This document shows, one piece after another, positions 1 through 54,621 of a stretch of DNA of 54,621 nucleotides. The position numbers were made by a program, and so were the translations under genes. Origin of the DNA: Cyanophora paradoxa CCMP329 (lineage: Eukaryota; Plantae; Glaucophyta); the NCBI GenBank assembly GCA_004431415.1, contig QPMI01000303.1, forward strand, positions 1 through 54,621, read 5' to 3'. Below the pieces are notes generated by a model, which searched no databases, was not told the DNA's origin, and was given only the letters and a program-made list of their open reading frames with translations. Each line of letters starts with the position of its first letter. Position 1 is the first letter of the stretch.

Positions 1-1002
1 GGCGGTGGACCTGCTGGTCGGGCACCTCCACGAGGCGATCGCCTCCGGCCTCCTCCTCCCCGGCCTCACCCCCGGCGTCCGCCCCGCCCCGCCTCGCCCG
101 CCCCGCCCGCCTCCTGCGCGCCGCCGAGCGGGGCGGGCGGGGCAGGGCAAGGTGGAGACGACGGGGCGCTGCTGGGCGGGGTCGTCGCCGGCGTGCGGCC
201 GCCTGGCTCTGCCGCCTCGCCGTCGGCGTGCCCCCGGCCCTCGGAGGTGCCCCCGCGCCCCCGCGCCGCCCCGTGCGGCCTTGCTCACGGGCGGGCCGGG
301 CGGCAGGGATGGCGCTGGTGCTCTTCTACCCGCCGGGGCGCCTGCCGCCGGCCGTCCGCGACGCCCTCCTCATCGCCTCCCTCGCCTGGCTCCAGGTCCG
401 CCCCGCCCCGCCCCCGCCTCCGCCGCGCCGCGCCGCCCGCGCCGACCCGCCGCGCCCCCAGGGCGCCACCGTCCTCGCCCTCGCCCTCGCCAAGTGCGCC
501 GCCGGCCGTACCCCCCGCGCGACTCGGTCTCACGTACCCCCCGCAGCTGGGTCGAGGCCGACGGGCTCTGGTGGTGCCTCGTCTTCCACGCCGCGATGCT
601 CGCCGGTACCCCGCCCCCCGCCCCCCCCCTCGCCGCCGTCGAGCCCCGCGCCCCCTCCGCGCAGTGATGACGGGCTCGTTCAAGCTCCGCTTCCCGCACG
701 TGTGCGCGGTCGTGGCGGTGACGGCGCTGCTGACGGCGACGGTCGCCGCGCCGGCCGCGCGCCGCGGCGACGGCGGCTCCTCCGTCCTCCACGCCGCCGC
801 CGTCCTCCTCCTCTGCTGCGCGATGGCGGCGGCGCGCGGCTGGGCCGTCGACGAGCTGAACCGCGCGCTGCACGCCGCCGCCGCCTGCGAGGAGACCGAG
901 AAGGAGGCGACGCGGGCGGGCGCCGCCGCCTTGGCCGCCGCCGGGAACGTCGTGCTGAGCTACCCCGTCGGCCTCGCCATCCTCGCCGACTCCTCCATCT
1001 AG
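1..1002 (+). CDS. 5'-truncated, multi-exon hypothetical membrane protein
   Basis: GT/GC-AG introns (e.g. 77-145). The last exon encodes hydrophobic segments (FPHVCAVVAVTALLTATV, VLHAAAVLLLCC) and ends LADSSI-TAG at 1002. Confidence 0.6.
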   Translation, partial: GGGPAGRAPPRGDRLRPPPPRPHPRRPPRPASPAPPASCAPPSGAGGAGQGGDDGALLGGVVAGVRPPGSAASPSACPRPSEVPPRPRAAPCGLAHGRAGRQGWRWCSSTRRGACRRPSATPSSSPPSPGSRSAPPRPRLRRAAPPAPTRRAPRAPPSSPSPSPSAPPAVPPARLGLTYPPQLGRGRRALVVPRLPRRDARRYPAPRPPPRRRRAPRPLRAVMTGSFKLRFPHVCAVVAVTALLTATVAAPAARRGDGGSSVLHAAAVLLLCCAMAAARGWAVDELNRALHAAAACEETEKEATRAGAAALAAAGNVVLSYPVGLAILADSSI

Positions 1003-1514
1003 CGCGCCCTGCGCGCCCTATTTATTCTTTCCGGCGACTAGTCTTTCATTTATTCTCGATGGTTGTATTTCCGGTATTTCGATCATCTTGTTTCCGATAT
1101 CTCCACCTTTAGTCTGTACATTACCGCATGCAGAGGTGGCCTTGCTTTTTGCTTTTTTAGTGTATCTGCCCGGCGCTTTGAGCTTCTTGGCAGATCTTCT
1201 TGTGGAATAGCTATTATTGTGCGCTGGTCTCGGGTTGTACCCGCAGCCCTCAGGACGTCGACAATCGAAATTCGCTTGCAACTGAGCAGTGTGAGAAGAG
1301 CCAAATTTGGAAACCCTCCCCTCCGGAGCCGACCTGGCGTCTCCAAGGCAAGTCTGCACAGTGCACAGCCAGCCCGGCCGCTAGCGCTCCCCGGACAGCA
1401 TCCCTGCAGGCCTAGCTATAGCGCTGGTTGTGCTGTCTGTGTTGGCCCCGGCCGGCTTCGCTGTGCTCAACTTGGCAAGTTCGCCTAGCTCGGCACAGGC
1501 AGGGCGCGAGCTAG

Positions 1515-2642
1515 ATGGAGGAAAGCGCGTCCTCCTCGAAGTTGGAGCTCGCCCTGGCGACGCGACTCAAGGAGACGGAGGAGAAGCTGGCGGAAATGGA
1601 GGCCGAGCGCGACGACTGGAAGGAGAAGTGCACGAAGCTTGCAATATCGGTGCACCCCACGCGCCCGCGTGCCCCCACGCCGCCTGATGGACGCGCGCGG
1701 TGGGGCGCAGGCCAAGACGCGGCTCGACGAGCTGAAGGCCGAGATCGAGGAGAAGGAGGAGACGGTGGCGTCGCAGGAGCAGGACCTGACGGACCTGCGG
1801 GGCAGGGTCCGCATGCCGTTCGCTGCCCCCCCTGGCGCCTGCCGACGCCGCCCACCGGCCGGCGGACGCGCAGATGCAGCAGCTTGTGCAGAGACTCATG
1901 GAGAGCGACAAGGCGCTGAAGGAGCGCGAGGCGGAGCTCGAGGAGCTGCGCAATGAAACCAAAGCGCGCTGCCCTCCGGCCCGCCTTCCGCGCGGCTCCT
2001 GACCGCGGGGCCGGCGCAGGGGCGGCCGGCGGCGGCGAAGCTGGAGCCCGGGTCGGAGCTGGAGGCGGCGTGGAAGTCGGCGGAGGAGAGCCGGGCGGAG
2101 GCGGTGCTGCTGCGCGTCAAGGCCGCGGCGCTCGAGGAGGAGCTCAAGGCCAAGTCGAAGGAGCTCCGGGAGCGGGAGCGCGAGCGGGAGCTGGAGGCGG
2201 GGCGGCCGTTTGCGCGGGACGGCATCCCGCCCCGCTCCCCCGGCGGCAACTCCGCCTCGGGCTCCAGGCGCTCCCTCCCCCGCCCGGAATCCGCCGCCTC
2301 CATCCGCAACGGGAAGGCAGGCGCCCCCGCCGGCCCCGCCGCCCCGGCCCCGGCCCCGCCTCGCCCCCGCGCCGGCCCCGGCCCCGGCTCCGGCCGCGGC
2401 GGCCCCCGCCGCCGCCCCGGCCTCCGCCCGCGCCCCACGTGCCACGCGCGGCTGCGTCATCTGCGGCTCCATTAACCGTGCGTCCCCCCGATCTCGCCGG
2501 CGCCGCCCCCGCTGACGGCCCCTCTCGGGCGCGGCGGGCGGCAGACCTGTCGGTGGCGTGCCCCGTCTTCAACGGGAGCCGCCGCGACGTCGCCGTGGGC
2601 AAGCCCATCCTCCGCGACCCCGTCTACCCCTCTAGGCGATGA
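1515..2642 (+). CDS. Coiled-coil protein with C-terminal CCHC zinc knuckle
   Basis: Spliced exons give heptad-rich E/K/L sequence (LKETEEKLAEMEAERDDWKEKC, LDELKAEIEEKEE). Removing the last intron gives CVICGSINHLSVAC, a CX2CX4HX4C knuckle. A probable indel lies near 2330-2400. Confidence 0.7.
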
Positions 2643-2838
2643 CCCCCCGAATGTGGGCAACCGACAAAGAATTCCGACATTTGACAGGGACTAGACCGGC
2701 TGTTGTTGGTCGTACGGTAAACTCAAGGCGCGCACAAGACGCGAGGAAAGCGCATCCGGGCCCCGGGCGCGCGCGGGGCGCCGGCTGGCCGGGACCGAGG
2801 GGGGAATGCGAGGGAGGAGGGGCTGGCCGGCGCCGCCG

Positions 2839-5800
2839 CTATTGCTTCGGGGGGGCGGCGGGGGCCGCCTTGGAAGCCTCGCCGGAGGCGGGCTGCTGCT
2901 GCTCCTGCTGCTCCTGCTGCTGGCCCTCGGCCTCGCCCTCGCCCTCGGCCGGCGGGGGAACGTTCCCCTCCATGATGTCCCGCACAGTCTGCCCCCGCGC
3001 CCAGCAGAGTGAGGGGGCGGGGGCGCAGGGTTCGCAGGGGTGGCGGGGCGGGGCGCACGGCCTGCAGCTCGACGAGGGAAATCTTGCCGTCCTTGTCCCT
3101 GCGGCCGCAGCCTTAGACTCCGGGCCAGGAGGGGCGGGGCGGGGCGGGGCGGGGCGCGCTTGTCGATGCGGGCGAATGCCTCCTCGATGACGCGGAGGCT
3201 GGGCTTGTCGCGCAGCAGCTTCGCGGCCGTCGCCATCTCGGCCTCGGAGATGAACCTGCGGCGGGGTGAGTGAGGGGAGGCGAGGCGGGGGGCCGGGAGT
3301 GCAGGAAGCCGCGGCACCCGTCCTGGTCGAGGTCGAGGAGCTTCATGGAGGCCCCGATCGACTTGTCCGCTGTCTCCACCTGCGGGAGCGAGCCTCGTCG
3401 GCCCGGCAAGCCGGGGGCGGGGCCGGGGGCGGGGGCGGGGGCACCTGGACGACGAGCTTGGAGAGGAGCTTGGTCACCTGCGGGCGGGGAGCGGCGCGTC
3501 AGCGGCGGGAGAAGAGGCAGGGTGAGGGGCGGGGGGCGTACGCGGGAGTTGAGGTCGGCGACGGCGGGCTCGACGTCGGGGTCGGCGGTGACGCTCTGGA
3601 TCATCGCCTCCCGAGCCTTCATCTCCTCGATCTCGCTCTTCTCCTCCTGCACCGCCGACTCCGACGCCAGCACCGCCTGCCAGCGGGGGCTCGCGCCGGC
3701 GGGGAGGGTGGGGGGTTGGAGGGCCGGGGGGTACGCACGACGGCCTCGGAGAGCTCCTCGAGCTCGTGCGCCTTCCGCATCGCCTCCTCCGCCTGGGGGT
3801 ACCCCGTCAGGGCCGGGCCGGACGGCGGGGCGGAGCGCGCGGCGCACCGGCGGGGGCTTCATCTCCTCCTTGGGCGCCTCAGCCGCGGGTGCCGGCGTCG
3901 GAGCCGCGGCGGCGGCGACCGGTGCCGGCGTGGGCGCCGGCGGCGCCGGCGCTGCGGGTGCGGGTGCCGGCGGCTTTGGTGCGGCGGGGCGGCCGCGGCG
4001 GGCGCCACTGGCGGGGGCGGCGTCGTGGCGGCTGCCTGGGCGGCGGCCTGGGCGGCCTGCGCCGCCTGCGCGGCCTCGGCGGCGGCCTTGGCGGCCTCGG
4101 CCTCGGCGGCGGCCTTGGCGGCCTTGGCGGCGGCCTCGGCGGCCTCGCGCTCCTTGCGCTCGCGCTCCTCCTTCTCGCGGCGCTCCTTCTCCTTGGCCTT
4201 CTCCGCCGCCTCCTGCTCGACGAGGACCTGCGGGGCGGGGGAGGTGAGCGCGGCTCGCGCAGCCTCGGGGCGGGGCGGGGCGGGGCGGGGCGGGGCGGGC
4301 CTCCTTCTGGCGCTGGAGGACCTCGAGCTTCTGCTGCTTGCTCTCCACCGTCCGCGCGTCCCTGCGCCCCCCAGGTCGGCGCGGGCGGGGGCGGGGGCGG
4401 CGGGTAGCAGGGTGCGGGGCGCACGACATCTCGAGGATGAGCTCGTCGGTGACCTTCTCGGGCATCGCGCTCAGGGTCGCCTGCAGCACCTCCTCCGCCC
4501 GCTCCTGCACGCAGACGCTCGGACCGGCGAGCGGCGCGGGGCGCGGGGCGGGGCGGGGAGGCGGTGCGGACCTTCTCGGTCATGAGGAAGGCCCGGGAGA
4601 GGATGAGGAGCGAGGACGGGATGTCCTTCACCATCGAGAGCTCGATCCACTCCTGCGGGAGCGAGTTACGTCAGCGGCCCGTGGGCGGCCCAGGAGGCGG
4701 CGGGGCGGGCCTTGAGGTTCTCGCGGAGGGTGGACTCGGGGACGTCGTTCGAGGCCCGGATGCCGCGCTCCCGGCACGCCGACCTGCGGCCAGGCCGGTC
4801 GGGCGGGGCGGGGCGGGGGCGACAGGGGGCGGGCGGGTGGGGTCACCTGAGCTCCTCGCGGGTGAGGGTGTCGACGCCCTCCCACAGGATCTCCCGGTCG
4901 TCCTGCGCGCGGGGCGGGGAGGCTCAGGGCGGGGGCGGGCCCCCAGGGGGCGGGGCGGGCCTTCTTGAGGCGGGCGAGCTTCTGGCGGAGCTGGAAGCGG
5001 AGGAAGAGGTCCGACCCGAAGATCGGCAGCGTCTGCAGGCAGCGAGCGCCATTGGAGGCCGCGCGGGCGGCGCAGGGGCGCGGGGCCGGGGGCGGGGGGC
5101 GGCGCCCACCATGTACTTGCACATCGCAACAAGCTGGTGCCTCGAGAGGTTGTCCAGCGTCAGCTCGTCCTGCGGGTACACGCACTCAGCCGGAGGGGCG
5201 GGACAGGGGGGGTACGCCGGGACGCGCCTTGAAGAGCTTGGCGAACTTGAGGATATCCTGGTTCGTCACGTGGTAGCCCCTCCTGACCTGCGGGTAGGCC
5301 GTCAGCGACGGCCGCGCGCGGGGTACGGGCGCGGGGGAGGAGGGCACCTTCTCGAGGAACGCCGAGAACTCTATCGCGAGCTTCTTCTTTTCTTCGTCCG
5401 CCTGCGCGAGGCGGGCGTCGGCCGAGGCGCCCGGGGCGTGCCGGCGCCCAGAGCGCCCGGGCGGCCGACCTGCGTCTTCATGACCGTCGCCATGTCCACC
5501 ACAGTGTCCTGGGCACAGCAAGGCGCGCGTTTCGTCGGTCGGGCGAACGGAGGACCCCCCTCGTCGGGGCCCTGGTTCGGATCGCACCTGGAGCACTTTG
5601 GCCATCTCGATCTTGACCTTCAGCTGCTTCTTGACCTCCTCCTCCTGCGCCCCGGGTTCAGCGGGGTACCGGGGCGCGGGGGTATGGCGTAGGCGCTCGC
5701 CTTCTTGAGCTTGTCCTCAAAGGTGGAAGGGAGCATGTTGGGGAAGACCTGGGGGGGGGGGTACGCTGAGCGCGGCGGGGGGCACCGGGGGGTACTGGGC

Positions 5801-6560
5801 GGCGCGCCTTGAGGATGACGGGGAGGAGCAGCTCGAGGAAGGGTACGATGAGGATGACGATCATGGGTACGAGGCGGATGAGGTCGCCGGCAGTGCGGCT
5901 GCCGGGCGCGGGCCGGGGGCGAGTGAGGCGGGGTGCGGGGCGGGGACGGGAAGGGCGGAGGCGGACGTGAGGAGCTTGCGCTCGGTGCGGGTGAGCTCCT
6001 TGCCCTGGATGACGCGCTTGACGAGCTTGCTGGCGATCTGGACCTCGGTGGCGAGGAGCTTGGTGCCGACCCAGTAGTGGTGCGCCTCCTCCTTGATCTT
6101 GGGCCAGAGCTCGCGCAGGTACGCGATGGCCCGCTTCGGGTCCGTGACGCAGATCTTCAGCGCGTTCAGGATGGCGAGGATGGCGCCCTTGGAGAGCTCC
6201 AGCGTCTTCACCAGCGCCCGCTCGTAGACCGACGGCTTCGGCTTCGGCGGCGGGGACCCCGCGGGGCCCGAGCCCCCGGGCGTCTTCGGCGCCTCCGACA
6301 TGGCCGCCGCGCTCGCGTGCACCGCCCGCCCCGCCCTCGCCAGGCCCGCGGTCAGCGGAGACGGCGCTGGCCGGAGCGCCGGGATGCCGCCGACCGCCCG
6401 CTGGGCCGCATCGCGATGCGCTTGAACGCGCCGCGTGCTCTCGGAGAAGCGGCGGACGTTCGTCGCCCCGCACCCGCTGGCGATGAGACGGGCCGCGATG
6501 ACTTGCGTTATTGCTCTTCCGACGGGAGACAAGGAGCAGCCCGAGTGAAGGCAGCCAGAC
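2839..6560 (-). CDS. LETM1: LETM1/Mdm38-family mitochondrial inner-membrane protein with C-terminal EF-hand-like motifs (~21 introns; start uncertain)
   Basis: HHYWVGTKLL...[96 protein letters not shown] and DKDGKIS EF-hand-like motifs; stop TAG at 2839-2841. Confidence 0.95.
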
Positions 6561-7112
6561 CCTGTGCGTGCCAGTTAGTGGCGTAGCGACGGTTCCCCGC
6601 CGCCCATCGAGCTTGAACGGCTCATCGATGAGGCCGCACGCGGACGGACGCAGCACACGCAGGGAAACGCACCGCGCAGCAGGCCCGCTGCATTCTGGGC
6701 GACAGCGAGCTCCATCGGCTGAGCAACCCGGTTCGCCGGTCCGTTGTGGGGGTACGCGTCGTCTAGTGAGCTCGCCGCTGCACGGCTTCCCAGCGCACGC
6801 GAAGACCCAGCAGCACCATTATCGGTTTATTGAGCGCTCGTATTATCTGGCAGGCGCCTGGACGCGGCCATCGGCTGGTTTGGCGTGGCGAGACATAGCA
6901 GACGCGTGCCTCGCACGCAGAATAGCCTAGCTTAGCTGCACCAACCTATCGGCGCGTCGCTGTGCATATCCCAGCGCTACGCCGCGCTGCCCGCTGCGCT
7001 GCTGCAGCTAAGATAGGCCCAGCCGCCCCGGGCGTGCGCGGGTGCGAGCAGCTCGCCAGTTGCTTCGAACAGCTATTCGGACTCGAGCGCTTCTCGCCTA
7101 CGCCTCGGCGCC

Positions 7113-10100
7113 ATGGCGAAGGGCGAGGCGAGCCCCAAGGGCAAGGCCGGCAAGGGCGGCAAGAAGCCGAAGAAACCGAAGATGGTGGATCCCATAGAGC
7201 CCTTTACGAAGCTCGTCGGTTTCTGCAAGAGCAAGGGGAAGGCCTCGGTCAAGATCCCCTTCCTGATCCAGGCGCGCCCGCCGCCCGCCCCACGCCGCGC
7301 CGCCCGGCGGCCGAGGCCCCGCCCCCGCCGCAGATCGTGCACGTCCAGACGAACAAGAAGGAGAAGACCAAGGAGTTCCAGGTGCGCTGCACCCCATCTG
7401 GACCGCCCCGGGCTCGGCCCGGCCCGGCCGCGGCTCCCCTCCAAGACGCCCCCGGCGAGCCGTTGCGCGCGCGCAGGGCCGGCTGTACTGGACGGGACAC
7501 GGCGGCATGCAGGTCCGCCTCACCGCGCCGCGCGCCGCGCCGCCGCGCCGCCGCCGACGGGGGCGGGCAGGCGTTCCAGTGGCCGCCGATGCCGCCGGGC
7601 TCGCCGATGCCGTCCGACCTCTGGGACTTCTCCGTGGGGGACGTAGAGGACCCCCTGAACGTCGCTTCCATCCGCGTCGAGGGTTCGAGCCCCCGCGCGG
7701 CCCTTTGCGCGGGGGCCCGACGCCCCCTCCCCGTCCCCCCGCAGGGCAGCTGAAGGGAAACGTGCTCGCGTTCCACGAGCTCGTGAACAGCGTGAACCCC
7801 CCTATGGTGCGCTTCCCGGGAGGGTACAGCGTTCTTGTCGCCTCGTAAGACCGCCCCGGCAGGTCACGTGGGGCCCCCCGATCCCCCCGCCCCCCGAGGG
7901 GGCTACCGTCGCCGAGATCAAGGCCGTTGAGGCCGCCCAGCAGGTCCGCGGGGGTACAGCGTTCTGGAACCCTCGTTCAAGAAATCGAGCGTACCCCTCA
8001 CCCGCAGCTGGTGTCGCGCAAGCCGTACTACTTTGAGGGTAACGTCGAGCTCGACGGCTCGGTCAAGGGCCAGGTGCGCGGGGGGTACGGCGTCTCCGGT
8101 TGCAGTCTGTTGCCGACACCGCTCGGCCGCCCCTCAGATGGTCGGCGCGAGGGGCGCGCAGTCGATCTTCGAGATGGGCATCCACCGTGCGTACCCCGAG
8201 CTCGGGGCCGCTGCCGCGAGGCCGCCCGACTCCCGCCCCCTGCAGCCGGCATCTTCGTGTTCAACGACCCGACGCCCCGCTTCGGGCCCTCCTCGGGGGG
8301 TACCGTCGTCGAGGTCTCCTGCCTGGGTTCGTCACGCCCTGCACCCCTCCCCTCCATTGTTTCCTCCCCGCCGATCCCGCCGATCCCGCACCCTTACCCC
8401 AGGGATTCTGTACCCCGGGCCGCCCATGGAGCTGCCCGACCCGGATCGCCTCAAGTTCCGGATCACGCAATTCGTGCGCCGGTCCGAACTCAGGACGCAA
8501 TCCGTCTCGTGTCGAGCGTGTACCCCAGGTGGACCCGGAGAACCGGGACCGGTCGCCCACGCCGTCGGCGGCGGCGCCGGCCTCGGCGCCGCACTCCGTG
8601 GCCTCGGGCCTGGGCTCGGTCTTCGGGGGGGTACCGGGCCTCCCGGGCGGCGCCTCCTCCCACGGGGACGACGCGCCGCCTCCGGTCGCCACCCCCGTCG
8701 AGCACGGGCCCCGCGTCCGGCCCGCCCCGCTCCCCTCCCTCCCCGGCCTTCCCCGTGTCCCGCTGAGGCCCTGCTCCAGGTACGCGGACGGGGCGTTCTC
8801 GCTGCACCCGCGGCAGGACCCGTTCCCCACGGAGGCGCGCGAGGGCACGCACTCCTGGAAGATCCGCTTCACCGTGCGCCCCCGCGATCGCAGCCCCTCC
8901 CGCGCCGCCCCGCCACGCCCCGCCCCGGGTGAGCTCGCCTCAGGCGCCGCCGGCGCTGGGGATCGGGACGGCGACCATCGAGGTCGGGTTCATCCCGGTG
9001 CGCCCGCCCCCGAGGCCTCCGCCGGGGCGCGGGGCGGGGCGCTCAGGCGGCGGGGGCAGGCGGGGATCGAGCCGATCGAGCTGGTGGAGCCGTACGTGCT
9101 CGAGCTCTTCAACGCCGAGCCCGACACCCGCTTCGTCCAGGCCCGCCTTCGCCGCTCGCCCGCCCGGCGCGCCAGCGCGGCAGCGCGCTCTGAGGGGCCT
9201 TTCCTGCTGTCAGATCCCGAAGCGGAAGCTGCTGCTGACGCTGAGCGAGACGATGGAGAGCGCCAAGCTCGGCACCGACCTCTACAAGTGCAAGCAAAAG
9301 ATCGCCGTCCGCCCGCCCCGCCCCGCCCCGCCCCGCCCCCTCCCTCCTCCCCTCACTGCGGGCGGCAGCGGTACCCCGGGACGCCGGAGACGGAGCTGCT
9401 GATCGTCAAGGACGTCGACAACATCTACGGTGCGCCCCCCGACCCGATCCCCCTGCTGGGGCGTCCCGCAGCCCGCCCCCCGACCCGCCCGGCCCCGCAG
9501 GGAAGCCCTTCTACCTCTGCTCCAGCGTCACCGCCTACCAGGTCCCCCCTCCCGCCCTCGCCCTCGGGCCCTTCCGCGCCCCCCGGCCTTCGGAGGAGGA
9601 GGCGGCGCTGAGCGGGGCGCAGGAGGAGGCGGCGCGCCTCTCGGCGGACGCGCCCCCGCCGGCCTCGCCCTTCGTCGCCCTCCCCACCCGCTTCAGCTAC
9701 TATTGCGCGCCCCTCCTCCGACGCCCCGGCCCCCGACGGCGCCGGTCCCCCCTCTCTGACTGGGGCGGGGCGCAGCGGTGCCGACGGAGGGGCCGCAGGA
9801 GCTGGACATGGAGCCGACGTCGGGGCCCGTCACCGGCGGCACCAACGTCCTCATCACCGGCGCGCGCGCCCGCCCGGGGCCCCGCTGAGCGGCGCCGTCT
9901 GAGGGCCCCGCCCGGCAGGCTCGCGGTTCGTGGACACGGGCCTCGTCGCCGTCGAGATCTTCGACGGCTCCACCCGCCGCGTCTGCACCCTCCTCCCCTT
10001 CCCTTCTTCTCTCCCGGGGCCGAGCGGGGGGGCCAGGTGGTGGAGGGCGAGTACATCTCCGAGTACGCCGTCCGCTTCGTCACCCCCTCCTGCGACGTCC

Positions 10101-13100
10101 GCCCCGCCCCGCCCTCCTGCTTCCTCTGCTCGGCGCCGCGCGCGAGCGAGCGAGCGGGTCGCGCGGGGCGCGCGCAGTACGACGGGCCGGTGCAAGTCTC
10201 GGTCTCGTTCAACGGGCAGCAGTTCGTGCCCCTCAAGCGCATCTTCAGCTACCACGGTGCCTGCCGGGGCCCTCCGGCGCTTCTCGGGGCCCCTCCCGCC
10301 GCCTCCTCCTCACCCGCCCTGCCTCTCCAGAGCCCATCAGGTGGCAGCGGCTCGACATCGCCGGCTTTGGCTACGAGCGGGGGTACGCGTCGCGGAGCCC
10401 GGACCGGTCGCCCTCGCCGGGGGCCGACAGCATGCACTCGGACGGGCGGCGTGCGTCCTCGCCGGGCCCGGCGGGGGCGGCGCTGGGGGTGGGGATGAGC
10501 CCGTCCCCCTCGCGGACGCTCTCGCGGGCGGCGACCTCGGCCGGCTCGCTGGGCGCCGCCGTCATGCCCCCGACCCGCCGCTCCGCCGCCGCCATGGCCG
10601 TCGTCACCCGCCGCCGTCCGCCCCCGCCCCCTCCCGCCTCTCCGCCTCCCTCCCCCCGACTTCCGGCGCAGTGTACCTGTTCGGGGGCGCGGGGGAGCCG
10701 AAGGAGACGCCGCTGCCGCCCGCCGCCTCCTCGAGCCTCGCCGCCTCCGCCGCCGCCGCCATCCAGGTCCCCGCGAGCAAGGAGGGAGGCGGGGGCGGCG
10801 CAGGGCGCGCCCGCTCACTCTCCTCCGTTGCGCGCAGGCGGCCTCCTCGGAGGGGGCCCTCGCGAGCAGGAACATCCTCACCGTGCGCCCTGCCCCCGCG
10901 CCATCTCTCACGCGAGCGCCCCCGAGCTCCCGCGCAGGACCTGTACATGTACGACATCGCGTTGCGGGAGTGGACGCGCCTGGCGACGTCGGGCGTGATG
11001 CCGCACCCGCGCCCGCACTGCCGCGCCGCCTTCCTCGGCCACCGCGTCTTCCTCTTCGGTGCGCGCCGGCGGCCCCCGCCGGCGCCGCCCCCGCCCCCAC
11101 GCCGACCTCGGGCGTGCGTGCAGGCGCGGGGTTCGGGTACGGGCCGGAGAGCACGGAGGTCGTCTACATCCTCGACACCAGTGCGCGCCCCCGGCAGCGC
11201 CCCCCTTCTTCTTCTTCGGTCCGGCGCCCTCACCCCGGGCGGCAGACACGCGCAAGTGGGAGGAGGTGCCGACGCGGGTCGCCGGGGGCCAGCCCTTCCC
11301 CAAGTTCACCGGCGCCGTCCTCGTCCAGGCCCGCCCCGTACCCCCTGCCAGCGCTCCGGTACCCCCCTGATCTCCGGGGGCTACAGCTGGCGCCGCACCG
11401 GCTGGCGCTCGTGGGGGGCACCGAGTTCCGCCCGACCCTCGCCACCCTGGACGCCGGTGCGGCCCCCGACCCTGCCCCCGGCCCGTTCCGCCCTCGTCTC
11501 ACGGGGCGGCGGCGCGGGGCAGAGGCGATGGAGTGGGCGCTGGAGGACGTGGAGCACCCCGCCCTCCTCGGCTCCCGCACCGCGCGCCCTCAATCCTCAT
11601 CACGCCCCCTCGCGCCGCTTGCTGAGGCCCCTGGGACGCAGGGCCACACGGCGACGCTCGTCTCGCGCCGCCTCTTCGTCTTCGGCGGCCGCCTCGCCCT
11701 CCAGGAGGCCCGCCCCGCGTGCGGCCGCCCTCCCACAAGCCCCGCTGACCGCGGCCCGCCCCGCAGGCCCGGCGGCCCCGCGGGGGCCCCGAGCCGCCCC
11801 CGCCGCCCCCCACCAACGACCTTCTCCTCCTAGACCTCGGTGCTGCCCGCCCCGCTCCCGCCCCGCCGCCCCCGCCCTCGCCTCGAGCCGCCCGGCAGAC
11901 GAGGAGAAGCTGACGTGGAACCGGCTGCGGCCCGGGGGCACGCCGCCCTCGGCCCGCACGGGCCACTGCGCCTGCCGCATCGGGCACCGCATGTGCGCTC
12001 CGGGAGCCCTGAGCTCTCAGCCCTGAGCGGGACGGGCGCCGCCCCCTCGCTCCGCCGAGCGGGCCCCTGGCGCAGATACATCTTCGGGGGCGAGGACGCG
12101 GCCGGGAGACAGCTCGCCGACCTCCACTGCCTCGACCTCAGTCCGCCCCCGCCCGCCCCCCGCCCGCCTCCGCCCCGAGGCGCCCGGCGTGCGAGCGAGG
12201 GCGGGGCGGCGGCAGAGTCGCTGGCGTGGAGCGAGGTGCACGTCTCCTCCCCGCCCGACTTCGGGTGCGCCGCCCCACCCCTCCGCGCCCCGCGGGCCTG
12301 GAGGGGCGGCGGGCAGGCCGACGGGGCGGGAGGAGGCGACGGCGTGCACGAGCAACAACACGCTCTTCGTCTTCGGCGGGTGGGACGGGCGGCAGCGCCT
12401 CGACGACATGTACGAGCTCCGCGTGGACGAGTCCGTCCGCTCCCAGAAGGAGGCCCGCCCCCCGCCCCGCCCTGCCAGGACCGGGCTGGGTCCGAGGGGC
12501 GTGCGCAGGTGCACGGGGCGGCGGGGGCGTTCGTGCTGGGGGCGCCGCCCTCGGCGCGCGCCGCGGCGGCGCACGCCCTCGTCGGCCGCTTCCTCTACGT
12601 CCACGGCGGCTACTTCGACGTCTGGCAGGCCCGCCCCGCCCCGCCCCGCCCCAGCGCCGACGCCCTGCGCCGGCGGCCGACGCCCCGCGGCAGAACGTGG
12701 CGGACATGCACCGCCTGAACCTCGACGCGCACGTCTGGGAGCCGGTGCCCTACGCGGGGGGGCCGGCCCCCGCCGCGCGGCACGGGCACACGGCGACGCT
12801 GGTGGGGCGGCGCCTCTTTGTTTTCGGGGGCGCCCTCGCCGCGGGGAAGGCCCTCAATGATCTCTCCCTCTTCGACCTCGGCCCGCCCCGCCCCGCCCCG
12901 GCCCGCCCGCCCCGCCCCGCCCCGGCCCCTCTGACCGCCCGCGGCGCTGGCCAGACACGGGGACCTGGTTCTGCCCCACGGCGACGGGCGACGTGCCGCC
13001 CCCCGTCTACGCCCACAGGCCCGCCCCCCGCCCGCAGCCCACCCGGCGGACCGCCCCAAGCGCTGACGCGTCCCCGCGCAGCGCGGTGCTGCGGGGCCGG

Positions 13101-14218
13101 AGCATCGTCGTGTACGGCGGGTGCGCCGCCCCGCCGCCTCCGCCCCGCCCCGCTCGCGATCGTCCGCTCACGCGGGTGCGCAGGTGCCACCAGATGCGCA
13201 AGACGGCCGACATCTACCTCCTCAACGTCGGCGAGCCCGACCCCTCCCCGCGCCCCCGCCCCCGCCCCCGCCCCGCGCCGGCTCCTCACGGGCCGGCGCC
13301 GCCCGCAGACACGTACGAGTGGCGCCTCGTCCAGGTGCTCCGCCCCCCCTCCCTCGCCCCCCTCCTTCCTCCCCCCTCACCCCCTCCCCCCGCAGACGAA
13401 GGGGGAGCGCCCGGAGCCGACGTTTGGGCACTCGGCGACGCTCCTCGAGGACGCCCGCACGATGCTCGTCTTCGGGTCCGCGCCCCCCGCCGCCCCCTCC
13501 TCCGCCCTCTTCGCCCCCCGGCGAGGCGAGCGGGGCCGGCGCCGCAGGGGCTGCACCCGTAAGGACGCCTTCTCCGACGCCGTCTACACCCTCGACCTCG
13601 GTACCCCCCCTCTCCTTCCTTTCCTCCCCTCCGCTTTCCTTCGCGAGACGCGGCCCCGGGGCGGCAGAGACGCTGACGTGGCGGCGCGAGGAGCTCCTCG
13701 GGCGGACGCCCTCGGGCCGCATGGCGCGCCCGCCCCTTGAGAGCCGCCCCAGTCGCCCGCCCCGCGGGGCTCTCACGCCTCGCCGCCCGCCCGCGCAGGG
13801 CCACACCTGCGTGCTCTACGGCGGCCGGCGCCTGCTGCTCTTCGGCGGGCACGCCGCCGGCGACCGCGCCTCCAACGACGACCTCTGGGTACGCGGTTCT
13901 CGCCGAGGGGTACGCGGCGCTCGCTGAGAGGCGGGGGCAGGTGCTGGACCTGGAGAAGCGGGAGTGGCGGGAGCGGAGCGGGGCGCGGTGGCGGGGCCTG
14001 CTGGCCGGCCGCTGGTGGCACGCCGCCGCCCTCTCCGACTGCATGCTCGTCCTCTTCGGCGGCCAGGCCCGCCCCGCCCCGCCCCGCCCCGCCCCCCGCC
14101 GCCGCCTCTGATCCGTGCCGGCCTCTGACCTCGGCGCGGGCGCGCGGGGCGGCAGAGCTCGGCGTGGAAGTTCCTGAACGACGTGTACACCATCTGCTGC
14201 TGCGAGGCCTGCCTCTAG
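7113..14218 (+). CDS. Large multi-exon protein with IPT/TIG Ig-like domains and many Kelch repeats
   Basis: IPT/TIG motifs PTSGPVTGGTNVLITGSRF and GPVQVSVSFNGQQF. Kelch motifs PSARTGHCACRIGHRIYIFGG-like, ARHGHTATLVGRRLFVFGG, GHTCVLYGGRRLLLFGG. Ends TICCCEACL-TAG. Confidence 0.85.
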
Positions 14219-15409
14219 CCTGGCGCCCACTCGGCCCCGCTGGAGCGCGGCCCCAGGCCTCCACCCGCACATCCCCTCCTACCTCTGCCCTAGATCTCCC
14301 CGTCCTTCAATTCAAGCAACAGTCTTCCTGAAGAGATGTACAAATGTTGGTCGCGGATCGGAACTCGGGATCCGGCCGGGGCGGGAACCCCCTCCCCGCC
14401 CACCCTCACGTGCACGTGCACGCCCCCCAACTTCGCGTGCACGCTGGCCCTGCCGGTGCCCTGAATATTTACGAGGTGGGGACCCGCCGGAGGCCCTGAG
14501 CTCGAGGAGGGGACTGGACTCGGCCAGCTGCCCCCAGTTCGAAACTAAATTTATTTATAATATTAATATAATTACAAGCAGAAATCAGTTGCGAATCATT
14601 GAATCCGGATCCAGAAGCTAAACACATGAAGCAAAAGAGCACCGATACAATTCCAAGCTTTGAGACCGCGCTAGCTATAGATATCTGCGTAAACGAATAC
14701 GTAAGCCTGCAAGTAATCCGATTTACCGTCGAACCTGCCCAAAACTAAAAAACATTGCATCGAGACTAGACTGCGTGCTAGCCTCTTAAGCTTCGCCATT
14801 AAGTTAAAAAAAAAACAGACACTAGGCTTCCCCTGTGGGCATTGCCTAGAAGCGTACACGTTCCTATTGCGCTACAAGATCGGATTGGATCTGCTAACAA
14901 AATTGGAATCAAAGCGTGCCGATGAGTTTGCTACTTAAGCTTGAAACTTCTGCATGCGAAGTGTACAATGACGCCACCGAGACAGGTGATATCGATCAGG
15001 ACAGTGGTGCCACAAAGTCAGGCACGGACTCAGTGAACCGATCTGGAAAGGAAGAGACGAAAGCTCTGGCTGACGGTCATGCCACTGAATCACCACACAG
15101 GAAACAGGGAACTCGCACGAGGGTCATGGCAGATAAGAACAAGATATAAAGGCTTCGAAAGGCGCCATCAGAAACGGGAAACTTGCTACATGCACTGCAC
15201 ATTTACAACTGCACTACACAGAGGCTGTACAATTCAACGCTGATGAGCTGCGGAGGCCCGGGGGCCGGGGATAAGCGGGGGAAACGCGTAGACGTTTGCT
15301 GGGGGTGCCGGGACTGAGGCACGACTAAGGGAAACATACACGTGCACGGGAAAGCCGGCCCGCTAACCAGGGCTGGGCTGAGCGGCCGGCTTCGAGCTCG
15401 GGGGGGCCG

Positions 15410-16752
15410 CTAGAGGCCGCCGCAGGGGAGGCTGGGCCGGCGGGCGGGGACGGCGACGGGAGCCGAGCGGCCGAGGGCCGGGGGCGGGAGCATGCCGCAG
15501 GGGACCGGGGGCCCCGCCTCCTCCTCCTCGTCGTCGTCGTCGAGGGTGACGTCGTCCCAGGCGGGGGCGCCGGCGCTGAAGTCGCTGAGGTCGGCCTCGT
15601 CGCCCGAGTCGACCTCCTCGTCCGACGCCCGCGGGGAGCGCAGGCGGGCCCCCGCGAGGAGGCCCCAGTCGGGCGAGGCCGGCGGCGGCGTCAGCGCCTC
15701 CTCCATGTCCATCCGGAAGACCCCGGAGGCTGCCACGCGGAGGCCGAAGTCAGCGCCGGCGGGCGGGGGGGGGGGGGGGGGCGAGGGGAGGGGCGCCCGG
15801 GCGCACCGACGGCGGCGCTGTAGATGCGGCCGCGGGAGGCGACGGGGGGCAGGGCGAGCTCCGGCAGCGAGCGCCGCCGCTGCGTGTGCCGCGCCGGGGG
15901 CCGCCCGGGGAGGGCCTCGGGGCAGGAGCCGACGGAGTAGCGCCGGGCACGGGCCTGCTTGGGCGGCGTCGGGGCCCGCGGGGAGGCCTCGCGGTCGGGG
16001 GACTCGTCGGCCGAGGGGATGGGGTCGAGCCGCGGCGCCGGCGGCGGCGTCAGCAGCTCGTGCCCGTCGCCGAGGGCCTCGGGGGCCGGGGTCGGCCGCC
16101 GGCCGGGCGGGCGCGGGCTGAAGCCTTCGCAGATGTCGCAGGCGCAGTCGAGGGCCCAGTGGCGGCGGCAGAAGCGGCTGAGGGGCCGCATGAGGAGGGC
16201 GGAGATGGCGGGGCCGTCCAGTGGCGTGCTCGAGGCGAGCGCCCACTTCTCCAGCGCCTCCGAGTACCTGCCAGCGCCCGCCGCTCTCAGCTCGGGGCGG
16301 GCGGGAGGGAGGGAGGGGGTGCGCCTCCGGGCCGCACCGGCAGATCAAGAGGAGGACGGCGACGGCGGTGCGGCGGTTGAGGCCGAGGCACGGGGAGGAG
16401 AGGATGCGCATCATCATGGGGATGGGCATCCACTCCAGCGCATCCTCGTCGCCGGCGAGGGACCCGACGTGTGCTGCGCCGCATGAGGCGGGAGGAACTC
16501 GAGCGAGGCGGGGCCGCGGCGGGGGCGCGGTGGCGGCGCACCGGCGATGAGGGCGAGCTCGCCGCTGACGCAGTGGCAGAAGAGATTCGCGGAGCGGTCG
16601 TTTGGCGCGTGGCGCGCGAGGTGCTCGCGCAGGAGCCGGGCCGCGTGGCGCGGGAGCTCCGCCTCGGGGATGTCCCGCTGGGCGACGGCCCACGCCTCGC
16701 AGCCGGCGCAGGGCGCGCCCGAGGCCTCCAGGGACGGCGCCACCATGACCAT
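15410..16752 (-). CDS. Hypothetical protein (weak BACK-like segment, acidic/Pro-rich tail)
   Basis: Exons joined by three GT-AG introns give a coherent frame (LEWMPIPMMMRILSSPCLGL...RYSEALEKW...DDDDEEEE), with stop TAG at 15410. Confidence 0.6.
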
Positions 16753-16915
16753 GTTATGTTCAAGAAGGCAGCCGGCGGCTCGACGGCGGCGGGTCGGCGT
16801 GCGCTTGATGAAGCCGTCTAAGCTTCACCAGCAGGAAGGATCTAACGTAGGAGGCGGATGCGGTTTTCGCTGTTCGCATGTACACGGACGCAAGAGCGGC
16901 GATGTGAGAATGAGG

Positions 16916-16939
16916 GCTGCTGCTGCTGCTGCTGCTGCT
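16916..16939. repeat. (GCT)n microsatellite
   Basis: About eight tandem GCT units visible upstream of the 15410-16752 gene. Confidence 0.9.
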
Positions 16940-18224
16940 CGTAAAAGTACGTATACTGCGCCCGGCGCCGGCTGCTGGGCGGTCCAACTGGTCGCTCCAA
17001 GTCACGTGGCGGCCTGCTGACGCGGCTGACGGCGAGTTGTCGGCGAAGCAGATAAGTTACAATGGGCCGTTGATATATGAAGCGGTCTTCAAGCAGGTCG
17101 CCGTACGGTCGGCTGCTCAGTACTCCCGCAGTGCTGCGGTGACAACAGGCCTAGGGTGCAGATAGCTATACGGCTGCAAGCTTCCTCAATGTGGCCCGTT
17201 ATCGGTTGCCAGCGATGCAGGCAAAAGGCCTTATATAAGGCGACAAGGTCAAAGGAGCATGCCGTGACGGCGCCGGCGGCGGCGGAAGTCGAACCGCTTC
17301 AAGCTCAACTCGGAGGCTGTCATGATCAGAGCCGGCGCTATGCATGTTTCCCATACGGGCGAGTGCGATCTGATCAAGATAAAGCGCTGGTGCTTGAGCA
17401 AGTCCCGCCGAACCGCCTCTTGCCCAAGGTCGTGGCAAAGTGCCTGTACCCGGGTTATGTGACGCAACCGGAGGAATTCGATTCCCGCTCAGCGCCGGCG
17501 CCGCTGCGCCGCCGCACGTGCACTGCAGCTGCGCATCCGGGCAGCAGAGGGTTGCTGCAGCTGGCTTTAACGAGCCCGCTTCGCCTGGCATGCCGCAGTG
17601 CGCATGCGCATGCGCATGCTCGCTGAGTCATGATCATGGACGTCGACTGCCCGGCGGCCGCGCGCCGGCGTGCCACGGTACATGCACCCAGCATGCGCAT
17701 CTATTTTGATCCGAGCCCGAGTGCTGTCACAGTCACTGAGTGTGCGCGTGCGTTCGCCAAAACGCCGAAATGCCAAAACGTGTTTGAAGTAACGCCAAAA
17801 CGCGTTTGAAATGTCGCCAGAAGTGTTAAATCCGTTCGATCCCTTGAAATGGCGCCGGCTAGCGGAGGCCGAGAGAGCCTCAGAAAGGTCGCGAGCCGCG
17901 AATTTCCCGCGGCCGGGCCGCCGGGGCTTCCTAGGCCTCGAGCTCATGATCAGTCTCCTCGCGATCGGCGGCCGCGCGGCGCGCCCGCCGAGTCCGACGC
18001 TCGCATCAGCGGACCTGCGCGCGGCGCGGGTCCCGGAATCAGGCCGAGGATCCCGAGGAACAGAGCGGAAGGGCCGGGGGGCGAGCGATATACACATGAT
18101 TATCGAATCTCGTGCTCGGAGGGGCCTAGGGCCTAGGGGGCCGGGGCGCCCAGAAAAGGCCCCCGCCCGCCCAGCGTGGGGCACAGAGCTCGGGCGGCTC
18201 TAGCGGGGTCGCCGGCCCCCGAGT

Positions 18225-21200
18225 CTAAGAGGGTGCCCTCCACAAGGCCGGGACGGCGCCGGGGCGGGGCGGGCCGGGGCGGGGCACCTGGAGGACGCCG
18301 GCGGCGACGAGCTTCTGGATGCGCGCCACGATCGTCGGGTCCCGCATGTAGCTCTGCGCCGCCTTCGGGTCCTGCGCCCCCGCACCGTGCCCCGTCGGAG
18401 GCAGGGGGGGGGGGGGGAAGGGTTGGAGGGGAAGGGGTACCGTCTTCATGTTCTCGAGGATGGTCTGCATCATGGGGTCCGAGAGGATGGACTGCGGGGG
18501 GCGGGGCGTGAGCACGGGTACGGGACCGAGGGGAGGGATACGGGGCGGGGTACCTGGATCTCGGGGTCGGCCATGGCCTTGGCGAGGCGCTCCTTGTCGC
18601 CCTGCGTCTCGTTCATCGCCCGCACCTGCGAGAGACGCCGGCGGGAGACGTCAGCGCCCCCGCCCGGCGCCCCTCATCCGCCCCTCATCCGCCCCCACGC
18701 CCCCCGCCCCCGGCGCGCCGTCTGCATGATGCCGTCCTTGATCTCCTCGTTCTCGGGGTCCAGCTCCAGCGCCTGCGCGCGCCCCCGCCCCCGTCGGCGC
18801 CAGCAGCGCGGGGCCGCCCCGCGGGGCCCTGGGAGGCGCGCGCGGGCGCACGTGCTGGTAGGCCTCGAGGGCCTTGTGGTACTCCTTCCCGTAGTAGAGG
18901 ATCCCCGCCCTCCGCACCAGCGCCTTCCCTGCGCCCCACGCCTCGGCCTCGGCGGGGCGGGGCGGGGCGGGGCGGGGGCGGGCGGACCGAACTTGGGGTC
19001 GAGCTTGAGGGCCTCGTCGCAGTCCTGCGGGGCGGGGGCGGGGCGCGTGAGGGGCCCGCGGGGGAGCGGCGGGGAGGGAGGGGGCGGGGCGCACGCGCTC
19101 GGCGAGCTTGAACTCGCCCAGCTTGCAGTAGGCCGAGGCGCGGTTTGAGTAGAAGACCGGCTCCTGCGCCCCGCCCCCGCCTCAGCGCGGCCGGGGCGGG
19201 GGCCCGGCCGGCCCGGCGCGCCTTGGGGTTGCGGCGGATGGCCTCCGTGTAGGCCTTGACGGCGCCTGCGGGGCGGGGGCGGGCCCGCCCGTCAGCTCCG
19301 TGGACTCTGCGGGGGGGGACGGGGAGGCCTCGCACCGGGGTAGTCGGCGGCCTTGAAGAGGGCGTTGCCCTTCTCCTTCTCCTCCTGGGCCTTGGCGGGG
19401 TCCAGGTACGCCTCCTCGTCCCGCTTCTGCTTAATCCTCTTCACCTGCGCGCCGGCGAGCCCGCTCGGACCGCGGCCCTCGGGGCGCCGCCTGCGGGCGC
19501 GCCTCCTGGAGCTTCTTGTAGACGTCGTCGGCCTTGTGCTCGCTCAGGCTCTTCTCGTAGTACTTGATCGCCTGCGCGCCCCGGCCCTCAGCACCGGGCC
19601 GGGGCGGGGCCGGCGGGGGAGCGCGCGCGCCTCCTCGAGGTTGTCCTGCTTCTGCCGCGCGGTCCCGATGCGCGCCAGCGCCCTGCCGCCCCCCAGCGCG
19701 TCAGCCCGCAGAAGCGACCGCCGAGCAGAGGAGGGCGGGGCGGGGCGGGGCGCGCTTGGCGATGTTCTTGAAGTCGGCGCGGTGGGAGCGGCCGACGTCG
19801 ACGGCCGTCAGGCAGTCCGCCACGCACGCCTCGTAGTTCCCTGCCGCCGGCGTGAGGCGAGGCGCCGCTGGGGGAGGCGCGCGCGCGCCGAGCACCGGTC
19901 TCGAAGTGGACGGCGGCGCGGTTGGTGAGGAAGGACATCTCCGCGTCGTCCAGCTCGATCGCCTGCGCCCCGCACGCACCCCCGCTCGGCTCCCTGTCTT
20001 CCCTTCGCTCTTCTGGGGCGGGGGCGGGGACCTTGGAGTAGTGGGCGAGGGCCTCCTCGAAGCGCCGCGCCTTGTACGCCGCGTTCCCCTTCTCCTTCTC
20101 CTCCAGCGCCTCCTTCTTCTTCGGGTCCACCGGCTGCCCGGCCCCGTGAGACGCGAAGGCGCTGCTCAGCCGCGCGCCGGCGCCGGCGCCGGCCGCACCG
20201 CCTCGGGCTCCTTCTTCTCGGGGGCGCGCGGCTTGGGCGGCGAGGCGTGCCGCGGCGGCGGCGCCGGCGCCTCCTCCTCCATCGCCTGCGCGCGGCCGGT
20301 CGTCGGTGGAGCGCGGGCGGGGCGCGGGGCGGCGGGGCGCGCACGTCGAAGTTGCCGCTCGGGTCGGCCGTCGTCACCTGCGCGCAGCGGAGGCGCGCGT
20401 GGGCCCCGGCGCGGAGTCCCTGAACGCAGGGGGAGGGGAGGGCGTTCTCACCTTGACGCCCATGAGGGAGCTGAGGAGCTGGAGGATGCGGGGGTCCTGC
20501 AGGTGCCTGCGCCCCGGCCCGCCCCTCGGCGCCGGCCCCTCGAGGCCGGGGCGCGGGGCCGGCCGCTCACGCACTTGCCGAGGTTCTTGGGGTCGCGCTG
20601 CAGGTCCTCCACGGCCGCCCGGAAGGACGGGTCCGCCAGGTGCTTCGCCAGCTGCGGGTTCGCCGCGATCTGGGGGGAGGGGGTACGTCAGCGTGCGCTC
20701 GTTCCGGGGTGCGGGGTACCGCACCTTGCCGAAGAGGTCGCCCTGGAACATGTTCGCGAAGGTGGCGCCCTGCGGGGTGCGCCGCGCGGCTCGCTCGGGG
20801 GTACGGCGGGAGCCGGGGCGCGGCGGGGGGTACGGCGCGCGCCATGTCGGTGCCCCCCATAAGAGCGTCCTCGGCTTCCTGGAGGCCCTCCTGGAGCTGG
20901 GCGTTCTGCGCGGGGGGTACGGTTCTCGCCCGGCCCTCGCTCGCGGGGGGGTACACGGCGCGGCGCACGCTCGGGTCGTGCTTCAGGCCCTCCTTGTACG
21001 CCTTCACGGCGTCCTGCGGGGTCCGGGCGTGTCAGCGGGACGGCGCGCCGGGCGCCGGGCGCTGCCCGTGCCTTGTATTCGCCGAGCTGCGAACGACATG
21101 CGTCAGCGGCGCGGCGGCGCGGCGCGTGCAGATTTCGCTGTTCATACCTTGTAGTGAGCGAGGCCCTTGCGCGAGTAACCCTGCGGGGCGGCCGCGGCCG

Positions 21201-21745
21201 GTCAGCGGGCTGCCGAAGCCTTGCGCGCGGTTGGACGCGAGGTGCCGCGCGCGTCGAACCTTCGCCCAGTCCGGCTTGATGGAGCAGCACTTCTCCGCAT
21301 CGCCCAGAGCCTCCTTGAACTTGTTGAGGCCGGCGTAGGCCGCCGACCGGTTGCTGCCGAACATTCGATCCGGGTCGCGCGGCGGGCGCGGGCGACGGCG
21401 GCGGTGGGGCGTGCCTGTAGAGGACGTGGTTGCTCGGGTCGTGCTGGATCGCCTCGCTGAAGTGCTGCACGGCCTCGTCGAAGCGCTGCGCCGAGAAGGC
21501 CTGCCCCCAGCGCGTCAGCGCTCCGTCGGACTGCGGCCGCGGCGTACGGCGCACCTCATTGCCCTTGGCCTTGGCTGCGTTCGCCTGCGCGCGCGTATGA
21601 GGGGCAGGGCCGGCGGGGCGGGAGGCGATGGGCGAATGGAGCCAGCAGCGCGGCCCAGGCGCGTGCGCCACGCATCTAGCGTCCCGGCGCGCTGCAGCTA
21701 AAGGAATCAGTTTCGAAGCGGTCGCACCAGATCGACGTTTGTCAT
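18225..21745 (-). CDS. STI1: Hsp70-Hsp90 organizing protein STI1/HOP (TPR1-DP1-TPR2A-TPR2B-DP2), ~27 introns; last exon uncertain
   Basis: MTNVDL|ANAAKAKGNEAF...HVLYSNRSAAYA; ALEEKEKGNAAYKARRFEEALAHY; AQEEKEKGNALFK; AMADPEIQSILSDPMMQTIL; RIQKLVAAGVL. Confidence 0.96.
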
Positions 21746-21768
21746 CGCGGATGGACGCTTGTCGGGAT

Positions 21769-21788
21769 GGAAGCTGCCAGAATGTTCA
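21769..21788. promoter_or_regulatory. Putative heat-shock element upstream of STI1
   Basis: gGAAg-cTGCc-aGAAt-gTTCa is three of four alternating nGAAn units in register, ~25 nt from the ATG of a known HSF target gene. Confidence 0.5.
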
Positions 21789-21950
21789 GTGGGTTCAGCG
21801 GGTGCTGGTGCTCGCGTCGCGCTGTTCCGCGAATCAGCAGAGGAGGCGGGCCGCGCGGCGGGCGTGCGTGGCGGTCACCCTGAGAAGCGTCGCGAACAGG
21901 ACAAATGCAAATGAGGAAGGGACCGCGCGGAGAGTCGAACCCCCGTCCGC

Positions 21951-21955
21951 AAAAA
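21951..21955 (-). terminator. Pol III oligo-T terminator of tRNA-Gly
   Basis: TTTTT on the minus strand, 16 nt downstream of the tRNA 3' end. Confidence 0.8.
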
Positions 21956-21971
21956 GGACTGGCAGCAAGAG

Positions 21972-22043
21972 TGCACTCGCCGGGACTCGAACCCGGGCCC
22001 CACGCGTGGGAGGCGTGGATCTTAACCCCTCGACCACGAGTGC
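21972..22043 (-). tRNA. trnG-CCC: tRNA-Gly(CCC)
   Basis: Full cloverleaf: GCACTCG/CGAGTGC acceptor stem, CACGC-CTCCCAC-GCGTG anticodon arm, CCGGG-TTCGAGT-CCCGG T arm, discriminator A. Confidence 0.97.
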
Positions 22044-22068
22044 AGATGGCGAAATTCCCGCTTTTTAC

Positions 22069-22084
22069 CCGGCCTGGTTCGAAT
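22069..22084 (-). promoter_or_regulatory. Conserved tRNA upstream element ATTCGAACCAGGCCGG (-41 to -26)
   Basis: Identical 16-mer at the identical offset upstream of tRNA-Leu (25137-25152). Confidence 0.75.
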
Positions 22085-22133
22085 AACGCAGAGGTCGTTC
22101 GGGGAGAGAGCGGCGTGGTCGTGGTCCAGGGCC

Positions 22134-22882
22134 ATGGCGCGCCGCGGCGCCGCCTCGGCCGCCCGCAAGGTCCTCTACATGCGCGAGTACCGCACCACGG
22201 AGCGCGGCCTCGAGCTCTCGCGGGCGCGCCACGCGGCGTTCAAGCGCGACGCCCGCGCCGTCCTCCGCAAGGCGCTCTACCTCGCGCGCTACCGCCGCAG
22301 GCCGCAGGTGGTCGCGAAGGTCGTTCGGCGCGCGGAGCGCCGCGCGCTGCAGCGGCTCGCGAGGGGCGGGCCGCAGGCCCGCGCGCCGGCCTCCACGCGC
22401 CGCTCTCGGCTTCACGCAGGGCCCCGTCCCGCGCGGCGACATCCTCGTCATCGGCCTCGACGTCGTCGTTCTGTTCGAGGGCGACGAGCACGAGCACGGC
22501 GAGTTGAACGTGTTCTACTGGACGGGGTGCGCCTCCGCTCGTCACTCGCGCACATCTGACTGTGCGCAGAAACTACGTTCCCTGGGTCGAGAAGGAGCGC
22601 CTGCTGAAGATCGCCCTCGACGTCGCCCGTTGGCTCCACCTGCCGCTCCACGTCGTCAGGCCCGCCTTCTCGCGCTCTCGCGCCTTCTCGCCTCACGCCT
22701 TCTCGCCGCGCAGGCTCAACCTCCACAGCAGGCGGCGGTGGACGGACATGGAGCGGGCGCTGAACGCCATGGAGGCCGCCCTGCGCCTCCCCGCCGAGCA
22801 GGCCCCGCAGGCGGGCCAGCCCCGCGTGCAGTACTTCGGCTACTCGCGGGCCCGCCTTGACGCCCTCGCCTCCGCCACCCGC

Positions 22883-22915
<33 letters not shown>

Positions 22916-23044
22916 CTCGAGCCCCTCCCCGACCCCCTCGGCCCCTACGAGGAGCTGCCGGCCTGGCTCCAGCTCGAGGTCGACGCAGCCCGCGCCCTCC
23001 CCGGCTACGACACCTGCCGCCTCCAGCTGCAGCGCGAGCTCTAG
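22134..23044 (+). CDS. Hypothetical protein with Arg-rich YMREYR N-terminus
   Basis: ATG at 22134. Introns at 22377-22419 (GC-AG), ~22527-22569 (GT-AG) and a probable third in-frame GC-AG intron give one continuous frame to TAG 23044, including a (PE)n repeat. Confidence 0.7.
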
Positions 23045-23185
23045 CTCTAGTTGCCTTGTTTTTCCCTCGAGTGGTGAGCAACGTGGTTCGTGTCGTGAGG
23101 GATGTCGTGCTCGAGGGGAGGTCGTTCGGGGGGGGGAGACCGAAGGGGGGTGTTGCCAAGTTGGCGAAGCGAGAAGGCCCCCGAC

Positions 23186-23530
23186 ATGCCCCGCTCCCCA
23201 GAGTCCGTCCAGCGCAACGTCGAGTACATGCGGCGCTACCGCAGCACGCCGCGCGCCCTCGCGCTCGTCGTCGTGTATACGTGCCGCGCCAAGCCCGGCA
23301 CGCTGGCGAAGGTCGCCGAGCGCGCGGAGCGCGCGGCGCTGCGCAGGCTCGTGAACCTCGCGCGTGGCGGCCCTCGGGCGTCCCCGAGCCGCTCCCGCGC
23401 GCTCTTCGCGCACCACATGTACAGGATCCGGCTCGACGACGCGTGGCGCATGCCGGACCCCGGGCCCGCCCGCGGCCCTCCGGGGGCTGAGGGGGAGCCT
23501 CTTCGAGGCTGGGCCGCAAGCGGGGTTTGA
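23186..23530 (+). CDS. Short tandem paralog or pseudogene of the 22134 gene
   Basis: YMRRYRST...LAKVAERAERAALRRLVNLARGGP matches YMREYRTT...VAKVVRRAERRALQRLARGGP. The two genes share the upstream 14-mer GAGGTCGTTCGGGG. Confidence 0.55.
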   Translation: MPRSPESVQRNVEYMRRYRSTPRALALVVVYTCRAKPGTLAKVAERAERAALRRLVNLARGGPRASPSRSRALFAHHMYRIRLDDAWRMPDPGPARGPPGAEGEPLRGWAASGV

Positions 23531-24053
23531 ATTCGAACCCTCTCCTTACGTTTAAATTCGAACCCTCTCCGGATTCTCACCCCCCACCCTGGCACCCTCC
23601 CCTCCCGCCCAGAGCTTCCCCCAAGTTCCTCCCGGGTCCCTGCGTACTCCGGCCAGGCCTTCTTCGGATCCCGCCCCAGCGGGCCTCCCGCTCCCCTCGC
23701 CCAGGCCTCCACGACCCCCCCCCCCCCCCCCCCCCAACGAAACCGGCGGCGGAGACGGCGACCTGGCCTTTGACCCCTTGAAAGAATTCGGATATACCTG
23801 CCTGCCTGCTCATCGTGAATGTGCAGAAAGAAAAGCGGATAGGAGAAGCATGAAACAACCGCAAAAGCCTTCGCGATTAGAAGGCGTAGTTGAAAAAGTA
23901 CAGCTAGAATAGTAGTTTGTAAACGGTTAGCGACGGCCCGGCTGGGAACGCGCTCAGCTCGCCGGCTCGGCAACGGCGTCGGCGGCCGGGGACGGGCTCT
24001 CTCTCGACCCGCCTTCCTCCGCATCCCCCGCGTCCCTGCGGGCCGCCGCGCAG

Positions 24054-25005
24054 TCAGCGACCGGATTCGAAGGCAGGAAACTCCACACGAAGAGAAGAAG
24101 CGCACTCCGAGTCGCTGTCCACATCTGCGGCGACGGTGGCCCACGAGAGCTGCGCGGGCGCGAGTGAGCGAGCGAGCGCCCTTGAACTTCCCGAGGGGGG
24201 GCTGCACCTTCGTCATCGCGACGCCGAGCGGCTGCGCCTCGACGATCTCCTGGCAGGTCCGCGCGTGCTCCGGCCAGTCCCGCCGCTGGCACTCCCGGTC
24301 GCAGTAGCCCTGCCCGCACCGGCACTCCGCCTTGCACCGCTTTCCGCATGCGCCGCAGATCCGGCCAGCGCGCCCCTGTTGCCGCAGATGCGTCCGCTCC
24401 GCGCCGGCCGACTTTCGCTCGATAACCGCGCCGTTAGGGCCGCCGCGCACGATCTCCTCGAACGTGTGGCAGTCCTGCTTCCGCGCCCGCTTGTCCCACA
24501 GCACGAAGCCCGCCCGCGAGAAGAGCTTGACGTGCGTCTTGAAGGGAAGCCGCGCGGTGGGCCCGCCGGGGATCGCGCGGTACGCTTCCGCGAGCTCCTC
24601 CCACGACTGCGGACGCGAGGCTCGCGGCGTGAGCCACGAGCGCTGCCGGTCGCGCAGCAAGCCTAGGGGCTCGCCACGCACTCTGTCAGAGAGTCGCTGC
24701 TCGATGAGAAGCTCGGCCGCAAGCCCTCCCGCGGCGATGAACCGATCGGGAAGGCCGATGGCTGCGATGAAGCGCTGCGGGCCAGGAGGCGGGAAGCGCA
24801 GCCATGGCGGAGGTGCTGGATACAGTTCCGGCAGCTCGCCCTGCGCCACCATGTCGGGCGGGAGAGGGAATCCGTCCTCCATGAGCTTTTCCAGGCGGTT
24901 CGCGAGGACCTTGGCATACATTAGGTCGAGCACGCCGGGTCGAACGACCACCGGCCGCCAGAGCGCCGGCCCCGGCACCCCAGAGCCGCTCGCGGCGGCC
25001 GCCAT
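24054..25005 (-). CDS. MYND-type zinc finger protein
   Basis: CGACGKRCKAECRCGQGYCDRECQRRDWPEHARTC fits the MYND pattern. A terminal GT-AG intron leads to TGA at 24054. Confidence 0.8.
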
Positions 25006-25136
25006 CGTCGAGGGCGGACGCTGGCGCCGAAGGCAACGAGTCGAACGAGCTCGCGGTCGAAGTCAAGACCGTCGGACTACGCGGCCTGCCAGCTGCCTGC
25101 ACGCTGCCTGCAACTTGTCTGCAAAGGTGTCCCCGA

Positions 25137-25152
25137 ATTCGAACCAGGCCGG
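25137..25152 (+). promoter_or_regulatory. Conserved tRNA upstream element ATTCGAACCAGGCCGG (-41 to -26)
   Basis: Identical to the element upstream of tRNA-Gly, with the same 25-nt spacer. Confidence 0.75.
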
Positions 25153-25177
25153 CTGGAAAACTGGCATTTTGGGGGCC

Positions 25178-25260
25178 GCAAGGTTGGCCGAGTGGTTAAG
25201 GCGCCTGACTTAAGTTCAGGTCTCCTCGCGGAGTCGTGGGTTCGAACCCCACACCTTGCA
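25178..25260 (+). tRNA. trnL-TAA: tRNA-Leu(TAA)
   Basis: GCAAGGT/ACCTTGC acceptor stem, CCTGA-CTTAAGT-TCAGG anticodon arm, long variable arm, GTGGG-TTCGAAC-CCCAC T arm, discriminator A. Confidence 0.97.
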
Positions 25261-25261
25261 A

Positions 25262-25453
25262 TTCCGGGAAACCGGCGCTGTCCAGCGGACCGGCCCGAGC
25301 GCGTCGCTGACTCGGCAGCCTCCGCCGGCCGCCCTCGGGAAGTGCACAAAGGCCGCCCGGGCGGGGAGTCGCCGACTCGCCGGTGACGCCGGTGAGGCGC
25401 CCGCGGCCGGTCAGCGCGGCGGACCGGCGGTGCCGTGGCCCGTGGGCCCGGAA
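25262..25453 (+). ncRNA. Candidate ~190-nt rod-like structured RNA abutting tRNA-Leu
   Basis: Nested helices TTCCGGG/CCCGGAA, GACCGGCC/GGCCGGTC, GCGTCGCTG/CGGTGACGC and TCGGC/GCCGA. No T4 terminator follows the tRNA. Confidence 0.4.
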
Positions 25454-25734
25454 ACATGCGCCTGCTCTGCAGGCTACAGCCTACAGCCTGCAGGTCAGCT
25501 GCTCCCATCGATTCTTTGGCCGGCGCGATGGGAGCATGTTGCACATTCAATTGCAATGTCCGCTTGAACGCAAAAGCGAGCTAGCTATAGCTAATGCATA
25601 TGCTGCAGCTGGAGCTAACTCAAGGCCTAGGCTGAGGGGCCGAGGGCCCTGGCACGGATCGCAATTCGACAATTAAATGTACAAGGACTTCATGACATCC
25701 ACAGGGCACTGCGGCAGCCCGCAGCTTGCCTCGA

Positions 25735-28215
25735 TCACTCCGCCTCCTCGCCGCCGCTGCTCCCGCCAGACCCGCCGGTGCCGCCCTTGGCCGCCCCGCC
25801 GAAGAGCTCCCAGTGCCGCTTGATCATCTGCACGGCGGCGCGGCTCTCAGAGTCATGCCTTGAAGGCCCCAGTCCAGAGGCGGGGCGGCTCACGGTCTGG
25901 TTCTTGATGACCTCCTGCTTGCAGAGGGACCGCACGGGGTCCACGCCTGCCGGACCCCGGGTACGGCGTTGGGGGGGGGGGGCGGGGGGGGGGGGGACGT
26001 GCTCTGGAGCCGGGGCACACACCTCGCTGGATGTGGTGGAGCCGCTTGAGGGCGGAGTGGACCTGCAGCGGGCCGCCGCGTCGGGGCACAGCGGGAGGGA
26101 GAGGGGGAGAGGGGGGAGGGGGGGAGGGGGGGGGGAGAGGGAGAGGGCGGGGGAGAGGGGAAGGAAAGAAGGGGGAGATAGGGTAAGTGGGGAGCTCGAG
26201 GAGGGGAAGATGGGTAGGGAGAATGGGGAGGGGAGTAGGGGAGGGGGAGTAGGGGAAAGGGGGTAGGTGTAGGGGAAGGGCGGGGGCGGGGGGGGGGGGG
26301 GGGGGGGGGGGAGGACCATTCGGGTGCAGGAGCCGGACTTGCACGAGCAGCCCGTCAGCACGACCTGCGCGCCCGGGATCGGGTCGCGTCGGCTCCGCCC
26401 AGACAGAAAGCGAAATTAAAGGGGCCGGGCGGGACTCGAACCGTGGCGCCGGAGGTGACGGTGCCGGAGGCGGGGTCGAGCTTGGTGGGGTCCTCGAGGG
26501 AGAGGCTTGGGGCCTGGCGGCCGCGGGCGGGCCCGTCAGCGCAGCCCGGGCTCTGCTTTGCTTCCGGGCGCACCGACGCGCCGCATAGCTCGTGGTACGG
26601 CTCCACCAGGTCGCGCTGCAGCCGCCTCAGCGGGGGGCGGGGGGCCGGCCGGCGGCGCAGCAGCAGCCCAGGCGGGGGCAGCTAAATTCTAAGCTTAGAG
26701 GACCGAGGCTGGGCACGGGATGGGAGGGTGCTGCGGCCGGACCTGGAAGTGGAGGCGCTTGGCGCGCTCGCGGGGCCGGGCCGGCGGGCGCTGCGCCCGG
26801 GGCCGCTTCGCCGCCGGGCCCGCCTCGCCGTCCGAGCCGCTGGCGCTCCCCTGCGCTCGAGCGGGTGGCCGGGGGCTCGTCTGGAGGGGGGCCGGGCGGC
26901 TCGCCTCCTCGCCCCGGGGCGGCCTGGAGCCGGGGGCGGCGTGGCGGGCCCGCGGGGGAAGCCGAGGACCGCGGAGGACGAGGAGGGCGGCGAGTGGGCG
27001 CTGGAGCTGGAGCTGGGGCCGGCGGCTGCGGGCCCCGCGCGCGGCCGGCGGAGCGGCCCCCGGCGCCAGCGCCGGCGCGCGGGGAGCTGCCCCCAGAGGC
27101 CGTCGCCTCCTCCTCCTCCAGGCGAACCGGACGATGCGGGGGCGGTCCGGGTCCCCTGCGCGCCCCGGGGGCATTGGGGCCGGCGGCTCGCATCAACGTC
27201 GAAGGAGGCGCGCACCGGCTCCTCCCGGTCCTCGGGCTCGCCCGCCGGGGCGCCCTCGGGCCCCGCGGGGTCCGCGGGGCGGCCGCCGCGGCCTCGGGCA
27301 GCTGCACCAGCGCCGCGACGCCGTCGAGGGGCACGTCGGCGCGGGGCCTGCCGCCCGCCCCGCGCCCTCAGCGGCGCCCCACGGGAAGAAGAGAGCTCGC
27401 GCACTTGCTGGGGAGGGCCACGCCGGCTCCGCCGCCGGCGGCGAGTCGGTTCCGCTCGAGGAGGCGTCACGCGGGTCCGCGCTCCCCGCCCGCGGCCGCG
27501 CCGCCTGCGGGCCGCCCGGCTTGGGCTTCGGCCTCGCCTGCGGGCGGCGCCGCGGCGACCCGGCCGCCTTCCCCGCCCCGCCGGCCGCCCTCGCCGCCGC
27601 CGCCGCCTGCGGCGAGCGCTTGCGCGGCGACGAGGAGGCCGGGGCGCGCCTTGCCGGCGAGACGCGCCCGGCGGCCGTCGCCGCGCGCTTGCGGGGCGAG
27701 GTAGCGGCGGTTGGTGGCGCCGGGCGCTTCCCCGGTGATGCAGAGGCGGGGGCGGAGGCGGCGGATCCGGAGCGCTTGCGCGGGGAGGCTGCCGCAGCCG
27801 GCGCCGCCGGCACCGGCCGCTTCCGAGTCGACGAGGACGCAGCCGCCGCCGCTGGCCCGTCCGTTCCTTTCAGGGCGATCGCCTGCGCGGCGGCGTGAGC
27901 GGAGGCGGCGGCCAGCGGGGCCGGGGCGCGTGCGGCTGCATCGACCGGCGCTGCTGCCTTCCGAGGCGACCTGCGGGCCTCTGCAGAGCCGCCGGCTGAC
28001 GTGGCCGGCGGCGCTCTCACCGCCTGCGCGCGCGTCAGTCGGCGCCGGCGCCGCCGTCGAGAAAGGGCTCGAGAGCGGCGATGATCGCGCCTGCACCGCG
28101 GCATCGGACTTCGCGGCATCCGACGAAGACGCGCCGGAGTCCAACCCCTGCCCAGCGATCAGCTGTCTGAACAAATCGGATCCGGAGCGCAATTCGGCGT
28201 ACGGACCTTCGGCAT
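25735..28215 (-). CDS. Hypothetical protein with Ala/Pro/basic SPRK-rich low-complexity region and a small Cys-containing C-terminal domain
   Basis: MPK|GLDSGASS...; repeated SPRKR/SPGKR motifs; short terminal exons VVLTGCSCKSGSCTRM|VHSALKRLHHIQRG|VDPVRSLCKQEVIKNQT|MIKRHWELF with canonical introns; TGA at 25735. Confidence 0.65.
26093..26313. repeat. Intronic polypurine/poly-G low-complexity tract
   Basis: About 220 nt almost entirely G/A on the plus strand. Confidence 0.85.
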
Positions 28216-28371
28216 GATCTGGAGTTTGGAAGCTCCTGCTTCGAGCTGCGCGGGGAGCGCTAGCTCGAGGTCGCAGCTGAAGGCGCATACGGATACTGAA
28301 CCTTGAGTCTTCCAGGGCTCCGCTTCAATGACGATAGCGGCTCCTTTTGCTGACAGCGACGACGATCATGA

Positions 28372-28911
28372 TCAGCGCGCGGATACGTACGCAGGCAGGC
28401 CTAGGGCGCGCTTGAAGCCAAGTGTACGGCACACCTTAACGGGTGCAGACTGTGCGGGTGCAGAAGTCGATGCGACGACAACATCCAAGATTGCCTGCAG
28501 AAGAGCAGGGAGCGCCTGGTAGCGGAGAGCGAACGCGCCGCATTCCGTTCGCAACTCGCGAAGAAGCCTCGCGCTGTCCGCGACATTGTCGAGCGACAAA
28601 TCGATTCCCTCCTCAGCGAACGCGATTCGAATGTCTTCTGCACTCGCCGGACTCTGAGAACCAAATTCGCGCGCGGGAGGCAGCCGCGAGGCCCGCGCGC
28701 GCAGCTGCTGCACGTGCGCACCATCGCTTTGAATCGCTTCTTGGAGCTCGATCAGCTGCAGGGCGGCGCCGCGCGGCGACGTCGACAGGGCCTCGGGAGG
28801 CGCCAACAGATGGAGTTTGTCGTGACGCGAACCCTTGAATGCATTGGTACCCCCCTTCGTCTCAAAGCCTGTGAAGGCGCTCCGCACGTGGGGATCCGAG
28901 CGCGTACGCAA
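28372..28911 (-). CDS. Possible small spliced hypothetical gene
   Basis: Lower-GC ORF with protein-like amphipathic segments (LQLIELQEAIQSD, DIRIAFAEEGIDLSLDNVADSARLLRELRT) and plausible introns. No start codon was identified. Confidence 0.35.
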   Translation of the reverse strand: MRTRSDPHVRSAFTGFETKGGTNAFKGSRHDKLHLLAPPEALSTSPRGAALQLIELQEAIQSDGAHVQQLRARASRLPPAREFGSQSPASAEDIRIAFAEEGIDLSLDNVADSARLLRELRTECGAFALRYQALPALLQAILDVVVASTSAPAQSAPVKVCRTLGFKRALGLPAYVSAR

Positions 28912-29179
28912 CTGCTGTAGAGGAGATCGTCGCAGCTTGTTAAAACGGACGCGCCCTGTTCTGGCGGATCCCGTCTCTTAGACCGCCCTCAGCCGCGCCG
29001 GACGTTTTGACAGCCAGGTCGCGCCGGCGTCCGCGCGTCCGTCTTCAAAGGAGCTGCATCGTTGAGCGGGCCGCGCGCCTCGAGCTTCTTGCGCGTCCGC
29101 CGCACAAGCGTCAAGTCGAGCATTCTGCCCTTCCCGGCCGTCTCCGTCGCTCGCACGGCTATCTGTACTCGTGAGCGAG

Positions 29180-32100
29180 ATGTTCGCTCCGCAATCAGAT
29201 CTCTACAGGCAGATATACGGCGCGCAGCCCCCGCAACAGCAGCAGCAGCAGCCCACGGGCGCTTCGCCGGCATTCGTCCGCGACGGCCTCCAAAGAGCCG
29301 TCAGTCATCAGCAGGGGGGTCCGGCGCCGCCCATTGCCGTGACAATGCAGCCGCCGGTGCTCCCGGGGCAGATGCCGGTCGCCGCGTACCACCCGCACCT
29401 CCAGCCCTCGCAGATGGCGGCGGCGCAGATGCACCAGGCCGCAATGCAGCACGCGCAGGCGCATGCCGCCGCCGCCGCCCAGCAGCACATGGGCGTGGCG
29501 ACGCGCTCCGGCTCCCAGCTGCCGCCGATCCACCCGCCGGGCCGGGGCCACGGGGCCGGCGTGCGGGCGGGGGCGTCTATGGGGCGCCCGGGGAAGGCGG
29601 CGGCGGGCACGGAGACGCCGGAGGACTCGGACTCGTCGGGGGACGACGGCCTCGACGCCCGCTACGGCAACACCGCCGGCATGTCGGTCCGCCCCGGCCC
29701 CCGCCCCACGCCCGCCCGCCCGCCCCCCGCCCTCTCTCCCGACGCGCGCGCAGAAAGTCGAGCGGCGGCGCGCCCGCGAACGCGAGTCCGCGCGGCGCTC
29801 GCGCCGGAGGAAGAAGGAGCAGCTCGAGAACCTCGGTGCGCCCGGATCGAATCCGCGCCGGTCCGCGGGGCCGCCGCGTGACGCAGCGGCCCCGCAGAGG
29901 GCACCGTCCGATCGCTCGCGGAGGAGAACGATCGCCTGCGGCGCCGCGCCGCCTACCGGGACCTGCTTAAGCTCCAGGCGCGCGCGTACCCCCGGCCCTG
30001 CTCTTCGCGCCCCCCGCTTCCTTCCTTCTTCTTATGCGGCCGGCAGGACACGCACGCGCGTGAGATAAAGGCCCTCGAAAAGCTGGTGGGCCCGTACCCC
30101 TTCCCCTCCCCGAGACACGCGCCCGCCCCTTCTGAGCGAGGTGCGCGGCCGGCAGCTGAGCGAGGAGCCGATCGACGAGGCGACGACGAGGAGGGGGGTA
30201 GAGGCGATCCGGGAGACGGACCGGGCGCGGCGCATGGCCATCCGCACCCTCCTCCACGACCTCGTACAGATCCTCCAGGTACCCCCCGCGCGCTGCCCCC
30301 CCCCCTCCCCCCCGGGCAGGGGGCGCCCTCTGCGCTGGCTGGGGCCGGAGGGGAGGAGGGCGCCCCGCCCCGATGCTTGGGCGTGAGGCGGGGCGGGGCG
30401 GGGCGAGCAGCCGGTGTACAAGACGGAGGCGATGCTGTGGTTCGTGGAGCACATCGGCCGATTCGACCCGGCTGACGACGCCGAGCCCTTCGCCACGTCC
30501 GCCGCCTCCCCCGACCCCGCCCGCCCGCTCGCCCCGCCGACGCCGCCGCCCCCCGCAGCGCCGGGGGCGCCTCCTCGTCACAGCAGGCGGTGAGCCCCGC
30601 CGGCCCGCGTTGCTCCTCGGTCTGACGCGGCGCGCGCGCGCGGGGCAGAGCGGGGCGAGCACGCCGCCGCTCGGGGCGCAGGGGCGGGCCCGGGGGGCGT
30701 CCCCGTGCTCCTCCGCAGCCTCCTCTGCGACGCCGGCAGGGGCCCCGCCCCGGCAGGCGCGCCGCCCCGCCGACCCCGGCCCGCCCGCCCGGCCCCGCTG
30801 CGCGCTGAGGCGGGGCCGGGCCGGGCCGGGGCGAGCGCAGCAACCCGCCCTCGCAGCCGGCGAGCAGCCCCGCGTCGCCCTCGGGAGACGTGCGCCCCTC
30901 CCGCTCGCGCCACTGAGAGCGGAGGGCGAAGAGGGGGGCCCCGCCCTACGCGGCTCACGCGGGCAGGGGCAGGGGCAGCAGCAGCCGCAGCAGGAGGGGG
31001 CGGAGGCGGGGCTGACGGCGAGCGACGCGGCGGCGCTCTCGCGCGGCATCGTCCGCAGCGTCGTCCGCGCCATGGGCATCTCCCGCCGTCCGCCCCGCCC
31101 GCCCCGCCCCGCCCCGCCCCGCCCCGCCCCCCCGCTGGGCCGAGCGCGTGGGCGCAGTGCAGCACATGCAGGCGCACCTGTGGATGAACACGCACCGCGA
31201 GGCCATCGAGCGCTCCCGCGTCCGCCCCCGCCCGCCCCGCCCCGCCCGCCTCGGGAGCCTGCCTTCTCACGTGGCGGCGCCCCGCTCTGCCCCGCGGGGG
31301 CGCAGGGGCTGCACCGCGAGATGAAGGCGATCACATTCCGCCTCCAGCAGCTCCGCCAGGACTACGAGGCCCGCCCCCGCCCCCGCCCCGCCCCGGGGCC
31401 CCACCAGCCGCCCGAAAGGGGGAGGGGGAGGGAGGGGGGCGAGAACGGGGAAAGAAGAGGAGGAGGAGGCCCAAAAAAAAAAAGGGAGAAGAGGAGAGAG
31501 GGGCCCGGGCAGGGCAGGTTTTCGGGCGCCCTCGGCGTGCCCCTGACGTGCCCCCTCCCCCGCAGAACGAGTGGCGGGACCTGCACGAAGCGCTCCACGT
31601 GCGCGACACCCCGCCCCCCCCCCCCCCCCCCCCCCCCCCCCGGCCCCCCTTCCCCCGCCCCTCCTTGCTCCCGCTCTTTGCGAGCTGGCGCCGAGCTTCT
31701 CTGGCTCGGGGTGTTTTGTCTCGAAACTCCAGCTGCCCCCGCCCCGCCCCCCTGCTCCTCGTCCTCCTCCTTCTCCTTCTTCTTCTTCTTCGTCCCTGCT
31801 CCGTCCAGGAATCCGCCTAGGATGCGGCGCCGCCCCCGGCACGCCGCTGCTGCGCCTCCGACGCCTCCGGGGACGCAGGGACTGGCCGAGGAGGCCGTGA
31901 CGACGCCGAAGCAGGACGGCCAGTGCGCGCCCCCGCCCCCGGCCCCATCCCAAGTCGAAGCCGGGCGACATAGCTGCAGTTTAGAGGGGGGCGCCCGTCC
32001 GCCAGCCGCGAGTTCAGTTTGCTGACGCTGGGGACGCGCGGGCAGGTTCATTCTGTTCGCCGAGCAATACACAGCGGCCATCCTACAGCAGATCGGCGCC

Positions 32101-32641
32101 CCCGCCATGCCGCCCCCGCAGCCGCCCCCGCATTCGGTACGCGCCGGCCGCCCCGGACCGGATCAGGGCACCTCGTCCGTGTCTGTCTGCCTGCAGCTGA
32201 CCGGGTGCGGGCCCCGCGCGCAGCTCGCCGCCGCACCCGTCGCGCCCGCCCCGCCGGCGGAGGCGGCGTGGGCGCCCCGCCCCCGAAGCGCCTGCGCGCC
32301 GCCGACCGCGAGCGGGGCGGGGCCGGCGAGCGCGAGCGGCCGCCGGCGCAGCCGTCCAAGCCCTCGCCGGTGCGCCGCGGCGCACCCCGCCCCGCGCGGA
32401 GGCGCTGACGGGCGCGGGGCGCCGGCAGGCGAAGGAGCTTCGGGGGGCGAGGGAGGGGAGGGAGGGGGAGGAGCCGCCGGCGCCGGCGCCGAGGACGAGG
32501 GGGGGGAGGCGGGCCTCGCCGGCCCCTCCGGCCCCGCCGGCCCCGGGGGATGTGGAGGAGGCGCCTGCGGGGCCGCCGGCCCCGAGCGGCGGCATCCCCT
32601 CCATCCCCGAGATGATGGCCCACCTGAAGGACATCATCTGA
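29180..32641 (+). CDS. bZIP transcription factor
   Basis: Gln/Ala/Pro-rich N-terminus; basic region and zipper KVERRRARERESARRSRRRKKEQLENLEGTVRSLAEENDRLRRR; helical C-terminal domain; TGA at 32641. Confidence 0.88.
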
Positions 32642-32923
32642 TCATGATCGACCCCGAGGCCCCCGCGCGCTCCCCCGCCAGCCCCACCATCTTTAGTATC
32701 TTTAGTGCCGGTAGGCCTAGGCTAGTTCTAGTCCGCTACTAGGTTGGGTCATGCACACTACCGTAGTACAATTAGTTAGTTTCAACGGCCTCTGATTCAG
32801 TTCGGTGCTAGCCCGTTAGTTAATGAGCCTCGGAGCAGACACATGTACACCACACATACTTTGAAGGACCGTCGGACGTTTTCTTACCACCTTTACATCT
32901 CCTGAGATTTTACACAACTACAG

Positions 32924-33033
32924 TTGCAGACTCGTGCTTCTCGGTCTTCTAGTACTAATGCGTGTATTTATCATAGTATGCGTATTTGCAGACTCGTGCT
33001 TCTCGGTCTTCTAGTACTAATGCGTGTATTTAT
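32924..33033. repeat. 48-bp direct repeat, two copies, period 62
   Basis: TTGCAGACTCGTGCTTCTCGGTCTTCTAGTACTAATGCGTGTATTTAT at 32924-32971 and 32986-33033. Confidence 0.92.
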
Positions 33034-34092
33034 GCGTATACTGCGTGATGGAGGCTCGCCGAGTCGACTAGGTACGACTAGCCGGCTCGCACACCTCATG
33101 CATATGATGAGTAAATCTTCTTCCTCACCTATATATACTAAATTACACCGCGAAGCTTAAGAATGGGAACCGATATCGATGATCATGATCCATATGCATA
33201 ACCCCTTTTAGCTGTCGTGCCGCACTGCGGCAGTGCCCCGGCTCAGACTCGAAGAGCCGTCCCACGGTCCCTCCGGATCTGGCTCATGATCAGCCTCCGA
33301 GGCTCCGTCCAAGCTCTCGAGGGCCTCTCGCCCGGCGGCCCTCGAGGGCTTCTCGCCCTCCGAGGCTCGAGCGAGAGGCCCGCTGGCCGGCCCTGCGCAT
33401 GCCGCAGCTGCAGCCGCAGCCGCAGCGGCCAGCGTGAGCCCCGGCCGGTTGACGTTAGCATTCATGGGAGAGACCTGGCTGATCATGAGACTCCATGAAT
33501 CATGAATCATTTAACTTGAAGAAAATCTTCTGAGACGTTGACCTTACAGATTAGCTATGAAGCTCGAAGATGCCACGATGCCAATACTACTCCAGCACCA
33601 ACTTCTTTGACTCTCTAACTGTAATGGCAAAATCATCGTGCAACGAAGCAACAGGCTACGAACTACGTATACATCTGTGACACACAAAATTTTGCGCCTA
33701 GACACTGAACAATGCAACGCCTGCGGGCGCTCTGACATACATAGAAACTTCGAATTCGGGAAAACCCTATCCTTTGAAGAAGAACCGATCGTAAAGAATT
33801 GATTCGGGATGCGCCCGATCGGGAGCTCAAGGCTCGCCTCGGTTCGGGGGCCTGGGCCTTCACTTGGCGATCCGGGGCCGGCTGGTGACGAAGCCGGCCT
33901 CGAGCGGGGTGAGGCGCTTGGGCGGCACGACCTCGAGCCCGCACGCCACCAGCAGCCGCAGCAGCGCCGCCCCGCCCCCGGCCCGCGTCAATATTAATCC
34001 CGTCCCGCGCACGCCTCTGCAGCTCGCGGGGCGCCGCTGCGGTCTGTAGCTAGTGCGGTCTGGGCAGGCCCAGGCCGCCCTCCAGATATGAC

Positions 34093-36014
34093 TCAAACCG
34101 GGCTCGACGTCGACGTCGGACTCGGGGGGCGGGGCGGGGCGGGGCGGGGCGGGGGGGGGGGGGGGGGGGGGGGGGGGTTTGGGGCACCCTTGACGGCGTT
34201 CTGGGCCATGGCCTGCTGGTCGACGACCTCGAGGACGTCGGTCCGGGCGCGCCCCGCCTTTACCCGCTCCTGCACCGACAGGCACTCGTACGGCACCTGC
34301 GGGGGAGGGGGGGGGGGGGGGGGGCGTGAGGCTGCCCTGCCCGGCCTTGCGCGCGCTTGGGCGCGGGGCCGCAGGCGCACGAGGAGGTTGCTTATCTTGC
34401 GCTGCTTGATCTTGTCCGACCCGTACATGAACCCTGCAGGCGCGTGAGGGGGAGGCGGGGGCCAGGCGCGGGCGGGGCGGGGCGGACCCTCGCGCCTCTT
34501 CTTGCGGGCCCAGACCTCGTGGGCGTTGCGTGCGAGCAGGTCCACGAGCTGCTTCACCACGTCCTCGTCCTCCAGCCGCCCCGCCCCGCCCGCCCCGCCC
34601 CACCAGCCGCCCCCCGCCCCACCAGCCGCCGCCCCGCCCCTGCCCCCGGAACGCCTGCGCGGGAGGAGGAGGCGCGCGTCAGGTCTCGAGCCGGGCCGGG
34701 GCGCCCTCAATTCGATTGATTCTAACTCTCTGGGAGCGTGGCCGACCTTCATGTTCTCCCTGTACTTCTCCTCGTTGACCTTCAGCAGGATGTAGCCCTG
34801 CCCGGGGGCGAGGGTCGCACGAGAATCAAACGGGCCCGGCGGGCGGGCGCACGTCGGGGAGCCGCTTCCCCTAGACGCAGGCGTCCCAGCCGGGGTCCTT
34901 CAGCAGCGCCCCCTCCACCGGCCTCTCCGCGTCGCCGCCCTCCGGCGCCGCGAACTCGTACCTGCCGCCACGGGCGCCAGCGCGCTCGCTCGGACCCGAG
35001 GAGGGGCGAGGGGGAGGGGCGGGGTCCGCCGGACCTGCAGTACATGGCAGAGTAGAGGATCTGAGGCGGGCGCGGGCGCGGGCGTCGGAGGGGCGGGGAG
35101 CATGAGGTGGGAGGGGAGAAGGACGGCGGGGGGTACAGCGCTCCGTGCCCGGCCTCGAAAAAGCTCTCAGAGGCGAGAGGCAGGCGAGGGCGCACCGCTG
35201 CGCGCGGGTGTGCGGCTCACGATCAGGCGCGGTGGCGGGGCCGGGGAGGGGTGGCCCCGGGGCCGGGGGTGGGGCGGGGCGGGGCGGGCGGACCGACGGG
35301 GATGACCTGTATGGCGAGGGCCGCGAAGCGCAGCACGAAGACGACGTACAAGCAGAGCTCCCTGCGCCCCGACGCCCCCGGGGAACGCGTGTCAGCGGCG
35401 GGCGCGCGGCCGGGCTCCGCGCTAGCTCCACGGCACCGGTAGAGCTTCATCTGGGCGAGCTTCTTGCGCCACACGCGGAGGTAGATCTCCGTGGAGCGCA
35501 CGTCGAGCTTCATGTCCTGGAAGAGGCTGCGCGCGCGGGCGCCGGGGCGTCAGGCCAGGGCCGGGCGCGCGGGCGCGTGCGCGGCGCGCGCGCACTTGGA
35601 GATGGCAGTGACGACCGTGGCGGCCTTCTTGCCGCTCGCGTCCGCGGAGCTGGAGGTCTTCGGGAGCACCGGCTCCCGGGCCCGGTCCATAGACGCGGCC
35701 ACGTCGGCCTCCCTGGACGCCGGCGCCGGCGCGGGGCCGGAGCCGCGGCCGGCGGCCGTGGCGCGGCGCGTGCGGCCCGGCTGCTGCGCGCAGCCGTAGG
35801 CGTGGGCGAACGACGGAGTCATCTCGACCGCGACAGGCGACAGAGACGCTGGCCCCAGGGTCGCACTCGCGACGGAGCTTGCGACGTCGGCGGGGCGGTA
35901 GAACCCATCGCTCTCCACCGAAGCGGCTAGTGCCCCGTCTGAGAACGCATAGCGATCCGCGGATCGGGTTGACCGGGCGGGGCTGCTCGGGACATACAAC
36001 GACACGGCTTCCAT
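34093..36014 (-). pseudogene. Truncated polycystin-2-like/RyR-domain channel gene with in-frame TAG
   Basis: PKD2-like first-TM motif YRELCLYVVFVLRFAALAIQ; RyR repeat LVDLLARNAHEVWARKKR-GFMYGSDK-NLLVPYECLSVQER; TAG at 34871-34873 inside an otherwise in-frame exon; channel core absent. Confidence 0.6.
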
Positions 36015-36277
36015 CGCGACGCGACGCGACGGCGACACGCGTACGCAGGACTTCGAAACGGCTTGCGAGCTGGGCGCGCCTAGGATCCGGAGCGAGCTCA
36101 AGTGTCGCCGGGAGCTCCATAGCGCTAGCCGCTGAGCGCTGCTGAGGCGTTCGGTGGTTCTCACGAGTCACGAACTGATCCGACACGCAGAGGCAAGGCC
36201 CGCGCGCAGGCGTACCCATGGCCATTACCAATGTTCGAGGGGTACGGCCGCACTCACAGTCATCAGCTAGCTAGCGC

Positions 36278-36295
36278 TATATATATATATATATA
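36278..36295. repeat. (TA)n microsatellite
   Basis: Tandem TA run. Confidence 0.85.
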
Positions 36296-37539
36296 CTAGT
36301 AATGTTTTATTGCATGCACTGTACTAGCAATGTGTTATTGCAATTGCGCGCATGCGCATTTGCACATGTATGAATGATGGCTCTACTCAAACGATCGCGA
36401 TTCGATGCATTTTGAAATCACAATTTAAATTCGATGATGGGGCCTGGGCCGCCTGGCCCGGCGGCGGGCGCATGATTATTGCATGATTCAACATACGAAA
36501 TACGTATATATGCACATGGATGTATGTATTGCATGATTGCATATATGTATATATATATCGTAGACGTCGATCGCGAAATTGACGCGAATCTATGATTCGC
36601 GATCGATGCGACCGTTAAATATAACGTTGCGACGTCGACGCGGACGCGTCGCGTCGTTCATTTACGTCATCAATCATGGATCGGATGTCGACGTGACGAC
36701 GTCTCGACCCGGAACTTCGGAATCGGCCTGCGCCGGGGTACAACGCTCTCGATCAGACGCCGGCGCGCGATCGTGCGGCCGCGCGCGGCCCGCGCGGCCG
36801 CACGCGGCGCCGGCCGGCTTGCTCGCTAGCAATATAGCGCATAGAGTACTAGTACTTCATAGCAAACGCGCAACTTCGCGGCGCCCGGCCGGCCGGCACC
36901 GGCGCACACTCGCAACACATGTACAGCGGCGCGCATGCGCGCAAGGCCGTGCGCGAGTGCGCAGCTCCGACGATCCCCTCGGCCGCTTAACAGCAGCGCA
37001 GGCTGCGCAGCAGCTAGCGCAGCAGCTATCAGCTGCAGCCTGGCAGGCGCCTGCAGCAGCGATCGTCGAGCTTCGCGGGTCGCGGGGTCGGGCACTTCTG
37101 GGGAACTCGGGGGCCAGCTGCAGTCAGGGCCGCCGCGGGAATCGCTAGCGCGTACGCAAACAGTTTGCGTTCTACGCGTACGGGATACGCAGAACGTACG
37201 CGCGACGCCTGCCGTCGACTGTCGCATTGTTGCCGCGTACACGCGCGTGCAACTAATTCTCTTGACGATCCATCAATATTGGGTTAGCTGCCAGTGCGCA
37301 CTGCGCAGCTGTGATCTTCTGCAGCTGCAGCTGTGAGAGTGCCGGGATGGCGGTACCGGTGGCGGTATGAGTGCGAAGCGCATATGCATATACGCAACGG
37401 AAGCGCAACACTACGAGTACCAGTAGAGCCGCGGCCTACCCAACGCCCGTGCACGCTCCAGACATGCATGTGCAGTCGATGTGAGTCGCCCCTTGCGCCG
37501 CGTGGTTCACTCCTCCTGTTCACTCGTGCACTGATCGCA

Positions 37540-38230
37540 GAGGCGCTTCATCCCTGAGCTCGAAGGAACACGAGCGCCTGAACGAGTTTCGTGGGAGCGC
37601 TGTCGCTCTGCTCGCGTCGATCGGCTCTGGCAACACGGATGCCTGGGTTGTCAAGGAGGAGCGTGAGGAGGTTGGCGACTACGGGTCAGTCAAGAGCTGG
37701 ATCATTGCGCGCGCCGCGTCGCGCGGGGGGCAGCCGACAGCGACCGCGTACATCGAGGACTTCGTGCTCCCGACCTCCGAGGCCACGTTCATGCGCTTCG
37801 TCTCTGGACCCACCTTTGTCCGTCACTGGCGGCTTGCATATCGCATTCGCCGTCATTCACCGTTTCGTTTCGCCGTGCAGGTGAAAGAGATATGCCCGAC
37901 TATCGTTTCCCAAACCACGCTGGTCGAGCTCGGCGGCCGAGACAAATTGGTGGTGCGCGCCAATTTTGCTTTGAGCCCCGCGCGCGTGTGCCGCGCATAC
38001 CGCTGAGCATGGAGCGGCAGCACCTCGTCAACGAGAGCCTCTGGCCGTTCCCGCGGCGCTGCATCACAGCGTTGAACACCACCGGCGTTTACGAGCACCC
38101 CGCGGCATCGGGCGGCCGCCGCGAGTCCTACTGGTACCTCGGCTGGAGCGGCGATCTTGCTCTCGAGTTGCCCTGCTGCGCGGTCTGTTCGACACGTGGC
38201 CCAGGCCGCACGCGGAAAAATAATTTATAG
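37540..38230 (+). CDS. Small spliced gene or fragment, possibly START-like fold
   Basis: Exons DAWVVKEEREE|PTATAYIEDFVLPTSEATFMRFV|VKEICPTIVSQTTLVEL|HLVNESLWPFPRRCI join through GT-AG introns. The WP-x-x-R motif recalls START domains. Confidence 0.4.
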
Positions 38231-38445
38231 TGCGGCCGCAGGTCTCGCCGGAAGCGACTCACGGGGCGGTATTTTTCTCTGCAATTGGGGGGACCGAGGG
38301 CGACGCCGACGCGCGAAGTTCGATTCGCGTCCGATTAGTCCTGCTGTGCGCAACGAATTTCGGCGTTGTCGGGATTCGATGATCCCGATCGATTTCCGCG
38401 GCTGAGGGCGGGCACGGGCGGGCGCGCAGGAAAGGCAACACTCCG

Positions 38446-41400
38446 ATGGGGACGCTGCTGTCGCTCCTGCCACAGAGCCTCGTCACGTCGCTCCGCGACA
38501 AGTTCGGTGCGCCCCGAAGAGCTGCGCCCCCGGATCCCGCGCCTCGCCGCCAACCGGGGCGCAGTGATGCTGATGGTGACGCGCTCGGGGCGGCGCATGC
38601 GCGCGTGGTGCGGGTCGGGGCGGCCGGAGGACCCGGCGACAGGGCAGGTCTTTGCCAACTCGAGGTCCGCCCCGCCCCGCCCCGCCCGGCTCCTCCAAGG
38701 GCGGGGCCCGGGGCAGGCGATGACCGCGCGCCCCAGCGAGCTCGCCAACATCACGAACGCGCTCGCCTCGATGAGCTTCTCCTCCGCCCCGCCCGCCCCG
38801 CCCCTCCGGTCCCCCCTCAGCCTCCCCCGTGCACCCCTGCCGCACGCCAACGCCCTTCCGATCGCAGCGAGTGGGCGATCCGCGCGCATGAGTGGTGCCC
38901 TTTCTACCCCCCCTCTCCCTTCCCCCCCCCTCTCCCTTCCCCCCCCCCCTCCCTTCCCCCCTCGCCCGGCATTCGCCCTCTCCGCTAACTCAAGCGGCCG
39001 GGGGCAGCGCCGCCGGGGACGTTGAGAAGGTTCTACCCCCGCTGACGGGCGCGTCGATGACGTCGCGCTCCTCTCGGTCCTGCTCCTCGTCTCCCGCCGG
39101 CTCGCCCTCCGAGCGGAGCCGCACCCCGAAGCGGCACACTCCGCTGTCCGCCCCGGCGCTCGACCGGCGCGAATCGGCGGCCGGGCCCCCTCCGAAGCGC
39201 TCGCGGGGGGCTGTGCACGCCGATGCCCCCCACCAGCGCGGCGCCAGGCGAGCCGGCTACCGCTCCCCCAGCGCCCCTCGCCCCGCCCCTCTCTAACCTG
39301 GCAGCCGCGGCCGCCCCGCAGCGCCGAGCCGAGGACGCGGTCGCCCGGCAGCCCCTCGCACTCACCGCTCCCGCTGGTGATCGGCGCCGGGCTCGCCTCG
39401 CTCTCCGTCGCATCCGCAGCGCACCCGCGGCCGCGCCCTCCCGACCCCCGCCCCCTGGCCCCCTCGTCCGCGGGGCCCTCCTCCGCCGCCCCGCCCGGCC
39501 CTCCCGGGCGGCCTGCGGCAGCGCGGACGGGACGGCGAGGGCGTGAGCCTCCCGGTGCCGCTCGGGCGGTGGGAGGCGGAGGCGGAGGCGGAGCCGGAGG
39601 CGGAGGCGGGGGCGTGCAGGGGCTGCCCGACGAGCTCCTCCTCGCCGTGCTCGCCCACCTCCCCGCCCCGATCTCGCCGCCGCCGCCCGCGTCTGCCGGT
39701 CCGCCCGCGCCCCGCCCCGCCCCCGCGCCCCGCCCCGCTGATCCGCCCCCGGGCAGGCGCTGGGCCGGCCTCGCCTCCTCCGACGCCCTCTGGCGCTCCC
39801 TGTACCTGAGGCGCCCGCCCCCGCCCGCCCCGCCCCGCCCCGCCCCGTTCCCGACCCCCCGCGCCTTCCCGCAGGCGCTGGGCTGTACCCCCGACACCGT
39901 CTCCGTGGAGGTCTCCGGGGCCTTCCGGCGGCAGGTCCGCGCGCTTCGTGCGGCTCTGGGCCGCCGGGGCGCCGACCGGCGCGCCGCAGGCGACGGCGTC
40001 GTCGAGCGCCGGCTCGACTCCGATGCGGGCCGATTCGCCCGAGCTCGCCGCGCCCGGCGCCCGGGGGCACGCCCTCCCCCGTCGGCGCCCCGCCGCCGTC
40101 TGCCCCCGCGCTGGCTTCCGGTGCGCGCGCGCCGCCCCGAGGCCACCGCCCCTCCCGCTTCGCTCGCGCCCGACGCGGCCTCCAGCCGCCGGCACCTCTC
40201 CGAGTGCAACTGGCGCGCGGGGCGCTGCGAGGTGCGGCGCGCGCGCCGGCGCCCCTGCGAGGGCGCGGCCGACGCTGCGGTGCGGCGGGGCAGGTGACGG
40301 CGGCGCGGGCGCACGGGCGGGCGGTGCGGGCGGTGGAGTTTTTGGACCCCGCAACCTTCCGCCAGGGCTCCGCCCTCTCGTCCGCCCCCGCCCGCCCCCG
40401 CGCCGCGGCGCGCGCCGGGGCCCGCCTCGAGCGCTGCTCGCGCGCAGGGCCTCGGTGGACGGCACCGTCAAGGTCTTCGAGCTGCGCCGCATGCAGTGCC
40501 TCCAGGCGAGCGAGCGAGCCGGCCGGCGCCGCCCTCCGCCCCCGCCGCCTCTGACGGGCGCCGGGGCGCCCAGACGGTGCCGTCGACGCGGACGGCGCTC
40601 GTGGCGATGTTCCTCCGCCGCGACCGCCTCTACTTCGCCTACAAGGGCCCGCCCCGCCGCGCGCCGCTGCCGCCGCCGGCGCGCGCCGCTGAGGCTCGGG
40701 GCAGACGGGGCGGTGGGGGCCTGGGACCTCGACTCGGGGACATCGAGTACAAGTTCGGGCGGGGCGGCTCGTCGCCCCGGAGCCCGGCGCCGCCGCCGCC
40801 GCCGGCCCGGGCCCGGGCCTCGCCCTCGAGCTCACCGACGCCCTCGTCGCCACCTTCGGCGCCGACGCCTCCGCCCGCCTCTACCGCGTACCCCCTCTGC
40901 GTGCGCCCCGGCCCCCGCACCCGCTCCGGCCCCGGCCCCGGCCCCGCGCGGCCTCGAGCCGGGCCCCGCAGGACGCAGGGCGCCTCCTCCCCCCCCTCGG
41001 CCCCCCTCGTCCCCGACGTCGTACTCTCGTGCGCGCGTACCCCCCTGCTTCGCCCCCGCCCCCGCCCCCGCGCCGCCCCCCTCGAGCGGCCGTGGCGCGC
41101 AGCGGGCATGCGGGGCGCGTCACGGCGGTGTCCCTGGCCTCGGAACCCTCTCTGCACCCCTGCCCCGTCGTCACCGGCGGCATCGAGGGCCTCATCAAGG
41201 TGCCACGACGCGTACCCCCCGGCGCCATCCCCCCCGCCCTCGGCTCAGGCGCGCTGGGCGGGCAGACGTGGGACGTGGAGACGGGGCGGTGCACGGGGAC
41301 GTGGGCGGGCCACTCGGCGGGGGTGCAGCAGCTGCGGCAGGAGGGCGCGCTGCTGCAGTCGGCGGGGCGCGACCGCACCGTCCGCGTCTTCGACACCCGC

Positions 41401-41948
41401 CTCCCCGCCCGCTCCGCCTGCGTCCTCCGCCTCGTCCGCCCCCGCCCCGCACCGCCCGCACCACCCGAGGCCGGCGGCTGAGGCGGGCGGGGCGGGGCGG
41501 GCAGGGCCACGGGGCGAAGGTGACGCGGTTCGACGCGGTGCGGGGGGCGATGATCGTGAGCGCCACCGACGACTGCGCCCTCCACGCCTTCGACGTCCGC
41601 ACCGGCGCCGCCCTCCAGCGGTCCGCCACCCCCGCGCCCTCTCCCGTGCCCTCCCTTCCCCCTCGAGCGGGCGGGGGCGGGCGCGGGGCAGGTTCTCGGG
41701 GGTGCTGGAGGCGCCGGTGACGGCGCTGCGGGCGACCTCGTACGAGCTCCTCACCGGCTGCCGCGACGGCTCCCTCTACATGTGGTCCTTCGGTGAGCGT
41801 CGCCCGATTTTGTGCGCCCGCGCGATCGAGGCGTCTCTCTCGAGCGCGCGCCGCCCCCGCAGATCCCTTCTTCATCCGCGTCCCCGGGCCCGGCGGCGCC
41901 CCGCGGCTGCCCCCGGACGTCACCTGGCCTGCCGCCCCCGGCCTCTGA
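38446..41948 (+). CDS. F-box/WD40-repeat protein
   Basis: F-box GLPDELLLAVLAHL...RRWAGLASSDALWRSLY; WD40 repeats ASVDGTVKVFEL, GHSAGVQQL...SAGRDRTVRVFD, LLTGCRDGSLYMW; TGA at 41948. Confidence 0.85.
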
Positions 41949-42755
41949 CGTCGCGTGCGCGAGCGCCCCGCCGACGCCCCGCTCGCTCGGCTCGCGTCTG
42001 TTCCGTGATTCCCTATCACGTGTGTAGCGCCCTTGTGATGCGCCCTTGTGTAGCTCGCCGTTTTGGTGTCGCGTGCGGTTTAGGCTCTTCAGCAAAGTGC
42101 CCTGCGCGTTTCATTGAGAGCATAATTTTCGATGAGCTCGGTCAGCTAGATAGCTCGTTCTAATCAGGCCAACGCATAGCGTTTCTATTCGGCAGAGAGA
42201 GTGCCCGCCCAATTTCATGGAGACCTTTACCTTACATTAGCTATATACAGTATACAGTAGCTCGTTGATAGCAGGCCGCGCCTAGGCATAACGTCTGTCC
42301 TCCAGATCTCAGACTAAATCAGGGCGTTTTTTCACTTTGTCTTTGGGGCCGCCCCCCTACCGGACCTACAGAAGGTTTTAAGTGGTAGACCTGCAGTTCA
42401 GCTTCACTCAGCGAGTTTCCTTCCCGGCGCCGCGGCGATGCATGCGCACTGCGCATGCGTCTGCCAAGGCTGCACGTTTCAGATGTTTTCAGTCTCCTTC
42501 CCGAAGCATTCGTTGATTGCGGCACACTATTGCTATAGCTAGCTATAGTACTCTCCGCAGCTGCCCCACGGCTGCCTGCGGCTGTGGCCGCCGTGCCACG
42601 GTGCACGATGGCCCGAGTTCCGTAGCTTCAGAAAGCCTTTATTCAGCCGGAGAGCCCTTGCGAATTGTACGCCCCGCGCGTGTATTTATTCGAGTCCCGT
42701 AAACCACTCGTACACCTGGTTTCGGGATCGAAAGCGCGGCCGGATACCCTAAAAG

Positions 42756-44226
42756 CTACATGCGGGCGCGGCGGGCGCGGCCGAAGAACTTGGCGACTGC
42801 CTCCTTCGCCTCCGGGGAGGCCCACCGCCCTGCGCAAGCGCGCGGGCGCCCCCGCGGTCGGCCCCGGAGCTAGTCGAAGTACAATTGCGCAGAGGGGCTC
42901 GAGGGGCGGGCACCGGCGAGGACGCGCGTCTCCCGCCTGTTGACGTCCCGCAGGAGCTCCCGCAGCGGGCCCCGCACCAGCTCCTTCGACGCCGCCAGCG
43001 CCCCCGGCGGGAACGAGGCCATCTGCCGCGCGCCGAGGCGAGGCTCGGGCCCCGTCTCCGGACTTGGAGCGGGGCGGGGCGGGGCGGGGCGGCGGCGCGC
43101 CTGCATGACGCGCTTGGTGACCTCCTTCTGGAAGGCGGGGGCGGGGAAGACGGCGGCGACGAAGCCGGCCCGCTCGCCCTCCCCCGCCGTCAGCTTCCGC
43201 CCCATCAGCAGCAGCTCGTTCGCCTGCCCCGCCGCCCCGCGACGCGGCAAGGGTGAGCCCGGGCCGGCGAGGAGGGCGGGGCGGCGGCGGCGGCGGCGGC
43301 AGCGGCTCACCAGGGCGGGCCCGAAGATGCGGGGGAAGAAGTAGGAGGAGCAGGCCTCGGGGGACTGGCCCAGGGCCGCGAACGGGACCTGGAACGTCGC
43401 CCTGGGCCGAGGCGCGCGCGCAGGTCAGCGGCGGGGCGCGGCGGGGCGGGGCGGGGCGGCCGCGGATGGGGAGCGCGCACGTGTCGGAGGCGTAGACGAT
43501 GTCGGCGAGGGCGAGGATGGTGACCCCGATGCCGATCGCGGGGCCGTTCACGGCCGCCACCAGCGGCTTCTTCAGGTCGATGAAGGCGTCTGGCCCCCGG
43601 CGCCCCGTCCCAGTCGGCGCCTCGCCGCCGACGAATCCGATAAGCGAGCGCGGACCGACGAAGTCTATGAGGATGCGGCTCTTCTCCGCAAGCATCGCCT
43701 GCATCTGCGGCGCGCGCGCGCGCCTCTCAGTCGCGTTCGGGGCCCCTCAACTGCGCGCACCGCGCACCTTCTGAGGATCGAAGCCGCCGAAGTTGCCCAG
43801 ATCGTTGCCGCTGGAGAACCTGCAGCGGCGCCGCGGCCGTGCGGTTGGACATATTTTCATCCCCTCGCAGCCAGAGGGCGGCCGAGCGCGATGTACCAGT
43901 CACCGGCTCCAGTTAGAACGATGCAAGAGACACCCTCGTCCGCGTCAGCCGCCTTCAGCTGCTTTGTAATCTCTTCGTACGATGAGCCCAAAAGCGCGTT
44001 CTTGCGAGTGGGCCGTGCGATCCTTCGAACGAGCGCAGATTCAGCGCGTACTTGAGACGTGGGAAGCAGGGGGCGCTAGCGTGGCGCCGCCGCCGTGGCG
44101 GCTCGGCGCGCAGCCGCACGAAACCGAAGCCGGGCGCGCCGGGCCGGAGGCGGCAGCGGCGCCAGCGCACCGGATCAAAGAAACTCTTCCGAGGCGCTCG
44201 ACTTCTATCCCGTGGTCCTCCTGCAT
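42756..44226 (-). CDS. Peroxisomal enoyl-CoA delta isomerase (crotonase family, ECI2-like)
   Basis: [68 protein letters not shown]. The C-terminal ARM is a PTS1-like signal. Confidence 0.92.
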
Positions 44227-44448
44227 CTCGTCGGGCGCGGGATTGCGTACGTCCTCGGTCACGGCGGCAAGGCCCCGCAATTGCGGCGTTCCGGTTAATG
44301 AAGATGCAGATCGCGTGCTGTGTAGATCGTGTTGCGCAGGTTCGACTGTCAGGACTTGAGCTTCGAGGGGTACGAATAGAACCAGCAAAGTACCTGTTGT
44401 CCAGAAGCAAGCTCGCCGTAGGAAGAGTGCACAGGCCGCACAACGCAC

Positions 44449-45326
44449 ATGACCAGCCCGTCAGTGTTGCGGCTGCTGACCGATCTAAAACAGGTTAGCT
44501 GGCCGACCTCACACCAGGTTGCCGCTGACCTCCGTCCGCGCTGCAGATCAAGCAGGAACCTCCAGAGGTGCCGCCGCCGTAGCCGGCGCCCACATGCGTG
44601 TTTCTGACTGCCAGCCACTCTGGCCTTGTCAGGGCTGCAGCGCGTCGCCAATCTCCGATGACAACCTGTATATCTGGAGCGCGACGATATTCGGGCCTGA
44701 TGAGTCCCCCTGGGAAGGTGCCGCCTGAAGATTTCAGCTCCGCGCTTGGACGTCGATGCCGACGCGGCGAATGGCCCCTCTGCAGGCGGTGTCTACTCGC
44801 TGCGGCTGACTTTCACGGAGGCGTATCCTGATAAGCCGCCGAAAGTGCGGTTCACTTGCGAAAGTGCGCGGAGCTCATGCGGTTTTGTGCCGCGCCCGCT
44901 CACCGTAGAGCAGTGTTCCACCCCAACGTGTACTCCGACGGAACCCTGTGCCTCGACATCATCCAGGACGCGTGGGTCCCAACGTGCGCCTCCCGGCGCC
45001 GAGCCACGCGCCTACATTCCTGAGGCATACGTATCCGCGTAGGTACACAGTGGCGACGATCTTGACAAGTATCCAGGTTTGCTTCGCTTTCAGTTTCATT
45101 TCTTTTCCCAGCTGCATCTCACGCGAGCGCGCCGGCAGTCCTTGCTAACCGATCCGAACCCGGCGAGCCCCGCGAACCCGGAAGCCGCGCACCTGTACAA
45201 CAACGACAAGAAGGAGTACAGCAAGCGAGTGAGGAAGTGCGCATTGAAATCCGTGGAAGGAGGTGCGACGCTCCGCCTCCCCAGTGCCGCGCGCTGTCGC
45301 TGATATGCGCGGTGGCCGCAGTATGA
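44449..45326 (+). CDS. UBC2: Ubiquitin-conjugating enzyme E2, Rad6/UBC2 family (7 introns)
   Basis: [28 protein letters not shown]...[14 protein letters not shown]...[17 protein letters not shown]...[20 protein letters not shown]. Confidence 0.95.
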
Positions 45327-45608
45327 CCCGAAGGGACACCAGTCGGATGTACAGTGCAGGGGGCGTGTTGTATCCTGGATCCCTTTCGCCCCGTAGCAGC
45401 GTAGGAGGTACCGGTAGAGACAGAGCTAGGATCGTGAGTGGTGGTCCTATCCTTTTTCCTTCGATCCAGTTTCATGCGCTTTCACGGCACCTCTTCCTCG
45501 AGCTCGCTCACGCACAAGCGACATGCACGGCCGCTGTGAACACCTGGGCTTAAAGAACTGCTTTGGTTTCATAGACGAAAAGAACAAAAGACGTTTTCTC
45601 GCGATCGG

Positions 45609-48600
45609 TTAGGCCAGGACGACCTGGGTGTTGGGACTCGCGGCCGCCACTACGGCCTTGAGCATCTCCGCCTTGTTCGTCGGCGGCGACGCCGCAGCCG
45701 GCGCCAGGTGCTCGTACCCGAACGGCTGGAACTTGTAACCGTCGCCGCTGTAGAACTTGTTCTGGAACTCTGCGGCACGAAGAAACGCGGCGAGTGTGAG
45801 AAAAGAAATCACGGCAAGAAAAGGCAGGGGAAGGGAAAGAGGGAAGGGGGTACGCCGCGCACCGACCCAGTGGAGGCGGAGTGCGTGGAGGAACGCGGAG
45901 AGGGTCTCCATCACGAGGAGCACCGCAACCTGGCGCCGGCGTACCCCCACCCCCTCAGCGACAGACGCGGACGAGGGGCGTGTACCCCCGGCGGGCGGAC
46001 CGTTGCAGCGGCCCAGACGGCGAAGGCGACGAAGACGGCGACGGGGCCGAAGATGCCCGAGGAGAACTTCTTGACCGCGTAGAAGAGGACGCGCTCCAGG
46101 AACACGTGCGAGAGCTCTGCCGCGCGCGTGAGGGGGGGGTACGGCTCTCAAATTGGGTACGAGGTGGGGCCCGCACCGGCGTGGGCGAGGGAGAGGGCCC
46201 AGAGGCGGAGGTAGGAGGCGGTGTTGGATACCCCCCCGAGGATGAACTCCACGGCGTGGATCAGCTGGTGCACGAGCCCGTCGTCGTGCTCCTGGGAGGG
46301 GTACGTCATTTCCAAGCCCGCGCGCGTCCCGGCAGGGGTACGCGGCAGCGGCGCACGTCGTGGGCCGAGTCGGGGTCGTGGCCCATCGCCTCGCCCGAGA
46401 AGCCCTCGTCCAGCCGCCGCTGGCTCTGCGCCGCCCCGGGATCGGGGAGGGACGGGGGAGGGGCGGGGCGGGGGTACGCGCGCACGTCGTCGCCGAGCTC
46501 GCTGCCGGCGTCGCTGGTGGCGTCGCTGGCGTGCGTGGGCGACGGGTCGCCCTCCGCGATCGGCTTGAGGAGCACGGCGGGGGGCGTCCCCGGCAGGTGC
46601 GGCCGCCCGGCGCCCCCGGCGGGGCCGGCGCGGCCGTGCGGGGGTTGCGGCCCGCCCTCGGCGCCGGAGCCGCCATCCGGGGAGAGGTAGCTCTCCTCGC
46701 TCGTCGTCGAGCGGGGCCCGAGGGGCCCCTGTGCGCCCGCCGCCCCGCCGCCGCCGCGAGGGCGCCCCCGGCAGGCGCCGCACCCCGCAGCAGCGCCCGC
46801 ACGCCTGCCGCCCCCGCCGCCGCCCCCGCTCAGCCACAAAGTGGGGGAGGGCGCGGGGCGGGCGCGGGCCCGCTGGCTCGCCTGGAAGAGCTTGGCGAGG
46901 TTGGCGCCGACGGGCTTCGGGGTGAGCATGTAGAGGACGGAGAGGAGGGCGACCGCCAGCAGCGCCCGCTGGACCTCCTGCTGGTGCGCGTAGAACGGCT
47001 CCTTCACCTGCCCCCGCCCCCGCCGTCAGGCGGGCGAAGGGCGGCGCTGGCTCAAGCTGGATGGCGGGGCGGGCCTTGAAGGGCGGGAGGAACATCTCGA
47101 TCATGACGCGGATGAGGTCCGGGGCGCGCCGCCCCTGGGCCACCCACGGCGTGCACCACTTGAAGATGATCAGGAAGACGAGGTACCTGCCCGCCCGCCC
47201 GCCGGCCGGCCGGCCGCTCAGAAGGCGCGAGGGAGGGGGCCGCGGGGGCGGCGGGCGGACCCGAAGATGGAGAGCATGTAGAGGATCTGGGGCAGGAAGT
47301 CCGTGAGGATGCGCCCCGCCTGCGCGCCCCGCGCCCCCGCGTCAGCCCCCGCCCCCGGACGAGTGCGCGGCGGGCGGGGCGGCGGCCGGCTCGCCTGGCC
47401 CGAGGCGGCGTAGTTGACGGCGGAGAGGGAGACGCCGGTGCACATGTGGACGACCCCCAGCACGATCGACATCTGCGGGGCGCACGCGACGGCGCTGAGC
47501 GCGGCGGGCCGGGGAGCCGGGGCGCGGGGGCGGGCGGGCCTTCATCTTCATGGAGTTGTAGAAGGGCAGCTCCTCGTTGGAGCCCTTCCACACGGGGTCC
47601 ACCCCCACCGGGTACCTGAGCGCCGGCGCGCCCGCGCCTGTCAGGGCCGGCGGCCGCAGGCGGCCGGCGGGGACGGGCGGCCGGGCGGGGCGCACGTCCT
47701 GCAGCTGGCCCCGCAGCTCGCGACCTTCTTCGCCCCCTCCTGCGCGCCCGGGACCGCGCTTCAGGGCCCGGGCGGGCGCCCCGATGGGCAGGAGGGCCCG
47801 GGAGGGGAGGGGAGGGGAGGGGAGGGCGCGCACGCTCGCCCATCTGTAGCGGGACCCGAAGAGGTCGAACGCCAGCGCGAAGACTGCCCCCCGGGGGACG
47901 CGCGCCGGCGTCAGAGGGCGAGGCTGGGGGCGGGCGGAGGGCGGGCGGGCGGGCGGGGGGCGAGGCGAGGGGCCGCACAGTCGTTGTACATGAAGCCCTG
48001 CGCAGGCGGCGGGGCGGGCGGGGGGCGAGCGGGCTCCGGGTCAGCGGCGGAGGCCTCTCCGGGCGGGCGGCGGGCGCGGCGGGGGGCGGGGCGCACGGCA
48101 TAGATGGAGAAGAGGGCCATGAGGAGGAGCACGTAGCGGCCCGCGAACGCCATCTCCACCATCTGCGGCGAGCGGCGCCGCTCAGGCAAGGCCGGCGGCG
48201 GCGGGGCCGTCCGGACGGGAGGGGGCGGGCCTCGTTGAGGGCTTGGCGGCGAGGGCGCGCTCCTGCGGGCGGGCGGCGGGGCCTCAGCCTTGGCGCCGGG
48301 GCGGGGGCGGGGCGGGGGCGGGGCGGGGCGGGGGCGGGGGCGGGCCCGGAGGACGAGGAAGAGGGCGAAGGCGAGCATGAGGAGGCCGTGGCCGACGTCC
48401 CCGAACATCACCCCGAACAGGAACGGGAACGTCACGCACGTCAGCACCGCTGCCCCCCGCGCGCGCGGCCGAGGCCCCAGGCGTCAGCCGTCGGGCCCCC
48501 CCTCCCAGGGGGCGGGGGTACCGGGGTTGATCTCGCGGTAACGGGCGACGCCGTACGCGTCGACGATCTCCTGGAAGGCCCGCGTGAACTTGTTCGCCTT

Positions 48601-50644
48601 GAAGAGCGTCGGCGGGTGGTCCGCCGCGCCCCGAGGCTTGATCGCGTTCAGCACGGACGGCACGGAGACCCCCGAGCGCCGCTGCCCGATCAGCAGCGCC
48701 ACCTGCGCAGGGGCGCCGCGGCGTCGGCGGGGGCGGGGGCGGGAAGAAGGGAGCGTGAGGGGGTACCCGGACGTCGTCGATGCGGTCGACGGGGCACCAG
48801 GCCTCGCCGACCATGACGCGCTTGCGGCTCGCCCCGTCCTTCTCCCGGGCGCTCCTCTCCTTGGAGGCCATCTCGAGGGCGGCCGGCTGCGGGGCCGGGG
48901 CCGGGGCGGCCCCCGAGCCGGGGGTGCACGAGGGGGCGGAGAGGAGGTCGGCCCCCGACGCGAAGTGGTTCAGCGCGTGCGCGATCGCCGCCTCCTGCGC
49001 GCCCCGCCGTGAGCCGGCGCGGCTTGGAGGCCGCCCCCTCCGGCCCCCTTGGGAGGGGCGCGGCGCACGCGGAGGACGCGCTTCTGCCAGCCGGCGAGCT
49101 GCGCGGCGAGGTCCTCCAGCAGCGACTTCCGCTGCACGTCCGTCTGCTCGATCACCTGCCCCCCGCCCCCTCAGGCCCGGGGCCGGGAGCGGGGGCGGGG
49201 AGGGGCACGGGGAGGGGCGCACGGAGCGGACGTCGGCGACGCGGCGCTCGACGTCGTCGAGCATCAGCTCCCGCTCCGCCCGGTCCTCCGGGTAGTGGTA
49301 CCTGCGGGGAGGGCGGGGGCGGCTCAGATGAGGGGGGGGGGGGGGCGGGGGGCGGGGCCGCACTGGTGGACGCCCATGGCGTCGCAGATCTTGGTGAGCT
49401 TGTTGCGCGCCGTCTCGCCCTGGAAGAACACGATGAAGACCGCCTTCGAGACCGGCTCGTTCTGCGCCGGCAGCTCGACCGGCCCGGCGCGGGGAGGAAT
49501 GGCGGGGCGCCGGCACCGTGATGGGGTCGGAGATCGGCTCAGCGACGTCGCTGCGGCGCGGCGGGTCGATCGGGGGCGGGGCGGGGGCGGAGGGGCCGGC
49601 GGGCGGGCCGGCGGGCGCACCGCGAGCGGAGGTACATGATGCCGCGAAGGGCGCGGAAGCAGAGGCGCTCCAGCCCGCCCATCTTGTCCCGGTTCACCAC
49701 CCCCGAGATGTACCTGCCGCCCCGCCGGCCCGTCGGCGGCGGCGGCGGCGGCGCCGCCGCCGCTCGCGGGGCGCGTCGCGCACCCGAGGCGTGCGCGGCC
49801 GACCTCGCCCCTCCCGATGTAGCTCGCCGTGACCGAGCGCACGATGCTCGACTCCGTGTTCTAAGGCGGCCCGCGCTCGCCTCGCCGCCGCGCGGGCGGG
49901 CGGCGCGGACGGGGCGGGGCGGCGCCGGCGGACCTCGAAGATGTCCTGCGCCTTCTTGAGGACGTGGCTCAGCTCGATGAGCTCGTTGTAGTTCTGCTTC
50001 AGGAGCGTGTAGTTGCCGTTCATGCGCCGCACGTCCGCCTCGAGGTCGTGCAGGACGCCCTGCCGCGGGGCGTCGGGCGGGGCCGGCGGGGCGACCGGCG
50101 GCGGGGGGCCGGGAGGGCGGGGCGGACCCGGAGCGCCTGCACGGAGACGTCGTTGGCGGGGAGGTCGCGGCCCGACTTCTTCGGGAGGCCGGCCTTGGCG
50201 ATCTCCTCCTCGAAGAAGCGCAGCGTGCGCTCCATGTCGTCGCAGAGCTTGATCGTGTCCGCGAAGCCGCGCTGGAAGGGAGAGCGCCCGTAATTCATCT
50301 GCTCGCGCGGTTCAGGAGCGCCCCAGGCGCGGGCGGCTGGTCAAGGAGGCTGGCCGCCGTTTGGGCGGCTAGGAGGGCAACGCACGTCGCGGAGATGGAG
50401 GCAGCCAACCTGCGGTGGAGAGCGCGGTCAGCATACGACGAAAGCACTCAAGGGACTATGCACTACGCGTGCACTGTAACTGCACTACGCTGTGCAATGT
50501 CAAAGTGAGCGGACGAACTTTTCCAAGTTCGTCCATAGTGCAGTGTGCAGCTTCGAGCGGGATGAAGATCTGCACCAGCTGCATGCTCTCGGACCGCCAG
50601 AAGCTCGACTCGGGCGCGGGACCCGCGCTGGTCGGTACGGCCAT
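45609..50644 (-). CDS. VHA-a: V-type H+-ATPase V0 subunit a
   Basis: [15 protein letters not shown]; [31 protein letters not shown]; [16 protein letters not shown]; YPVGVDPVW; [17 protein letters not shown] (essential Arg); [27 protein letters not shown]. Confidence 0.97.
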
Positions 50645-51410
50645 CGCTGCGGCTGGCGGCTGCCACTCGCAGCCGAAGTTAAACCGCGATCCTCGGTCGA
50701 ACTGAGCCGCCGTTCGGCGTTCTCCGGGCGACACGGACCGCTGTCACCAAATAACGGGCGGCTGCGTAGCTGGCGAGCAGTAACCGGTTCCGCTGATGCG
50801 GTAGGACCTGAAACACCCGCAACGCCGCGAGAACACCGGTCGAAGGCGCCCGCTGATGGGCAAACGATAAAACTGTACCCCGTACCCCGCTCGAGAATTT
50901 GATCGGCTCTCGAGCTCCACTTCACGTTCGAATTCATGATCAGGACCGGCCGCGGCGGCGTCAGTCGGCGTCGTCGTAAAACTAAACAGGCGCAGCTCTA
51001 TCTCAGGGTAGATGCGAGAAGTCGATCCGTGATGTCCGACGGTCGGCGTCGACATCGACGTCGCCGAGTCGCGCATGCGCATCGCGATCGAGCGAGATCT
51101 AGACATCCGCGGCCGCGCGTGGATATCCCGCGGCCGGCCGTGCGCCGCGCGTGGATATCGATATCGATGTCGACGCACGTGCACGTGCGCATGCATGCGT
51201 ACACGTGGCGCCGGCCTTCGAATTCGACTCGCGCGGCCCGGCCGCCGGGCGATCATGCCTCAGGGCTTTCTGCAGCTGCCCCGACCCCTCGATCCATCCT
51301 GATCATGATCAATATCCAACATTGGGGAATCTTCACCGAGTCAAAAAGAGCGGGTAATTATAATCAACATTCGGCCGGGTTTGAAAGAAAAAGGCAAGTT
51401 TACGGCATGG

Positions 51411-52895
51411 CTATACGGCTAAGGAGGCGGAGGGCTGGAGGGATATGTCTTGGCGGCACAGCGGGCACGTGCACTTGATCGTGAGCCAGTTGTCGATGCA
51501 CTTGCGGTGGAAGTAGTGGCGGCAGGGGAGCTGCCGCAGCTCGACCCCCGGCTCGTAGGCCTCCAGGCACATGACGCAGCTGGCGTCCTCTTCGGAGACG
51601 AGGTCCGGCGTGAAGGGCATCTTGGGGAGGGAGTCGAGCTGGGGCCTGCGCGCGAGGCGTGTCAGAGGGGCCGGCGGGAGGATGCAGGGAGGGACAGGCA
51701 CCGGGTAGCCGGCTGGCGCTCGGGGGTACGAGGGGCGACGCGGGCAGCGAGAAGCAGTATCGGCAGCAAGCAAGGAAGGCAGAGGCACATGGCACAGGGG
51801 ATTGCCAGCAGCAGGCCCACCAGAGCACCGGTCTGCAACGAACGTCAGGAGAGAAAGGGGGGGGGGGGGGTGGCGGGGGTGGCGGGGGGGAGATGGCGGG
51901 GGGGGGGGGGGGGAGGGGGGGAGGAGGGGTTGGCGAGACTCTGAGAGGGGCGGGGGGGGGGAGGGGGGCGGGGGGGGGGGGGGAGGGGGGCGCGGGGGGC
52001 GGGGGGGGGAGGCGGACCAGGGAAATCAAGACGACGCATAGGGTCCAGAGCATGTAAGCGCTCTCCTTGCAGCCCTCGCATCGACTGACGAGGACAATGC
52101 CGTAGATCCACCTGAGGCGGTCAGGAGGCGAGGGTCAGGAGGTTGAGGCTGATGATGCTAATGATGACAGAAAGATAGGCACCATGCGAGGCGAAAAGAC
52201 AGCAAGGTTCTCGAACGCTTTCTTGCAGGAGCAGCCTGCGATTCTGAGGGCCCGCCCGCGTTGAATCCTGCTGCTGATCGCTCGCCCGAAGCAGGGGCCG
52301 CTGCTGCAGGCGCGCTGGCGCTGCAGGGGTCGAGCTCGAGCTCGCGCTTGCAGGCGGCTGCGTCGAGGGAACGCTTTCCGAGGACTGAGAATAGCAAAGG
52401 AAAGCCTCGTACGCAGATCTGCGACGCGCGGTCAGTCGGCTGGCGGTCGCGCAGCGGGGCGCCGTCGGATCCGCGCCGGGACGATGCACCATACGATCAG
52501 CAAGTTTCAAGGGCTGGCTCGTTTCCACGTCCAGCTCAACTTGAGAATCACAATCGAGAGATAATTTCAGCAAGCTGGAACAGAATGAAGACCTGTTGTG
52601 CGTTCGCGCTGTCAGGTGACCAGCGCGCGAGCTCGAGGGACGGGAGCGGCTAACCAGACGACAGGGGTCCAGCTGCCCCTGTAACGAGTCAGAGTTATCA
52701 TCGGTCTATCGGATTGCGCGGGAAGGCCGAGACTCCGCACCGGATCTCCTCATTGATATTCGAGCGTACCTCTCGAGCCGAAGCAGTCCTGACGAGCGAG
52801 GCTCCTGTGAGCGCGCCCGAGCGAGTTGTTGCGCTTGTTCGCCTCGCACGATCGTCCGTCGCGCTGATGTATGTCAAGCTCGCGTTCGCCGACAT
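51411..52895 (-). CDS. Membrane-anchored RING-H2 E3 ubiquitin ligase (5' exons frameshifted or uncertain)
   Basis: TM exons [31 protein letters not shown] and [17 protein letters not shown]; RING-H2 CVMCLEAY...[25 protein letters not shown]. Confidence 0.85.
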
Positions 52896-53149
52896 TGTAA
52901 AGCGGCCCGGCGGCCGAACCGTGGGCCGGCTGCACTGGCGTCTGATGGAAAGCGAGCTTCTCAGGAGCTCTTCTAGCGCCCAGGATCTGGGCTCTTCCAA
53001 TAGCCGATCGCAAACCAACCCTGGCCCGGAGTCGAACCGCACGCTAGCACTGTCGCCTGGCCATGGGCCTCTAGATCTATCGCGAGCTCCCGGAGTCCGC
53101 GCGCGATATATACGAGCTTGCTATCGCTGGGCGGCTTCCAGCACCGAGG

Positions 53150-54565
53150 ATGCAGCCGCTGCGAGCGGCTGCATCCGCGCGCTGAGCGAGCGCCAGACCG
53201 GCAGCGAGGCCCGAGGCACGCATGGCGGCTGCAGCATGCGACGGAGCGGCGCGTCCGCACGGGCCGGAGGCGTGCGCGGCGGCCGGCGCCGGCGGGTGGT
53301 TGCCATGCATATGGGCGCTGCGGGCGCCGGCGCGCGCGGCTCGCCGGGTGGGGCGGATGCGCGGCAGCACGGCAGCGCTGCGGGCGCTGGCGCGGCTTGC
53401 CGGCCGCGGGTGGGGCGGAGGCGCGGCTCGCCGGCGAAGCTGAGGCGCGGGGAGCTCGAGCGGCGGTGCGGCTCGCCGCGCGCCGGGCCGGTGCGGCTCG
53501 CGCGGGCCGGGTAAGTTGAACCGAGGATTCAGCCGGCGCGCGGCCGCGCCGCTGCCGCTCCGGGATCCGGCGCGGCGCCAGACGGGCAGACGCTGCAGCT
53601 GAGCTAGCGCTGGGCGCGAGACCGGCAGCGAGGCCGGCCCGAGGCACGCACGGTGGCCAGCTGCAGCGCTAGCATGCGACGGCCGCGGAGCGGCGCCGGC
53701 GCGACCGCGCGGCCGCGGGCCGGAGCTCGAGGCGCGCGCGGCGCAGCTCGCCGGCCCGCGGATGGGGCGGATGCGCAGCGGCACGGCTCGCCGGGCGAGG
53801 CGCGGCGATTGCAAGCGGCGGTGCGGCTCGCCGGCGGGGCCGGCCGGCCGATCGCGAGGCGCCCGGCGCGGCGGGCGGCGTGCGGCGTGCGGCGGAGCCT
53901 CCGGATCGCTCGGCGGAGCTCGAGGCGCTGCGGGCGGCAGCGCTAGCCCGGCGCGGCTCGCCGGCGCGGTAGCTATAGGGCGCGCGGAGGCGCCGCGCTG
54001 CGGGCGGCAGCCCGGGCGCCGCGCGAGGCGCGGTGGCGGCGGTGCGGCTCGCCGGGTGGAGCGGATCCGGAGGCTTGGCGGGCGCGCGGGGCGGTGGCCC
54101 GTCCGCGGGCGCGGCGGTGCGGCTTGCCGGCTGGGGCGGAGGCGCTGCGGGCGGTGGCGCGGCGCGGCTCGCCGGGCGGGGCGCGCGGAGGCGCGGGGGG
54201 CGGCGGTGCGGCTCGCCGGTGGAGCGGATCCGGAGGCGTGGCGGGTGCGCGGTGGCCATGGCGCGGCTCGCCGGGCGCGCGGGGCGGTGGCCCGGCGCGG
54301 CGCGGCGGTGCGGCTTGCCGGCTGGGGCGGAGGCGCTGCAGGCGGTGGCCCGGCGCGGCTCGCCGGGCGGGCGGAGGCTCGGAGGCGCGGGGGGCGGGGC
54401 GGTGCGGCTCGCCGGCTCGCGGTGGCCATATGCATATATATGCATGGCGCGGCTCGCGGGCGCGCGGGCGGAGGCGGGGGGGCGGGTGCGGCTCAGCGGC
54501 TCATGATCACGGGCGCGCGCCCGGCGGGGCGGAGGCACAGCGGGCGGGGGGCGGTGCGCAGGGCT
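53150..54565. repeat. GC-rich degenerate satellite built on GCGGCTCGCCGG
   Basis: At least ten near-copies of the core motif, plus higher-order duplications (~53186-53255 vs ~53614-53700; ~54035-54190 vs ~54200-54380). Confidence 0.8.
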
Positions 54566-54621
54566 TAAGTTTTCAAGTTTTGTTTCATTGTATCATGATC
54601 GATATATCATATATAGCGTTA

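Follow-up and report, generated by a model that had tools for sequence, protein, structure and literature searches.

Two tRNA genes and the block upstream of them

The window analysed here, the whole of a 54.6-kb stretch of Cyanophora paradoxa DNA, contains a tRNA-Gly(CCC) gene and a tRNA-Leu(TAA) gene, and both tRNA genes of the window carry the same 16-mer, ATTCGAACCAGGCCGG, upstream of their 5' ends. The two genes lie in inverted orientation, each facing an mRNA. The features to which the text refers are, in order of position:

21951 to 21955, minus strand: run of five T, a likely Pol III terminator, 15 nt beyond the 3' end of tRNA-Gly (reading of the sequence)
21971/2 to 22043, minus strand: tRNA-Gly(CCC), from ARAGORN and Rfam (RF00005, 57.7 bits); B-box passes GTTCRANNC
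22044 to 22068, minus strand: spacer 1, 25 nt, whose A/T patches are TAAAAA at -24 and AATTT at -13
22069 to 22084, minus strand: first copy of the 16-mer, at -41 to -26 of tRNA-Gly(CCC), exact match
22082 to 22318, plus strand: 5' part of the mRNA of gene A, head-to-head with tRNA-Gly, ATG at 22134 (RNA contigs)
23525 to 23570, plus strand: tandem 21-nt repeat of period 25 that holds the 10-nt core AATTCGAACC twice (repeat search)
23764 to 25135, minus strand: mRNA of a MYND zinc-finger gene, head-to-head with tRNA-Leu, ATG at 25005, spliced with introns reading CT..AC (RNA contigs)
25137 to 25152, plus strand: second copy of the 16-mer, at -41 to -26 of tRNA-Leu(TAA), exact match
25153 to 25177, plus strand: spacer 2, 25 nt, whose A/T patches are AAAA at -21 and ATTTT at -12
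25178 to 25260, plus strand: tRNA-Leu(TAA), from ARAGORN and Rfam (62 bits); B-box passes GTTCRANNC
25261 to 25507, plus strand: trailer of tRNA-Leu, about 250 nt, contiguous with tRNA-Leu in RNA contigs

An earlier note on this DNA, made from the sequence, had placed the 16-mer at -41 to -26 of both tRNA genes, and ARAGORN, Rfam and a motif search agree with it exactly in coordinates and offsets: the distance from the 16-mer to the tRNA +1 is exactly 25 nt at both loci. A search that tolerated up to three mismatches returned these two copies and no third site in the 54.6-kb window. At the composition of the window (72% G+C), the probability of meeting the same 16-mer by chance at one given offset is 2.6e-10.

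We used the alignment of the two upstream regions over 41 columns (-41 to -1) to ask where along the segment the loci have diverged. All 12 mismatches fall in the spacer and none in the 16-mer (P = 6.6e-4), giving an identity of 16/16 for the 16-mer against 13/25 for the spacer. Because the mismatches are distributed in this way, we conclude that the 16-mer is more constrained than the adjoining DNA, whatever its origin. The spacers nevertheless resemble each other. The note's figure of 12 identical positions in 19 is correct, and the 13 of 25 found over the full spacer has a probability of about 0.005 among composition-matched 25-mers drawn from the window. Beyond -41 identity is at background, with 2-4 matches per 10 columns. 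Both modules have three A/T patches at corresponding places, near -42, -22 and -12. The block itself divides into an A/T-richer outer half, ATTCGAAC, in which 5 of the 8 nt are A or T (vs 28% for the window), and a G+C-rich inner half, CAGGCCGG.

Since the distance to the tRNA +1 is exactly 25 nt at both genes and the spacers are similar, the motif appears to be tied to the tRNA genes. Judged from the sequence, the 16-mer is a real, constrained element that is coupled to tRNA genes and seen at two neighbouring genes only. A full-text literature search for the motif strings returned unrelated primers and probes only.

Both tRNA genes retain a canonical A box and B box within the gene, and neither has a TATA or a CAA triplet within -50 to -1. 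The run of five T follows tRNA-Gly, and the long trailer follows tRNA-Leu. The trailer contains no run of four or more T, the first T-rich site being TTCTTT at 25513-25518. A 'rod-like hairpin' 3' of tRNA-Leu was considered and rejected, as the folding is no better than that of shuffled sequence (z = -1.38).

A 9-nt core of the block, ATTCGAACC, occurs four times in the window, where 0.12 copies would be expected, and all four lie between the two tRNA genes. The extra copies start at 23531 and 23556, within the tandem repeat. No tRNA and no RNA contig lies beside the repeat (23525-23570), and a relaxed Rfam search of 20500-27500, including the DNA 3' of the tandem copies, gave no further Pol III-type RNA. 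These copies, lacking both tRNA and transcript, count against a purely tRNA-linked role of the motif.

Divergent mRNAs and the extent of the gap

Logan contigs from four runs, three of RNA type and one of DNA, were aligned to 21400-26000. On the tRNA-Gly side, RNA contigs of gene A start at 22082 (run X17), 22087 (X19) and 22110 (X15), the outer edge of the motif being at 22084. On the tRNA-Leu side, contigs of the MYND gene have their 5' ends at 25135 (X15) and 25134 (X17), 2-3 nt from the motif edge at 25137. An RNA contig begins exactly at the tRNA-Leu +1 (25178), and no RNA contig covers 25136-25177. The gaps between the tRNA +1 and the mRNA contig end thus run over 25136-25177 and about 22044-22081. 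These ends are contig ends and not mapped 5' ends; two independent runs agree on them at each locus, and they do not track depth.

Because the RNA contigs start at the edge of the block, and none crosses 25136-25177, the module from -41 to -1 (about 41-43 bp) is the whole untranscribed gap between tRNA and mRNA at both loci, as read from contig ends. Newly found here is that the similarity between the loci stops where the assembled divergent mRNA starts, at -42 in both cases, the mRNA 5'UTRs beyond this point being unrelated. With the divergent Pol II mRNAs starting at the outer edge of the motif, the element has to be read as more than a Pol III element. Between the opposed starts, judged from contig ends, there is less than 1 kb of DNA and no gene, which is the arrangement of a bidirectional promoter.

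Gene A has a tandem paralogue, gene B, which has no tRNA partner. The two genes have a 5'UTR block in common, and the motif was not found upstream of gene B. Its absence there, despite the common 5'UTR block, links the motif with the tRNA and not with the gene A family. Nor was the motif found in any other promoter of the window.

The MYND gene has exons at about 23764/23820-24034, 24105-24149, 24208-24606 and 24682-25135 according to the RNA contigs. Its product gives a weak zf-MYND match, below the Pfam cut-off. Searches used separate pieces of the gene as queries: at the exon level the sole database relative was a EukProt model (P0001, tig00001286_g8025.t1), and the read-through ORF found no relative.

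Readings of the module

The reading that we prefer is that the block is a putative protein-binding site, maintained by selection, which together with the spacer would form the complete divergent promoter gap between tRNA and mRNA. We hold it tentatively, at somewhat under an even chance, and weigh it here against four others. One of these would assign the block to Pol II only, as a start-site-proximal core element or as a site for a factor that regulates the MYND gene together with gene A; the tRNA genes would then be no more than neighbours of these promoters. The mRNA contig ends that abut the motif at both loci would fit this, as would the two additional core copies elsewhere in this 3-kb cluster of genes, which have no tRNA. 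However, an element of this kind gives no reason for the identical 25-nt distance to the tRNA +1 or for the similar spacer, and the motif is missing both from gene B and from all other promoters of the window; we regard the explanation as unlikely. The similarity might also reflect shared ancestry without special function, if a segment from -41 to +23 had been copied between neighbours by inverted duplication or gene conversion. A repeat search indeed joins the two regions in one inverted repeat (22021-22084 vs 25137-25200, 64 nt, 72% identity), the genes are just 3 kb apart, and the segment with tRNA-Gly and gene A has extra copies in a DNA run. What speaks against simple copying is the strongly uneven divergence described above, together with the unusual shortness of a 16-nt conversion tract and the membership of the two tRNA bodies in different classes, and we think such an origin quite unlikely.

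Two further readings start from resemblances of the block to known sequences. On the mRNA strand it contains GGTTCGAAT, in which the earlier note had seen a B-box-like sequence, and from which it had suggested a possible inverted TFIIIC site. The inverted B-box could in principle be an extra-TFIIIC (ETC-like) site, at which bound TFIIIC would separate the Pol III unit from the Pol II unit. Several eukaryotes are known to have ETC sites (PMC11724288), and the present motif would resemble them in its core, which matches that of the B-box at 9/9 positions, and in having solo copies without a tRNA gene (two of the four copies within 3 kb are away from any tRNA). Against the minimal B-box consensus GTTCRANNC (PMC5391098), which takes in the C56 and C61 equivalents, all four copies, however, fail at the last position, the conserved C61, reading GGTTCGAAT and then A or T, whereas the real tRNA genes pass. 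None of the four is preceded, within 75 nt on its strand, by an A-box (TRGYNNARNNG), which a full type 2 promoter would have at 30-60 bp upstream, and TFIIIC at this place would overlap the TFIIIB zone of a real tRNA gene. The likeness to the B-box core stands; the inverted TFIIIC site is not supported, and an ETC-like function appears very unlikely. The remaining reading invokes a mobile element, the two 16-mers being either its terminal inverted repeats, in which case it would measure 3.08 kb, or its ends, in which case it would target the DNA upstream of tRNA genes at a set distance. They do form a perfect 16-bp inverted repeat with arms 3,052 nt apart, as terminal inverted repeats would, and fixed-distance targeting is known from TRE5-A of Dictyostelium, which inserts 47 +/- 3 bp upstream of tRNA genes (PMC5391098). 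The flanks, however, are alike in inverted and not in direct orientation, with no direct target-site duplication, and Pfam searches of three inner ORFs gave a weak zf-MYND match, one weak and spurious-looking match, or nothing, without any transposase or RT. An extra genomic copy of 21970-22258, in the DNA run, crosses the supposed end of the element. Unlike the situation in TRE5-A/Ty3-type retroelements, the common sequence extends toward the tRNA and not from it into an element body, identity being at background beyond -41; since fixed-distance targeting would leave common sequence beyond the insertion point, this opposes the insertion reading, and we consider a mobile origin highly improbable.

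A putative shared promoter and its possible range

Returning to the divergent promoter, and counting from where Pol III is expected to start, the block would span the DNA about 20-35 bp upstream, which is the zone where TFIIIC places TBP-containing TFIIIB. The outer half could act as a stand-in for a TATA-like box, while the G+C-rich inner half could be the source of extra sequence-specific contacts. The Pol II start of the divergent mRNA would be set by this complex too, or by its edge, and the A/T patch on the tRNA side (AATTT / ATTTT), some 30 bp upstream of the mRNA start, may serve that mRNA as a TATA-like box. What the data show is the identical block, its equal offset, its stronger constraint relative to the spacer and the place of the RNA contig ends; binding of a protein to the block, the polymerase that it serves and the site of Pol III initiation are things that we infer. 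TFIIIB typically lies directly upstream of where the tRNA starts and shows no evident sequence specificity there; human tRNA genes have TBP crosslinks some 21 bp upstream of their starts (PMC4750860). In yeast, Pol III complexes on the DNA influence where adjacent Pol II genes start (PMC4228148). Counting against a divergent promoter, a Pol II initiation complex and TFIIIB must share the same roughly 40 bp. Also against it, there are two instances only, 3 kb apart and in inverted orientation, which makes local copying a possible origin.

The yeast tDNAs and ETC sites offer a close parallel in arrangement, in that a tRNA gene stands head-to-head with a Pol II gene and the mRNA starts where the footprint of the Pol III factors is expected to end (PMC4228148). 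They differ from the present case in that the yeast effect is positional, with no common motif, whereas here a gap of about 41-43 bp goes with a common sequence block. A parallel of another kind is with the TATA-like or A+T-rich elements upstream of tRNA genes in flowering plants, S. pombe and yeast, which mark the zone of TFIIIB/TBP binding and boost Pol III initiation (PMC3531208, PMC13578239). Measured from the mature 5' end, the block lies in the same zone (about -25 to -40), and at -41 to -26 it sits where a TATA-like TFIIIB element would be sought, about 25-35 nt upstream. Its composition is not that of such an element, which would have a TATA or an A+T-rich run, with CAA at -10 to -1: the block is half G+C-rich, and no TATA or CAA lies within 50 nt. 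Being identical at 16/16 positions, it is also much more specific than an A+T-rich patch. The earlier note had proposed a GC-rich element in place of TATA. Of this, a maintained and apparently sequence-specific block survives, at a fixed distance and in the TFIIIB/TBP zone, with neither TATA nor CAA. The note's extension of it to the lineage as a whole has two genes behind it, 3 kb apart.

A sequence-specific element that lies wholly upstream of a Pol III gene is also a feature of type 3 promoters, such as those of U6 and vertebrate tRNA-Sec, which combine a PSE at about -55 with a TATA. The block is like them in being such an element. It is unlike them in that the genes keep their internal A/B boxes and have no TATA, and in that the block occupies the TATA position rather than that of the PSE at about -55.

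The significance of the divergent promoter, should it be confirmed, would lie in how its DNA is read. TFIIIB placement is commonly described as not sequence-specific or as just A+T-rich, and a 16-bp block, half of it G+C-rich, that is kept identical at a constant distance would contrast with this, pointing to an additional contact or factor that reads the sequence, in an algal lineage that branched early. A common gap of about 41 bp would also be an unusually compact use of the same DNA by Pol III and Pol II, and the module would provide a simple test bed for the choice of polymerase and direction by TBP-containing complexes. If it proves to be a local oddity of two genes, it is of little wider interest.

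The broadest form of the proposal would be that a TATA-like box is replaced, at the tRNA genes of glaucophytes or at a sizeable share of them, by an upstream element that is sequence-specific and in part G+C-rich, and that one complex on the module of about 41 bp both launches Pol III and sets the divergent Pol II start, forming a shared core promoter with a dedicated recognition sequence. We think it improbable that the proposal holds in this form. In the upstream logos published for C. paradoxa nuclear tRNA genes (PlantRNA), TATA and CAA are much rarer than in flowering plants, and no motif of the present kind is mentioned with them (PMC3531208). Since a 16-mer present at every tRNA gene and always at one offset could scarcely have escaped such logos, the motif is probably not general. 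A genome-wide element at the tRNA genes of C. paradoxa is accordingly unlikely, and a subset of tRNA genes carrying the motif is possible. Later surveys describe the upstream regions of algae as weakly A+T-enriched.

Scans of other sequence collections were made with the same 16-mer. A metagenome scan returned at least 120 exact matches, and on neither strand did any of the matches listed have a tRNA in the 60 nt upstream or the 130 nt downstream. The idea that the reverse strand of the 16-mer represents a bacterial tRNA T-arm is wrong, and as relatives of the motif these matches were set aside, being due to chance or bacterial and uninformative for the glaucophyte lineage. A scan of viral contigs gave 73 matches, none with a tRNA. 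Many of these viral matches have identical flanks, which suggests that they represent one conserved phage gene.

The tRNA-Gly/gene A unit

The segment that holds tRNA-Gly(CCC), its upstream module (the 16-mer and its 25-nt spacer, at -41 to -1) and the start of gene A, the plus-strand mRNA gene lying head-to-head with it, spans 21970-22258. In the DNA run (X2), the Logan contig carrying this segment has a depth of 79, compared with about 46-51 in the flanks, and differs from the window by GC>CA at 22202-22203. It also has alternative junctions, from 22258 either to 23114 or to sequence absent from the window. Together these observations suggest that the tRNA-Gly/gene A unit exists in an extra copy or as a divergent allele, and it is on this copy or allele that the best RNA-contig coverage falls.

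On its other side, within 21880-21960, tRNA-Gly comes close to the next minus-strand gene.

21951-21955, minus strand: likely T5 terminator of tRNA-Gly
to at least 21903, minus strand: non-coding first exon of the next gene, followed by an intron at 21822-21878

Since this first exon starts at most about 50 nt downstream of the T5 terminator, the tRNA-Gly gene is squeezed in between two start regions for Pol II that lie within less than 200 nt of each other.

Genes A and B and the adjoining repeat

Gene A (22134-22559) and gene B (23186-23530), which has no tRNA partner, are tandem paralogues with 39% amino-acid identity across about 80 residues. Both encode small, arginine-rich proteins, for which Pfam gave no match. 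At the gene B stop codon, in the gap separating convergent genes, lies a 21-nt tandem repeat (23525-23570; period 25, 95% identical) in which the 10-nt motif core AATTCGAACC is present twice.

RNA contigs over tRNA-Leu(TAA) and its trailer

In the interval 25178-25518, RNA contigs from three runs cover tRNA-Leu(TAA) and a trailer of about 250 nt, at a depth about five times that of the 3' part of the convergent right-hand gene, and one of them starts exactly at the tRNA +1. There is no run of four or more Ts 3' of the gene, the nearest T-rich site being TTCTTT at 25513-25518, and the fold of the trailer is not better than that of shuffled sequence (z = -1.38). The RNA may be a 5'-processed, 3'-extended tRNA transcript, from contigs that give no strand.

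Viral matches and low-complexity tracts

The 16-mer was also found in 73 IMG/VR viral contigs, many with identical flanking sequence, which suggests that many of these matches represent one conserved phage gene. They have no tie to tRNA genes. Within the window, contigs matched two tracts at very high depth and low identity in the read alignment.

23715-23735: poly-C run, 21 nt
25959-26335: G-rich low-complexity tract, about 380 nt
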